NCBI GenBank assembly: GCA_963718375.1
Contig: CAVQZD010000012.1
Span: 2,316-66,315 of the forward strand
Direction: 5' to 3'
Origin: an uncultured Actinomycetes bacterium
GTDB lineage: Bacteria; Actinomycetota; Thermoleophilia; RBG-16-64-13
Length of the DNA stretch: 64,000 bases
Part shown: in pieces, positions 1-64,000 of the stretch
Numbering within the stretch: the stretch's first letter is position 1
Layout of the letters: the number at the start of each line of letters is the position of its first letter
Notes under the pieces: model-generated
Database searches by the model: none
Seen by the model: the letters and a program-made list of their open reading frames with translations, nothing else
Told to the model about the DNA's origin: nothing
Position numbers and translations under genes: made by a program

Positions 1-789
1 CCGGCGCAGAAAGGGCCTGCCGGACCTGGTAGCCACGATCCGCGCTATCCCCGACATCTGGGGCATATCACTGACCACCGACGCGCCTACCGCCCCAGTT
101 CGCCGAGGAGTTGAAGGCGAAGGGGCTCGACCGAGTGAACATTAGCCTGGACTCGCTTGACGCCGACCGATATCGGGAGATGACCCGGGTGGGTCGCTGG
201 GGGCCGTCCTGGCTGGAGTGGAGGCGGCGCTGAGGTACGACCTGAGCCCTGTCAAGCTGAACGCCGTCATGACCAAAGGCTACTGCCGGAGCTACCGGCG
301 TTCGTGGAACTGACGCGCGACCGGCCCCTGCACGTGCGCTTCATCGAGTGGATGCCGGTAGGCGGGTGCGGACCGGGCGCCGCGGGGGAAGCTTTGGAGA
401 AGGCCGAGCTGCTGGCGGCCTTGCAGGGACTCGGCGCCGCGGGCGCCGTTGGCGGCGGCGGCCTTGGCGCGCTGGAACCGGTGTCCTGGCCGGTGGGCTG
501 GGGGCCGGCCGAGTACTACCGGTATCACGGATATCAGGGGACCCTGGGTTTCATCGGCTCAGTCTCGGACCACTTCTGCACCAGGTGCAACCGCCTGCGG
601 CTGACCGCGGACGGGCGCCTGAAGAACTGCCTGTTCCTGAGCCACGAGGTGGACGCCCGAGCAGCGGTGCAGGCAAGGGACGGAGCGGCGGTCGCCGAAG
701 CGATAGCCGAGTCTTTGGAGAGCAAGACCTTTGACAAGAACACGTGGCCCGGATTCACCGTCCGGGGTATGTCGCAGGTAGGAGGATGA
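1..789 (+). CDS. moaA: GTP 3',8-cyclase MoaA (5' partial, frameshifted)
   Basis: RVNISLDSL near 130-160; HVRFIEWMP and C-terminal [20 protein letters not shown] motif; ends in GMSQVGG. Confidence 0.92.
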
Positions 790-790
790 G

Positions 791-1373
791 ATGAGCAAAC
801 GTGCGCTCACCCACGTCGACGCAAGCGGCAAGGCCAGCATGGTGGATGTCGGCGGCAAGACCGCTACCAAGCGCAGGGCAAGAGTCGGCGTCAGCGTGTG
901 GATGGCTCCGGAGACGCTGAGACTGCTGCAAGAGCAGGCGCTACCGAAGGGTGACGTGCTGGCCGTGGCCAAGGTGGCGGGCATCATGGCGGCCAAGCGA
1001 ACCCCTGAGTTGGTGCCGCTGTGCCATCTCTCTGACCGAAGTGGACGTGACCTTTGCGGTGGTGGAGGACGAGAGCTCATCGATATCGAGTGACGAGACT
1101 CACACCGAGGATTGCACCGGCGTGGAGATGGAGGCACTGGTAGGAGCGGCCACAGCGGCCATCACCATCTACGACATGTGCAAGGCGGTGGACAGGGGGA
1201 TGGTCATCGGCGACCTGCGCCTTTTGGAGAAGACGGGCGGCAAAGAGGACTACGTGCGGCCCGACGAGTCAAGCCAGGCGGGGCTGAGCGCGGCGGGCGC
1301 GGCCGCGAGTCCCGCGGCGCAGGTCGCCTGGATGCGGCGCGCGCCGCGTCGGCCGGCAGCGTGGTGGCCGTGA
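791..1373 (+). CDS. moaC: cyclic pyranopterin monophosphate synthase MoaC (frameshift about 1030)
   Basis: [43 protein letters not shown]; then [22 protein letters not shown] in the next frame. Confidence 0.9.
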
Positions 1374-1879
1374 ATGTGAGCGAAGCCAAAGGACAGCAGA
1401 AGAGCACCCACCCCTCGTCCGTCATGCTGCGTCCGGACCACGGCATCGAAGGGGACGCTCATGCCGGCGACTGGCACCGCAGGCGAGCCTGCTGGCGCAG
1501 GAGTCGGTCGACCAGATGCTCGCGGCCGGGCTGGAGGTGGGGCCGGGCGCTTTTGCCGAGAACACTCACCACGATCGGTCTTCGGGTGGATAGCCTGCCC
1601 TTGTATACGACGCTAGAATTGGGCGAAGCGCTGGTGGAGGTCACGCAGATAGGCAAGGAGTGTCATTCACACTGCGCCATCTACCACCAGGCGGGTGATT
1701 GTGTGATGCCGCGCGAGGGCATCTTCGTGCGCGTGCTCAAGGGCGGCCGCGTGGCGCCGGGCGACGTCGTGAAGGTGCGTGCCTGGGGGACCGGGCCCGC
1801 GGGGGTGGGTGCCAGCGTGGTCGACGAAGGCGGGGAAGGCGCGGGCGCAAGCCCGGACGCCGCCGGGGCGGACGAGTGA
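1355..1879 (+). CDS. MOSC-domain protein, possibly fused to MoaC; short internal frameshifted stretch
   Basis: [54 protein letters not shown]. Confidence 0.8.
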
Positions 1880-2403
1880 GCAGCTCGTCGCTCAGTCGAC
1901 CCATCAAGGCGGCCGTCGTCACGCTCAGTGACAAGGCCAGCGCCGGACTGCGTGAGGACGTCTCCGGGCCTGTGCTGCGGGAGCTACTCCAAGCGCTGGG
2001 GGCGGAAGTGGGTGAGCCCACAGTCCTCCCCGACGACCAGCATCAGATCGAAGTGACGCTGGCCATCCTGGCCGATATCGAGCGGTGCGACTTGGTGCTC
2101 ACCACCGGGGGCACCGGCCTGAGTCCGCGCGACCGCACGCCGGAAGCCACGCGGGTGGTCATCGATCGCCTGGCTCCGGGGTTCGTTGAAGCCATGCGGG
2201 CTCGCTCGTTCGAAGTGACCCCGCATGCCCTGCTCAGTCGCGGGGTGGCAGGTACTCGGGGCAGGACGCTCATCATCAACATGCCCGGCAGTCCGAAGGC
2301 TTGTCGGGAACACTTCGAGGTGATCGCTCCCGCGCTGGAGCACGCGGTGCAGACGCTACGGGGCGAAGGCGCGGAGTGCGCTAGGCCTGCTGCTGACTGT
2401 TAG
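1876..2403 (+). CDS. mog: molybdopterin adenylyltransferase (MogA/MoaB)
   Basis: GTG overlaps the upstream TGA; VVTLSDK, TTGGTGLSPRDRTPEAT, INMPGSPKAC. Confidence 0.9.
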   Translation: MSSSSLSRPIKAAVVTLSDKASAGLREDVSGPVLRELLQALGAEVGEPTVLPDDQHQIEVTLAILADIERCDLVLTTGGTGLSPRDRTPEATRVVIDRLAPGFVEAMRARSFEVTPHALLSRGVAGTRGRTLIINMPGSPKACREHFEVIAPALEHAVQTLRGEGAECARPAADC

Positions 2404-3399
2404 AGTCCTCGACCAGCCTGACTTTGCCCTGCTTCGCCTTGTAGAGGCTCGCGTCCACGGCCCGCAGTAGGGCCGCTGCGTCGGTGGCGTCCTCTGGGCA
2501 AGCGGCCGCTCCAAAACTCACCTGCAGACTCGCGAAAGAGCGGTCCAGCTTGAAGCGCGTCTTGTTGACCGACTCGGCGATGCGGCGTCCGACCATTTGG
2601 ATGGCGTTCTTGTCGGCCTCGGGCATGAGGATGAGAAACTCGTCTCCTCCGAAGCGACAAGGGATGTCCACGTCGCGGATGTTAATGCGCATGACCGTCG
2701 CCAGGTGGGTGAGAGCGGTATCTCCAGCAGCGTGACCGAAGGTGTCGTTGACCCACTTGAGGTTGTCGAAATCGAGCATCAGGATGGCGAAGGGGTGGCG
2801 GTAGCGCTTGTACATCTCCACGTGCCGCTCCAATTCGGGCTCCCAGTACCGCCGGTTGTAGAGGCCGGTCAGGCTGTCGGTGTGCGCCAGGCGGTCCAGC
2901 TCGGCGTTGGACTGGTCGTGGTAGGACTGGGCGGCGGCGGTCATGATGCGGTGCAGTCCCAGACGCAGTATCCGCACCAGTTCGAGTAGGTCCTGATCCT
3001 GGTGACGCATACCTTCGGCGATGGTCTCCCAGATGGTGTCCTCGAGAGCGCAGAGGTTGTCGGCCAACGAGCCGATGGCGCCCACCTCTTGTCGTCCTGC
3101 AGAAGCCCCAGTTCGGCGGCCTGTTTGTAGTACTCGCCGCCTTCTTTGAACTCCTCCATGGCCGACTCATCTTCCAGACACCGGATGAGGCCCTCGATAA
3201 GGGCGACCGAAGTGCGGATGCTCTCCTGCGTGGGGAAGCTCTCTAGGGCTTCGAGGTCGTCGATCTCCCCCACGAGCCGTCCGAGCCAACTCTTGGTGAT
3301 GTCAAGTTTATGCCGATCGAGGATTCCGCGGGCCTTCGAAAGAATAGGACCCTGACCCCCCCCGACGTCCGATCCGGCTATGTCCGGATTCCGCGTCAC
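2381..3399 (-). CDS. diguanylate cyclase with N-terminal helical sensor domain (frameshift about 3085)
   Basis: TDSLTGLYNRR, KWVNDTFGHAAGD, RDVD I-site five residues before GGDEF; ORFs 2941-3399 and 2381-3085 join. Confidence 0.88.
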
Positions 3400-3568
3400 A
3401 GGCCGACCTCTCGTTCAGGACTAAAAACTACACTGATTCTACAATCATTTGCCTGTCGCGTACAGAAAACGCTCTTCCTGCATGTATTTCGGCTATGTGG
3501 GAAGATTAGTTGATAGCGAGTCTGTCTTAGAATGGCCACGTGGGCCGCCGACCCGAGCGGGAGGTTGC

Positions 3569-4708
3569 ATGAGGATAGGCTTCGACGCCAGGGCCGTTCC
3601 CCTTCGTGGCGGCATCGGCACCTACTCGAGCAACATACTCCAGCAGTTCGCCGACGCGGGTGTCGAGGTGGTGGTCTTCTGCGAAGAAGAGGCGAAGAAC
3701 ACCATCCCGTTGGCAGATTCGTTTACTTTCGTCTCCGCCCACGCCGACCCATCCGGTGCCGCCGGCCGCAAGTCCTTCAGGACCCTGGTCAGAGATTCCG
3801 GGGTCGACCTCCTGCACGTCCCCAGCCCCTTCGCCCCCACTCCCTGCGCGGTCCCCCTGGTGAGCACGATCCACGACATCGCTCCCTTCCTCTACCCCAG
3901 CACGCTGCCCTTTCGCATGCGCGTGCGGTACAAGCGGCAGTTCCGCCGCACGGTCGAGGAGGCGCGTCGGATCATAACCGTGTCGCGCATCACCTATTCG
4001 GCTCTAGGTGTGTACGCGGGGGTGGATCAGACCAAGGCGAGGGTGATACATAACGGCGTCAGCGATAGCTTCAAGCCGGTCACCGACGCGAAGGTGCTGG
4101 CTGCCGCGAGGAGCCGTCACTCCCTGCCCGACCGCTACGTCTTCTGGGTGGGGGATTTCAGGCCCGAGAAGAACCTGGCCTTCTTGATACAGGCCTGGGC
4201 CAGGCTGAGGGAACGGTCCGATAGCGTGCCCGTCCTGGTGCTGGCAGGCAGACAACGGGGCGAATACCGGAGTATCCAAGAAGAGGTGCGCAAGCACGGG
4301 CTGGAAGATGCGGTGCTCTTCTCAGGCTTCATACCCGACGATGACCTCCCGGCCGTGTATTCCGCCGCGAGCGTGTTCGTCTTTCCGTCGCTGTACGAGG
4401 GATTCGGGCTGCCTCCGTTGGAGGCCATGGCCTGCGGCACTCCTTGCGTGGTCAGCAACTCCTCCTCGCTCCCGGAGGTCACGGGGACGGCCGCCCTGCT
4501 CTTCAACCCCACGTCGAAAGAGGGGTTCGTCGAGTGCATGCAGAGGGTACTCACCGAGCCCAAGATGACCGAGACGTTGCGCGAGGCGGGGCTGCGCCAG
4601 GCGGGTCTCTTCTCCTGGAAGCGGGCCGCCGACGAGACTCTCGAAGTCTACCGCGAGGCACTCGCCGACCCCGCCAACCGCGCGAGCTCCAGCGCGTCCT
4701 CGCGCTGA
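3569..4708 (+). CDS. glycosyltransferase family 4
   Basis: MRIGFDAR, GGIGTY, TIHDI, FVFPSLYEGFGLPPLEAMACG; GGAGG RBS. Confidence 0.92.
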   Translation: MRIGFDARAVPLRGGIGTYSSNILQQFADAGVEVVVFCEEEAKNTIPLADSFTFVSAHADPSGAAGRKSFRTLVRDSGVDLLHVPSPFAPTPCAVPLVSTIHDIAPFLYPSTLPFRMRVRYKRQFRRTVEEARRIITVSRITYSALGVYAGVDQTKARVIHNGVSDSFKPVTDAKVLAAARSRHSLPDRYVFWVGDFRPEKNLAFLIQAWARLRERSDSVPVLVLAGRQRGEYRSIQEEVRKHGLEDAVLFSGFIPDDDLPAVYSAASVFVFPSLYEGFGLPPLEAMACGTPCVVSNSSSLPEVTGTAALLFNPTSKEGFVECMQRVLTEPKMTETLREAGLRQAGLFSWKRAADETLEVYREALADPANRASSSASSR

Positions 4709-4724
4709 GGCCGGGCGCCTGTCG

Positions 4725-6242
4725 ATGAAGGACCTCCGCACGTTCGTATCCCTGCTGCGCGACAAGGGCCAACTGGTCGAGATCGACGCGCCCGTCGACC
4801 CCGTCCTGGAGATGGCTGAGGTCGCGGACCGCGTCGTCAAAGCGGGTGGTCCGGCGCTGCTCTTCACGCGGCCCAAAGGCTACTCGACACCGGTGCTGAT
4901 GAACCAGTTCGGCAGTCATGAGCGTATGTGCTGGGCGCTGGGAGCCGAGTCTTACGAAGAGCTCAGCGCGCGGGTGGAGGAGCTCGCCGCCATGACTGTG
5001 CCTGAGTCCGCTTGGGACAAGCTCAAGGCCTTGGGGCGCCTGAAGGCCATCGCCGACCTGCAGCCCCAGCTGGTGAAGAAAGGCGCTTGCCAGGAGGTCG
5101 TGCAGACCGGAGACGAGATCGACCTGGAGGCGCTGCCCATCTTGAAGTGCTGGCCGCTGGATGGCGGCCGCTATATCACCCTGCCGCTGGTGTTCACCCG
5201 GCACCCTAAGACGGGAGCGCGCAACGTGGGCATGTACCGACTGCAGGTCTTCGATAAGAAGACCACCGGTATGCATTGGCACATCCACAAGGACGCCGCC
5301 GAGCACTACCGGGCCGCCGGCGGCCGCCTGGAAGTGGCGGTGGCGATCGGCACCGACCCGGCACTCACCTACGCGGCGACGGCGCCGCTGCCCGGCGGTA
5401 TAGACGAGCTGCTGTTCGCCGGTTTCTTGCGGGGCGAGGCGGTTGAGCTGGTGCAGTGCCGCACGGTCGACCTGCAGGTGCCCGCGCACGCGGAGTTCGT
5501 GCTCGAGGGCTATGTGGATGTGGACGAGACCCGCGTCGAGGGGCCCTTCGGCGACCACACCGGCTACTACTCGCTGGCCGATGACTATCCAGTGCTGCAT
5601 CTCACGGCCCTCACCCACAGACGCGACCCGATCTACTCCACCACCATCGTAGGCCAAGCTCCCATGGAGGATGCCTATCTGGGCAAGGCGACCGAGCGCT
5701 TGTTCTTGCCCTTGATGAAGCTCACGCTGCCCGAGCTCGTGGATTGGGACCTGCCCATGGAGGGCGGCTTTCACAACTGCGTGATCGTGGCGATAGACAA
5801 GCGCTACCCAATGCAGGCGCGCAAGGCGATGCACGCGCTGTGGGGGATGGGGCAGATGCAGTTCGCCAAGTGCATCGTGGTATTGGACCGCGATGTGGAC
5901 GTGCACGACTACGCGCAAGTGGCCTGGCGCGTCTTTAACAATGTGGACTGGAGGCGCGACGTTCTCTCGGTCGAAGGTCCACTTGACGTGCTCGACCACT
6001 CGTCTCCGAACCCCCTATGGGGGGGCAAGATAGGCATCGACGCTACTATGAAGCTGCCCGAAGAAGGACACGTCCGCGAGTGGCCTGACGACGTCCAGAT
6101 GTCCGCCGAGGTGAAGGCGCGCGTGGATGCCCTGTGGCCGAGTCTGGGTCTGGACGGGCTGCCCGGCGGAGCGGGCGCGGCGGGGGCTGGCGCGGCTGGC
6201 GCCCGTGGCGCCGGCGCGGCCGGAGAGGCGCCCAAGTGCTGA
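4725..6242 (+). CDS. ubiD: UbiD-family menaquinone biosynthesis decarboxylase (MqnL-type)
   Basis: NVGMYRLQ, EGPFGDHTGYY, MEDAYLGKATERLF, GPLDVLDH; futalosine gene context. Confidence 0.9.
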   Translation: MKDLRTFVSLLRDKGQLVEIDAPVDPVLEMAEVADRVVKAGGPALLFTRPKGYSTPVLMNQFGSHERMCWALGAESYEELSARVEELAAMTVPESAWDKLKALGRLKAIADLQPQLVKKGACQEVVQTGDEIDLEALPILKCWPLDGGRYITLPLVFTRHPKTGARNVGMYRLQVFDKKTTGMHWHIHKDAAEHYRAAGGRLEVAVAIGTDPALTYAATAPLPGGIDELLFAGFLRGEAVELVQCRTVDLQVPAHAEFVLEGYVDVDETRVEGPFGDHTGYYSLADDYPVLHLTALTHRRDPIYSTTIVGQAPMEDAYLGKATERLFLPLMKLTLPELVDWDLPMEGGFHNCVIVAIDKRYPMQARKAMHALWGMGQMQFAKCIVVLDRDVDVHDYAQVAWRVFNNVDWRRDVLSVEGPLDVLDHSSPNPLWGGKIGIDATMKLPEEGHVREWPDDVQMSAEVKARVDALWPSLGLDGLPGGAGAAGAGAAGARGAGAAGEAPKC

Positions 6243-7090
6243 AGTACGTTCGCCGCTTCGCCAGTCTGGTGAAGTTCGAACACTCCGTCTTCGCCCTCCC
6301 CTTCGCGTACTCGGCCGCCTTCCTGGCCGAGATGAAGGTGCCGGGTTTCTGGACCATGTTCTGGATCACCGTGGCCATGGTGGCGGCGCGCAGCTTCGCC
6401 ATGGCGGTCAATCGGCTGATCGACCAAGAGATCGACGCGCGCAACCCCCGCACCGCCGGACGCGAGCTGCCCTCGGGCCAGCTGAAGCGTTGGCAGGTCT
6501 GGGTCTTCGCGTTCGTATCCCTGGGCGTGCTGATCGGCTCGACCTTCGCGCTGCCTGTGATCACCCGGTACTTGTGGCCGGTAGTGGTCATCCCGCTGGT
6601 TGTCTATCCCTACACCAAGCGTTGGACCTGGCTGTGCCACCTGGTGCTGGGCATCGCCATCGGGCTTGGCCCGGTGGGCGCATGGGTGGCCGTGACCGGG
6701 ACTGCGGACCCGGAGGCTCTCTTGATCGGCGGGGCGGTGGCTTGCTGGATCGCGGGCTTTGACGTCATCTACGCCTTCATGGACATCGAAGTCGATCGAA
6801 AGCAGGGGCTGCACTCCATACCGGCGGATTTGGGCGAGCGCGCGGGGCTGTGGGCGACGCGCATCCTGCACGTGATGGCCGTGGCGCTTCTGGCCGCGGT
6901 CGGGGTCGTGCAAGGTGCCAACTTCGTCTACTATCTAGGGGTGGGCGTGTGCGCGATGTTGCTCGGTTATGAGAACTGGCTGATGCGGAAGGCCGATCTC
7001 CAGAAAGTCGGGGTCGCCTTCATGACCATGAACGGCATCATCAGCGTCGCCTTTCTGTTCTTCACCACGCTCAGTCTCTTCGCAGGGTGA
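6236..7090 (+). CDS. ubiA: UbiA-family polyprenyltransferase (MqnP-type)
   Basis: VKFEHSVFALPFA, NRLIDQEIDARNPRT..RELP, YPYTKR, GFDVIYA. Confidence 0.9.
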   Translation: MLKYVRRFASLVKFEHSVFALPFAYSAAFLAEMKVPGFWTMFWITVAMVAARSFAMAVNRLIDQEIDARNPRTAGRELPSGQLKRWQVWVFAFVSLGVLIGSTFALPVITRYLWPVVVIPLVVYPYTKRWTWLCHLVLGIAIGLGPVGAWVAVTGTADPEALLIGGAVACWIAGFDVIYAFMDIEVDRKQGLHSIPADLGERAGLWATRILHVMAVALLAAVGVVQGANFVYYLGVGVCAMLLGYENWLMRKADLQKVGVAFMTMNGIISVAFLFFTTLSLFAG

Positions 7091-7875
7091 CCAAGGGGTT
7101 CAGGATGGATCAGATGCGGAGCAAGAGTAGCCAGAGACGACCGAGGCGCGACGCCTCCCCCGAACCGGGGAAGGTCAAGAAGATGTTCGACGGCATAGCG
7201 TCGTCCTACGATCGCATGAACGACCTGATGACCGGCGGTCTGCATCATCGTTGGCGGCAGATGGGGGTCATGCTTGCCCGGGTAGATCCGGGCGGCTCCG
7301 CACTGGACGTCTGCTGCGGCACCGGGGACTTCGCCTTCGAGCTGAAGCGCGAGGTGGGGCCGAAGGGCCGAGTGGTCGGCGTGGACGTGTCCAAAGAAAT
7401 GCTCGATGTCGCCCGGGAGAAGTGCGGTCGCAACCAGCTCTATGTGGAGTTCTATGAGGGCGACGTGCTCGATCTGCCCTTCGCCGACGGGGGGCTCAGG
7501 TATGACGCTACGCCCATGGGCTTCGACGCCTGCACGGTGGGGTTCGGCATCCGCAACGTGCCCGACGTGGTGAGGGCGTTCAGCGAGATGCGCAGGGTGT
7601 GCCGTCCAGGCGCGAAGGTAGTGTGCCTGGAGATCACGCAGTCCGACATCCCGGTGTTCAAGCAGTTCTACAAGCTCTGGTTCGACCGGGTGGTGCCCGT
7701 GATGGGCAGGGCGGTCTCGCGGGACAAGGACGCCTACACGTATCTGCCGGATTCGGTGAAGCGGTTCCCCGAGCCGGAAGTGCTCAAGACCCAGATGGAG
7801 TTGGCCGGACTCAAGAACGTGCGCTACGAGATCTTGGCTGGGGGGATCATCGCGATCCATCACGGGGTAGTGTGA
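7087..7875 (+). CDS. menG: demethylmenaquinone methyltransferase UbiE/MenG
   Basis: MFDGIASSYDRMNDLMTGGLH, LDVCCGTGD, GFGIRNV, YTYLPDSV. Confidence 0.92.
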   Translation: MTKGFRMDQMRSKSSQRRPRRDASPEPGKVKKMFDGIASSYDRMNDLMTGGLHHRWRQMGVMLARVDPGGSALDVCCGTGDFAFELKREVGPKGRVVGVDVSKEMLDVAREKCGRNQLYVEFYEGDVLDLPFADGGLRYDATPMGFDACTVGFGIRNVPDVVRAFSEMRRVCRPGAKVVCLEITQSDIPVFKQFYKLWFDRVVPVMGRAVSRDKDAYTYLPDSVKRFPEPEVLKTQMELAGLKNVRYEILAGGIIAIHHGVV

Positions 7876-7961
7876 CTCTCCTGGGGTCACCTGGCTCACT
7901 TTCGCTGAATCCGGCTAACCGCAGGCGCTCAAATGTTCGCCAGGCGACCCCAGGCGAGTCA
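7873..7961. repeat. palindromic element copy A: 22-bp imperfect stem enclosing a 47-bp core (7895-7941)
   Basis: tgactctcctggggtcacctgg pairs with ccaggcgaccccaggcgagtca (2 mismatches); core is the reverse complement of 8845-8891 at 45/47. Confidence 0.85.
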
Positions 7962-8040
7962 TGTATGAGGTGGGGAGGTTCCAAGTCCGCACCGCCGGGC
8001 AACCCCAGCTCGTGTGAGCTGGGCACGGCTAACCGCACGC
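7953..8040 (+). ncRNA. candidate degenerate HDV-like (delta-like) ribozyme
   Basis: Order P2 gtgggg, P3 agg, L3 ttccaagt, ccg, P1' caccgcc, GG-GCAAC, P4 cccagctc/gagctggg, cacGGCTAA, P2' ccgcac; the 5' P1 strand is imperfect. Confidence 0.45.
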
Positions 8041-8047
8041 GCTTGTT

Positions 8048-8079
8048 GGGCCAACGGGCCTTCCGGCTCACTTGCGCTG
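8048..8079. repeat. truncated third copy of the palindromic element
   Basis: gggccaacg matches the stem end of copy B; ggctcacttgcgctg matches copy A ggctcactttcgctg at 14/15. Confidence 0.6.
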
Positions 8080-8139
8080 TGCACGGCTCAGGGTAGGGAC
8101 AGGATGGATCGCGAAGGTGTAGCCCAACCAGAGGGAGGG

Positions 8140-8827
8140 TTGACGAAGACGGTCCACGTCTTGGCCGCATGTTTGCTTGCCACGTGCTGTCTGTTGGTCG
8201 GGGCATGTGGAAGCCAAGACTCGTCGGACATAGAAGCGTCTGAATGGACCCGCATTCAAGGAAGGAATGTCTCTCTCACACTCCCAGTGACATTCAAGGG
8301 CGGATACCCGGGGGAACCTGAAGTCATGTCTACTCTTCGAGGCGGTGGCCTCGTCTTTGTCCCAACCGGAAGACCGGACCGTCTACACTGAGTGGCTGGA
8401 CGGCGTCAACGACCAGCTGTTGATGACTAACGACGGGCCGCCACTCATGGCCTGGGCCGTCCTCGGCGATGGGGATTCCCTGGCCAGCGCAACGGTGTAT
8501 GAGACGCTGCTGCAAAACGTGTCGTTCTTCAGCGATGGGGACACCTCGGTCTTGGGACTGGTGAACGCCTACATGCAGCCGTATCCCGAAGGGACCTGGA
8601 GGATCGAGGAATTGACGGCGAACGGGGCGACGGTAGTGGTGCGGTACCAGGACTCCGACACACAATCCCTCGATTCGGAGTACATCGTCGTGAAGCCCGT
8701 GGGAGAGTGGTTCTACGCTGTCGTCTATTCGTGCGAGGACGAGTATTGGGGGTCGATGTACCCAGTATTCAAAGAAAGCGGCCAGACGTTCACGATTGCC
8801 AGCGCAAGTGAGCCGACCCACACATGA
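8140..8827 (+). CDS. putative lipoprotein of unknown function (frameshift about 8340)
   Basis: GAGGGAGG RBS then TTG; signal peptide TKTVHVLAACLLATCCLLVGA-C lipobox; continues in ORF 8345-8827. Confidence 0.7.
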
Positions 8828-8910
8828 GGGCCAACGGCCCGTCCGGCGAGCATTTGAGCGCCTGCGGTTAGCCGGATTCAGCGAAAGCGAGGAGGACGGG
8901 TCGTTGGCCC
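8828..8910. repeat. palindromic element copy B (inverted): 17-bp stem enclosing the 47-bp core (8845-8891)
   Basis: gggccaacggcccgtcc pairs with ggacgggtcgttggccc (one G-T); starts at the base after the lipoprotein TGA. Confidence 0.85.
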
Positions 8911-8933
8911 GAAGCAGGTGCTAGACTCCCAGC

Positions 8934-10142
8934 ATGTCCGCTGATGAGCGTGTCGATCCGCTTGCCCACATCGAACAGAAGGTGTCCCAAGGGGAGCGCC
9001 TCTCCGCCGCCGATGCCGTAGCCCTGTTCGAGACCCCCGACCTGCCGCGCGTGGGTAGGTTGGCGGACCAGGCGCGCCGTCGAGCAGTGGGCGATGACGT
9101 CTACTTCGTGGTCAACCGCCACATCAACTACACCAACGTGTGCCGCAACCGCTGCGCGTTCTGCGCGTTCTCGCGGGATGAGGGAGCGGCCGGAGCCTAC
9201 ACGCTGACCGTCGACGAGGTTCTCCAGAAGGCGCGGGAGGCGGTGGACGAGGGTGCCACCGAGATCCACATCGTCGGGGGGGAGAACCCGGCCCTGCCCT
9301 ACGTGTGGGTGCGGGAGATGGTGGTCGGCATCCGCAGGATGGACGCCGAGATCCACATCAAGGCCTTCACGGCTTCGGAGATAGAGTTCTTCGCCAAGAC
9401 CGAGAAGCTCCTGGTGGAGGACGTGCTCTTGGACCTCAAAGAGGCGGGGCTGAACAGCCTGCCTGGCGGCGGTGCGGAGATCCTGGGTGCCGGGGTGCGC
9501 GCCCAGGTGTGTCCGGCCAAGATCTCGGGCGAGAGGTGGCTGGAGATCCATCAGTTGGCGCACGATCTGGGACTGAAGACCAACGCCACCATGCTCTACG
9601 GCCATGTGGAGAGCTATGCCGACCGCGCCGACCACCTGGTCCGGCTGCGCGAAGCCCAGGACGAGACCGGCGGCTTTCAGGCCTTCATCCCGTTGGCGTT
9701 CCAGCCTCACAACAACGCGCTCGCTCACCTGCCCGGGCCCACGGGCGTCGACGACCTCAAGGTCATGGCCGTGTCGCGCCTCATGCTGGACAACTTCGAC
9801 CACCTCAAGACCTACTGGGTGATGACTGGGATGAAGCTGGCCCAGATCGCCCTCTTCTTCGGAGCGAACGACATGGACGGCACGGTAGTGGAGGAGGTCA
9901 TCTCGCTGCTCTCTGGAGCGGAACACGGACAGACGGTGAGCAGATGCGAGTTGGCGCGCGTGATAGCCGACGCCGGGCGCATTCCCGTGGAGCGCGATGC
10001 TCTCTATAGAGTGGTGCGGCGTTATGAGGCCGAGGCTGGTGAAGGCGCCGAGGCGGGCGGCGGCGGCCCGGTGGGTGACGGCGCGGGCGCGCAGCCCCGC
10101 GGCGAGGGCGGCCGCGGCGAGGCGGAGGGTGTGACGGGATGA
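8934..10142 (+). CDS. mqnE: aminofutalosine synthase MqnE (radical SAM)
   Basis: NRHINYTNVCRNRCAFCAF, LPGGGAEI, NATMLYGHVE, DNFDHLKTYW; TAGACT 6 nt before ATG suggests a leaderless mRNA. Confidence 0.9.
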   Translation: MSADERVDPLAHIEQKVSQGERLSAADAVALFETPDLPRVGRLADQARRRAVGDDVYFVVNRHINYTNVCRNRCAFCAFSRDEGAAGAYTLTVDEVLQKAREAVDEGATEIHIVGGENPALPYVWVREMVVGIRRMDAEIHIKAFTASEIEFFAKTEKLLVEDVLLDLKEAGLNSLPGGGAEILGAGVRAQVCPAKISGERWLEIHQLAHDLGLKTNATMLYGHVESYADRADHLVRLREAQDETGGFQAFIPLAFQPHNNALAHLPGPTGVDDLKVMAVSRLMLDNFDHLKTYWVMTGMKLAQIALFFGANDMDGTVVEEVISLLSGAEHGQTVSRCELARVIADAGRIPVERDALYRVVRRYEAEAGEGAEAGGGGPVGDGAGAQPRGEGGRGEAEGVTG

Positions 10143-11047
10143 CGGTGCGCGTTGGCCACATCGAGTTCTTGAACTGCTACCCGCTCTACTACGGCCTACA
10201 GCAGCGAGGGGTCTTGCTCGGGGATGAGCCGGTCGACAGACTAGGCCGTCCGCAGGTGGAGTTCTTGCCCGGGGTGCCCACCCGGCTCAACACCATGCTG
10301 GCCACCGGCGAGATAGATTTCGGTCCTATCAGCTCCATCGCCTACGCGCGCAATCACCGCCAGCTGCTGCTGTCGCGGCACGTGAGCATCACGTCGCTGG
10401 GGGCGGTGGAGAGCATCCAGTTGGTCTCCCGCAGGCCGCTCGAGAAGATCCGCACCTTGGCCTTGACCGGGCAGAGTGCGACGGCTGTGGCCCTGGTCAA
10501 GATCCTGCTCGGGCTCAGGTTCGGTCAGAAGGTGTACTACCAGGAGCTGGTCGGCTCCGTGGACCAGGGGCTCGACAAATGCGACGCCGTGCTACTGATC
10601 GGGGACCAGGCTCTGGCTGCGTATTACTATCCTCCGGAAGGGGCCGCCTGCTACGACTTGGGTGAGTTGTGGCAGGAATGGACCGGGCTGCCCATGGTGT
10701 ATGCGGTGTGGGCCGCGCGGGAGGACTTCGCCCGCGCCCACGGTCCGGAGTTGCGGGCTGTGGAACAAGAGCTGGTGGAGTGTATGGACTACGGCACCGC
10801 GCATCTTGCCGAGGTGGTGGAGTCCGCCGCGGAGCGGTTCCCCTTCGATCGGGAGAGCCTGACTCGCTACTTCACCCTGCTGCGATACGACTTCGGGCCG
10901 GAGTACCAGAAGGGGTTGCGGCGCTTCTACGAGTTGGCCCACAAGGCCGGCGAGCTCGACGAAGTGCCTGAACTGCGGTTCATAGATGAGTACGCGGCCG
11001 ATGCGCGGGCCGGCCGCGCTGGGGCCGGGCCGGGGGCCGAGTGGTGA
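10139..11047 (+). CDS. mqnA: chorismate dehydratase MqnA
   Basis: RVGHIEFLNCYPLYYGL, GPISSIAY, LLIGDQAL, DLGELWQEWTGLPMVYAVW. Confidence 0.9.
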   Translation: MTVRVGHIEFLNCYPLYYGLQQRGVLLGDEPVDRLGRPQVEFLPGVPTRLNTMLATGEIDFGPISSIAYARNHRQLLLSRHVSITSLGAVESIQLVSRRPLEKIRTLALTGQSATAVALVKILLGLRFGQKVYYQELVGSVDQGLDKCDAVLLIGDQALAAYYYPPEGAACYDLGELWQEWTGLPMVYAVWAAREDFARAHGPELRAVEQELVECMDYGTAHLAEVVESAAERFPFDRESLTRYFTLLRYDFGPEYQKGLRRFYELAHKAGELDEVPELRFIDEYAADARAGRAGAGPGAEW

Positions 11048-12096
11048 CCCGTCTCACCGATGCCGAAGCCCTGGAGCTGCTGCGCTCGCGCGACCTGTTC
11101 GAAGTGGGGGCGCGAGCCCACGAAGTGCGCGAGCGCCTCAACCCGGGCGATGTGGCCACCTTCGTGGTCGACCGCAACATCAACTTCACCAACGTCTGCA
11201 TCTCGGGGTGTCGCTTCTGCGCCTTCTACGCAGAGCCCGGCTCGCCCGATGCCTACGTGTTGCCCCCGAATGTCATCCACCAGAAGATCCGGGAGACTAT
11301 CGACCTGGGCGGCACCGCGGTGATGATGCAGGGGGGTCTGCATCCGGAGCTGGACATCACCTACTACGAGGACCTCTTCCGCTCGATCAAGCAGGAGTTC
11401 CCCTCCATCACCATCCACTCGCTATCCGCGCCAGAGATTGCCCACATAGCCATGGTCAGCGATTTGGTGGTGCCCGAGGTGCTGCGGCGGCTCAAGGCGG
11501 CCGGGTTGGACTCGCTGCCGGGTGGCGGCGCCGAGATCTTGGTCGACCGCGTGCGCAAACAAGTGGCGCCGGGCAAGGCAGACTCAGCCACTTGGCTGGG
11601 CGTGATGCGCGAAGCGCACAAGCTGGGCATCATGGGTACCGCGACCATGATGTTCGGTAGCGTCGAGACTCTTGAGGAGCGGGTGGCGCATCTGCACCGC
11701 ATCCGCGAGCTGCAGGACGAGACCGGTGGCTTTCGCGCCTTCATCCCCTGGACTTTCCAGCCGGGAAACACCGCGCTGGAGGGTGGTATCCAAGAGGCGA
11801 CCGCCGTCGACTATCTGACCACCCTGGCTGTCTCGCGCCTCTACCTGGACAACGTGCCGCACATCCAGGCCTCATGGGTGACCCAGGGGCTCAAGGTGGG
11901 CCAGGTAGCCCTGCGCTTCGGGGCTGACGACCTGGGCAGCACCATGATCGAGGAGAACGTGGTGGCCGCCGCCGGCGTGCACATGCGGGCAAGTCGTGAC
12001 GAACTGATGCATGCGATCCGCGCCGCCGGGTTCACGCCGGCGCAGCGGTACACCGACTACGCTCTGGTGCAGGGGCCCGCGTCGACCGAGGGGTGA
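11041..12096 (+). CDS. mqnC: cyclic dehypoxanthinyl futalosine synthase MqnC
   Basis: VVDRNINFTNVCISGCRFCAFY, MQGGLHP, TATMMFG, HIQASWVTQG, GSTMIEENVV. Confidence 0.92.
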   Translation: MVTRLTDAEALELLRSRDLFEVGARAHEVRERLNPGDVATFVVDRNINFTNVCISGCRFCAFYAEPGSPDAYVLPPNVIHQKIRETIDLGGTAVMMQGGLHPELDITYYEDLFRSIKQEFPSITIHSLSAPEIAHIAMVSDLVVPEVLRRLKAAGLDSLPGGGAEILVDRVRKQVAPGKADSATWLGVMREAHKLGIMGTATMMFGSVETLEERVAHLHRIRELQDETGGFRAFIPWTFQPGNTALEGGIQEATAVDYLTTLAVSRLYLDNVPHIQASWVTQGLKVGQVALRFGADDLGSTMIEENVVAAAGVHMRASRDELMHAIRAAGFTPAQRYTDYALVQGPASTEG

Positions 12097-12100
12097 CCCC

Positions 12101-12451
12101 GTGCCACAGCAGCAAGACTACATACTCCGGCTGATCGAACAATTGGGTGCGTTGATCAGGGAGGCCCTCGGCAAGCTCAAGGGCAAAGACCCTGAGGTGA
12201 GGCCCGAACTCGCCGGTGAGGCCCTCGGTCTGGCGCTCTCCATGGACCCATCCACGGCTTCGAGTCTGACCCCCGCGACTCTGACGGCGCTGCTCACCCT
12301 CGGTGAGGTCGATGCCCGAGTCATGGCGCTCCTTCAACAGGCGCTGGAACTGGAGGCCACGGCTCTTGAGGATCAGGGGGATCTGACGACCGCGATGCTG
12401 CGGCGTGATCAGTCCGAGGCCGTAAGGTCTCTTCTGGACACACGCAAGTAG
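12101..12451 (+). CDS. hypothetical helical protein (QQDYILRLIEQLG type)
   Basis: GTG four bases after the mqnC stop; protein-like helical sequence. Confidence 0.7.
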   Translation: MPQQQDYILRLIEQLGALIREALGKLKGKDPEVRPELAGEALGLALSMDPSTASSLTPATLTALLTLGEVDARVMALLQQALELEATALEDQGDLTTAMLRRDQSEAVRSLLDTRK

Positions 12452-12523
12452 GCGACGTCAGGCGGCAACACCCGCACCGCGGATGTATCATATACGGCCT
12501 GAAATAGACGGAAGGGTCGGGGT

Positions 12524-13411
12524 ATGAGCAAGCAAGAAGGAACTCTCAGGGTCAAGACTGGTCTCGCCGAGATGCTCAAGGGCGGGGTCATCATGGACGT
12601 CACCACGGCGGAGCAGGCACGCATCGCCGAGGAGGCGGGCGCTTGCGCCGTCATGGCGTTGGAGCGCGTCCCTGCCGATATCCGTAGGGACGGCGGCGTG
12701 GCCCGGATGTCCGACCCGGAGATGATCGTCAAGATCCAAGAGGCGGTCAGCATCCCGGTGATGGCCAAGGCCCGCATCGGTCACTTCGTCGAGGCTCAGA
12801 TCCTCGAGGCTCTGGAGATCGACTACATCGACGAGAGTGAAGTGCTCACTCCCGCCGACGAGTCGCACCACATCAACAAATGGGACTTCAAGGTGCCCTT
12901 CGTCTGCGGCGCCACCAACCTGGGCGAGGCCCTGCGGCGTATCAGCGAAGGCGCGGCCATGATCCGCACCAAGGGTGAGGCCGGCACAGGCAACGTGGTC
13001 GAGGCCGTGCGGCACATGCGCACCATCGTGGGCGAGATGAAGGCCCTCACGGTCATGGGCGAGGACGAGCTCTTCGCAGCTGCCAAGGAACACCGTGCCC
13101 CGTACGACCTCGTCGCCTGGGTGGCAAAGAACGGCACCCTGCCGGTGGTCAACTTCTCGGCCGGTGGTCTCGCCACCCCCGCCGACGCGGCCCTCATGAT
13201 GCAACTGGGTGCCGATGGCGTGTTTGTCGGCTCGGGCATCTTCAAGAGCGCCGACCCGGCCAAGCGGGCCAAGGCCATCGTGCAGGCCACGACTCACTAC
13301 CAGGATGCCAAGATCCTGGCTGAGGTCTCCAAGGGTCTGGGCGACGCCATGCCGGGCCTGGAGATCGGCCAGATAGAGCCGGAGAAGCTGATCCAAAATC
13401 GCGGTTGGTAG
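12524..13411 (+). CDS. pdxS: pyridoxal 5'-phosphate synthase subunit PdxS
   Basis: [44 protein letters not shown]. Confidence 0.97.
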
Positions 13412-13412
13412 T

Positions 13413-14126
13413 GTGGGCGGCAGCACCCGCCCGACGGACGCGGCCGGCTCGACCGGCGCCTTGATCACCGAGGGGCAACCCCACATCGGAGTCCTCGCTC
13501 TGCAGGGCGCCTTCCGCGAGCACGTACGCATACTGCGCAAGCTGGGCGCCAAGGTCACCGAGGTGCGGTTGCCGCGCGACTTGGAGGGCTTGGACGGCCT
13601 GATGATCCCCGGGGGCGAGAGCACCACCATCGGCCTGCTGCTTGAGGAACACGAGCTGATGGAGCCGCTCCGCGCTTTCGTCAAGAATCATCCCGTTTTC
13701 GGTACCTGCGCCGGACTCATAATGCTGGCCAAACACACCACCGACGGCGAGCAGCCCCTGCTGCAGGTGATGGACATCACCGTGCGCCGCAACGCTTTCG
13801 GGAGACAGGCCCGCAGCTTCGAGGGGCCGGTGGAGCTGACACTGGGCGCCGTGCCGTCGGCGGCCTCCGCCCCAGCCGGCGCGCCGCCAGACGCGGGCCC
13901 AGCCGGAGCCGCCTGCGCCCCCTGCGACGACTTCCATGGCATCTTCATCCGGGCGCCGTGGGTGGAGGAGGTCGGCCCGGGAGTCGAGGTCATCGCCAGG
14001 TGTGGCGACCACGTGGTAGGGGTGCGGCAGGGCGACATGATGGGCGTGGCCTTTCACCCTGAGTTGGGCGACGATGCCCGGCTGCACGAGTACTTCCTGG
14101 ATGTGGTCAGGGCCGCCAAAGTCTAG
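13413..14126 (+). CDS. pdxT: PLP synthase glutaminase subunit PdxT, with an Ala/Pro/Gly insertion
   Basis: GVLALQGAFREH, IPGGESTT, GTCAGLI, RNAFGRQ, FIRAP, FHPEL. Confidence 0.95.
   Translation: MGGSTRPTDAAGSTGALITEGQPHIGVLALQGAFREHVRILRKLGAKVTEVRLPRDLEGLDGLMIPGGESTTIGLLLEEHELMEPLRAFVKNHPVFGTCAGLIMLAKHTTDGEQPLLQVMDITVRRNAFGRQARSFEGPVELTLGAVPSAASAPAGAPPDAGPAGAACAPCDDFHGIFIRAPWVEEVGPGVEVIARCGDHVVGVRQGDMMGVAFHPELGDDARLHEYFLDVVRAAKV
14031..14090 (+). repeat. 60-bp direct repeat, copy 1 (within the pdxT 3' end)
   Basis: 57/60 identical to 14872-14931. Confidence 0.92.
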
Positions 14127-14134
14127 CTAGCCAC

Positions 14135-14160
14135 GGTCGGCCCAAGGGCCGACCCCTTTT
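14135..14160 (+). terminator. intrinsic terminator after pdxT
   Basis: ggtcggcc-caag-ggccgacc hairpin followed by cctttt. Confidence 0.7.
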
Positions 14161-14210
14161 CAAACCCGCTTGCTTCAGAATCACCGCGATGGCCGCTGGA
14201 CGCCGCCTGG

Positions 14211-14239
14211 TTGTCAAGGCGTATTCCGAAGGATACACT
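14211..14239 (+). promoter_or_regulatory. sigma70-type promoter of the TA operon with an overlapping palindrome
   Basis: TTGTCA-17 bp-TACACT; imperfect palindrome gtattc-cgaa-ggatac in the spacer. Confidence 0.6.
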
Positions 14240-14240
14240 G

Positions 14241-14558
14241 ATGTTGTTCGAGCTTATCGAGACGGCTGAATACTGGCGATGGTTCGAAGCTCTCCGAGAT
14301 GAACGGGTCAAGCGTAGGATAGTCGCTCGGCTCAAGGATCTGACAGACGGGCACTTTGGGGACTGCAAAGTGGTAGGTGATGGTGTGCTCGAGCTCAGAC
14401 TGCACTTCGGACCCGGATACCGTATCTACTTCACTAGGCAGCGCAGAATCTTCATCATCCTGCTGGCTGGTGGTGACAAGTCGAGTCAGCCAAGGGATAT
14501 CGAGCGAGCCAAGAGGCTGGCGCAAGAAGCTTGGGAGGAACGGTCATGGGAGATGTAG
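14241..14558 (+). CDS. RelE/ParE-superfamily (HigB-like) addiction-module toxin
   Basis: RWFEALRD, GHFGDCKVVGDGVLELRLHFGPGYRIYF, LLAGGDKSSQPRDI. Confidence 0.9.
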   Translation: MLFELIETAEYWRWFEALRDERVKRRIVARLKDLTDGHFGDCKVVGDGVLELRLHFGPGYRIYFTRQRRIFIILLAGGDKSSQPRDIERAKRLAQEAWEERSWEM

Positions 14559-14881
14559 GACCGAGGAGGAAGCACGGGCTAGAGTTGCGCCCCTGGGATC
14601 CGGCGCGCCACTTGAACTCCGAAGAGGACATGATCGGCTACCTTAACGCCGTGCTCGAATTGGACGCGTACACGGTGCTCATGTCTGCAATCGGTGATGT
14701 GGCCCGGGCCAAAGGTATGACGCAAGTGTCGCGAGAGACCGGTCTGGGTCGTGAGAGTCTCTACAAGTCGCTCTCGTCTGAAGGGAACCCGCACTTCGCC
14801 ACGGTGCAGAAGGTGCTCAAGTCGCTGGGTCTGCAGCTTCAGGTCGCGCCGTGGGTACCAGAGGAGCCTGAGGCGACATGA
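14546..14881 (+). CDS. addiction-module antidote protein (HTH)
   Basis: WDPARHLNSEEDM, IGDVARAKGMTQVSRETGLGRESLYKSLS.EGNP.FATV. Confidence 0.9.
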   Translation: MGDVGPRRKHGLELRPWDPARHLNSEEDMIGYLNAVLELDAYTVLMSAIGDVARAKGMTQVSRETGLGRESLYKSLSSEGNPHFATVQKVLKSLGLQLQVAPWVPEEPEAT

Positions 14882-14931
14882 TGTGCGTGGCCTTTCACCC
14901 TGAGTTGGGCGACGACACCCGGCTGCACGAG
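14872..14931 (+). repeat. 60-bp direct repeat, copy 2 (pdxT remnant)
   Basis: Encodes D-M-M-C-V-A-F-H-P-E-L-G-D-D-T-R-L-H-E in the pdxT frame; contains the antitoxin stop codon. Confidence 0.92.
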
Positions 14932-14935
14932 GGGC

Positions 14936-17035
14936 CTAGTCGCCCAAGTAGTAGAGAGTGCCTCCGCCACTGGCGCCACCGTACTCATCGGCGGGGACTG
15001 CGGTTCCGATCTGCAGAACGTATTGCTCGATGGCCAGCGCCGCTCCTTGCCCCCCAGGGCCTTGGCCGCCACCCGCAGGGTAGCCACCCGTGATCGCTCC
15101 CGGGGGTGGGCCGTAGCTCGCCGCCGGCAAGGCTTGTGAGGCATCGGGTGCTTCGGTCGCGCTCCCGTAAGGCGTGGTGGATCCGGATGGGTTCCCGTCG
15201 CGGTTCAGGTTGCCGTTGCCCCCTATGAGCACGTAGCGCACCTCCCCGGCGGTCACCATGTCCTTGAACTCCTCCAGCGTCGGCGCCGGATCCCCACCGT
15301 TGAAGCCGCCCATGGCCATCACCGGCTGGTCCGTCGCCAAGATGAGCGGGGTGGCGGCGTTAGCCCCCTCGACGGCCACCAGATACTGCGCGCTCCCCTT
15401 GTTCGCTTCGAGGTACGCCACCAGTCCGGCATCGGCGGCGGCCGTAGCATCGCCGCCGGCGTCGGCTCCATCGAACACCCTGCTGGCTCCACCACCCGGT
15501 CCAAAGCCATCAGCACCACTCACCGGGCCGGCGGCGGCCAGGGGTCCGGTGACGCTGTGCGAGATGGTGCTGAGGTCGTAGGCGAAGGGCCCAGCGAGGA
15601 GCGCCGCGCCGGCTATCACCGCTGCCGTCACGCCGGCTGCCATGGCCAGTGCGCGAGGTGCCCGGTTCCACAGCTGGGTCACAAGTATCGCCGCAGCGCC
15701 CACGGCGCCCAGCACGATGACCGCGGTGCTAAGGCCCGGAGCGAAATCGGGGGTGCGCCGCAGCAGCGAGGCCGACCAGAGCGCTGAGCCGACGACCGCC
15801 GCGGGCAGCAGCCAGCTGAACCGGGGGTGGTCGCGTCCCAGTCTCCAGAGGGCCACGCCACCCGCTCCCACGAGCGCGCCCAAGCCGGGTCCGATGACTA
15901 TCGAGTAGTACGGGTGCAGCACGCCTCCGGCGAAGCTGAAGACCAGGACTATCACCACGGTCCAGAGCCCCCAGAGCAGGTAGCCCGCGCGCCCGAGATC
16001 GGTACGCGGCCTTCTTCTGGTGACCCAAAGCCCCGCCAGCAGACCCACCAAAGCGAAGGGGAGCAGCCAGGATATCTGACCCCCGAGTTGTTCGTTGAAG
16101 ATGCGCAACCAGCCCGTGGAACCCGCGAAATTCGGCCCGCCGCCGGCGCCGCCACCCCCGCCCAGTCCTGCCGCGCCGGAGCCGTCAATACCGCTGCCAC
16201 TCGTGTAGCCGGCCGTGCGGCTGAGGATGAGGTCGAGCACGGAGTTGTCGGTGCTGCCCCCTATGTACGGCCGCGAGGCCGCCGGCCACAGCTCGGCCAA
16301 GAGCACCCACCAGCCGCCGGCGACCACCATGGCCAGCAGCGCTCCGCCGAGGTGCAGCATCCTCCGCCCAAAACGGGGCTTGGCGCAGACCAGGTATACG
16401 ATCACGAAGGCCGGCAGGACGACGAACGCTTCGAGCATCTTGGTCAAGAACGCGAAGCCGATCAGGGCGCCTGCACCGGCCAGTCGCCAGCCCGACTCCT
16501 TCTCCAGAGCCGACCAGAATGCCCAGGTGGCCAGGAGTAAGAGCAGGGTGAGAATGGCGTCGGGGTTGTTGTACCGGAACATCAGCAGCACCACCGGGGT
16601 AAGCGCGAACACCAATGCCGCTATCAGCGCCGGCACCTCGCCCCGCCAACGGCGCACCAGGCGGTAGAGGATCAGCACCGAGGCTATGCCGGCCAAGGCC
16701 TGCGGCAGCAGGATGCTCCAACTGGAGAAGCCGAAGACGCGAGCGAAGACTTCGGGCAGCCAGAAAGAAGCGGGGGTCTTGTCCACGGTGATGAAGTTAC
16801 CTGCGTCTAGCGAGCCGAAAAGGAAAGCCTTCCAACTCAGCGAGCCACTCTTGACCGCAGCAGCATAGTACGTGTTGCCCATGCCGTTGCGCGAAAGCGC
16901 CCACGTGTACATGAAGGCGGTCAGCACGACTATGGCGGCCAGTCCGGCCAGCTCCCACCACGGCCGCGCGCGAAGTGCGGCGAGCCGGGGTTCGAAGCGC
17001 CCCTTGAGCCATCGGTATGTCCGCGTCTCTGTCAT
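14936..17035 (-). CDS. glycosyltransferase family 39 (ArnT/PMT-like membrane mannosyltransferase)
   Basis: GNTYYAAAVKS, FITVDKTP, RYNNPDA, FLTKMLEAF, RPYIGGSTDNS; many TM segments. Confidence 0.88.
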   Translation of the reverse strand: MTETRTYRWLKGRFEPRLAALRARPWWELAGLAAIVVLTAFMYTWALSRNGMGNTYYAAAVKSGSLSWKAFLFGSLDAGNFITVDKTPASFWLPEVFARVFGFSSWSILLPQALAGIASVLILYRLVRRWRGEVPALIAALVFALTPVVLLMFRYNNPDAILTLLLLLATWAFWSALEKESGWRLAGAGALIGFAFLTKMLEAFVVLPAFVIVYLVCAKPRFGRRMLHLGGALLAMVVAGGWWVLLAELWPAASRPYIGGSTDNSVLDLILSRTAGYTSGSGIDGSGAAGLGGGGGAGGGPNFAGSTGWLRIFNEQLGGQISWLLPFALVGLLAGLWVTRRRPRTDLGRAGYLLWGLWTVVIVLVFSFAGGVLHPYYSIVIGPGLGALVGAGGVALWRLGRDHPRFSWLLPAAVVGSALWSASLLRRTPDFAPGLSTAVIVLGAVGAAAILVTQLWNRAPRALAMAAGVTAAVIAGAALLAGPFAYDLSTISHSVTGPLAAAGPVSGADGFGPGGGASRVFDGADAGGDATAAADAGLVAYLEANKGSAQYLVAVEGANAATPLILATDQPVMAMGGFNGGDPAPTLEEFKDMVTAGEVRYVLIGGNGNLNRDGNPSGSTTPYGSATEAPDASQALPAASYGPPPGAITGGYPAGGGQGPGGQGAALAIEQYVLQIGTAVPADEYGGASGGGTLYYLGD

Positions 17036-17168
17036 GTGCGCTCCCAGTATGAACGGAGCCGCGTAATACCGGGATAAAGTGCGCTGGCACCGAATCCGCG
17101 GGGAGGGTACCATCACCGCTACAAGTCGTAGGCACCGCTCGGCTCAGAGCAAAGGAGCGAAGCTAGAG

Positions 17169-19439
17169 ATGCATCAGTACGAGAAGGACGGCTATCAGGT
17201 ATACAGGATGGGCCTTTGGTCGCCCGGTCCTGGATGTCACGGCGGCTGTGGGGCCGAGATCTTTGTCAAGGACGGCAAGGTCGCCAAGGTGGAGGGCAAC
17301 GATGATCATCCCTACCACCAGGGCAGACTCTGCCCGCGCGCGCTCGCGCTGACGCAGTACATCCACCACCCCGATCGTCTCCGCCACCCTCTGAGGCGAG
17401 TGGGCGAGCGCGGCTCGGGCAAGTGGGAGCGCATCAGCTGGGATGAGGCGCTGGATACCTGCGAAGCGAAGATGCGCGACATCCGCGACAAGTACGGCGC
17501 CGAGAGCATGATCTTCGGCCAGGGCACGGGTCGCGACTCGGGTGGCCCCATCATCTTCTTGGCCTACGCCTACGGCAGCCCCAACTGGACGCTGTTCGGC
17601 CTCTCCGGCATCGCCTGCTTCACCCCGCGCCTGGCTTCGTGCTTCCAGGTGATGGGCGACATGACCTTTCCCGACGCGGCGCAGTTCTTCCCGCAGCGCT
17701 ACGACGATCCGGACTGGAAGTGCCCCGAGGTCATCCTGAGCTGGGCTCGCAACCTGCAGGGCAGCCAGTGCGCCGACCACTACTTCAGCGGCCACTACGT
17801 CATCGACATGATGAAGCGGGGTGCGAAGCTGATCGTGGTCGATCCGTACAACGGCTGGGAGGCCTCGCGCGCCGAGCTCTGGCTGCGCATCCGCCCGGGG
17901 GCCGACGGCGCCCTGGCGCTGGCCATGATCAAGGTCATCATCGAGGAGGACTTGTACGACAAGGACTTCGTGAGCAAGTGGACCTTCGGGTTCGACAAGC
18001 TCAAGGAAGACGTAGCCAAGTACTCGCTGGACGAGCTTTCGCAGATCACCTGGGTGCCTACCGACAAGATCGTCAAGGCTGCGCGCATGTACGCCGCGGC
18101 CAAGCCGGCGCAGATGCGCTTCGGCCAGCCGCTCGACTCCAACGCTGAGGCCGTCGCCACCGTGCACGGTCTGGCCAGCCTATGGGCGCTGACGGGCAAC
18201 ATCGATAACCCCGGCGGCAACGTCATCTCCCGGCCGCCCTTCGGCGTCACGGTCTACCCCTACTCCACCGAAGAGGTCATCCAGCTCTACGGCCAGGAGT
18301 TCGTCGACAAGATGAACCAGAAGCGCATCGGCGCGGACAAGTACCCGCTGGTGAAGAACTTCCGCTCCTGGGCCATGTCCGACGACGTCCTCGAGCAGAT
18401 GGAGACCGGCACGCCCTACCCCATCAAGGGTCTATGGTGCCAGACCAACAACTTCATCGCCGGCACGGCGCAGGATCCGCGCCGCCACTACGAGGCCGTG
18501 CGTAAGCTCGACTTCAACGTGGTGGTCGACCCGTTCATGACCCCGACCGCGCAGGCCATCGCCGATATCGTGCTGCCGGCCGCCGCCATCACCGAGAAGG
18601 ACTCGGCCTTCACTACGGGCGTGCCCTGCAACCCCATCTACAAGGTTGCGGAGACCGACGAAGCGCGTATGGACTGGGAGATCAACTTCGAACTCGCGCG
18701 GCGCCTCAACCCCGAGGCGGTGCCGTGGCCCGACGTCCATGCTCTGTTCGATCAGCGTCTGTCCATCACCGGCCACACTTGGGAATCACTCAAGGAGGCC
18801 GAGTACTGCATGGCGCCCAAGGGTGACCCGACCACGCCGTACCACCGCCACGAGAAGGGCCTGCTGCGCCCCGACGGCGAGCCCGGCTTCAGGACGCCCT
18901 CGGGCAAGTTCGAGTTCTACAGCCAGAAGTTCGAGGAGTACGGCCTGAACCCGCTGCCGTATCACGTCGAGCCTGTGGAGAGCGAGGTCAGCACTCCGGA
19001 TATCCACAAGGAGTACCCGCTCATCCTCAACACCGGCCGCCGCGTCGGCGTGATGTTCCACTCCGAGCACCGCATGATCCCCTGGCTGCGTGAGATCAAC
19101 CCGGACCCGCCCGTGGAGATCCACCCCGACACCGCCGCGAAGTACGGCATCAAGGACGGCGACTGGGTGCTCATCGAGGGCACTATGGGCCAGGCCAAGC
19201 GCAAGGCCGTCGTCACCCCGCTGACACACCCCGATGTGGTGGTCGCGCAGCACGGTTGGTGGATACCCGAAGCCAAGTACGAGGGCGACGGCAACCCCTA
19301 CAAGGTCTGGGATATCAACATCAACCAGATGATCCCCATGGGCAAGAACAGCAAGTCTGGTTTCGGCGGTGCCTTCACCAAGACGATGCTCTGCAAGATC
19401 TCCAAGGTGAAGGAAGGAGAGGAAGTCACCTATGCCTAG
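17169..19439 (+). CDS. Mo/W-bisPGD oxidoreductase, acetylene-hydratase/catechol-dehydroxylase-like clade
   Basis: WSPGPGCHGGCG...RLCPR, WERISWDEA, candidate Cys ligand IACFTPR, FHSEHR, VEIHPDTA; no Tat signal. Confidence 0.85.
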   Translation: MHQYEKDGYQVYRMGLWSPGPGCHGGCGAEIFVKDGKVAKVEGNDDHPYHQGRLCPRALALTQYIHHPDRLRHPLRRVGERGSGKWERISWDEALDTCEAKMRDIRDKYGAESMIFGQGTGRDSGGPIIFLAYAYGSPNWTLFGLSGIACFTPRLASCFQVMGDMTFPDAAQFFPQRYDDPDWKCPEVILSWARNLQGSQCADHYFSGHYVIDMMKRGAKLIVVDPYNGWEASRAELWLRIRPGADGALALAMIKVIIEEDLYDKDFVSKWTFGFDKLKEDVAKYSLDELSQITWVPTDKIVKAARMYAAAKPAQMRFGQPLDSNAEAVATVHGLASLWALTGNIDNPGGNVISRPPFGVTVYPYSTEEVIQLYGQEFVDKMNQKRIGADKYPLVKNFRSWAMSDDVLEQMETGTPYPIKGLWCQTNNFIAGTAQDPRRHYEAVRKLDFNVVVDPFMTPTAQAIADIVLPAAAITEKDSAFTTGVPCNPIYKVAETDEARMDWEINFELARRLNPEAVPWPDVHALFDQRLSITGHTWESLKEAEYCMAPKGDPTTPYHRHEKGLLRPDGEPGFRTPSGKFEFYSQKFEEYGLNPLPYHVEPVESEVSTPDIHKEYPLILNTGRRVGVMFHSEHRMIPWLREINPDPPVEIHPDTAAKYGIKDGDWVLIEGTMGQAKRKAVVTPLTHPDVVVAQHGWWIPEAKYEGDGNPYKVWDININQMIPMGKNSKSGFGGAFTKTMLCKISKVKEGEEVTYA

Positions 19440-19764
19440 ACAAGGTCTGATGATCGACTACGAATACTGCACGGGCTGCCACTCTTGCGAGGTGGCCTGC
19501 AAGCAAGAGCACAACTACCCCGTCGGCAAGGGCGGCATCGCTCTGCAGGAGATCTTGACCGAGAAGCCGGACAAGACCTACCGCATCGACTACCTCCCCT
19601 TCACCACCATGTACTGCGACCTGTGCGCCGCCCGCACCGCCAAGGGCGAGCAGCCCGCCTGCGTGAAGCACTGCCAGGCCGCGACGATGTACTACGGTGA
19701 CGTCACCGAACTGGCCAAGAAGATGGAGGAGCGGCCCCACTGCGTGATGTTCACGCCGCGGTAG
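19432..19764 (+). CDS. 4Fe-4S ferredoxin subunit (short DmsB-like)
   Basis: IDYEYCTGCHSCEVAC, CDLC, PACVKHC; overlaps the upstream gene. Confidence 0.9.
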   Translation: MPRQGLMIDYEYCTGCHSCEVACKQEHNYPVGKGGIALQEILTEKPDKTYRIDYLPFTTMYCDLCAARTAKGEQPACVKHCQAATMYYGDVTELAKKMEERPHCVMFTPR

Positions 19765-19989
19765 TTCAGGGCTGACCAGCCACCACAAGCCGATCGACAA
19801 GGACAGGCTCTGAATCCGAAGGTGGTCTCCTCTCTCCGACCATAAGGTCCGCGAGGCCGTCGGCTACGCTATACAGCTCGCGGTCGAGGGCATGGAGGTA
19901 TGGGGCGGTCTTGCACTTGGAGTAGCTCCTCTGGGAGACGAGGGATCCAGCATAGTCGCACTCGGTGTCAACTGGGGAGGTTCGGACGC

Positions 19990-22587
19990 ATGGGCAAGGT
20001 GACGAGGTACACCAATTGCACTACAGGAGGTCCGGTCTTTGTAGATGTGGAGGATGGTAGGATCGTCCGGATGACCCCCATCGACCTGGACAAGGACGAT
20101 GCGCAGGGGTGGACCATCCAGGCTCGTGGCAGGGAGTTCTCACCGCCGCGGCGCACGACTCTATCGCCCCACGCGGTCGCGCAGAGGTCCATGGTCTATT
20201 CGCCCAAGCGCATCCTCACTCCGTTGAAGCGCACAGACTTCGATCCCAAAGGCGGCCGGAACCTCAAGAACCGCGGGGTGTCTGGCTACGAACCGATCTC
20301 GTGGGATGAGGCGCTGGACATAGTCTGCGACGAGGTCGTTCGGGTGAAGCGAGAGGTGGGTCCGGCGGCGATCCTCAGCTCCCCGGGATCGCATCATCTC
20401 TGGGGAAATGTGGGCTACCGGCACAGCACCTATTTCAGGTTCATGAATCTGGTGGGCTTCACCTATGGTGAGCACAACCCTGACAGCTGGGAAGGTTGGC
20501 ACTGGGGTGGCACGCATATGTGGGGCAACAGCCACCGCCTGGGGATCCCCGAGCAGTACGATCTGCTGGAGGACGCTCTCAAGAACACCGAGATGATCGT
20601 CTACTGGTCCTCGGATCCCGAGACAACTGGCGGCATCTACGCAGCTTTCGAAAGCACCTCACGTAGACAGTGGCTCAAGTCCCTAGGTGTGAAGATGGTG
20701 TTCATTGACCCGTACTTCACTCCGACCGCCGGCATGTATTCGGACAAGTGGTTCTCGCCGCGTCTTGGTACAGATGTCGCCTTCGGCCTGGCGATAGCCC
20801 ACACTTGGCTCACCGAGGGGACCTACGACAAGGAATACGTGGCTTCGCACACCGTCGGCTTCAACGAATGGAAGGCCTACGTGCTGGGAGAAAGCGACGG
20901 GCAGCCGAAGACGCCCGAGTGGGCCGCGGGCGAGTCGGGCGTACCCGCGCGGGAGATCCGGGCGTTGGCCCGGGAGTGGGGCGCGAAGAAGACGATGCTG
21001 GCCGCAGGTGGTCTAGGCGGATGGGGAGGCGCTTGTCGCTCCGCGACAGGGAACGAGTGGGCACGCACCATGATCGCGTTGGCTGCCATGCAGGGTTACG
21101 GAAAGCCGGGTAGCAACATCTGGGGCACTACACAAGGTGCGCCGTTCGACGCTTCCTTCTTCTTCCCGGGCTACGCTGAGGGAGGCATCTCCGGCGACGT
21201 GGATAATTCAGCAGCCGGTTTTGAGTTCGTCTACCGGATGTTTGCGGGCAGGCGTGGAGCTACCCGTACGGCACATCACTCGACCGAGGGCCAGACGATA
21301 CCGCGCATCAGCATTCCTGAGGCCATGATGCATGAGAAGGTCGAGTGGCGAGGCAAGGGGTTTTGCGGCTCGTCCATAGAATCGCAACTGCAGAAGTATG
21401 AGTACCCGGCTCCAGGCTATCCCCATGTAGAGATGTACTGGAAGTACGGTGGGTCCTTCATCGGGACGATGACCGAGACGAATCGCTACGTGAGAGCTTA
21501 CCGCGAGGGGCAGGTCCCATTCGTCGTGAACCAATCCGTCTGGTTCGAGGGTGAGGCGCGGTTTGCAGACATCATCCTGCCGGCGTGCACCAACTTCGAG
21601 CGTTGGGACATCAGCGAGTTCGCCAATTGTTCGGGGTACATCCCTCACTCGTCGAGCCAGTGCAGCCATCGCATGATCGTGCTCCAGAAGAAGTGCATCG
21701 AGCCACTGGGTGAAGCCAAGTCCGACTACGACATCTACGCCATGTTCGCGGACCGGCTTGGGATAGGCGACATCTTCACCATGGGCGGCAAAGACGAGTA
21801 CGAATGGGTGAAGGACTACTTCGATGCCACCGATCTGCCCAAGCAGATCAGCTGGGAGCAGTTCGAGAAGAAGGGTTACTACGTGGTTCCCCTTCCCAAA
21901 GACTACAAGTCCACACCGGCCATGCGTTGGTTCTCGGAGGGTCGCGAGAAGGACACTCCCGACTGGGGCCCGCATCCGGCCGACACGGTGGCGCTGAAGG
22001 GACTGCAGACTACCAGCGGCAAGATCGAGTTCGTGTCAAGTAGTCTCACACGTTTCGAGAAGGTCAGCGGAGTGCTCGATCCCGAGAGGCCGATCATGGG
22101 TCCACAGTACATCCCGAGTTGGGAAGGCCACCGCACCAAGGAGTTGTACAAGAAGTATCCATTGCAGATGGTGTCTCCGCACCCGCGTTTCAGCTTCCAC
22201 ACCATGGGTGACTCGAAGGAGAGTTGGCTGAACGAGATCAAGGATCACCGAGTCCTGATCGACGGGCATCGGTACTGGATCATGCGCCTCAACGCTCAGG
22301 ACGCGGAGTCCCGAGGGGTCAAGGACGGTGACTTGATCCGTGCCTTCAACGACCGTGGTTCGGTGATCCTGGCTGCTCAGGTGGGTGAGCGGGTACCTGC
22401 CGGTACCGTTCACTCCTATGAGTCCTGTGCCGACTATCTGCCCATGGGGGAGCCGGGCCACTCGCCGGACATGTCCGGGTGTGTGAACATCCTGGCGCCC
22501 AAGCGGTTCATCACCCCCAACTCCACTGCCATGGCGAACAACTCCTGCCTGCTCCAGGTAGAGAAATGGGAGGGCAAGTCCAAATGA
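19990..22587 (+). CDS. athL: pyrogallol hydroxytransferase (transhydroxylase) large subunit
   Basis: GGPVFVDV, SHHLWGNVGYRHSTYFRFMN, HNPDSWEGWHWGG, LAAGGLGGWGGACR, PGYAEGG closely follow the Pelobacter acidigallici AthL sequence as recalled. Confidence 0.88.
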   Translation: MGKVTRYTNCTTGGPVFVDVEDGRIVRMTPIDLDKDDAQGWTIQARGREFSPPRRTTLSPHAVAQRSMVYSPKRILTPLKRTDFDPKGGRNLKNRGVSGYEPISWDEALDIVCDEVVRVKREVGPAAILSSPGSHHLWGNVGYRHSTYFRFMNLVGFTYGEHNPDSWEGWHWGGTHMWGNSHRLGIPEQYDLLEDALKNTEMIVYWSSDPETTGGIYAAFESTSRRQWLKSLGVKMVFIDPYFTPTAGMYSDKWFSPRLGTDVAFGLAIAHTWLTEGTYDKEYVASHTVGFNEWKAYVLGESDGQPKTPEWAAGESGVPAREIRALAREWGAKKTMLAAGGLGGWGGACRSATGNEWARTMIALAAMQGYGKPGSNIWGTTQGAPFDASFFFPGYAEGGISGDVDNSAAGFEFVYRMFAGRRGATRTAHHSTEGQTIPRISIPEAMMHEKVEWRGKGFCGSSIESQLQKYEYPAPGYPHVEMYWKYGGSFIGTMTETNRYVRAYREGQVPFVVNQSVWFEGEARFADIILPACTNFERWDISEFANCSGYIPHSSSQCSHRMIVLQKKCIEPLGEAKSDYDIYAMFADRLGIGDIFTMGGKDEYEWVKDYFDATDLPKQISWEQFEKKGYYVVPLPKDYKSTPAMRWFSEGREKDTPDWGPHPADTVALKGLQTTSGKIEFVSSSLTRFEKVSGVLDPERPIMGPQYIPSWEGHRTKELYKKYPLQMVSPHPRFSFHTMGDSKESWLNEIKDHRVLIDGHRYWIMRLNAQDAESRGVKDGDLIRAFNDRGSVILAAQVGERVPAGTVHSYESCADYLPMGEPGHSPDMSGCVNILAPKRFITPNSTAMANNSCLLQVEKWEGKSK

Positions 22588-23423
22588 AGAAATGGCATCT
22601 CATCATCGACTGCGCCCTGTGCCACGATTGCAACAACTGCTTCTTAGCGGACAAGGACGAGTTCGTCGGCAACGACTTTCCTCCGCTCTCTGCGGCTCAG
22701 CCCTGGTCAGGGCACAGATGGATGGATATCGATCGCAAAGAACGCGGCCAGTACCCGATAGTAGACGTCGTATACCTCCCTCGACCCTGCATGCACTGTG
22801 CCGAGGCCCCTTGCATGGAGGCGGTTCCAGGTGGAGCGGTCTATCGTCGCGACGACGGTCTGGTCATAATCGATCCGATCAAGGCGAAAGGCCGCAGGGA
22901 GTTGGTCGAGTCCTGCCCATACGGAGCCATCTACTGGAACGAGACGGCTCAGGTCGCGCAGAAATGCACCGGCTGTGCCCACCTTCTTGACCAGGGCTGG
23001 ACCGAGACCCGCTGCTCGCAGGTCTGCCCGACGGGTGCCATCAAGCTCGTTCTTGCCGACGACCGTGAGATGGCCGAGCTGGCGGCAGCCGAAGGTCTGC
23101 AGGCCTACCGGGAAGAGCTTGGCACCAGGCCGCGCGTGCTGTACAAGAATCTACACCGTTGGGACAAGGTCTTCGTGGGAGCTAGCGTAGTCTGTAGGGA
23201 CACCGACGAATGCGTGGAGGGCGCCCACGTCACTGTCACGGCCAGCGGAGGCGAAGTGGGCGAAGCCAAGACCAACAACTACGGTGAGTTCAAAGTGGAC
23301 AAGCTCGACCCCGGCAAGGAGTACGAGGTCATCATCGAGGCTGCCGGGTACAAGCCCTATGAGAGCGGGGTCAAGTTGGACAGCAGTCTGAACCTTGGTG
23401 CGGTCTTTCTCCAGAAAGCTTGA
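22584..23423 (+). CDS. bthL: pyrogallol hydroxytransferase Fe-S small subunit
   Basis: IDCALCHDCNNCFLADKDE, PCMHCAEAPC, CPYGAIYWN, KCTGCAH, C-terminal beta-sandwich (TNNYGEFKVD); ATGA overlap with athL. Confidence 0.85.
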   Translation: MKKWHLIIDCALCHDCNNCFLADKDEFVGNDFPPLSAAQPWSGHRWMDIDRKERGQYPIVDVVYLPRPCMHCAEAPCMEAVPGGAVYRRDDGLVIIDPIKAKGRRELVESCPYGAIYWNETAQVAQKCTGCAHLLDQGWTETRCSQVCPTGAIKLVLADDREMAELAAAEGLQAYREELGTRPRVLYKNLHRWDKVFVGASVVCRDTDECVEGAHVTVTASGGEVGEAKTNNYGEFKVDKLDPGKEYEVIIEAAGYKPYESGVKLDSSLNLGAVFLQKA

Positions 23424-23453
23424 GCCCGAGCGCTGCGGGCCTAGCTCGCTGCC

Positions 23454-23948
23454 TTGCGCACGATGGCCGCTATCCTGGCTTCGGTCGGCCCGTCCAGGGT
23501 GTCCAGGAACCAAGAGGCGCTGCGTAGCTGGTCCGGCGCGTCCGGTTCCAGGGTGTGCGGCGAGGCCGGCATCCTGGAGCGAGTGACCGAACAGAAGCGA
23601 GCCGAGCGCGCCGCGGCCGGCCCTGCGGCCGGCGCCACGCAAGCGGCCCAAATGGGCATCACCAGCGCCGAGGCAGCCTTCACTACACCGGCGGAGCTGT
23701 TCGGCTGTGCCGACTGGACGGTCGCGGCGGCCGACGGCCCCGACGCCGATGGCAGCTTCGAGGCCCACGCCACCCGGTGCATGCTCTGCGCCCTCGCCAA
23801 GAAGCTGGACGCGCCCAGCCCCTGCCACATCTTCTGTCTGGACCCGATCGAGTCCATCGTGTCGACGCTCCGACCGGACGCGACCTTCGAAGTCCAGGAG
23901 ACGCTGTATGCGGGTGAGGGGTGTCGGGTGCGAGTCGGTGGGGGGTGA
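23454..23948 (+). CDS. Cys-rich V4R/ATC-hydrolase-like hypothetical protein (start uncertain)
   Basis: ELFGCADW, RCMLCALAKK, SPCHIFCLDP, ETLYAGEGCRV. Confidence 0.55.
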   Translation: MRTMAAILASVGPSRVSRNQEALRSWSGASGSRVCGEAGILERVTEQKRAERAAAGPAAGATQAAQMGITSAEAAFTTPAELFGCADWTVAAADGPDADGSFEAHATRCMLCALAKKLDAPSPCHIFCLDPIESIVSTLRPDATFEVQETLYAGEGCRVRVGGG

Positions 23949-23980
23949 GGACAGCGGCGCCGCCACCCCAAGGTAGCGGG

Positions 23981-25030
23981 TCACGCCACGGAGAATCTGA
24001 ACACGGTCCTCTCTTCGTACCGTTGCCCGGGCTCGAGCAGGGTGCTCGGGAACGTCGGACGGTTGGGCGAATCCGGGAAGTGCTGCGTTTCCAGAGCCAG
24101 GCCTTGGTGGCGCTTGTAGACCGCTCCATCGGCACCGGCGACTCCCGCGAAGTGGTTGCCTGTATAGAGCTGGACGGCGGGTTGGGTCGAGAGGACCTCC
24201 ATCCGGCGGCCGCTGCCCGGATGGTGCACGTCGGCGAGGGGGCTTAGGCCCGGTTCGCCGGCAGTGGCCACGAGACAGACGTCGTAGAGCTCGCCAAAGC
24301 CTTCGCCACGTGCGGCGATGTCCTCACCGACGCGTTTGGGCTGGCGGAAGTCCAGGGGTGACCCGGCGACGGCGACCACCTCTCCCGTAGGGATGAGTTC
24401 CCCATCGACGGGCAGGAAGTGGTCGCACTCGAGGGTGAGTTCATGATCCAGCACATCACCCGAGTCGTGGCCCCCGAGGTTGAAGTACGAGTGGTTGGTC
24501 AGGTTGACGTGGGTCGCCATATCGGTCGAGGCGGCGTAGTCGATCTGCAGTTCGGCGTCCAGGGAGAGGCGGTAGGTGACCCGCACTTCAAGAGTGCCGG
24601 GATAACCCTGCTCCCCATCCGGGCTGGTGTAGCTGTACTCGACGCCCACAGAGTCCTCAGTCTCGAACGGTTCGGCCTGCCAGACCCGCTTGTCGAACCC
24701 CACAGTCCCCCCGTGCAGGTGGTTGCGCCCTTCGTTCGCGGTGAGGGGATAGCGCCTGCCGTCGAGTGAGAAGCTGCTCCCGCCGATGCGGTTGGCGTAC
24801 CGGCCCACAGTGGCTCCGAGATAGTGCGTGCTCTTCTCATACGCCTCTAGATCGGCGTGGGCCAGTACGAGGTTGGCGGTCTGTCCATGGCGGTCCGGTG
24901 TCTCCAGCCTGAGGAGCGTCGCTCCATAGGCGATCACCTTAGCGGAGATGCCCGCTTCTCCGACCAGCGTGAAGGCGTCGACTTGCTCACCCCCACTGGT
25001 CGTGCCGTATGTATATCGCTCGACCTTCAA
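23981..25030 (-). CDS. galM: aldose 1-epimerase
   Basis: GATVGRYANRI, HLHGG, NLTNHSYFNL, QLYTGN, ETQHFPDSPN. Confidence 0.93.
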   Translation of the reverse strand: MKVERYTYGTTSGGEQVDAFTLVGEAGISAKVIAYGATLLRLETPDRHGQTANLVLAHADLEAYEKSTHYLGATVGRYANRIGGSSFSLDGRRYPLTANEGRNHLHGGTVGFDKRVWQAEPFETEDSVGVEYSYTSPDGEQGYPGTLEVRVTYRLSLDAELQIDYAASTDMATHVNLTNHSYFNLGGHDSGDVLDHELTLECDHFLPVDGELIPTGEVVAVAGSPLDFRQPKRVGEDIAARGEGFGELYDVCLVATAGEPGLSPLADVHHPGSGRRMEVLSTQPAVQLYTGNHFAGVAGADGAVYKRHQGLALETQHFPDSPNRPTFPSTLLEPGQRYEERTVFRFSVA

Positions 25031-25046
25031 CCGCCGGCCTCTCCTG

Positions 25047-26717
25047 CTAGCAGCTTGCTTGGTCCCGGAGGTCGCGCAGGCGGTGCAGCACCTCCGACTG
25101 CCGACCGAAATAGTCGTGCAACTCCTTGTATTCCCTGTAGAGCGCGTCGTACTCCTCGGCTCGGCTCGGGTCGGGTACTACCACTGCTTCCTCCCGTCCA
25201 CCCATGGCCCGGGACGCGGCGAAGATGTCCGGGTACGCTCCGGCCGCGACTGCGGCATGGATGGCCGAACCCAGGGCCGGGCCCTGGTCTGAGCGCGTGA
25301 TGCTCAAGGGGCGCCGGGTCACGTCCGCGTAGATCTGCATGAGGAACTCGTTCTTGACCAACCCGCCGGCCACCACGAACTCCGTCACGGGCACCCCTTG
25401 CGACTCGAAGGCTTCGATGATGGTCCTGGTGCCGAAGGCCGTGGATTCCAGAAGCGCCCTGTAGACATGCTCGGGCTTGGTCGCCAGGGTGAGCCCCGCG
25501 ATGACCCCGCTCAGGTGGTGGTCGACCAGGATGGAGCGGTTGCCGCTAAGCCAATCGAGGGCCACGAGCCCGTGTTCGCCGACCTGCTGCAGAGCGGCCG
25601 CCTGCGTGAGGTAGTCATGGAGGCTCAGGCCTTGCGCGGCCGCGGCCTCGGCATAGCTGCCGGGCACGCTGCTTTCGACGAACCAGGCGAAGATGTCGCC
25701 GACACCACTCTGACCGGCCTCGTAGCCCCACAGCCCAGGCAGGACCCCGTCCTTGACGACTCCGCACATGCCCGGGACTTCGGCCAGCACATCACCGTTC
25801 ATGATGTGGCAGGTGGAGGTGCCCATGACGGCCAGCATCTGACCCGGTTCTATCGCCTGGGCGGCCGCGGCGGTCACATGTGCATCGACGTTGCCCACCG
25901 CTACAGCTATGCCTTCGGGTAGGCCGGTCCAGCGCGCGGCCTCAGCTGTGAGCGAGCCGGCGCGACCGCCCAGCGCAGAGAGCGGATGAGCGAGCTTGTC
26001 GTCGACGAAGTCGACGAACGCCGGCGAAAGAGCGGCCAGGTACTCGCGCGAGGGCCAGGCTCCGTCTTGGTAGATGCCTTTGTAGCCGGCCGTGCACACG
26101 TTGCGGGTCTCGGTCCCGCAGAGTTGCCAGATGATCCAGTCGGCCGCCTCGATCCAGCGGTCGATTCGGGCGTAGACCTCCGGGTCTTCGGCGAGCACCT
26201 GGAGGGCCTTCGCGAACTCCCATTCCGACGAGATCTTGCCGCCGTACCGGTCTATCCAGGGCTCTCTGCGCTGGTGGGCCACGTCGGTCACCAGGTCGGC
26301 CCAGGGTTGAGCGGCATGGTGTTTCCAGAGCTTGGGATAGGCGTGCGGCCGGCCGGCCAACTCGGGTAGCTCACACAAGGGGGTGCCGTCCCGCAGCGTG
26401 GGCATGACCGTGCACGCCGTGAAGTCGGTCCCGATGCCTATCACGCTGGCGGGATCAACACTCGCTTCGCGGAGCGCGGCCGGTACGGCCGCGCGTAGGG
26501 CCCCGCGCCAATCCTCGGGTATCTGCAACGCCCAGTCAGGGGGCAGAGGCTCACCGGTGGAGGGGAGTACGTCATCGACCACCGCGTGGGGGTACTCATA
26601 CACGGCGCTGCCCATCTCGGCGCCGTCGCGCACCCGCACGACGAGCGCCCGCGCAGACAGGGTCCCGAAGTCCACGCCAACGGCATAGACGTCGCGGCCG
26701 AGGTCACTGGGCATCAT
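25047..26717 (-). CDS. araB: L-ribulokinase
   Basis: GVDFGTLSARA, KLWKHHAAQ, RYGGKISSEW, MGTSTCH, GYEAGQSGVGDIF. Confidence 0.95.
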   Translation of the reverse strand: MMPSDLGRDVYAVGVDFGTLSARALVVRVRDGAEMGSAVYEYPHAVVDDVLPSTGEPLPPDWALQIPEDWRGALRAAVPAALREASVDPASVIGIGTDFTACTVMPTLRDGTPLCELPELAGRPHAYPKLWKHHAAQPWADLVTDVAHQRREPWIDRYGGKISSEWEFAKALQVLAEDPEVYARIDRWIEAADWIIWQLCGTETRNVCTAGYKGIYQDGAWPSREYLAALSPAFVDFVDDKLAHPLSALGGRAGSLTAEAARWTGLPEGIAVAVGNVDAHVTAAAAQAIEPGQMLAVMGTSTCHIMNGDVLAEVPGMCGVVKDGVLPGLWGYEAGQSGVGDIFAWFVESSVPGSYAEAAAAQGLSLHDYLTQAAALQQVGEHGLVALDWLSGNRSILVDHHLSGVIAGLTLATKPEHVYRALLESTAFGTRTIIEAFESQGVPVTEFVVAGGLVKNEFLMQIYADVTRRPLSITRSDQGPALGSAIHAAVAAGAYPDIFAASRAMGGREEAVVVPDPSRAEEYDALYREYKELHDYFGRQSEVLHRLRDLRDQASC

Positions 26718-26735
26718 CGTATGGTCCGCCTTTAC

Positions 26736-27758
26736 TCAGACATGGGCAGTGGGGCCGGCCGTGCTGGAGCGCATCACCAGCGAGGGGGCTATCACGGAGC
26801 GCGACGACGTGATCGGCCGACCCTCGATCATGTCCAAGAGCAGTCGGATACCTGTGCGCCCGACCGCCTGGAAGTCTTGCAGCACCGTGGTCAAAGGAGG
26901 GGCGAAGAACCCTGACTCGGGCGCGCAGTCAAAACCCACCACGCTGATGTCTTCGGGCACCCGTACGCCTCTCTCACTGCAGGCCTTCAAGAAGCCCAGA
27001 GCCATGTGGTCGTTGGCACTGAAGACGGCGGTCACGCCGGGTTGGGCCAGCAGCGCCTCGGCCGCTTCGTAGCCAGAAGGTGCCGTCCAGTCCCCTCGGA
27101 CCACCGGAGGTACCGGCGCCCCGGCCGCCTCGAGTGAGCTTCTCCACCCTTCGAGTCGGGCCTCAGCCTCCAACCACGTGCTGGGACCGGCAAGATGATG
27201 CACTGTGCGATGTCCGAGGCCGAGTAGGTGTTCGGTCGCCAGGCGAGCTCCGAGGGGTTGGTCGACTCCGACGGACGGGGTCCGCAGGGTGCCGCTCTCG
27301 CTGCCGACGGTCACGAGCGGAGCGTCTATCGTCACCAGCTCCAATAGGTGGGAGACGCTCTCGCCCAAGGTGACGATGACGTACCCGTCCGGTGAATGTT
27401 GGCCAAGCACGTCGATCGCCTCGACGACGGAGTCCTGGCCGGCTGTGTCGAGGCTGACCACGTTGACCAGATACTGGGCCTCACGCGCGGCCCGCTGGAT
27501 GCCCACTAGGGTAGAGGCGGGACCGTACCAAGACGTCCCCGAGGCGACCACTCCGATCATGTGTGTCTGGTTCGTCGCGAGCGCTCGTGCGACGCTGTTG
27601 CGCCGGTACTGCAGGGTCTCAGCTGCTTCTATCACCCGGTCCCGGGTATCGGGCCTCACCACCGGCAGGTCGTTCATCACCCTGGACACGGTCTGATGCG
27701 AGACTCCGGCCAAGGCGGCCACATCGGCCATGGTCGGGCGGCGTCGCTCCTGTGTCAC
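26736..27758 (-). CDS. LacI-family transcriptional regulator (arabinose)
   Basis: PTMADVAALAGVSHQTVSRV, ANDHMALG, VPEDISVVGFD. Confidence 0.93.
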   Translation of the reverse strand: MTQERRRPTMADVAALAGVSHQTVSRVMNDLPVVRPDTRDRVIEAAETLQYRRNSVARALATNQTHMIGVVASGTSWYGPASTLVGIQRAAREAQYLVNVVSLDTAGQDSVVEAIDVLGQHSPDGYVIVTLGESVSHLLELVTIDAPLVTVGSESGTLRTPSVGVDQPLGARLATEHLLGLGHRTVHHLAGPSTWLEAEARLEGWRSSLEAAGAPVPPVVRGDWTAPSGYEAAEALLAQPGVTAVFSANDHMALGFLKACSERGVRVPEDISVVGFDCAPESGFFAPPLTTVLQDFQAVGRTGIRLLLDMIEGRPITSSRSVIAPSLVMRSSTAGPTAHV

Positions 27759-27822
27759 CCGGTCGCTCCTTGAGTGGTTGACATCGACGAGACGGTAGCC
27801 TAGAGTAGCGGCCACAGTCAAG

Positions 27823-27838
27823 ATGTTAGCGGAAACAT
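27823..27838. promoter_or_regulatory. LacI-type operator between the divergent lacI and araA genes
   Basis: atgttagcggaaacat approximates TGTTAGCGCTAACA; TATAAC at 27843-27848. Confidence 0.7.
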
Positions 27839-27868
27839 TGGCTATAACAAAGGGACCAGACCGCCGAC

Positions 27869-29344
27869 ATGAAGCATCTGGAGATATGGTTCGTGGTGGG
27901 CTCGCAGTCCATGTATGGCCCAGAAGTGTTGGAGACCGTGGCCGCGCGCGGGGCTGAGATGGCCGCCTTCATCGACAGCCAACCTGCGATCCCCTGTCGA
28001 TTCGTCTACAAGGGGACGATGAAGTCATCGGCTGAGGTCGCGGACATCGTCAAGCAGGCGAACGCCGCCGATTCTTGCTGCGGCCTCGTGACCTGGGCCC
28101 ACACCTTCTCCCCCAGCAAGATGTGGATCGCGGGCCTGAGTCTACTGCAGAGACCTTGGTGCCATTTCTGCACCCAATACAACCGGTCGATCCCCGCCCA
28201 AGAGATCGACATGGACTTCATGAACCTCAACCAGGCCGCTCACGGCGATCGGGAGCATGGGTTCATCGGCGCCAGGATGCGGCTGACGCGAAAGATCGTG
28301 GCGGGCTACTGGCAGGACGAATCGCCGCTCCAAGAGCTCGGCGACTGGATGCGCGCGGCGGTCGGCTGCAGGGCGAGCCGAGAGACCCGAGTCGTGCGCT
28401 TCGGTGACAACATGCGTGAGGTCGCGGTCACCGAAGGGGACAAGGTGGAGGCTCAGATCAAACTGGGTTGGCAGGTGAACACTTGGCCTGTGGGTGAGCT
28501 GGCGGACACCATCGGCAAGGTCGCCGAAGACGAAGTCGACGGGCTGCTTGACGACTACCGGCAGCGCTACGATATGGCGACCGACGACTCTGAGGCCGTG
28601 CGTTACCAGGCGAGAGCCCAGATCGCGATCGAGACCATCCTGGTGCGAGAAGGCGCAGGCGCCTTCACCGACACTTTCGAAGACCTCTGGGGCCTGGAAC
28701 AGCTCCCAGGCCTGGCGACGCAGGACCTGATGGCAAAGGGTCACGGGTTTGGGGCCGAGGGCGATTGGAGGACCGCCGCCATGACCCGCATCATCAAAGA
28801 GATGACCCAGGGCCTTGACGGTGGCACGAGCTTCATGGAGGACTACACGTATCACTTCGAGCCGGGCAACGAGCTGGTCCTGGGCGCCCACATGCTTGAG
28901 GTGTGTCCGACCATCGCGGCAGGTAGACCGCGCATCGAGGTGCATCCACTGGGCATCGGCGGCAAACAAGCGCCGGCCCGCCTGGTGTTCGACGGACACG
29001 GGGGCGACGCGGTGGTGGTCTCTCTGGTGGACATGGGTGGGCGGCTGCGCCTGATCGTGCAGGACGTAGAATGCGTGGAGCCGCCTATTGCGATGCCCAA
29101 CCTCCCCGTCGCCAGGGTGATGTGGCGGCCAGCCGCGGGGCTGACCGAGGGCATACGCCAATGGATACTCACCGGCGGCGCTCATCACACAGTCTTGACC
29201 TATGCCGCCACCCCGGCGATGCTGAGAGACTGGGCGGACATCATGGGCATCGAGTTCGTGCACCTCTCCGCGGATACGCGTAGCGAGGATTTGAAGGACC
29301 GGCTGGAGTTGGCTGACGTGCTCTGGAAGCTGAGAGGTCTGTAG
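27869..29344 (+). CDS. araA: L-arabinose isomerase
   Basis: WFVVGSQSMYG, HTFSPSKMW, NLNQAAHGDRE, GFGAEGDW, SFMEDYTY, GAHMLEVCP, GGAHH. Confidence 0.97.
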   Translation: MKHLEIWFVVGSQSMYGPEVLETVAARGAEMAAFIDSQPAIPCRFVYKGTMKSSAEVADIVKQANAADSCCGLVTWAHTFSPSKMWIAGLSLLQRPWCHFCTQYNRSIPAQEIDMDFMNLNQAAHGDREHGFIGARMRLTRKIVAGYWQDESPLQELGDWMRAAVGCRASRETRVVRFGDNMREVAVTEGDKVEAQIKLGWQVNTWPVGELADTIGKVAEDEVDGLLDDYRQRYDMATDDSEAVRYQARAQIAIETILVREGAGAFTDTFEDLWGLEQLPGLATQDLMAKGHGFGAEGDWRTAAMTRIIKEMTQGLDGGTSFMEDYTYHFEPGNELVLGAHMLEVCPTIAAGRPRIEVHPLGIGGKQAPARLVFDGHGGDAVVVSLVDMGGRLRLIVQDVECVEPPIAMPNLPVARVMWRPAAGLTEGIRQWILTGGAHHTVLTYAATPAMLRDWADIMGIEFVHLSADTRSEDLKDRLELADVLWKLRGL

Positions 29345-29346
29345 GA

Positions 29347-30033
29347 GTGCTTAGAGATCTGAGAAGACAGGTGCTGAAGGCGAACTTGATGCTGCCCGAG
29401 CACGGGCTGGTCAGCTTCACCTGGGGCAACGTCTCCGGGATAGACAGGGAGCGGGGTCTGATGGCCATCAAGCCCTCGGGCGTCGCGTACGAGAAGCTCA
29501 AGACGGGTGACATCGTGCTGGCGGACATGGCTGGCGGGCCGGTCGGCGGTGCTCTCAAGCCCTCGTCTGACGCGCCCACTCACCTTGAGCTCTACAAGGC
29601 GTTCCCCGACATCGGCGGAGTAGTGCATACCCATTCACGCTGGGCCACCGCCTTCGCCCAAGCGGGCAGGGGTATCCCGGCTCTGGGCACGACCCACGCC
29701 GACTACTTCTACGGCGAGATCCCCTGCACCCGTCCCCTTAAGGACGAAGAGATCCGGGAGCGCTACGAAGCCAACACAGGCATAGTCATCGCGGAACGCT
29801 TTCGGGACCTGGACCACGGGCAGATCCCCGGGGTGGTGGTACACGGCCACGGTGTGTTCTGTTGGGCCGACACTCCTGTGGAGGCCGCCGGACTAGCGAT
29901 AATGCTGGAGGAGATCGCCCTCATGGCCTGGCACACCCTCGTGCTGGACCCCGCCAATCCGGGCATGCAGCAGAGCCTGCTGGACAAGCACTACCTGCGC
30001 AAACATGGACGGGACGCCTACTACGGGCAGTAG
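29347..30033 (+). CDS. araD: L-ribulose-5-phosphate 4-epimerase
   Basis: FTWGNVSG, IKPSGV, PSSDAPTH, VHTHS, GTTHADYFYG, RKHG..AYYGQ. Confidence 0.97.
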   Translation: MLRDLRRQVLKANLMLPEHGLVSFTWGNVSGIDRERGLMAIKPSGVAYEKLKTGDIVLADMAGGPVGGALKPSSDAPTHLELYKAFPDIGGVVHTHSRWATAFAQAGRGIPALGTTHADYFYGEIPCTRPLKDEEIRERYEANTGIVIAERFRDLDHGQIPGVVVHGHGVFCWADTPVEAAGLAIMLEEIALMAWHTLVLDPANPGMQQSLLDKHYLRKHGRDAYYGQ

Positions 30034-30047
30034 CCTTCCGAAGGGTA

Positions 30048-30110
30048 GTTAATGTCTTAACCATCGCGCCGAATCCTGCTATGCTGGTGAAGTCGTTAAT
30101 GGCTTAACCA
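30048..30110. promoter_or_regulatory. paired palindromic operators flanking an extended -10
   Basis: gttaatgtcttaacca (30048-63) and gttaatggcttaacca (30095-110); TGcTATGCT at 30077-85. Confidence 0.75.
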
Positions 30111-30129
30111 CTTTGGCGGACGGTGGCAC

Positions 30130-32763
30130 GTGAAGACTGTTGTCAAGGGGCTGTCCTTCCTGGGCGTGGGCATCGATGCCAACTGCGTGCAGGTGGATGT
30201 AGAAGACGGCAAGATCCTCCGCATCCGGCCCTTCCACTTTGACTGGAAGTACGAACGCGAGCCCTGGACTATCGAGGCGCGAGGCAAGACCTTCACCTCC
30301 AGCGGCAAGACGCTCATCCCGCCCTTCACCCTCGGCTACAAGAACCGGGTCTTCTCGCCCAACCGGGTCAAGTACCCGCTCAAGCGGGTGGATTGGGACC
30401 CGAACGGTGCGCCCGGCTCCACCGGCCCTGGTGGCCGCAATGCGCAGAATCGGGGCGTCAGCCGCTACGAGCGCATCTCCTGGGACGAGGCGGCTGAGAT
30501 AGTCGCCGCCGAGATCCGGCGGGTGAAGGAGCAGTACGGCATGGCCGGCGTCCTCGCCCAGGCCGACGGCCATGGTGAGACCAAAGTCGTACACGCCGCT
30601 CACGGCTGCAACCGCGCGCTGCTTGGCCTGTTGGGTGGCTACACGCTGCAGGAGCGTAACCCCGATAGCTGGGAAGGTTGGTACTGGGGCGCCAAGCACG
30701 TGTGGGGCTGCGAACCGGTGGGCAAGGGCGCATATCAGTCCAACCTCGTGCCCGACATCGCCGAACACTCGCGTACGCTCATCTACGCCGGCTGCGACCC
30801 CGAGACCACCACTTGGGGTTGGGGCGGGCAGACCGTCAGTCAGCTCTGCTACTGGTTCTCGGAGCTGGGCATCCGCCAGATCTATATCGCGCCCGACGTC
30901 AACTACGGGGCGGCCGTGCATGCGGACAAGTGGATCCCCATCCTGCCCGGCACCGACGCCGCTCTCTACCTGGCCATAGCCCACCAATGGTTGCAGGCGG
31001 GCAGCTACGACAAGGAGTATGTTGAGACCCACGTGGTGGGCTTCGACAAGTTCGCCGCGTACGTCTTGGGCGAGGAGGACGGGGAGCCCAAGACGCCCAA
31101 GTGGGCGGAGGGCAAGACCGGGGTGCCGGCCCGCATCATCAAAGCGCTCGCGCGGCGCTGGGCGGCCGCGCCTACCTCCACGGTGCACGGCAACGGCGGC
31201 AATATGATCCGCGGTCCCTACGCGACCGAGAACGCCCGCCTCGAAGTCTGCCTCTTGGGCATGCAGGGTCTGGGCAAGCCGGGCCGCCACATGCTGAGCA
31301 CCATCGAGTGGGGGCTGATGGGCGTAGAGACGCCGCCCTACCCGTTCGGCAACTCGGTGCCGGTGCCGCGCCATGCCTTCTACCCGAGCGTGGAGGCGGC
31401 CAACCGGGGCTTCAACTTCGCGGGTGGCAAGGAGGGGATGCTGCAGTTCATCCCCAAGAACCGGCTCCACGAGGCGGTCAACGAGGCGAGCCACGACCAG
31501 CCGTTGACCTGGCGCGGCAGCACGCGCTGCCGCGCGCTCACGCCCGACCAGTTCACCGAGCACCAGTACCCACAGCCGGGGCTCTCAGAGGTGCACATGA
31601 TGTGGTGCGACACCCCGGCTCTGATGACCTGCTGGAACGACAGCAACTACATGGCCAAGGCCTTCCGGAACCCCAAGATCGAGTGCATCGTCACCCAGCA
31701 TCCCTGGATAGAGAACGACTGCGAGTTCGCCGACCTCATCCTGCCCGTGGCCACCAAGTTCGAGCTGGATGACATCGGCATAGACAACCTCACCGCCGAG
31801 TACGGCACGCTCTTTCTGGACGAAAAATGTATCGATGCTGTCGGCGAGTCGCTCAGTGACTATGAAGTATGCTGCCTCGTCGCTGAGAAGCTGGGCGTGC
31901 TGGAGGAGTTCACCGGCGGCAAGTCCGCCCAGGAGTGGATCAAGGTGGGCTTCGACGCCGCCGGCGTCGACCATCTGATCAGCTGGGAGGAGTTCCAGGA
32001 CAAGGGTCACTATGTGATCCCGAACGATGCCGATTGGGCTGACAACGAGGTCGCCCTGCGCGGCTTCGCCGCCGATCCGGCCAGCCATCCGCTGAGCACC
32101 CCCACAGGCAAGCTGGAGTTCTACTCCCAGCGTCTGGCCGACCACTTTCCCGACGACGTGGAGCGTCCGCCCGTGCCGGCCTGGGTCGAGCGTGGCCCCA
32201 GCCACGACGAGCGCATCGGCGGCGACCGAGCCAAGACCTATCCCTATCTGTGTCTCTCCAGCCATCCGCGCTGGCGGGTGCACTCGCAGCACGACGACAT
32301 GCAGTGGCTGCGCGAGATCCAGACCAACAAGATCGTCGGCGCCGACGGCTATGCCTACCAGACGGCCTGGATCCACCCGGACGATGCCGCAGCTAAGGGC
32401 GTGCAGACCGGCGATGTGGTGAAAGTCTTCAACGAGCGGGGCGCGGTGCTGGTGGGGGCCTATGTCACCGAGCGCGTGATGGCCGGCGTGGTCTCCATCG
32501 ACCACGGCGCCAGGTACGACCCGATAGTCCCGGGCGAGTTCGACCGGGGCGGGGCGATCAACTGCATCACCCCGCGCAAGACCACGTCGAAGAACGCCAC
32601 CGGCATGGTGAGCGGCGCCTTCCTACTCGACTTCGAGAAGGCCGACCTGGATGAGCTCGCACGGCAGTACCCGGAGGTCTGGGCGCGCCCGATCGACAAG
32701 GCGACGGGCTCTGGCTTGGGAGCGGATGCTGGCTACTTAGCTGTCGCTGCGGTGCTTGCGTAG
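30130..32763 (+). CDS. Mo-bisPGD oxidoreductase, divergent transhydroxylase-like large subunit
   Basis: WTIEARGKTF, RVKYPLKRVDWDPNG, NPDSWEGWYWG (Ser ligand), HPRWRVHSQ. Confidence 0.85.
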   Translation: MKTVVKGLSFLGVGIDANCVQVDVEDGKILRIRPFHFDWKYEREPWTIEARGKTFTSSGKTLIPPFTLGYKNRVFSPNRVKYPLKRVDWDPNGAPGSTGPGGRNAQNRGVSRYERISWDEAAEIVAAEIRRVKEQYGMAGVLAQADGHGETKVVHAAHGCNRALLGLLGGYTLQERNPDSWEGWYWGAKHVWGCEPVGKGAYQSNLVPDIAEHSRTLIYAGCDPETTTWGWGGQTVSQLCYWFSELGIRQIYIAPDVNYGAAVHADKWIPILPGTDAALYLAIAHQWLQAGSYDKEYVETHVVGFDKFAAYVLGEEDGEPKTPKWAEGKTGVPARIIKALARRWAAAPTSTVHGNGGNMIRGPYATENARLEVCLLGMQGLGKPGRHMLSTIEWGLMGVETPPYPFGNSVPVPRHAFYPSVEAANRGFNFAGGKEGMLQFIPKNRLHEAVNEASHDQPLTWRGSTRCRALTPDQFTEHQYPQPGLSEVHMMWCDTPALMTCWNDSNYMAKAFRNPKIECIVTQHPWIENDCEFADLILPVATKFELDDIGIDNLTAEYGTLFLDEKCIDAVGESLSDYEVCCLVAEKLGVLEEFTGGKSAQEWIKVGFDAAGVDHLISWEEFQDKGHYVIPNDADWADNEVALRGFAADPASHPLSTPTGKLEFYSQRLADHFPDDVERPPVPAWVERGPSHDERIGGDRAKTYPYLCLSSHPRWRVHSQHDDMQWLREIQTNKIVGADGYAYQTAWIHPDDAAAKGVQTGDVVKVFNERGAVLVGAYVTERVMAGVVSIDHGARYDPIVPGEFDRGGAINCITPRKTTSKNATGMVSGAFLLDFEKADLDELARQYPEVWARPIDKATGSGLGADAGYLAVAAVLA

Positions 32764-32945
32764 GTCGAATCTTTCTAGATGGGTCATGTCGTCGCGGTCT
32801 CGCACCACCCGTGGGTTGGGCTCGATGGCCGGGTAACCTAGGCTCAGCATGTCGTAGATGACGTAGCCGTCAGGGATGCCCAGCAAGTCGGCGATCATGA
32901 CCGAGGGGTAGGCCGCTCCGACGATGCTCACCCAGTGGCAGCCCG
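32737..32945 (-). pseudogene. C-terminal fragment of a nitroreductase-like protein
   Basis: GCHWVS..IADLLGIPDGYVIYDMLSLGYP; no N-terminus found. Confidence 0.55.
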
Positions 32946-33010
32946 TAGACGAAGATGGTCGCAGCAAGAGCTCACGCCGAGGAAAGCGTTGGGAGCCGGG
33001 AGAGAAGGTC

Positions 33011-33037
33011 TTGTCAAACGATAGGGTATCGTAGACT
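33011..33037 (+). promoter_or_regulatory. vapBC promoter/operator
   Basis: TTGTCA, palindrome acgata-ggg-tatcgt, TAGACT 6 nt before ATG 33044. Confidence 0.55.
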
Positions 33038-33043
33038 CTGCGT

Positions 33044-33267
33044 ATGACGAAGGAGGTCTGTCGAGGGAGACGTCACAATCTCCCCCAGGTTCAGGTGGCC
33101 AACCCAAGAGCATCCGTGAGCAGGGGTCTCGTCCCGGGTCAGAAGGTCCAGGCCATCGCCTACGGCGGCCGCGTGAGTTGGTACCCGTTCGGCCTGCCCA
33201 GGAGTTGCGCGGGATACTGCGCGGTCTGGATACCAGCGTGATGCGCGACGAGAGTGACCGCGTGTGA
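33044..33267 (+). pseudogene. AbrB/MazE-family antitoxin (VapB-like), frameshifted
   Basis: Across frames: VTISPRF, GLVPGQKVQAIAYGGRV, LVPVRPAQELRGILRGLDTSVMRDESDRV. Confidence 0.7.
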
Positions 33268-33627
33268 ACGTAGTCGACTCGTCGGCTTGGCTGGAATACT
33301 TCGGCGACGGGAGACGACGATGAACTCGCCGGGGTATCGAGGCACCGGAGGACTTGGTGGCCCGGCGCTGACAGTCTATGAGGTCTTCAAACGGATGTGC
33401 CAGATCAAGGATGAGACGTCTGCCTGTCTGCGGTAGCCACAGGATGCAGAGCCGTGTGGTCGATCTGACGTCAGGCCTGGCGATAGAGGCTGCCAGGCTA
33501 TCGCTCGAGAACGGACTGGCCACCCCGCACTCTATCGTCCGGGCTACGCTGTCGGGGAGCGTGCGACTCTCGGACGCAATATGCCCATTTCGCCGGTGCA
33601 GACGGTGGAGTACTGGGCGAAGGGTAG
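33264..33627 (+). pseudogene. PIN-domain toxin VapC, frameshifted
   Basis: GTGA overlap; [48 protein letters not shown]. Confidence 0.75.
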
Positions 33628-33746
33628 CGCCCAGCGTGCCAGTCACGCTCGACCGGTTGAGCCAGGCAGTATTGTGGGTAGAATCAACCGCAATGCGCGT
33701 CATAAGCCCCGCGGGAGATCAGTCGGCGGCGGCATGGAGGTATAGG

Positions 33747-34929
33747 GTGAATAGAAGGCAGATAGGCAGCGGCATCTCTTGGGTGGGCGCGGTGGACTGG
33801 GATCGGCGCCTGTTCGATTCGCTGATACCGCTCCCCGACGGCACCTCGTACAACGCCTATCTCGTTGAGGGCAGCGAGAAGACCGCTCTCCTCGATACGG
33901 TCGACCCGGCCAAGGTCGACGTCTTGCTCGCGAACCTGGAAGGCATCGCCGAGATCGACTACGTGATCTCGCACCACGCCGAGCAGGACCACTCGGGCAG
34001 TATCGGACTGGTGCTGAGAGAAGTACCCCGACGCCAAGGTGGTCACCAACCCGCGGGCCAAGGAGCTGCTCATCGATCTGCTTGCAGTTGCCCGAAGAGG
34101 CATTTGTGACGGTTGAGGACGGGGAGACCCTATCGCTGGGGGACAAGACCCTGCAAGTTCGTCTACACGCCCTGGGTCCATTGGCCCGAGACCATGGTCA
34201 CCTATCTGCCCGAAGACAAGGTGCTTTTCAGCTGTGACTTCTTCGGCTCGCACGTCGCGACCTCGGAGCTATTCGTAGTCGACGAAGGGCGCGCTCACGA
34301 GGCTGCCAAGCGCTACTTCGCCGAGATCATGGCTCCATTCCGGCCCACAGATCGAGAAGAACCTGGAGAAGCTCAGGGACTACGACATCCGCATGATCTG
34401 CCCCAGCCACGGGCAACTCTATCAGCGGCCGGCCTTCATCGTCGATCTCTACAGGGAGTGGGTTTCCGGTCCACCCAAGAACCTGGTACTCGTGCCCTAT
34501 GTGTCCATGCACGGCAGCACCGAGAAGATGGTGCATCACCTGGCGGACGCTCTGGTGGAGAACGGTGTGCGTGTGGAACTCTTCAACCTGGCCGTCACCG
34601 ATCTAGGCAAACTGGCCATGGTGCTCTTGGACGCCGGCACGATCGTGGTGGGCACCTGCACCGTCCTAGTCGGGCCGCATCCGCTGGCCGCTTACGCGAC
34701 CATACTGGCCAACGCTCTGAAGCCCAAGGCTCAGTTCCTCTCCATAGTCGGCTCGTACGGGTGGGGCAGCAAAGCGGTAGAGACGCTCTCCGGGTTGATA
34801 CCCAACCTCAAGGTGGAGGTGCTGGGTCCCGTCATCTGCAAGGGATATCCCCGCGAGACCGACCTCAAGGCGCTCGAGGAGTTGGCCGCCACTATCGCTC
34901 AGAAGCATAGGGAGAGTCAGCTCGCATGA
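33747..34929 (+). CDS. fprA: flavodiiron protein (FprA/NorV-type), two or more frameshifts
   Basis: [36 protein letters not shown], flavodoxin YVSMHGST and GSYGW. Confidence 0.88.
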
Positions 34930-35496
34930 AGAAGTCGCTAATCATCTCAGGGTCGATATGCATCGCAGTAGGTCTCGCGCTCTTCGGATTGGTCGTGGTG
35001 CCGTGGTTCCTCGCGGATGACGCAAGGTTCGCGATGGGCGACATGGACCGCCACTTCATCGAGCAGATGATCCCCCATCACCAAGACGCGGTGGACATGT
35101 CCGAGCTCGCGCTCACCGAAGCGGAACACCCCGAACTCAAAGACCTGGCCGAGAGCATCATCGAGAGTCAGAGCCGCGAGATCGACGACATGCGTAGCTG
35201 GTATCTCTCCTGGTACGGCACAGAGGCGCCTGAGGACTCCGCGTCTGGCGGCTTCGGGATGATGGGCGGCGGTATGATGCACGACGAGGCCGATCTAGAG
35301 GTCTTGGCGGCGGCGGAGGATTTCGACAAAGAATTCATCGAGCAGATGATCCCGCATCATGAGATGGGAGTGATGATGGCCCGCATGGTGCTCGCCCGTA
35401 CGGACCGTCCGGAGATCGAGCGGCTGGCCGAATCGATCATCGAGACTCAGAACGGCCGAGATCGAGCAGATGCGCGACTGGTATGACGAGTGGTAG
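34926..35496 (+). CDS. DUF305 ferritin-like protein, Met-rich, membrane-anchored (frameshift near the end)
   Basis: Two FIEQMIPHH...M repeats, IIESQSREI; N-terminal TM. Confidence 0.85.
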
Positions 35497-35525
35497 AATA
35501 GTCCGGACGAAGGGAGGGACTCGCC

Positions 35526-35801
35526 ATGATGTGGGATGGTGGGCTTGGCATGGGCGACGGCTGGATACTCGGGTCTATCATGATGATCGTCGTCTTGGCG
35601 CTGATAGTCGTAGGCATCGTCCTCCTGATACGCGGTGTCTCCGGCCGGCAGGGCGATGGGAGCGCTGGTGGTGGGCAGGCGTCATCGAGCCAGAGCCCCG
35701 GAGCCGGGTAGTGCGCTGCGGATACTCGAAGAGCGCTACGCCCGTGGCGAGATCGACCAAGAGGAATTCTCAGGCGCAAGAAGGACCTGCTCGGCAAGTA
35801 G
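35526..35801 (+). CDS. SHOCT-domain membrane protein (frameshifted)
   Basis: MMWDGGLGMG plus TM helix; ALRILEERYARGEIDQEEF in the next frame. Confidence 0.75.
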
Positions 35802-36089
35802 GCGCCCTGCGTGATCCCTCGGAGCCTGGAGCTGGATCGAGAAGCACGGCTCACGCGAGTCTAGCCGGAATGTATAATCAGCCGGATTCGTCGGAAGCTA
35901 TCAAGAAGGGAACGTGCCTTGCCGCGCATCTACAGACGCCTTCACCTCGCTGTTCTGGCGACTCTCTATGACTCGGCTGACCCTAGGCCCGAACGTGACG
36001 AGATACTACATGTACGAGAGAATGAGGGAGACCGCGAAGTCGTTTGCCAGTAGGAAGGGCGATGTCCTCTCCGTAAGCCAATCTGGATG

Positions 36090-36950
36090 GTTAGTTCCAC
36101 TACCCGCAGGAGCTGTCGCGGACAACCTCGCAGGAGGTGCGGGGCGCTCTGGGCGGCCACGACATCTACTGCATCGCCAGCGGTCTGCATCTGGACCCGC
36201 TGTTCGGGCGGGGCGGGCTCTCGTCTCCCGACGACAAGGTGCGCGGCCTTGGCGCTGGAGCGCACGCTCGAAGGCGGCGGAGTTCGCCGGCGAGCCTGGG
36301 CGCGCACTTCATCATCTGGCCGGGGATCGAGGGCTACAACTACCCGTTCCAGACCCCGTACGCGGAGAGCTGGAGCCGGTTCATCGACGGCGTCGAGCCA
36401 GGCGGCCGAGGTGTGCGCGCGCCACGGCGTGAAGCTGTTCTTGGAGCACAAGAACTCCGAGCCGGCGATGAAGATCTTCATGCGCAACATCGGCATGACG
36501 CTGCACGTGATGCACACTCTGCGCGCTCGCGGCATCGACAACGTCCAGGTCAACATGGACTGGCAGCACCTGATCATGAACCGCGAGCACCTGCCGGAGT
36601 ACGCGGCGCTGCTGGCGGCGGAGGGGCTGCTCGGCCACCAGCACGCCAACTCCGGCTGGGGTGACTTCGACGACGACAACATGGTCGGCGCGACCGACTT
36701 CTTGGAGACGGTCGAGCTGGCGATCGAGCTGCGCCGCGCGGGCTACGGCGAAGCGGCGGCAGGCTGGGCTTCGACCTCTACCCGTACACCGAGGACCCGG
36801 TCGAGGCCGTGCAAGCGCAGCGTGATGCACTGGCGGTTCATCGACTCGGTGGCCGCGAAGATCGACGGGCCGGCGCTGCGCGAGGCGCAGAGCCGCAAGG
36901 ACGCGGTGCGCGCCTACGAGCTCGTCTACGCGGCGCTGGGCGGCGAGTAG
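36090..36950 (+). CDS. xylose-isomerase-like TIM-barrel enzyme (5' end missing, frameshifted)
   Basis: FHYPQE, IWPGIEGY, LEHKNSEP, NMDWQH, HQHAN, DDDNM, GFDLYP; directly upstream of xylB. Confidence 0.75.
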   Translation, partial: VSSTTRRSCRGQPRRRCGALWAATTSTASPAVCIWTRCSGGAGSRLPTTRCAALALERTLEGGGVRRRAWARTSSSGRGSRATTTRSRPRTRRAGAGSSTASSQAAEVCARHGVKLFLEHKNSEPAMKIFMRNIGMTLHVMHTLRARGIDNVQVNMDWQHLIMNREHLPEYAALLAAEGLLGHQHANSGWGDFDDDNMVGATDFLETVELAIELRRAGYGEAAAGWASTSTRTPRTRSRPCKRSVMHWRFIDSVAAKIDGPALREAQSRKDAVRAYELVYAALGGE

Positions 36951-36967
36951 CCTACTGAGGGGACACG

Positions 36968-38400
36968 ATGCCCGGCCAGACACTCATCGGGCTCGACGTC
37001 GGCACGACCAGCGTCAAGGCGATCGCGATAACGCCCGACGGCGAGGTGGTCGGCAGGGCCGAGGAGCAGTACGAGCTTCAGACCCCGCAGCCCGGCTGGG
37101 CGGAGCAGGACCCCGAGGACTGGTGGCGCGCGGCGCAGCGTGCGCTCGCGCGCCTGGAGGGCGCAGCCGCTGGCATCGGCCTCTCGGGCCAGATGCACGG
37201 GCTCGTGTGCTCGACGCAGGACCGGGCGCTGCGCCCGGCGATCCTGTGGAACGACCAGCGCACCGGCGCGGAGTGCGCCGAGATCGAGCGCAGGCTCGGG
37301 CTCGAGCGGCTGATCGCGCTGACCGGCAACCGCGCGCTCACCGGGTTCACCGCGCCGAAGCTGCTCTGGCTGCGCACGCACGAGCCGGAGATCTACGGCA
37401 AGATCGCCCACATCTGTCTGCCCAAGGACTACGTGCGGCTCAGGCTCACGGGCGAGCACGCGACCGACGTGGCCGACGCGTCGGGGACCCTGCTGTTCGA
37501 CGTGGCGGCGCGGGACGTGGAGCGACGAGCTGCTCGGCCGCTGGAGGTGCCGTCCGACTGGCTGCCGCGCGCCTGGAGTCGCCCGAGATCTCGGGCCATG
37601 ACGACCGCGGGCGCGCCGCGGGCGTGCCGTGGCCGCCGGCGCGGGCGACCAGGCGGCCGGCGCGCTGGGAGTAGGCGTGGTCAGGCCGGGGCCGCTCTCG
37701 GTGGTGCTCGGCACTCGGGCGTGGTGTTCGCGGCGCCTGCCCGACTTCGTCTCCGACCGCAGGCTCGTCTGCACGTGTTCTGCCACGCGGTGCCGGCACC
37801 TGGCACGCGATGGGGGTGATGCTCTCGGCGGCGGGGTCGCTGCACTGGCTGCGAGACGTCCTGGGCCGTCTCGTACGAGCAGCTGCTGGCCGAGGCCGAG
37901 GCGTGGCCGCCCGGCTGCGAAGGGCTGTCTTTCGCCCCGTACCTGTCGGGCGAGCGGACGCCGCATGCCGACCCGGACATAAGAGGCGCGTTCTGCGGGC
38001 TCGACCTGCGCCACGACCGCGGGCGCGCTGTGTCGCGCGGTGCTTCGAGGGCGTCGCCTTCGGTCTGCGCGACTCGCTGGAGCTGGTGCGCGTCGCTGGG
38101 CGCCGAGCCGCGTCTCGGCCCGCGTCTCCGGCGGCGGCGCTCAGAGCGAGCTGTGGCTCAAGATCGTCGCCTCGGTGCTGGGGCTGCCGCTCGAGACGCA
38201 CGGCGGTCTCTGAGGGCGCGGCCTTTGGGGCGGCGCTGCTGGGAGGCGTGGCCGCAGGCGTATTCGCCGACGCCGAGGATGCGGTGCGCGCTGCGTGCGC
38301 ACGAGCAGGACGGTGGAGCCCGTCGAGGCGTGGCTCGGCAGTACGACGAGCTCTACGAGCGCTTCCGTGGCCTGTATCCGACGCTGCGGACGCTTAGCCA
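36968..38400 (+). CDS. xylB: xylulokinase (multiple frameshifts; 3' end approximate)
   Basis: [60 protein letters not shown]. Confidence 0.88.
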
Positions 38401-38522
38401 GCCAGACGGGGCAGCGACAGAGGGGTGGGACTACGTCCGAACGAGGACAACGAGAATCTGGCGCGGGACTCTCATGGCGTCGGCAGAAGTCAGCCGCACG
38501 GTCTGCGCCTAGCTGAAGAGGC

Positions 38523-39749
38523 GTGCTAAGGCTACGGGCCGGCGGGTCAGCAGAGCATCCGCCGGCAGAACCTGGCGCTCGTCTTGCGGGAAGTCATGGA
38601 CAACGGACCACGCTCGCGCGCGGGCATAGCCGAGGCGGTCGGGCTCACCCGGTCTACGGTGTCGAGCCTGGTGGGTGAGCTCATCGACAGAGGGTTCCTG
38701 CTCGAGCGCGAGCTGGAGCGGGGCGGGTCGGTGGGCAGGCCGGGACGACTGGTGGCGCTCTCCGACACCACGGTGGCGCGCTCTCGGTCTGGAGGTAAAC
38801 GTGGACTATCTGGCCGCCTGCGTTCTCGATCTCGCCGGGAACGTGCGGCTACGAGCAGTTTCTTCGTGCGAGACAACCGCGAGCATGCCGGCCGAGCGCG
38901 GTGCTGGACGCGCTGGCCGAACTGGCCAAGCGGGCAGCTGCAGAGCGTCGAGCGAGAAGGTCTGATGCCGTCGGCACTACGCTCGCCGCCCCAGGGCTCG
39001 TGGACTACTCCAGCGGGATGCTTGCTGAGCGGCTCCGAACCTCGGTGGGGGCGCGATGCCGCTGGAGGCCGAGCTGGTGCGTCGCTTGGACCGGCCGCAT
39101 CACTACGTCTCGCGTGGACAACGAGGCCAACCTGGCGGCCTGGGTGAGCTGTGGACGGGCAAGGGACACAAGTGGGGCGACTTCATCCGCATCTCTGGCG
39201 AGGTCGGCGTGGGTGGCGCTCTGGTGGCGGACGGGAGTTGCTGCGCTCCGGCAGCGGGCTCGGGGGCGAGATCGGTCACGTCATGGTCGATCCCGAGGGC
39301 CCCGAGTGCACCTGCGGGTCTCGCGGATGCCTGGAGAAGATGGTGGGCAAGAAGCGCTGTTGAGGGCCGCGGACTGGAGGCCGACGGTAGGCACCAGCAT
39401 CGCGCTGCCCGATGGCGGCATCTCGCTGCATGGTCAAGAGCGCGCGCCGGGGTGACCCGCAGACCCTGGCGGCGCTGACCGAGGCAGGCGCGCGCTTGGG
39501 ATCGCGTGCGCTTCGGCGGTGAACCTGATCTCGCCCCAACACGGTGGTGCTCGGCGGGATCTACGCGCCGCTATTCCCGTGGCTTGCGTGGGTCCGCTGC
39601 GCGTGGAGTTGGAGCAGCGGGCTTTTCTGACGCGGCACTCCGATGTGGCGGTGGTGCGTTCGGAACTCGGTCCCTGGCGGCCGTACGAGGGCGGCCTCGC
39701 TGGCGCTGAGGGCCGTCTGCGCCGACCCGTTTCTTGGTACAGTCGGTAG
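38523..39749 (+). CDS. ROK-family regulator (XylR-like), multiple frameshifts
   Basis: [48 protein letters not shown]. Confidence 0.82.
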
Positions 39750-39783
39750 GACAGCGGCTTCGGCGAGGTGCAGAGCGGGACAG

Positions 39784-39804
39784 TTTGTTGTATGGTGCAA
39801 CAAA
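39784..39804. promoter_or_regulatory. XylR/ROK-type operator
   Basis: tttgttg-tatggtg-caacaaa inverted repeat between the ROK gene and the ABC operon. Confidence 0.7.
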
Positions 39805-39881
39805 TAGGAGCCTAAGGAGGGCGACGGATCAACATAGACGCGTAGATCGCGACAACTGATGAAACCAGGAGGGAAGCAGAA

Positions 39882-41094
39882 GTGAAGAGGCATTACTGGA
39901 TCGTCATCGGCGCTCGCTGCTGCTCAGTGCGCTGTTCGGGGTCTGGTCGGCCGGCTGCGGGCGGGGTACCAGACGATGACGTCGAGAGGACCGACGCACG
40001 ACCCTGGCTCCCGACAAGTATCCGGTGCCCGACCGAGAGCTACAAGATCGGCATCGTCGTCTTCAGCAACACCGACCTGGAGCAGCAGGCCGCCAACAGA
40101 GTACCTGACGGACTACCTCGGGCCGAAGTTCAACGTCGCGTTCGTCATCTCAGAAGACATCGATGACGCAGACGCCGAGCTCACCGTTCTTGGAGAACTG
40201 CGCGGCCAGCGGCTGCAAGGGCATCCTGGCCTTCCAGGCGATAGCCGGCCCAAGGCCACACTCGACCAAGTGCCAAGAGCTGGGCATGTACTACATAAGG
40301 GCCGCGAAGCCGTCGATGAGCAGGAGTTCAAGATCGGCGACCGGCAACCCCTACTTCGTCGGTGGTGTCTGCTCCCATGGGCGACCGTCAGTTGGGCTAC
40401 GACTGCCTCACGGCGTTTCTTGAAGGCGGCGCCACGCAAGATCGGTATGGCCACCGGTGGGCGCCAAGTCGGGCAACTACCAGCACACCGAGCGCACGCT
40501 GGGTGCCGAGGCGGCCATAGCCGACTTCGAGACGGCGAACCCGGCGACCAAGATCGAACTCAGCGAGTTCGCTGGGTATCCGGGCGACGCTTTCAACGCC
40601 GCGCAGGCTCAGATGATCGCGGCGAACCCCGACGCCATCTTCGCCACCTTCGCCGTTGAGGACTTGTGGGTGCAGCCTCTCACCGACGCGGGCAAGGCCG
40701 GCGTCATAAAGCTCGGCGGCGTCTCGTCTATCAACGACGTGTCGGTGCAGGCCTTCAAAGACGGCACGATCAACTGGTGGGGCGGCAGGTATGGGGCCAT
40801 GGCCGGTCTCCCGTTCGCCTTGCTGTACAACTGGATGACGTGGATACAAGGCCGACTTCAGCGACAACGGAGAGGCCATCTTCGTCCCGCAAGAGTGGAT
40901 AGAGATCACGTCCGGCGAGAGATGGACAAGTGGCTGGCCGCTCATCGAGGCGCCGGTGCCACCGTATCAGCGCCGACGACCTCAAGGCCGTGTGCAAGGC
41001 CTTCAACCCCGACGCCACACTCGAGGACTTCAAGGCCCTCGCCACCGCTACGGGCTACGATGACATCGTCGCAAGAAGAGCTGCCGGCAACTAG
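39882..41094 (+). CDS. sugar ABC transporter substrate-binding lipoprotein (heavily frameshifted)
   Basis: Signal-like start, YKIGIVVF, periplasmic-binding-like segments; first gene of the ABC operon. Confidence 0.6.
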
Positions 41095-41109
41095 GTCAGA
41101 TCACACAAC

Positions 41110-41179
41110 AGAGGGCAGCGGTCTGCGTGTAGGACCGCGAACACCTGGGGGGACCGCATGGTCCCCCAGGACGCCCTCT
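41110..41179 (+). other. branched intercistronic stem-loop after the SBP gene
   Basis: agagggc/gccctct encloses gcggtc/gaccgc and cctgggggac/gtcccccagg hairpins. Confidence 0.55.
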
Positions 41180-41201
41180 CTTAGAGGCGCTTGGTGAACG
41201 A

Positions 41202-42713
41202 ATGAACAACGAGACACTCATCAAGCTGACAGGCATCAACAAGTCCTTCGGCCCGACCAAGGCGTTGGTCGACGTGACCCTCGAACTGCGCCGTGGTGAG
41301 GTCAGGGGGCTCATAGGCGAGAACGGCTCGGGCAAGTCTACCCTTGCCACCATCATCGCCGGGGCTCAGCCGGCCGACAGCGGCGAGATGCTCCTTGGCG
41401 GCGAGGCCTACCGTCCGGCCAGCATGCTCGAGGGCGAGCGCAGGGGCGTAGGCATGGTGGTGCAGGAGCTGGGCACCGTCTCGGGCATCAGCATCGCCGA
41501 GAACCTCTACCTAGGACGGCTGCGCGCGTTCGGCAAGCTCGGCTTCGTCAACAGAAGACGCCTGATGAGCACGGCAAGGGCGGCGCTGGCCGACATGGGT
41601 CTTTCGGACATGGATCCTTCGCGCTCCGTAGATTCACTCGACCTCCAAGACAGGAAGCTGGTGGAGGTGGCGCGGGTGATGATCGGCAAGCCCGAGCTCT
41701 TCATCCTCGACGAGACCACCACGGCGCTCTCGCAGCGCGGGCGGGCCATAGTCTACGAGCTCATCAAGAAGCTGAAGGCCGAGAACAAGGCGGTGCTCTT
41801 CGTCTCTCACGATCTCGAGGAGATCATGGAGACGTGCGACGCGGTGACCGTGCTCAGGGATGGGCATCTGGTCGAGAACGTCGACCGCAAGGACTTCAGC
41901 GAGTCCAAGATAAAGCAGCTCATGATCGGTCGCGAGATAGCAGGGTGACTACTACCGCTCCGATTTCGACCCGACCTACGGCGACGAGGTGGTCATGGAT
42001 GTCGACCAACCTCAGCACCGTCAGGGGTCTGTCGGGCTTCTCGATGCAGCTGCACAAGGGCGAGATCCTGGGCATAGGCGGCCTTTCGCACTGCGGCATG
42101 CACGAATTGGGGCGGGCGTTGTTCGGGCTGGAGGAGGCACTGGGTGGCGAGGTGCGCCACGTGGCGTCCGGCTCGGTCATCAAGAGTCGCCAGGGGCGCC
42201 ATGAAGCACGGACTGGCTTATGTGCCCAAGGACCGGGACCGGGAAGCTCTTGTGCTTGCGGCGAGCATCCGGGCCAACATCGCTTCAGCCGGCTACGACA
42301 AGCTGACGGTCGGGCAGAGCATCTTCTTGTCCCCGCGCAAGGAGAAGCGGTACGCGGACGCCCAGATGGACGCATCTGAGCATCAAGTGCGCGTCACGAG
42401 AGCAGTACGTCCAGTTCCTGTCGGGTGGCAACCGCCAGAAGGTGGTGTTCGGAAAGTGGGTGGGCAGGGGCTCGACATCCTGATACTGGATTGCCCCACG
42501 CGTGGTGTGGACATCGGCGTCAAGCACGCGATGTACCAGCTCATGAGCCAGATGAAGAAGGAAGGCAAGTCACTGGTACTCATCTCCGAAGAACTCCCGG
42601 AACTCATCGGCATGAGCGACAGACTGCTCATCTTGAAGGATGGCAGGCAGACGGCGGAGTTCAAACGCAGCCGGGAGCTGACCGAGGCGAAGATAATCGA
42701 CCACATGATCTAG
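41202..42713 (+). CDS. sugar ABC ATP-binding protein (tandem NBD; frameshifts)
   Basis: GENGSGKST, ILDETT, VSHDLEE, ILDCPTRGVDIG, ISEELPEL. Confidence 0.9.
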
Positions 42714-42722
42714 CGGAGGACG

Positions 42723-43756
42723 ATGATGCCGCCGACCGCGCTTGAGAACAAGTTCCGACGAACTCTGCGAGACGTAGTCGCTCAGCCTTCAGGGAGGTTC
42801 GCACGGACCCTGCGAGGGCAGAGCTTCGCTTCTTGACCCCATTGATCCCGCTGGCTGGGCTGTTCTTGGTCGTGGGGATCATGGCCGATCGCTACCAAGG
42901 GCACCTCGATCTCAGCTGGTGAACCTCAAGCTGCTCATCAACCAGTTTGCGACGCTGGCGATAGTGGCCACGTGTTCCAGCTTCATCTTCTCGATGGGCG
43001 GCTTTGACATATCGCTGGGTGCCGTGACCTGTCTGGCGGCGGTGGTGGGAGCGGCGGCGTTGAACGCAGGAGCGGATGCTCCATTGGTGCTTCTGGTGTG
43101 TATGGCCACGGCGGTCGGCGTGTCGCTCTTCAGCGCCTCGTGCATCTCTATCTTCAAGCTGCCGTCCTTCCTCGTCACACTCGCGGTCTACTTGATCCTC
43201 ACTTCGGCCGTCGTCCTGATCATGAAGGGCGAGGAGCGCTGGCTTCTCGAGCGAACACTACGTCGTACTTGGACACCAATGCGGTCAAGCTGGGCGTGTT
43301 GGCCGTCGTCGTAGGTGCTGTCCGCCGTGGTGTTCAACTACATGAAGCTGGGGCGGCAGAACAGGCTCATCGGCGGCAGCCAGACGGTGGCGCGCTACAC
43401 GGGTATGTCGATACCCAGGAACATGCTGCTCTCGTTCCTGATAAGCGGCCTCGGCATAGGCATAGCCGCGTTCCTGCTGATGGGGCAGGTCGGGCTCGGT
43501 CTCTGTCCAGACTGGCCAGGCGTATGGCTTCGACGTCATCATAGCCATCGTGCTGGGTGGCATGCCGATCTCCGGCGGCGCTCGCTCGCGCATCACGGCC
43601 GGCGTCGTGGGGGCGTTCACCCTCACCGCCTTCAACAATGGTCTCGTGATCCTGGGCGCCGAGGTCGGGATGCTACAGGTGACTCGAGGTGCACTCTTCT
43701 TGATAGTCGTTTCGTTGTTGATGGCTCGACAGAGAGAGCGTCTCCTTGCGAAATAG
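42723..43756 (+). CDS. sugar ABC permease (frameshifts)
   Basis: GGFDISLGA, LPSFLVTL, AIVLGGMPISGG. Confidence 0.82.
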
Positions 43757-43773
43757 GTCCTCTCGGAGGTGGA

Positions 43774-44776
43774 ATGCGGTGCAGCAGAACAAGGCACTGA
43801 GAAGTTACTGAAGAAGATAGTGATGTCGCTGTGGATACCGGCGCTGATGTTCGCCATCTTCCAGGTGGCGTGCAGCCGCCAAAGGGATCGACTACCTTCA
43901 CGGCGGCGGTCATGAGGAACTTCTTCCTCAACGTGGTCACCGGAGCGTTCATCGCTTGGGGTCTGATGTTCAACATACCCGCGCACAGATGGGACTTCAG
44001 CGTAGGGGCCATCATGGTGCTATCCGCGATCATCGGCGGGCAGTTGGCTTTGGCTTGGGGGCTGAACGGATACGGACTGCTGCTCTGCTGCCTCGTGGTC
44101 GGAGCCGTCTTGGGGGCGATATCGGGGCTGATATACGTTCTGCTGGGCCTGTCCGCCTTCGTGACTTCACTCGGCGTAGCGCTCGTATTCGAGGCATTCA
44201 GCTACATAATGCTACGGCGGTGGCGGTGTCAATCTCATCGGCCAGACCGACATGCTGTTCATGACCAAGGCTCCGCACTTGTACATCCTCTTGGGCGCCG
44301 GAATGGTGATAATGATCATCTTGGTCAACTACACCAGGTTCGGCTACAGCACGCGGGCGATAGCGTTCGGACAGAGCGTAGCCGTCCAGCGAGGACTGCG
44401 CGAGAAGCCTGACGCGATCATCTGCTATGCGCTATGCGGGACCATGGTAGCCATCGCAGCGATGCTCGCAATGTCAAGGACCGGTTCCGCGCGCGCCATG
44501 CTGGGTTTGACCTCCATCCCGCCGATGTTCCAGGGCTTCTTGCCGGTGTTCATAGGACGGGTCATCCAGAAACACAGCGAGCCGGTGACGGCCATCCTGA
44601 TCGGCGCGTTCACAGCCTCGCTCATGGTCGCCGGCTTCGCGGCCCTGGGCTTCTCGCCGGCCACTCAGCACATCTTCGTCGCCGTGGCCCTTCTGATATT
44701 CCTGACGGCTGGTCTGAAGCAAGGCGCGGTTGCTGAATGGCGGTTCAAGAGGAAGCGGGCAGAGGAGCTGGCTTGA
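43774..44776 (+). CDS. sugar ABC permease (frameshifts)
   Basis: RWDFSVGA, LSAFVTSLG, YTRFGYSTRAI; hydrophobic segments. Confidence 0.78.
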
Positions 44777-47261
44777 CGGCTGGTGAAGCGGAGCCGCAGC
44801 TGGAAGCGGCGATCGCGGAGCGGATAGCTGCGCTCACGCTCGCAGAGAAGGTCCGGCTACTCACGTGCGCCCGACTTCTCCGGTCTGCATTCAGAGCCCA
44901 AGATCGGCCTCAAGCGGATGGTGGTGTCGGACGGTCCGGCCGGTGTGCGAGGCCATGACTGGGACGAGCGCGACCCCTCGCAGAACATCCCCTGCCCCAC
45001 TGCGCTGGGCGCGACTTGGGACGCGGCGCTGGTGGAGCGGATGACCGACATCATGGCTCACGACGCTCGCGACAAACACGTGGACCTGACCTTGGCTCCG
45101 TGCGTCAACCTGTGTCGCAGCCCCTACGCGGGCCGGTTCTTCGAGTATTTCAGCGAGGATCCCCTGTTGACTGGGGTATTGGGCGCCGGCTACGTCAGCG
45201 GTCTGCAGAGGCTGGGCATCGCCGCCACCGTGAAGCATTTTGTCGCCAATGACTCCGAGACGGAGCGGCACACCGTGGACGTGGTCGTAGACGAGCGGAC
45301 TCTGCGCGAGGTCTACATGCTGCCGTTCGAGCTCATAGTCCGCCTTGCCGATCCCTGGCTCATCATGTCGGCCTACAACCTGGTGAACGGCGCCCCGATG
45401 TCAGAGAGTCCTATGCTTCGTGAGGTGATCAAAGAGGAGTGGGGCTACAGCGGATACATCATGTCCGACTTCTTGGCCGTGAAGCCTGACGTCGCGGCTG
45501 CCGCGGGAGGTTTGGACATCGCCATGCCGTGGCCGCGCGGCGCCAAGTGGGACGACATCGTCATCAAGGCAGTCAAGGACGGCGAGCTCGACGAGGCGGT
45601 GATAGACGACAAGATCGTCCGGCTGATGCGCTTGGCCTACCGGTGCGGCAAGCTGGAGGGATTCCCCGAGAGATCTCCAGCGCCAACAAGGGACAAAGCG
45701 GCGGGAAGCCCTCGACTTGCGAGAGGCCGCGGCGGCGAGCTTCGTGCTCGCGCGCAATGCCGGGCAGGTGCTTCCGCTCGACAAGGCGACTCTGGGTTCG
45801 GTGGCCGTGATCGGTCCGAACGCTCTTCACGGCAAGGCCGGCGGCAATGGCAGCGCCAAGGTGTATCCGGTGCACGTGGTGTCACCGTTGGAGGGGATAA
45901 CGAACGCCCTGGCTGGTCATGCCGACGTGCGGTTCGCCGAGGGTGTGCGTCCCTTCGCCTGGCATCCGGTGGCGCGGGCCCCGTGGCTGAAGCAGCCGGA
46001 CCGGGACGAAGACGGAGTCTTGGTGGAGTTCCTGGGTGCCGATGGTTCGGCGCTCGGCAGTGAACGCAGGAACACCGGCGAGTACGCGTGGATAGGTCAT
46101 TTCGGTGCTAGCGTCGAGGCCACAGCCGTCGCCTGGGTCAGGGTACGCGCGCATATCGTGGCGCAGGAGACTGGCGAGCACCAACTGGGGGTGTCCGGGG
46201 TCGGGCACTACCGCTTCAGTCTCGACGGCCAAGAGATGATGGATGAGCATCTGGCGCTGGCTCTGGGCGCTGATATCACCGAGGGGTTCTCGTTCCCGCC
46301 GCAGCGGATGTTCCCGCTGCGGATGACAGAGGGTCAGGCTCTGGAGCTGGAGATCGTTCACCAGGTAGGCACGTTCAGACCGGGCAGCAGACTCTCGATG
46401 TTCCAGATCAGAATGGTCACGCCCGCCGGCAGTGAAGACGACGAACTCGAGCGGGCAGTCCGGCTGGCTGCCGACTCGGACGCGGCCATAGTGGTGCTGG
46501 GTAACGACGCATATGCTGATGCCGAGGGACTCGACCGGGCCGATCTGAAGCTCCCGGGCCGCCAGGATGAACTAGCGAGGCGGGTGGCGGAGGTGAACCC
46601 GCGCACGGTGGTGGTGCTGAATGCGGCGTCCCCCGTCCTGCTCCCGTGGGCAGAAGAGGTGCCGGCGGTCCTCTTGGCTTGGTTGCCGGGGCAGGAATTG
46701 GGCAACGCCCTAGCCGACGTGCTGTTCGGCGATCGCGAGTCCGGGGGACGGCTCCCCTTCAGCTGGCCGCGCGACGAAGCGAGTATGGCGCCGGTGAGAC
46801 CCATCGACGGCAGGTTGCCCTACGACGAGGGGCTGCATATCGGCTACCGTGGCTACGACCACGACGGCCGTGAGCCTCACTACGCGTTCGGTCACGGACT
46901 GGGCTACACGGACTGGGATTACGTGCGGGCTGACGTGGCGCTCTCCGCGAGCGCGGACGCTGACGAAGTCACCGTCACGGTGCAGGTCCGCAACACCGGC
47001 GCTCGCAGCGGCAGGGAGACGATACAGGTGTATCTCTCGAAGCCGGACAGCGCCGTAGAGCGCCCGGTGAAGTGGCTGGCCGGATTCGCGATCGTGTCCG
47101 CCGAGCCCGGCGAAGAAGTGACCGCCACGGTGCGGCTCGACGAGACGAGTCTGCGGCACTGGGCTCCAGGTGGTTGGCAAGTGGAGCCGGGCAAGTACGT
47201 CGTTCAAGTGGGGCGGTCATCGCGCGACATCAGACTTGCGCAAGACATCCGGTTGGACTGA
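44773..47261 (+). CDS. glycoside hydrolase family 3 (beta-glucosidase/xylosidase; PA14-like insert and Fn3 domain; frameshifts)
   Basis: LTLAEKV, SDGPAGVRG, GRFFEYFSEDP, KHFVAND, MSAYN, IMSDF, FGHGLGYT. Confidence 0.9.
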
Positions 47262-47392
47262 CGGGCGGGGCGCGGTGCTATACTGGCAACCCGGTGCTTC
47301 GCACCAGCCGCCCCCTCTTTTCGGACACAGGCTGCTGGTAGTACGCGCCCTGTGGGGGCCAGTAGTTTGCGGTGGTCTGTAGGAGGCTCGGG

Positions 47393-48144
47393 TTGATCCG
47401 ATACGATGCCCGCGAGGCAGCGTTCTATCGGCAGAAGCTGATCGAGAGAGTACAAGCGGACGTCCGCGAGTGCTATCAGTGCGGCAATTGCACAGCCAGT
47501 TGCCCGGCCGCCTTCACCTACGATCTGATGCCCAACCAGATGATGCGCATGCTGCAGGTGGGCATGATCGACGAGGTGCTCGACTCCAAGTCGATACAAC
47601 TATGTGTGCAGTGCCTCACCTGCACGGCCCGTTGCCCCCGCAACATCGAAGTCGCCGGCATCTTTGAAGAGCTCAAGACCGTCGTGGTCGCTCAGGAGCG
47701 CAAGGTGCCCGAGCACGTCAAGACCTTCAACAAGGTCTTCATGGACGCGGTCGCGAGGTTCGGCAGGTTGCCTGAGTTCTACGACATGGCCCGCTTCTAC
47801 GCCGGCACCCTGAATCCGAAGATGGCGCTGGGCAACGTGGGCCTGATGGGCCCGGTGATGGCCCGGCGCAAGATGCCGCTGCTGCCCCGCAAGGCCAAGG
47901 GCGCCGACGAGGTGGGCCGCATCTACAAGAAGACCATGAAGCTGGCCAAGCAGCGCGCTGAGGCCGAATCCAAGGCGCGCGCCTGCCTAGCCGTGGACGA
48001 GACCGCCGCGCGCGCGGCCGCCAAGGCGGCGCACGGCGCCCCTGCGAGTGCGGCCAGGTGCACGGCGCGGGCGAGGCTTGTGCAGCGGGCGTGGGCGCTG
48101 GCGGCGCCGACGCCAACGGGGGCGCGACGGGAGCCGCCGCATGA
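47393..48144 (+). CDS. hdrC: heterodisulfide reductase subunit C (Ala-rich tail, probable late frameshift)
   Basis: AGGAGG plus TTG; CYQCGNCTASCP and CVQCLTCTARCP. Confidence 0.85.
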
Positions 48145-49169
48145 CCCTGGCCTATTACCCCGGCTGCTCACTGCGTCACTCCTCTGAGGAGTTCGACCAC
48201 TCCACCCGCGAGGTGCTGAAAGGCCTGGGCGTGGAGTACACCGAGGTGCCCGACTGGACCTGCTGCGGCTCGACGCCGGCGCACATGATGGACCATCTGC
48301 TGGCTCAGTCGCTCGCCGCGCGCAACCTGCGCCAGGCGGCCGAGGTGGGTGACGAGCTGCTCGCTCCGTGCCCCTCCTGCTATCAGCGCCAGAAGAACGC
48401 GGAGATGGAGATCCACGGGAGCGACGCCTTCAGGGCCGAAGTGAACGAGATGCTCGACAAGCCCTACGACGGTCGCGTGACCGTCTACGCGCTGCCCGAG
48501 TACCTGACGAAGTTCGTGGGCGAGGAGAGGATCGCGGCGCAGGTCAAGACCGACCTCTCGCAGCTCAAGGTGGTGCCCTACTACGGCTGCCTGCTCGGCC
48601 GCCCGGTGGACATGATCGGCGAGGTCGACCAAGAGCAGCCCATGATGATGGACCTGCTGCTGCAGGCCGCCGGCGCCGACGTCAAGTGGTGGAACTACAA
48701 GACCGAGTGCTGCGGCGCCAGCGTGGGCCTGCCCAAAGAAGAGATCCAACGCCAGCTGAGCGGCAAGGTCATCGAGCAGGCGCTGGCGGCCGGTGCGGAC
48801 GCCATAGTGGTCTGCTGCCCGCTCTGCCACGTCAACCTGGACCTCAAGCAGGGCCAGATCAACAAGGCCCTGGGCACGGACTACAAGGTGCCCATCCTGT
48901 ATCTGTCGCAGGTGCTGGGTCTTGCCTTCGGCCTGAGCGAAGACGAGGTCATGCTGCAGAAGAACATCGTCGACCCGCGGCCGCTGGTGAAGCAGGCCAT
49001 CGCCGAGGGTATCCGCGTCAAGGCCGAGGAGGAGCGCAAGGCCGCCGACAAGGCTGCTAAGGACGCGGCGCGGGCCGCGAAGGCCGCCACCGACGGCGAC
49101 GCCGCCCCAGCCAAGGCCGCCGCGCCGGGCGACGCCCCAGCCGCCGCCCCCGAAGGCGGTGCCGCATGA
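48141..49169 (+). CDS. hdrB: heterodisulfide reductase subunit B
   Basis: YYPGCSL, WTCCG, PCPSC, YYGCLL, ECCG, CPLC (two CCG domains). Confidence 0.92.
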   Translation: MTLAYYPGCSLRHSSEEFDHSTREVLKGLGVEYTEVPDWTCCGSTPAHMMDHLLAQSLAARNLRQAAEVGDELLAPCPSCYQRQKNAEMEIHGSDAFRAEVNEMLDKPYDGRVTVYALPEYLTKFVGEERIAAQVKTDLSQLKVVPYYGCLLGRPVDMIGEVDQEQPMMMDLLLQAAGADVKWWNYKTECCGASVGLPKEEIQRQLSGKVIEQALAAGADAIVVCCPLCHVNLDLKQGQINKALGTDYKVPILYLSQVLGLAFGLSEDEVMLQKNIVDPRPLVKQAIAEGIRVKAEEERKAADKAAKDAARAAKAATDGDAAPAKAAAPGDAPAAAPEGGAA

Positions 49170-51130
49170 GGATAGGCGTCTTCGTCTGCCACTGCGGCAC
49201 CAACATCGCCGGCACGGTGGATGTGGCTGAGCTCGCCGAGAGGGCGCTCACCCTCAAGGACGTGGTGCACGCCGACCATCCCATGTACACGTGCTCGGAG
49301 CCCGGTCAGGCTTCTATCCAGGACGCCATCCGCGACAAGCACCTCGACCGTGTGGTCGTGGCCGCCTGCTCGCCGCACATGCACGAGGTGACCTTCCGCC
49401 GCTGTGTGGAGGCGGCCGGTCTGAACCCCTATATGTACGAGATGGCCAACATCCGCGAGCACTGCTCCTGGATCCATCCCGATATGGCCGTAGGCACCGA
49501 GAAGGCGTGGGACATCATCAAGATGGCCGTGGCCAAGGTCCGGCAGTTGGAGCCTCTCTACTCGAACGAGGTGGAGGTCAACAAGGACGTCTTGGTGATC
49601 GGCGGCGGCGTGGCGGGTATCCAGGCCGCGCTCGACCTGGCCGACGCCGGCCTCAAGGTCACCATCGTGGAGAAAGAGACCACCATCGGCGGCACGATGG
49701 CCAAGCTGGACAAGACCTTCCCCACCATCGACTGCTCGGCCTGCATCCTCACGCCGCGCATGGTGGACTGCGCGCAGCACGAGAACATCGACGTCATGGC
49801 CTACTGCGAGATCGAGAAAGTCGCGGGCTATGTGGGCAACTTCACCGTGGATATCCGCAAGAAGGCCAGCATGGTCGATTGGACCAAGTGCATCGGCTGC
49901 GAGATCTGCGTGCAGAAGTGTCCTAGCAAGGCGCCCGATACTTTCAACGCCGGCCTCGAGCAGACCAAGGCCATCTACATCCCGTTCCCGCAGGCGGTGC
50001 CCAAGCGGGCGGCTATCCAGGTGGACTACTGCCGCTACTTCCAGAGTGGCAAGTGCAAGGTCTGCGAGCGGGTGTGTCCTGCGGACGCCATCGATTACGA
50101 GCAGAAGGAACAGATCGTCCAGAAGGAGTTCGGAGCGATAGTGGTGGCTACCGGCCTGGACGTGTTCGACTGGCAGGCGGGCTATCCGGAGTACGGCCAG
50201 GGCAAGATCAAGGACGTCATCTCGGGCCTGCAGTACGAGCGCATGCTCAACGCCTCGGGCCCCTCGGGCGGCCACGTGCACCGCATCAGTAACGGCGAGG
50301 ACCCCAAGACCGTGGTCTTCATACAGTGCGTGGGCTCGCGCGACGAGTCGGTCAACCGGCCCTACTGCTCGGGCGTGTGCTGCATGTACACGGCCAAGCA
50401 GGCGCTGCTGACCAAGGACCACGTGGGCATGGACACCGAGGTCTACGTCTTCTATATAGACATCCGCGCGAACGGCAAGGGTTACGAGGAGTTCGTCAAG
50501 CGCGTGCAGACCGAGTTCGGCGTCAAGTACGTGCGCGGCCGCGTGAGCAAGCTCTACGAAGAGGACGGCAAGGTCATGGTGCGCGGCACCGACACCCTGC
50601 TGGGTGAGCAGGTGGAGGTGGCCGCCGACCTGGTGGTGCTGGCCACCGGCATCGAGGCCGCCCCGGGTGCCAAGGAGCTCGCGCAGAAGCTCAACATCAG
50701 CTACGACGAGTTCGGCTTTCTCAAAGAGGGCCATCCCAAGCTGCGCCCGGTCGAGACCAACACGGCCGGCGTCTTCTTGGCCGGCGTCTGCCAGGCGCCC
50801 AAGGATATTCCCGCCACGGTGGCGCAGGCCTCGGGTACGGCATCGAAGGTCATGGGTCTGCTGGCCAAGGACAAGCTCAAGACCAGCCCGATGATCGCGG
50901 TCGTGGACCAGAAGGACTGCGTGAGTTGCTGGAAGTGCATCGAGGTCTGCCCGTTCAGCGCGCCCGAGAAGCAGGAGCAGCGCGACGGCAGCTTCAAGAG
51001 TCATGTGATCGAGACGGTCTGCCAGGGCTGCGGCGTGTGCGTGGCCAACTGCCCGGTGAACTGCATCTCGCTGAAGGGCTTCACCACCGACGCCCTTATC
51101 GATCAGCTGGAAGAGGTCCTACTCTCGTAA
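49166..51130 (+). CDS. hdrA: heterodisulfide reductase subunit A
   Basis: IGVFVCHCGTNIAG, ANIREHCSW, GGGVAGI, LDKTFPTIDCSAC, QCVGSRD, YCSGVCCMY. Confidence 0.95.
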   Translation: MRIGVFVCHCGTNIAGTVDVAELAERALTLKDVVHADHPMYTCSEPGQASIQDAIRDKHLDRVVVAACSPHMHEVTFRRCVEAAGLNPYMYEMANIREHCSWIHPDMAVGTEKAWDIIKMAVAKVRQLEPLYSNEVEVNKDVLVIGGGVAGIQAALDLADAGLKVTIVEKETTIGGTMAKLDKTFPTIDCSACILTPRMVDCAQHENIDVMAYCEIEKVAGYVGNFTVDIRKKASMVDWTKCIGCEICVQKCPSKAPDTFNAGLEQTKAIYIPFPQAVPKRAAIQVDYCRYFQSGKCKVCERVCPADAIDYEQKEQIVQKEFGAIVVATGLDVFDWQAGYPEYGQGKIKDVISGLQYERMLNASGPSGGHVHRISNGEDPKTVVFIQCVGSRDESVNRPYCSGVCCMYTAKQALLTKDHVGMDTEVYVFYIDIRANGKGYEEFVKRVQTEFGVKYVRGRVSKLYEEDGKVMVRGTDTLLGEQVEVAADLVVLATGIEAAPGAKELAQKLNISYDEFGFLKEGHPKLRPVETNTAGVFLAGVCQAPKDIPATVAQASGTASKVMGLLAKDKLKTSPMIAVVDQKDCVSCWKCIEVCPFSAPEKQEQRDGSFKSHVIETVCQGCGVCVANCPVNCISLKGFTTDALIDQLEEVLLS

Positions 51131-51170
51131 AGGCGCCGTCGCATGCTGAGACTCTTGCACGACGCACGAC

Positions 51171-51195
51171 TATCGTATATCGTAGATACACGATA
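51171..51195. promoter_or_regulatory. ArsR-type operator
   Basis: tatcgtatatc-gta-gatacacgata 11-3-11 inverted repeat (1 mismatch) just upstream of arsR. Confidence 0.7.
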
Positions 51196-51215
51196 AACAG
51201 CGTGGGGAGTGCATC

Positions 51216-51494
51216 ATGTCAGACAACACCGAAGACGAGGAACTGGCCCAGTTGGCCAAGGCCATCAGTCACCCGGTGCGCATCCGCATTCTGCGGTTGC
51301 TCGCGGCACAGCCGGGCTGCGTGTGCGGCGCGATATTCCGCGAGATACCGCTGGCTCAGTCCACCATCTCGCAGCATCTAAGAGTACTCAAGGAGGCGGG
51401 CCTCATCGAAGGGGAGCTCGACCTTCCCCGGATCTGCTATTGCGCCAGGACTGACGCCATCTTGCGTCTCAAGCAGCTGATGTCGACGCTATGA
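51216..51494 (+). CDS. arsR: ArsR/SmtB metalloregulator
   Basis: [35 protein letters not shown]. Confidence 0.9.
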
Positions 51495-52628
51495 AGCGCC
51501 TGTCTTTCCTCGACCGCTATCTGACCCTCTGGATCTTCCTGGCCATGGGCATCGGTGTGGCGGCCGGCTATCTGTGGCCGGCGATCGGCCGGGCGATCGA
51601 GAGCGCTTCCGTTGGCACCACGTCCATCCCCATCGCCATCGGTCTCATCGTCATGATGTATCCGCCGCTGGCCAAGGTGCATTACGAGGAGCTCGGGGAT
51701 GTGTTCCGCAACTGGCGGATCCTGCGCCTATCGCTCATCCAGAACTGGGTCATCGGGCCCTCTGCTCATGTTCTTCTTGGCCATCCTCATGCTCTTCGAC
51801 AAGCCCGGTCTCATGCAGGGCGTCATCATGATCGGTCTGGCCCGCTGCATCGCCATGGTGATCGTGTGGAACGACCTGGCCAAGGGCGACCGGGAGTACG
51901 CCGCGGGTCTGGTGGCCTTCAACTCGGTCTTCCAGGTGCTCTTCTACTCGGTGTACGCGTACGTGTTCCTCACGGTGCTACCTGGCTGGTTCGGGCTGGA
52001 GGGCACAGCCGTGGACGTGTCCATGGCCGAGATCGCCGAGAGCGTGGCCATCTATCTGGGCATCCCGTTTGTGGCCGGCATACTCACGCGGGTGGTGCTG
52101 CTCAGGTTCAAGAGCAAGGAGTGGTACGAGAGGGAGTTCATCCCCCGCATCAGCCCCATCACCCTGATCGCGCTGCTGTTCACCATCCTTGTGATGTTCT
52201 CGCTGAAAGGCGAGATCATCGTGCAGTTGCCGTTGGATGTTCTGCGGGTGGCCGCTCCGCTTCTGGTCTACTTCGTGGTGATGTTCCTGGTGAGTTTCTA
52301 CATGGGCAAGAAGGTGGGCGCCGACTACAGCAAGAGCACGACGCTGGCCTTCACTGCCGCCTCCAACAACTTCGAGTTAGCCATCGCCGTGGCGGTCGCG
52401 GTGTTCGGGCTGAGGTCGGCGCAGGCTTTTGCGGCTGTGATCGGGCCTTTGGTGGAGGTGCCGGTGATGATAGGGCTCGTGAACGTGGCCTTCTGGTTCC
52501 AGCGCCGCTACTGGGGCAGCAAGGGCGTGGAGGTGGAGGCGGCGGCCGGTGTCGAAGCCGGCGACCTGGGCTGCCCGACGGTGATCGGTAGCGGGACTGA
52601 GACGACGAGGGAGACTCGAGAAGAGTGA
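51491..52628 (+). CDS. acr3: arsenite efflux transporter Acr3 (frameshift about 51760)
   Basis: [51 protein letters not shown]. Confidence 0.92.
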
Positions 52629-52973
52629 TGGGCGAAACGGATACGCCGGGTGCCAGCCGCGAGGTCGTGCGCCAACGGTGCCTTCGGACACACGCATGCA
52701 GTGTCTGGCAGCGCCGTTTGGGGCGGCGTCGTTAGGGCACGCGGACTCCGCGGTGTCGCGCGGCCGAGGAGGTGACCAGCCGGGCGGCGCTACGCGACGC
52801 CTCGGGTCCGGCACAGGAGGTCGCGCTGGCAGTCTGTGCGGGTGGCCTACGAACTTCAAGGCGGTGGACCGCGGCCGTGCTCGCGTCCGGACTCCGGCTT
52901 CTCTGGCCGAGGCGGTCCGCCCGGGCGCAGCGTTCGGCGACGCTCCTCACATAATGGGTGATAATAGAATCCG

Positions 52974-54660
52974 ATGAACCAACCACTGACTTCTGGACGC
53001 ACCCTGCGCATCATCCCCCTTGGTGGGCTTGACGGCATAGGCAAGAACATGACCGTCTTTGAGTACGGGGACGAGATGGTGGTCGTGGACGCCGGGTCTC
53101 ATGTTCCCCGACGACGACCATCCAGGGGTAGATCTCATCCTCCCCGACTTCTCCTACGTGGTGAAGCGTCAGGCCAAGCTGCGCGCCATAGTCATCACCC
53201 ACGGCCACGAGGACCATACAGGGGCGCTTCCTTATCTTCTCAAAGCACTCGACCGGCGGGTGCCGGTGATGGGCACCAGACTCACCCTCGGTCTTATCCA
53301 GGGCAAGTTCGAGGAGCATGGCCTCAAGACGAAGTCGGTCAAGCTGCAGGAGGTGACCGGGGGGAGCCACGTGTCGGTCGGCTCGTTCGGGTTCGACTTC
53401 TTCGCCGTGAACCATTCGATACCCGACGGAGTGGGAGTGTTCATACGCACGCCCGCGGCCAACGTGGTGCACACCGGTGACTTCAAGCTGGACCAGACTC
53501 CCATCGACGGGCGCTTGGTGGACTACGCCTCGCTGACTAAGTTCGCAAAGGTGGGTGTCGATCTGCTGATGTCAGACTCGACCAATGCAGAGACGCCTGG
53601 CGTCACGCTCTCAGAGTCTTCGGTGGGCCCTGCGTTGCGTGACCTCGTCGATAGAGCGGAGGGCCGGGTCATAGCCGCCTCGTTCGCGAGTCACGTGCAC
53701 CGTGTGCAGCAGATCTGCGACGCGGCCGTGGGGGCTGGGCGCAAGGTGGCCTTCATAGGTCGCTCGATGATCACCAACACGCGGATCGCGCGCGAACTCG
53801 GCTATCTGACTATCGCCGATAGCGATATGGTCGAGCCCGAGCGGGCGGCCAGGCTGCCGGCTCGCAAGGTGCTGGTGATGTGCACCGGCAGCCAGGGTGA
53901 GCCTCTCTCGGCTCTGGCTCGCATGGCCAATGGCGACCACAATACCGTCAACATAGAGCCCGACGACACCGTGGTCATCGCTGCTACGCCGGTGCCGGGC
54001 AACGAGAAGGCGGTCAACCGGGTCATCAACCGGCTGGCCAAGGCCGGGGCCACGGTCGCTCACAAGGGCAGTCTGCATGTGCACGTGTCGGGTCACGCCG
54101 CCGCGGAAGAGCTCAAGCTGATGCTCAACCTGGTGAGGCCCCGGTTCTTCGTGCCCGTGCACGGTGAGACCCGCCACTTGGTCGCCCATGCGGGCCTGGC
54201 TGAGCAGGTGGGTATCCCCAAGAAGAACGTGTTCATCATGGGCAACGGCGACGTCCTGGAGCTCACCAAATCGGCGGCAAGCGTCACGGGGAGCGTCGAG
54301 CACGGGGTGGTCTACGTCGACGGTCTCGGGGTAGGCGACGTGGGTCAGGTGATACTCCGCGACCGACAGGTCCTGGCCCAGGATGGCATCGCGACCGTGG
54401 TGGTCACCGTCGACAGCCAGACCGGCAGTCTGACATCCGACCCGGAGTTGATCACGCGGGGGATGACCTGGGGTCCAGACGGCGATAGGGTCATCGCCGA
54501 CGCGCAAGCTCGCATCCGGCAACGGCTGGCCCGGACCCATAAGGAAGGGGTCACCGACCAAGCCGTCATCAAGCAGGCCGTGCACGATTCGCTATCGCAG
54601 CTGTTGTGGGAGCGCACCCGCAGCCGGCCCATGATCATCCCCATAGTCGTGGAAGTCTGA
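52974..54660 (+). CDS. rnj: ribonuclease J (frameshift about 53095)
   Basis: IIPLGGLDGIGKNM, THGHEDHTG, HTGDFK, GSQGEP, HVSGH, PVHGE. Confidence 0.93.
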
Positions 54661-54713
54661 CCGCGCAGGTCCCGCCTCTTCGTCGGTGACGCCTCGCGAT
54701 TTTTGCGGATTCC

Positions 54714-54752
54714 TTACACCGCGCACCCCCTTCGCTACGCCTTGCCTACGCC
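54714..54752 (+). promoter_or_regulatory. candidate KdpE-binding direct repeats
   Basis: ttacacc (54714), ctacgcc (54735), ctacgcc (54746); helical-turn spacing upstream of kdp. Confidence 0.45.
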
Positions 54753-54797
54753 GGCACGCCTAACATGAGATAGAGCCGACGTGTGGATAGGTGCGTC

Positions 54798-54878
54798 ATG
54801 GATGCATTGGTGGTTCTCATAGCGATCGCCTTCTTCGCCCTTACCTGGGGGCTGGTGCATGGAATGCAGCGCCTGTAG
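54798..54878 (+). CDS. 26-aa hydrophobic peptide upstream of kdpF
   Basis: MDALVVLIAIAFFALTWGLVHGMQRL; below the ORF-track cutoff. Confidence 0.65.
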   Translation: MDALVVLIAIAFFALTWGLVHGMQRL

Positions 54879-54935
54879 CGGAAGGGCTGATGCCATGATG
54901 GCGGATGCGCGTCTCGTGGGTAGCGGGGAGGCGGC

Positions 54936-55019
54936 ATGCTGCTGACCGCCGCCATCATCTCTGTATGTCTGCTGGCTTACCTGCTCTACGCACTGATGCG
55001 GCCTGAGAGGTTGGGATGA
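54936..55019 (+). CDS. kdpF: K+-transporting ATPase subunit F
   Basis: GGAGG RBS; [27 protein letters not shown]; ATGA overlap with kdpA. Confidence 0.88.
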
Positions 55020-56774
55020 CCGCCCAAGGCTGGCTGCAGATCGCTTTGTTGGTGGCAGTGGTGCTGCTGTTCGTGCGGCCGCTGGGCACCTACATGGCCA
55101 AGGTGTTCGAGGGGCGGCGCATCTTCGGAGTCAGCCGGGCCCTGCGGCCGGTGGAGAGGATCATCTACCGGCTGGGCGGCATCGACCCCGAGAGCGAGAT
55201 GACCTGGAAGAAGTACGCGGTCAGCGCGCTGGCCTTCAGCCTCGCGGGCTTCTTGCTGCTCTACCTGCTGCTGCGGGTGCAGGGTTGGCTGCCCGGCGGT
55301 CCCGACGGGGTGGGCAACGTCAAGCCCGATCTGGCCTTCAACACTGCCGTCAGCTTCGTCACCAACACCAACTGGCAGGCATACGGCGGTGAGAGCACCA
55401 TGAAGTACGTCACCCAGATGGTGGGCCTGACCGTGCAGAACTTCGTCTCGGCGGGCGTGGGCATGGCGGTGGTCATTGCGCTGATCACGGGGGTTCACCC
55501 GTCGCTCTACCGACATGCTGGGCAACTTCTGGGTGGATCTCACCCGCGCTGTGCTCTACGTGCTCATACCGCTGTCCATCGTCTTCGCAGTGATCTTCGT
55601 CTCGCAAGGGGTGGTGCAGACCCTGGAGCCGTCGCAGGAGGCCGCGTTGGTGCAACCCTACGCCGGGGATGACGGCCAGACGGTCACCGACCAGACCATA
55701 GCCGTGGGGCCGGTGGCCTCCCAGGCGGCCATAAAGCAGTTGGGCACGAACGGGGGCGGCTACTTCAACGCCAACTCGGCTCATCCGTTCGAGAATCCCA
55801 CGCCGCTGTCCGGCTTTTTGCAGATGGTGGCGATCTTGCTCATCCCGGCCGCGCTCTGCTACACCTTCGGCCGCATGGTGGGTAACACGCGGCAGGGGTG
55901 GGCGGTGCTCTCGGTGATGGTGGTCATCCTGGTGGCCACGATGGCCGTCTCGTATCACTTCGAGGCGCAGGGTGTGCCCCAGCAGGCACAGGTCGGGGCC
56001 GACCTGCAGGCGGCGGGCGGCACTACCACAGCCCAGGCCGGCGGCAACATGGAGGGTAAAGAGGTGCGCTTCGGCATAGCCGATTCATCGGCTTGGGCGG
56101 TCTCCACCACTGCCGCCTCCAACGGCTCGGTGAACAGCATGCACGACTCGTACACGCCCCTCGGGGGACTGGTGCCTATGGTGATGATCCAGCTCGGGGA
56201 GGTGGTGTTCGGGGGTGTCGGCTCGGGTCTGTATGTGATGCTGGTGTTCGCCATAGTCACGGTGTTCATCGCCGGGCTTATGGTGGGGCGAACGCCCGAG
56301 TATCTGGGCAAGAAGATAGAGATGTACGAGATGAAGATGGCCTCGCTGATCATCCTGATACCGGTGATAGCCATCTTAGTGGGCACCATGATCGGGGTAG
56401 CTACAGGCGCCGGGCGCGCCGGCGCGGCTAACCCGGGCGCGCACGGCTTCAGCGAGATCCTGTACGGCTTCACCTCGGCGGTGGGTAACAACGGCAGCGC
56501 GTTCGCCGGACTGTGCGCGAACTCTCCCTTCTACAACCTGCTGCTGGGGGTGTGCATGCTCATCGGGAGGTTCTGGATACTGGTGCCCACGCTGGCCTTG
56601 GCGGGGTCGCTGGCCAAGAAGAAGCACACCCCTGAGAGCGCGGGCACGCTGCACACCGACGGCCCCGTGTTCGTGGGGCTGCTCACCGTGATAGTCATCG
56701 TGGTCGGGGCGCTGAGTTTCCTGCCCGCCCTGGCTCTGGGTCCGATAGTCGAGCACCTACTGATGGCCGGCTAG
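55016..56774 (+). CDS. kdpA: K+-transporting ATPase subunit A (frameshift about 55490)
   Basis: [42 protein letters not shown]. Confidence 0.95.
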
Positions 56775-56787
56775 GAGGGTGCGGACG

Positions 56788-58983
56788 ATGAACTGGTCGA
56801 GAAGAGCCCACGGAGCAGGACCCGCCGGGCCAGAGGGTGCGCCGGCAGAGGCCGCCCGGCCAGAGGCAGCCCGCCCAGCGGGCGCCGAGTCCGGATCCGC
56901 GCCGACCGCGCCTGCGCGGCGCGGCGCCGGTCAAGGCGGCGTGGGCGGGCGCGCGGCGGCGCGGGCCGTCCGCGACTCGTTCCGCAAGCTGGACCCGCGG
57001 GTGCAGGTACGGAACCCGGTGATGTTCGTGGTCTGGGTCGGCGCTCTGCTCACCTTCGTACTGTTCATTCAGTCGGCGGCCGGAGCGGGGGAGGCCTCCT
57101 GGGGCTTCATCCTGGCCATCTCGCTGCTCTTGTGGTTCACGGTGCTGTTCGCCAACTTCGCTGAGGCCATGGCCGAGGGCCGGGGCCGCGCCCAGGCGGA
57201 CAGCCTGCGGAAGGCGCGCAAAGACGTGATGGCGAGCAGGTTGAGCGAGGCGCGCCGCGAAGCGCGCGCGGAGCAGGTGTCTTCGTCACAGCTGGTGCTC
57301 GGCGACCTGGTGCTGGTGGAGGCCGGCGAGTTCATCCCTGTAGATGGCGACGTAGTGGTGGGAGCCGCCTCGGTGGACGAGAGTGCCATCACCGGCGAGA
57401 GTGCCCCTGTCATACGCGAAAGCGGGGGTGATCGCAGCGCGGTGACCGGCGGTACGCGGGTGCTCTCCGACTGGCTGATCGTGAAGGTCACCGCCAAGCC
57501 TGGCGAGACCTTCCTGGACCACATGATCGCTATGGTGGAGGGCGCCAAGCGGCAGAAGACCCCCAACGAGATAGCCCTCAACATCCTGTTGGCGGCGCTC
57601 ACCATCATTTTCCTGATCGTGGTGGTCACCTTGCGGCCGATGTCCCAGTACGCGGTGGATATGGCGGGCACGGGCGAGGTGGTGTCCATCACCATCCTGG
57701 TGGCCCTGTTGGTCTGCTTGGCCCCCACTACCATCGGGGCTCTGCTCTCGGCTATAGGCATCGCGGGTATGAACCGTCTGAGCAAGGCCAACGTGGTGGC
57801 CATGTCGGGGCGCGCGGTGGAGGCGGCCGGCGACGTGGACGTGCTGCTGATGGACAAGACGGGCACGATCACCCTGGGCAACCGGCAGGCCACCGAGTTC
57901 TTGCCGGCCCCAGGTGTCGAACTGGCCGAACTGGCGGACGCCGCCCAACTGGCCTCTCTCGCCGATGAGACGCCCGAGGGGCGGAGCATAGTCGTGCTCG
58001 CCAAGAAGCTGCAGGGCCTGCGGGGTCGCGACCTGGAGGCCCTGGGGGCCACCTTCGTGCCCTTCACCGCCCAGACCCGCATGAGCGGCGTCGACCTCGA
58101 TGGCCGCGAGATCCGCAAGGGTGCCGTGGACTCGGTAGAAGCCTACATCGCGACCAAGGGGGGAGCGCTGCCCAAGGAAGTGATCGCCGCCTCCGACAAC
58201 GTCGCTCGCTTGGGAGGCACCCCTCTGGTGGTGACCGACGGTCCCCGGGCCCTGGGCGTGATCCACCTCAAGGACATCGTCAAGGGAGGCATCCGCGAAC
58301 GCTTTCACGACCTCAGGCGCATGGGCATACGGACGGTGATGATCACCGGAGACAACCCGGTGACGGCAGCGTCCATAGCCGCGGAGGCGGGGGTGGACGA
58401 CTTCCTCGCCGAGGCGACGCCCGGGGCCAAGCTGACGATGATCCGGGAGTATCAGGCCGATGGACACTTGGTGGCCATGACCGGCGACGGTACCAACGAC
58501 GCGCCGGCTTTGGCGCAGGCGGACGTAGCCGTGGCCATGAACACCGGCACGCAGGCGGCCAAGGAGGCGGGCAACATGGTGGACTTGGACTCCAACCCCA
58601 CCAAGCTGCTGGAGATAGTGCACATAGGCAAGCAGACGCTCATGACCCGTGGGGCGCTCACCACCTTCAGCATCGCCAACGACATAGCCAAGTATTTCGC
58701 CATCATCCCGGCCGCTTTCGCGGCCACCTACCCCAGTCTGGACGCCCTCAACCTGATGCACCTCGCCACTCCCCAGAGTGCCGTCCTCTCCGCTGTGGTG
58801 TTCAACGCTGTGGTGATCGTCTTTCTCATCCCCTTGGCCCTGCGGGGCGTGAAGTACAAACCGCGGCCTTCGGCCGAGCTTCTGCGCAACAACCTGCTCA
58901 TCTACGGGCTGGGCGGATTGCTGGTGCCTTTCGTAGGCATCAAGCTGATCGACATGGCGCTCAGCGCGCTGGGTCTGTCATAA
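56788..58983 (+). CDS. kdpB: K+-transporting ATPase subunit B
   Basis: [33 protein letters not shown]. Confidence 0.96.
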
Positions 58984-58995
58984 GAGGGGTGTAGT

Positions 58996-59574
58996 ATGTT
59001 GAAGACCGTACGGCAAAGCTTGGTGGTCCTGCTGGCGCTGGGCCTGCTCACCGGCGTCGTCTACCCGCTGGTGGTGACGGGCATCGCTCAAGGACTCTTC
59101 GCGCACAAGGCGGGGGGCAGCATGATAGTGCAGGGCGAGCAGACTGTGGGCTCGCAGCTCATCGGGCAACCGTTCAGCGACCCGGGCTACTTCTGGTCGC
59201 GACCGTCGGCCACTGCGGACACACCTTACAACGCAGCAGCCTCTTCCGGCTCCAACCTGGGCCCCACCAACCCCGCTCTGCTCGAGGCCATCGAGGCGCG
59301 CATCGCCGCGCTGCGCGCCGCCGACCCGGGCAACACCGCTCCCGTCCCCATCGACCTGGTCACGGCCTCGGCCAGTGGCCTCGACCCACACATAAGCCCG
59401 GCGGCGGCTGAGTACCAGGTGGCTCGGGTGGCCCGGGAACGTGGGCTTAGCGCGGAGCAAGTGAGGGCACTCGTAGCCGAACACACCGAGGGCAGGCAGT
59501 GGTTCGTGTTCGGAGAGCCCAGGGTGAACGTGCTGGAGCTCAACCTCGCTCTCGACTCCCTAAGCGGGCGGTGA
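58996..59574 (+). CDS. kdpC: K+-transporting ATPase subunit C
   Basis: GSQLIGQ, YFWSRPS, SGSNLGP, VTASASGLDPHIS. Confidence 0.96.
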   Translation: MLKTVRQSLVVLLALGLLTGVVYPLVVTGIAQGLFAHKAGGSMIVQGEQTVGSQLIGQPFSDPGYFWSRPSATADTPYNAAASSGSNLGPTNPALLEAIEARIAALRAADPGNTAPVPIDLVTASASGLDPHISPAAAEYQVARVARERGLSAEQVRALVAEHTEGRQWFVFGEPRVNVLELNLALDSLSGR

Positions 59575-59578
59575 TCTC

Positions 59579-62303
59579 TTGGAGGAGTACCGTCGCCCCG
59601 ACCCCGACCGTCTGCTGGAGCAGCTGAGCTCCGGGGAGTCGCCCGACGGGCGGGGCAGCCTGAAGATCTTCTTCGGTTACGTGGCCGGCGTGGGCAAGAC
59701 CTATGCCATGTTGGACGCCGCACAGAAGCTGGCGGCCACCGGCGCTGAAGTGGTCATAGGGTATGTGGAGCCGCACGGCCGGGTGGAGACCGAAGTGCTG
59801 ATGGAGGGGTTGGAGGTACTCCCTCCTGCGCGGTGGGATTACCGGGGAGTGGAGCTGCGCGAGTTCGACCTCGACGGAGCCCTCGAGCGCCACCCGCAGC
59901 TGATGCTGGTGGACGAGCTGGCCCACACCAACGCTCCGGGCGCCAGGCACGCCAAGCGCTGGCAGGACGTCAAGGAGCTGCTCGAAGCGGGCATCAGCGT
60001 CTACACCACGCTCAACGTCCAGCACCTGGAGAGCCTGAACGACGTCATCGCCGGGATAACCGGCATCGAGGTCCGGGAGACCATCCCAGATGAGGTGTTC
60101 GACGACGCCGACTCGGTGGAGGTGGTGGACCTGCCTCCGCGCGAGCTGGTGGAGCGGCTGCATCAGGGCAAGATCTACATACCCGATCAGGCGGAGCGCG
60201 CAGTCGAGGGCTTCTTCACCGGAGCGAACCTGGGGGCGCTCCGCGAGATCGCGCTGCGCCGGACCGCCGACCGCGTACACATGCACGTGGAGAGAGCGCG
60301 TCTCGCGACCGCCGGGCCTGAGCATACCTGGGCGACCGCCGAGACCATCCTCGTGTGCGTAGGGCCCAGCCCCACTTCGGCCGACGTCATCCGCTCCTCC
60401 AAGCGGTTGGCCGCTTCGCTGAACGCCCGCTGGATAGCGGTGGGCGTGGAAGGGGCCCGGGGCCAAGAGGGCGGGTCAGGGCAACAGCAAGCGCTGATGA
60501 GCAACATGCAGCTGGCCGAGCGCCTGGGAGCGGAGACGGCCACGGTGGCCGGGGCCAACGTGGCCGAGGACATAGTCGAGCTATGCGCACGCGCACAACG
60601 TCACCAAGATCGTCATTGGCAAGACGGCCCAATCCCGATGGAAGCGGGCGCTGGGGAGCAATGTCGTCGACCAGTTGCTCGAACTCAGCGGGGACATCGA
60701 CGTGTGCTTGATCCACGGCAAGGCCTTGGCGCCCGAGGCGGCGCCTGTGCTCGTGAGGCGGCGCGCCCCTGTCGCCTGGCAGGGGTACGCGTGGGCGCTT
60801 GTGGCGTGCCTACTGGCGTCGTTGGTGGCGTGGGCGTTTCAGGACTTCGGCTTGGCCGAGACCAACAAGGCCTTGGTGTTCTTGCTGGCGGTCGCGTTGG
60901 TGGCCGCCCGGTTCGGCTTGGGCCCGGGTATCACCGCCGCCTTCGTGGGCGTGCTGGCCTTCGACTTCTTCTTCGTTCCGCCCTACCTGACTTTCGCGGT
61001 GGCGGACGCGCAGTACGTCATCACCTTCGCCATCTTGATGGTGGTCGCCGTCATCGTCAGTTCGCTCGCCGCGCGCCTGCGCAACCAAGTGCGGGCCTCT
61101 CGCGCCAGGGAGCGGAGGTTGGAGGCGCTGTATCGGATGAGTCGCGAGCTATCGGGGATGGCGGGCCGGCACCAGTTGGCTGCCGTCGCACAGAGGGAGG
61201 TCCGGGAGACCTTCGGTGCCGACACGTCTCTGTACCTGCCCGGCAGCGATGGTCGTTTGGAGCCGGTGGTTTCGTCGGGCGCGGCCGACGTGCCCGGCCA
61301 GCGCGAAGCGGCTGTGGCGCAATGGGTGATGGACCACGCGCACATCGCCGGAGAAGGCACCGACACCCTACCCGACGCCAAGGGGCTGTTCGTGCCGCTG
61401 CTCACACCTCGAGGCACGGTGGGCGTGCTCAGGGTGGCTCAGCCGGAGCAGGAGACGCTGCTGCTGCCCGACAACCGGCAGCTGCTCGAGACGCTGGCTC
61501 AGCAGATAGGCGTGGCCATCGAGCGGGACGAGCTCGTGGAAGAGACGCGGGGCGTGGTGCTGGAGATCGAGAGAGAGCGGCTGCGCAGCTCGCTGCTCAG
61601 CTCGGTCTCGCATGACCTCAGGACCCCCCTGGCGGCCATCGCCGGGGCGAGCAGCACCCTGCTGGAGCTGAGCGACTCCGCCGACCCGGCTCAGCGCCGG
61701 GAGCTCCTGGAGGAGCTGGTGGAGGAGTCCAACCGGCTAGCCAGGTTGGTGGACAACCTGCTCAACATGACCCGCCTCGAGGCGGGCAAGATAGTGGTGG
61801 ACAAGCAGTGGTTCCCGCTCGAAGATGTGATCGGCTCGGCCCTTGGCCGGTTGCGCCAAGAGCTGGCCGGGCGCTCGGTGGACAAGCATCTGCCTGAGGA
61901 TCTGCCGCTGGTGCCGCTTGACGGGGTGCTCGTGGAGCAGGCGCTGGTGAACCTGCTGGACAACGCGGTAAAGTACAGTCCGCCGGGCTCACCCTTGGAG
62001 GTATCGGCGCAGGTGCACGATGATGAGGTGAGGGTGAGTGTGAGCGACCGGGGACAGGGCTTGGCTGCGGGCGAAGAGGAGAGGGTCTTCGACAAGCTGT
62101 TCCGGGGGTCGGCCTCGTCCACGTCGGGCGGACGGGGAGCGGGCTTGGGCTTGGCCATAGTCACCGCTATAGTCACAGCTCACGGGGGCCGGGTCTGGGC
62201 CGAGAACCGGCCTGGTGGCGGCGCGGAGTTCAACCTGACTCTGCCTCTGGGCGAGTCGCCGCCCGACCTGGAGACCATCGAGCGTGAGGGGGCCGCGGAG
62301 TGA
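59579..62303 (+). CDS. kdpD: sensor histidine kinase KdpD (frameshift about 60580)
   Basis: GVGKTYAML, LVDELAHTN, TLNVQHLESLND, four TM helices, SHDLRTPL, NLLDNAVKY. Confidence 0.95.
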
Positions 62304-63037
62304 CCGGCGGAGTCACAGGCGGAGCGACCGGCACCGAGCCTCAAGCCGCCCGCATCCTCGTGATCGAGGACGATAGGCCCATCCGTCGCTTCCTAGGCGC
62401 GGCTCTGACTGACGCCGGCTACGAGGTGGTGGAGGCGGAGACCGGGCGCGCGGGCATCACCCACCTGTTGGCGCGCATCCCCGACCTGGTGATCCTGGAC
62501 CTGGGTCTGCCGGACATGGACGGCATGCAGATAATCACCCAAGCCCGGGAGTGGTCGCAGGTGCCGATAGTGGTGCTTTCCGCTCGCGGTCGTGAAGATG
62601 ACAAGGTGCGTGCGCTGGACGCGGGGGCCGACGACTACTTGACCAAACCCTTCGGCGTGCCGGAGCTGCTCGCCCGCATCAAGGTGGCGCTCCGTCATGC
62701 AGCGGCGCTGCGTGAGGGGGGCGGGGAGCAAGTGTCCAGCTTCAAGAACGGGGGCCTGACGGTAGACCTGTCTGCGCGCCGGGTGTTCGTCCGCGACCGC
62801 GAGGTCCATCTCACCCCGCTCGAGTACCGCCTGCTGACCACCCTGGTCAGGAAGCCGGGCAAGGTGCTCACCCATCGGTATCTGCTGGAGGAGGTGTGGG
62901 GGCCGGGCTACCAGGAGCAGACGCATTACCCGCGGATGCTCGTAGCCAGTCTGCGCAGGAAGATCGAGGACGACCCGGCCGACCCGCGCTACATAGTCAC
63001 CGAGCAGGGAGTGGGCTACCGCCTGCTGGAGGACTGA
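62300..63037 (+). CDS. kdpE: response regulator KdpE
   Basis: DLVILDLGLPDMDG, GADDYLTKPF, LRRKIEDDPADPRYI. Confidence 0.95.
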   Translation: MTGGVTGGATGTEPQAARILVIEDDRPIRRFLGAALTDAGYEVVEAETGRAGITHLLARIPDLVILDLGLPDMDGMQIITQAREWSQVPIVVLSARGREDDKVRALDAGADDYLTKPFGVPELLARIKVALRHAAALREGGGEQVSSFKNGGLTVDLSARRVFVRDREVHLTPLEYRLLTTLVRKPGKVLTHRYLLEEVWGPGYQEQTHYPRMLVASLRRKIEDDPADPRYIVTEQGVGYRLLED

Positions 63038-63129
63038 GCGCAAGGGGTCGCCCGTGCCGGCCGTGCCGTCAGGCGCCCTCGCACGCTCTCCCCTGTTGCG
63101 CGGCGCGGCGGACCGGTAGAATGCACTCG

Positions 63130-64000
63130 ATGAATATCGACGTGAATGACGCGCCCGGCTTGCAGCCGTCCCCACATACGTTCCATATCCCGGTGATGGG
63201 CACGGGCTTCACTATCGACACCCCGCTCAAAGTGGCGCGGTACGGCATCTCGTCGGTGATCTCGCTAGTGGACGATGTGCTCATCGAGCAGATGCGGCGC
63301 TATCACAGCGAGCGCGAGGGCGAGGACTTCGAGGCCATCCCGGCGAGCGCTGACGACTGTCGGGCGCGGCGCATCACCGCGTATCTGGATCTGATGGACC
63401 GAGTGGTGAAGCGGCAGGTAGAAGAGCTCCGCGCGACCCCGTTCGTCCCGGATAGTCCCATAACGTACTACTACGAGCTGCTGCCCGAGTCACCGCTGAA
63501 GGCCAGCTATCAGAAGATGCTCAGCACCGACGATGCGGCCGAGCGCGAGAAGCTGCAAGACGAGCTGCGCCGCCGAGTGGTGGCCGGCTCCATCGACGCC
63601 AACATCATGGTGAAGATCGACCGCCGGCCCATCTTTCGCGATCGAGCCTCGACACCTGAGGACGGCGACGCTCTCTCAGCACTCCGGGGGTTCGCCCGCA
63701 GTACGGTGCGCTCGTCCATCGTCTTCTCCGCAGGCATGAATGCTCCGCTCTACACCTACACCGGCAAGTTCCCGGACTTCCTGCCCGATGCTGACGGAGT
63801 ACTCAAGAAGAAGATAGTGCTCAAGGTCAGTGACTTCCGCTCCGCCGTGACTCAGAGCAAGTTCTTGGCCAGGAATGGGCTGTGGGTGTCGGAGTACCGC
63901 ATCGAGTCAGGGCTCAACTGCGGCGGTCACGCGTTCTCTGCCCAAGGCCAGTTGATGGGGTTGGTACTGGAGGAGTTTCGGCAGAGCCGGCACGAGCTGG
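63130..64000 (+). CDS. hypothetical protein, possible FMN TIM-barrel oxidoreductase (runs off the window end)
   Basis: Open frame HTFHIPVMGTGFTIDTPLKVARYGISSV...IVFSAGMN...RIESGLNCGGHAF; TAGAAT about 7 nt upstream. Confidence 0.75.
   Translation, partial: MNIDVNDAPGLQPSPHTFHIPVMGTGFTIDTPLKVARYGISSVISLVDDVLIEQMRRYHSEREGEDFEAIPASADDCRARRITAYLDLMDRVVKRQVEELRATPFVPDSPITYYYELLPESPLKASYQKMLSTDDAAEREKLQDELRRRVVAGSIDANIMVKIDRRPIFRDRASTPEDGDALSALRGFARSTVRSSIVFSAGMNAPLYTYTGKFPDFLPDADGVLKKKIVLKVSDFRSAVTQSKFLARNGLWVSEYRIESGLNCGGHAFSAQGQLMGLVLEEFRQSRHEL

Follow-up and report, generated by a model that had tools for sequence, protein, structure and literature searches.

A probable REP-like family of gene-end hairpins and a lipoprotein gene inserted between menG and mqnE in an uncultured actinobacterium

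The REP/BIME sequences of Proteobacteria are extragenic palindromes of 20-40 nt that occur in many copies, and the RAYT (Y1/HUH) transposase associated with them is typically itself flanked by REPs. MITEs carry conserved terminal inverted repeats that match those of a parent insertion sequence, and they are accompanied by a target-site duplication. In the pdif modules of Acinetobacter plasmids, genes are bracketed by inverted XerC/XerD sites with a 28-nt dif-like core. The attC sites of integrons, together with off-array cassettes and the SALIN/attG route, are dealt with in a preprint (bioRxiv 10.1101/2022.09.11.507474).

The window analysed here, a stretch of 64,000 nucleotides from an uncultured Actinomycetes bacterium, contains a lipoprotein gene that is bracketed by two inverted hairpins and separates two genes of menaquinone synthesis (Table 1). 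The genome carrying the window is referred to as G000, and the other genomes are numbered likewise (G003, G004, G010, G012, G013, G074, etc.). An earlier note on this DNA had suggested that the hairpins could belong to a gene-capture or inversion system. Instead, they are probably members of a REP/MITE-like gene-end repeat family, the lipoprotein gene being a later insertion that can be explained without machinery dedicated to capture or inversion.

Table 1. Features of the menG-mqnE region (positions within the window)
Feature	Position	Strand	Evidence
menG/ubiE, demethylmenaquinone methyltransferase	7087..7875	+	Pfam Ubie_methyltran 3e-68; NCBIfam MenG_MenH_UbiE 232.6 bits
Element copy A	7873..7961	+	R1 101.8 bits, R3 95.8 bits; RNA fold; G013 alignment
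Degenerate partial core without stems	8009..8043	+	Repeat comparison; 14-nt exact match CACGGCTAACCGCA to G013 core
5' half copy	8048..8088	+	Repeat comparison; G013 core match; blastn matches to C4 copies
Lipoprotein gene, two frames	8104..8827	+	Translations; homologue coverage; GC3; structure model
Inverted element fragment	8800..8815	-	Perfect 16-nt inverted repeat of 8064-8079
Element copy B (full copy)	8828..8910	-	R1 97 bits, R3 82.2 bits; fold z; tail comparison
GTGCTAGACTCC motif, upstream of mqnE ATG	8918..8929	+	14/14 spacers; exact 12-nt G013 match
mqnE, aminofutalosine synthase	8934..10142	+	NCBIfam TIGR03700 492.7 bits, cut-off 434.55

The two arms that bracket the lipoprotein gene are copies of one repeat of about 85-90 nt, an imperfect palindrome with a conserved apical core of about 47 nt on a basal stem that covaries, and with a short tail at its 3' end. 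Recomputation reproduced the 47-bp inverted repeat of the earlier note, with 45 of 47 positions identical when 7895-7941 is compared with 8845-8891 in reverse complement. Within the window, a 32-nt stretch of the core has exactly two occurrences, one per strand, and none of 100 shuffles reached that number. The only two differences between the cores (7898 A/G and 7936 T/C) form a single compensatory pair. Copy A is made up of a 22-nt 5' arm, the core, a 3' arm and a tail, TCATGTATG, that runs to about 7967; its RNA fold reaches -49.3 kcal/mol, and folding z-scores against shuffles are -6.2 for copy A and -5.9 for copy B (with a second value of -4.1 for the latter). Each copy does have a closing stem of its own, as had been described, with 20 of 22 positions paired in copy A (7873-7894 with 7940-7961) and 16 of 17 in copy B (8828-8844 with 8894-8910). 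These stems are not, however, unrelated sequences, since copy B matches a third genomic copy, on contig C4, at 84 % over 89 nt, stems included, and copy A can be aligned over 58 nt, at 84 %, with the copy that G013 has at this site, part of the 3' arm being shared. The observation that both elements start at stop codons also stands: the menG TGA (7873-7875) forms the first three bases of copy A, and copy B starts at 8828, one base past the TGA at 8825-8827. Copy A, in sense orientation relative to menG, is the hairpin resident at the 3' end of menG. Relative to the lipoprotein gene, copy B is antisense (model R3, see below, gives 82.2 bits on the minus strand and 31.3 on the plus strand), and its tail, the reverse complement of 8816-8827, provides the TGA of that ORF.

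The wider distribution of the element was assessed with R3, a covariance model built from six copies, in 61 genomes of the bacterial family at E<=0.01. The element was found in eight of these genomes, six of them scoring at least 43 bits; because just 72-150 candidates were scored per genome in the model searches, the copy numbers are lower bounds, namely at least 11 in G010, at least three in G000 and at least one each in G013, G074, G004 and G003. A narrow model, R1, had matches in G000 and G013 only among 151 genomes of the class, missing diverged copies that R3 found. An exact core pattern had no match in a genome contig collection, and the four loci that it hit in metagenome contigs were rejected as chance matches in coding-looking sequence without the 3' part of the core. 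The element is a dispersed family, limited to one family of uncultured Actinomycetota, and it normally either follows a gene's stop codon directly or overlaps it, in the same sense as that gene. Ten of 13 copies outside G000 begin between -2 and +6 nt from the stop of the upstream gene (nine counted from the ORF table and the G003 copy from a reading of its flank, with upstream taken from the orientation of the model). Ten G010 copies and the one in G004 follow genes that are unrelated to one another and have no cargo, among them PCC, FeThRed_B, PGI, radical SAM, Cupin_5, Usp, OST-HTH and FTCD. G010, a congener, also holds an inverted pair without cargo (C3:1019648-1019735 on the plus strand and 1019845-1019932 on the minus strand) 110 nt apart. 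In this genome the element is thus a multi-copy repeat placed independently of cargo, the finding that the earlier note had named as a refutation of its reading.

That the element has been selected for its structure, as had been suggested, is supported by sequence comparison. In alignment A3, 87.9 % of cells pair, as against 69.4 % in shuffles (none of 500 reached the observed value) and 33-38 % in slid controls, and 19 of 31 stem pairs show compensatory changes on both sides. Hairpin z-scores among the copies range from -4 to -8, and sequence variation is greatest in the outer stem. As RNA, the antisense strand gives the more stable fold in 16 of 18 copies, which fits poorly with simple selection on a sense-strand RNA.

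Among described systems, the nearest kind is REP-like. Both REP/BIME sequences and the element are imperfect palindromes, are extragenic at gene 3' ends, are dispersed as single copies or inverted pairs, form clusters with partial copies, and keep their hairpin through compensatory change. The element differs in its length (about 87 nt vs 20-40 nt), in having a conserved core on a variable base, in its low copy number (1-11 per genome, as minimum values) and in that no Y1/RAYT gene was found in six bearing genomes. Of the REP/HUH-like affinity raised in the earlier note, the REP part is borne out as the nearest kind; the Y1/HUH transposase family (PF01797), for which a control search was positive in six of 14 reference genomes, gave no match in G000, G010 (about 70 % complete), G074, G013, G003 or G004. 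With the MITE-like ERIC/IRU, Correia and RUP repeats, the element shares a size of about 90-130 nt, a hairpin that spans the whole element, an intergenic and co-transcribed position, and a non-autonomous character. In contrast to MITEs, its ends are its most variable part, with no conserved terminal inverted repeats found, and searches of G000 for Y1 and IS110 transposases revealed no parent insertion sequence. Nor was a target-site duplication found, direct repeats being absent from the flanks of the G010 copies, of the A...B unit and of the C4 insert; the available empty sites are too diverged for exact comparison.

At the menG-mqnE junction, comparison with relatives separates the hairpin from the gene that it now accompanies. 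As a check on relatives had been meant to establish, mqnE comes next after menG in 14 of 14 congeners, and no lipoprotein match lies between the two. The motif GTGCTAGACTCC, which probably serves a near-leaderless mqnE promoter as its extended -10 box, is present in all 14 spacers inspected (13 congeners and G000) and marks the right-hand boundary of the variable menG-mqnE spacer. The element occupies this site in five genomes of two genera (G000, G013, G010 and G003, with G074 from the other genus), and in all but G000 it is a solo copy without a lipoprotein gene. Only in G000 has a lipoprotein gene been inserted here, between copy A and the promoter of mqnE.

The edges of this insert are mirror-symmetric, with copy A, the degenerate core and the half copy in plus orientation on the left, and the inverted fragment and copy B in minus orientation on the right. 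The third, 5'-half copy, placed at 8048-8079 in the earlier note, is confirmed and reaches as far as 8088; it consists of a B/C4-type 5' arm and the first 22 or so nucleotides of the core in the ancestral form (CTCACTTGCGCTG...), and it matches the G013 core over 22 nt at 95 %. The fragment at 8800-8815 comprises the end of the 5' arm and the first 13 nt of the core, also in the ancestral form, and lies inside the end of the ORF; the final nine or so codons of the lipoprotein (from 8800) and its stop codon are read from element-derived sequence. In the assembly, a +1 frameshift near 8335-8341 splits the gene into a first frame (8104-8391) with a signal peptide, lipobox and conserved N-terminal motif and a second (8345-8827; GC3 0.80) with a PsbP/DcrB-like domain. 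The hicB and xerC genes are split as well. A structure model of the protein has a pLDDT of 86.5, and its best PDB folds are DcrB and PsbP (TM 0.37-0.47). A word-based protein search with the C-terminal ORF returned itself only, and a protein atlas returned unnamed clusters only. Contrary to the earlier note, the gene is not an orphan, as HMMER yielded 17 proteins, itself included. Full-length homologues (190-225 aa; 33-44 % identity) span both pieces. The homologue in G004, a congener, is an integron cassette that lies between attC sites, 2.9 kb downstream of intI, and that in G012 sits among RHS-repeat genes. The lipoprotein family is part of the flexible genome, and in one congener it is represented by an integron cassette.

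Under the favoured explanation, a gene-end repeat family with a later insertion, the REP/MITE-like hairpin would act as a terminator or stabiliser of transcript 3' ends and might be copied to new gene ends by a trans-acting route. The lipoprotein gene may have landed in, or come with, an inverted BIME-like cluster of recombination-prone palindromes. Gene conversion could later have homogenised the A and B cores, as suggested by three substitutions that both carry and that neither C4 and G013 nor the half copies have. Since the repeat lies mostly behind stop codons and the lipoprotein gene came later, the element has the look of an ordinary repeat family rather than a new gene-capture machine.

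A rather unlikely alternative is that the hairpins serve, in the manner of a composite transposon or of attC, as ends for recombination or transposition that are recognised by their structure, move genes in trans and captured both the lipoprotein gene and a hicAB pair. Such a role would suit the arrangement in G000, where two of three full copies (B and C4) and all four fragments are at the limits of lineage-specific inserts. Copy B borders the lipoprotein insert, DNA that is missing from the closest relatives, and C4 borders a hicAB insert of about 550 nt that is absent from G013; both are antisense to the gene whose stop precedes them, leaving copy A as the only one in the usual sense orientation. 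It would also suit the flanks of the lipoprotein insert, with their perfect 16-nt inner and 45/47 outer inverted repeats, as well as the inserts themselves, a cassette-family lipoprotein and a toxin-antitoxin pair being typical mobile cargo. Moreover, a metagenomic protein, P0005, encoded on an ENA contig of 3,952 nt, is a fusion of a lipoprotein paralogue with the out-of-frame interior of the hicB beside the C4 copy (18 of 18 residues). The statement that there is no recombinase or transposase nearby holds within about 10 kb of the insert, but the genome encodes a full-length integron integrase on another contig and contains one off-array cassette. The association of copies with two independent insertions in G000 would also fit gene movement. 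Against it stand the copies without cargo, at least 11 behind unrelated housekeeping genes in G010 and the solo copies at menG-mqnE in four genomes, which lend the proposed capture or inversion system no support; the absence of a Y1 or IS110 transposase from the G000 searches and the lack of a visible target duplication point the same way. A more specific form, in which the hairpin is a structure-specific, non-autonomous mobile module that targets the post-stop position and in which inverted pairs carry genes (lipoprotein, hicAB) into operon junctions via a trans-acting enzyme, is regarded as quite unlikely.

The attC-like features that had been suspected did not hold up either. The element resembles attC sites of the 57-141-nt type in being an imperfect palindrome that follows an ORF, and in G004 the family of its cargo is represented by a true cassette; G000, in addition, has IntI, 28 attC matches on one contig and one solitary cassette. 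However, the element does not conserve the AAC and GTT of the R''/R' boxes at the hairpin base and has no central unpaired spacer, its orientation relative to the ORF is mixed, and many copies are behind core housekeeping genes. A covariance model made from 23 resident attC sites (R2), which is specific to this integron, matched 28 places on contig C2 and one on C10 (the solitary off-array cassette) but had no match at E<=10 in copies A, B and C4 or the G013 copy. The stem base reads AAC/GTT in copy B, GAC/GTC in C4 and CAC/GCG in A, and has neither AAC nor GTT in G013, so that one of four full copies has AAC/GTT, and the stem-base positions covary in the full copies that lack it. Copy B is paired to its very ends, whereas the off-array attC on C10 diverges on the right after GTTA. 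IntI (TIGR02249) occurs in three of the six element-bearing genomes (G000, G013 and G004), was not found in G010, the richest in copies, or in G074 and G003, and is present in 11 genomes without a strong element match. An 'inside-out attC' was considered and rejected, as local alignment of A, B and C4 to an attC dimer scored no better than 500 shuffles; the half copy (8048-8097) alone beat its shuffles, with 24 vs a maximum of 23. The locus is similar to pdif modules in that inverted repeats resembling recombination sites enclose a single gene or toxin-antitoxin module, with a recombinase in trans. A dif/pdif identity was rejected, as the core is unlike the only dif-like site found in the genome (C5:222072-222099, located with a consensus pattern).

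It is distinctly improbable that the hairpins are plain terminators or mRNA 3'-end stabilisers that evolved in place, their similarity being convergent or ancient. Their GC-rich, covarying stems directly behind stop codons in sense orientation would be expected of such structures, as would orthologous occupancy at menG in five genomes and at the end of the Cupin_5 gene in two (G010 and G004). The T-run of an intrinsic terminator is, however, absent after the hairpins, and a terminator scan reported none at A or B. In G010, moreover, cores behind unrelated genes are nearly identical over about 50 nt, which indicates duplication, and five of 11 copies share an additional conserved tail downstream of the hairpin. 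The half copies and tandem partial copies of G000 likewise speak against evolution in place, and the conserved loop sequence is not something that a terminator needs.

Even less credible is phase variation of a surface lipoprotein, with A and B as crossover sites of an invertible segment that switches the gene on and off with respect to read-through from the menG operon. Near-identical inverted repeats do bracket a single surface-protein gene without a recognisable promoter of its own, and the genome encodes tyrosine recombinases, but the gene is frameshifted in the assembly, the same element stands singly at many gene ends, and there is no adjacent invertase gene. Contigs of three sequencing runs (word shares of 6 %) matched parts of menG, of mqnE and of the lipoprotein gene (8359-8707) at 95-97 % but nothing over the repeats, and no joints were seen. 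A cis-regulatory RNA or operator dedicated to the menaquinone (futalosine) operon would explain why the hairpin is kept at the menG stop in two genera while other spacer sequence is unalignable, but the copies behind unrelated genes largely refute it and it is highly improbable, given also that at least eight genus members among the spacers read have a menG-mqnE spacer of 0-137 nt without the hairpin, that the element models gave no match at the junction in G005 and G007, and that an Rfam 15 scan of positions 7000-10000 had no match at E<=1.

Two further candidates were discarded. A SECIS element, a hairpin that starts at UGA, was ruled out because the same site has TAA in G013 and TAG in G074. 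A tRNA-fragment att site was rejected, since Rfam matched neither a tRNA nor anything else in the region and the rest of the genome holds no further copy.

On this reading, the family adds a well-defined REP/MITE-like gene-end hairpin to a poorly known lineage of uncultured actinobacteria, and it shows how palindromes of this kind can produce misleading 'cassette-like' architectures. Annotation can profit from knowing that the hairpin overlaps stop codons and that the inserted lipoprotein ORF takes its last codons and its stop from it. The 20 copies constitute a small, testable set of sites, and the family would matter more if it were able to move genes.

The hairpin element at the menG|mqnE junction is best read as a REP/MITE-type palindromic repeat that is dispersed over gene ends and maintained as a hairpin. 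Copy A, the first of the two copies forming the inverted repeat in the window, is the resident 3'-end hairpin of menG, and the lipoprotein gene beyond it is a later insertion, confined to the source genome (G000), placed between copy A and a conserved motif, the probable mqnE promoter. That gene would have landed in, or arrived with, an inverted cluster of recombination-prone palindromes. A literature search for published repeats of a similar form turned up nothing relevant, and a description may still exist in print.

The neighbourhood is a futalosine-pathway cluster, encoding a UbiD-type decarboxylase, MqnP and MenG and, across the junction, MqnE, an MqnA-type protein and MqnC, then PdxS/PdxT; judged by MqnE, the nearest named genome record belongs to an uncultured Actinomycetes MAG (72 % identity). 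Several observations of the earlier note, made from the sequence alone, were borne out. No recombinase or transposase was found within about 10 kb of the elements, 7895-7941 and the reverse complement of 8845-8891 are identical at 45 of 47 positions, both copies open at stop codons (see table), and the half copy noted at 8048-8079 holds up, extending to 8088. Cores A and B differ at just two positions, which together form one compensatory pair. Each strand of the window carries one occurrence of a 32-nt stretch of the core (two occurrences in 0 of 100 shuffles), and both copies fold far more stably than shuffles (z, -4.1 to -7.8 according to the strand). The flanks of the insert are mirror images, each side having a full copy with an A-type core and then, towards the ORF, an incomplete copy with the ancestral form CGGCTCACTTGCGCTG. 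Three substitutions are common to A and B and absent from the C4 copy (the third full copy in G000), the copy of congener G013 and the half copies; such sharing suggests either gene conversion or an inverted duplication at the locus.

Features of the menG|mqnE junction, in window positions
Feature	Position	Closing stem	Remark
Copy A	7873-7961	20/22 bp	starts at the menG TGA
Degenerate core	8009-8043		
Perfect 16-nt inverted fragment	8800-8815		within the last codons of the ORF
Copy B	8828-8910	16/17 bp	starts one base past the TGA of the intervening ORF
GTGCTAGACTCC	8918-8929		conserved motif ahead of mqnE, putative promoter

Comparison with the genus, which the earlier note had proposed, places menG directly 5' of mqnE in all 14 mqnE-bearing relatives, and none of these 14 has a match to the lipoprotein at the junction. 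The spacer measures 0-360 nt in 12 of the 13 relatives from which it was extracted; the exception, G007, has 1,071 nt containing an opposite-strand gene for a BrkB/YihY-family membrane protein (locus extract L012, 401-1468), and the hairpin element is absent from that insertion. The junction takes insertions independently of the repeat. G013 has one (+) copy directly 3' of the menG stop, alignable to copy A for 58 nt that take in some of the 3' arm, and the copy in G003 is also at menG|mqnE; in G012, as near to G000 as G013 is, the spacer is 9 nt and the element is absent. Every spacer read (window 8918-8929 and 13 congeners) carries GTGYTAGACTCC 4-9 nt 5' of the mqnE ATG, probably the extended -10 box of an operon-internal promoter whose transcript would be leaderless or nearly so.

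Only three full copies are present in G000 (2.44 Mb in 15 contigs, 96.8 % complete), namely A, B and C4:149521-149609, each adjoined by partial or tandem copies; B and the C4 copy share a stem type, with 84 % identity over 89 nt. The first, narrow covariance model (R1) weakly matched a hairpin starting inside the menG stop codon of G074, a member of another genus in the family; G010 has a hairpin at the same position, and the cores of both share homology with the A and G013 cores. In a six-sequence alignment, 19 of 31 predicted pairs have changes on both sides, and 87.9 % of cells pair, compared with 69.4 % for shuffles, none of 500 attaining the observed value, and 33-38 % with slid partners, so that the stem covariation sought by the earlier note is found. 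Of 61 genomes of the family, 8 are matched by the wider model built on this alignment (R3): beyond G000, it finds at least 11 copies in G010 and at least one in each of G013, G074, G004 and G003, and gives weak matches in G007 and G068. Outside G000, 10 of 13 copies start -2 to +6 nt relative to the stop codon of whichever gene precedes them in the model's orientation (nine by the ORF table, G003 by reading its flank), often with the stop codon inside the stem (TGACG...CGTCA). The upstream genes are unrelated housekeeping genes, apart from two orthologous Cupin_5 genes (G010, G004). G010 also has an inverted pair of elements 110 nt apart with nothing in between, and five of its 11 copies (L157, L162, L166, L168, L170) carry an extra conserved tail past the hairpin (...CTGAGCTAC...GGAGGAGCCTCGTGAGTACCCGAACGTAAGCG...); in this genome the hairpin would form the leading part of a larger repeat unit.

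A gene-mobilising role for the element, as envisaged in the earlier note, is judged improbable. Searches of the six element-bearing genomes, among them G010 at about 70 % completeness, gave no Y1 transposase. The small weight kept for such a role comes from B and the C4 copy, both antisense to the genes that they follow in G000 and both at edges of inserted DNA, from the metagenomic protein P0005, a lipoprotein paralogue fused to an out-of-frame interior of the C4 hicB (18 of 18 residues match), and from RNA folding, in which the antisense strand (relative to the upstream gene) is more stable than the sense strand by 2-9 kcal/mol for 16 of 18 copies. The C4 copy and its tandem half copy terminate a ~550-nt hicA-hicB insert (L003 1448-1998, G000 C4:149488-150038), for which the G013 equivalent is 26 nt; at the same site G012 has an island of about 30 kb (G012 C4:489652-519900). 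This variable site is the apgM|hppA intergenic region, and the hicA-hicB of G000 is a remnant there, with elements.

Identity of the elements with attC sites was set aside, as they are not of the kind resident in G000. This genome encodes a full-length integron integrase (C2:81320-82303; 457 bits versus a TIGR02249 cut-off of 265), followed on the same strand, from 348 nt past its stop, by 28 matches of an 89-92-nt attC family. A model of this attC (R2) has no match to the studied hairpins at E<=10, the element's own model has none in the C2 attC array, full elements are no closer to attC than shuffles are, and AAC/GTT stands at the stem base in one of four full copies. A dif-type site was likewise rejected, the genome's dif-like site being unlike the core. 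The large chromosomal integron (C2:81320-101910; L067, L070) lies outside the window, and its cassettes, in the same orientation as the integrase, are rich in toxin-antitoxin genes; IntI was found in 14 of the 61 genomes of the family. Away from the integron, a lone cassette (C10:23551-23640, minus strand) comprises a nucleotidyltransferase/HEPN-type pair, then one resident-type attC whose right end diverges after GTTA, as would be expected for a secondary-site insertion. Cury et al. 2016 (PMC4889954) describe a set without complete integrons in Actinobacteria and suggest that CALIN may originate via insertion at secondary sites; the Ghaly/Gillings review of 2021 (PMC8618304) has integrons detected in Actinobacteriota, and the attG/SALIN preprint (10.1101/2022.09.11.507474) presents GWT genome sites as cassette insertion points.

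The inserted gene had been called an orphan, and a word-based protein search matched only itself; the claim fails in an exhaustive HMMER search, which gives 17 proteins, itself counted, the full-length relatives being lipoproteins of 190-225 aa. The gene spans two frames, 8104-8391, with a signal peptide, a lipobox and a weak codon signal, and 8345-8827, with a GC3 of 0.80. Because the relatives' N-terminal motif (W.T..GR.VSL.LP..FKGG.P.DP) corresponds to the first frame and their remainder to the second, the ORFs are best read as a single gene, some 240 codons long and broken by a +1 frameshift around 8335-8341. This break may be an assembly error, since hicB (L003 1610-1822) and xerC (L068 386-1331, G000 C5) are also split in this assembly, as is mqnE in G012; indel errors in these assemblies likely lie behind all of these splits, and 'pseudogene' calls here are therefore unsafe. 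The final ~9 codons and stop of the lipoprotein ORF are element sequence (the 8800-8815 fragment plus the tail of B), and this C-terminal stretch is disordered in the predicted model. The C-terminal domain model (pLDDT 86.5) has a modest likeness to DcrB and PsbP-type proteins, with TM-scores of 0.37-0.47. Homologues are situated in the flexible genome of G004 and G012. That of G004 (359 aa) forms a genuine integron cassette, located 2.9 kb 3' of intI (L054 1172-2480, G004:C1:813131-814439), with a resident-type attC upstream (99.7 bits); a transposase gene of the IS110 family, similar to the attC-targeting IS1111 group, breaks the cassette's own attC immediately past GCTAACAAG. The G012 homologue, a paralogue of the lipoprotein, lies among RHS-repeat genes within the 30-kb apgM|hppA island.
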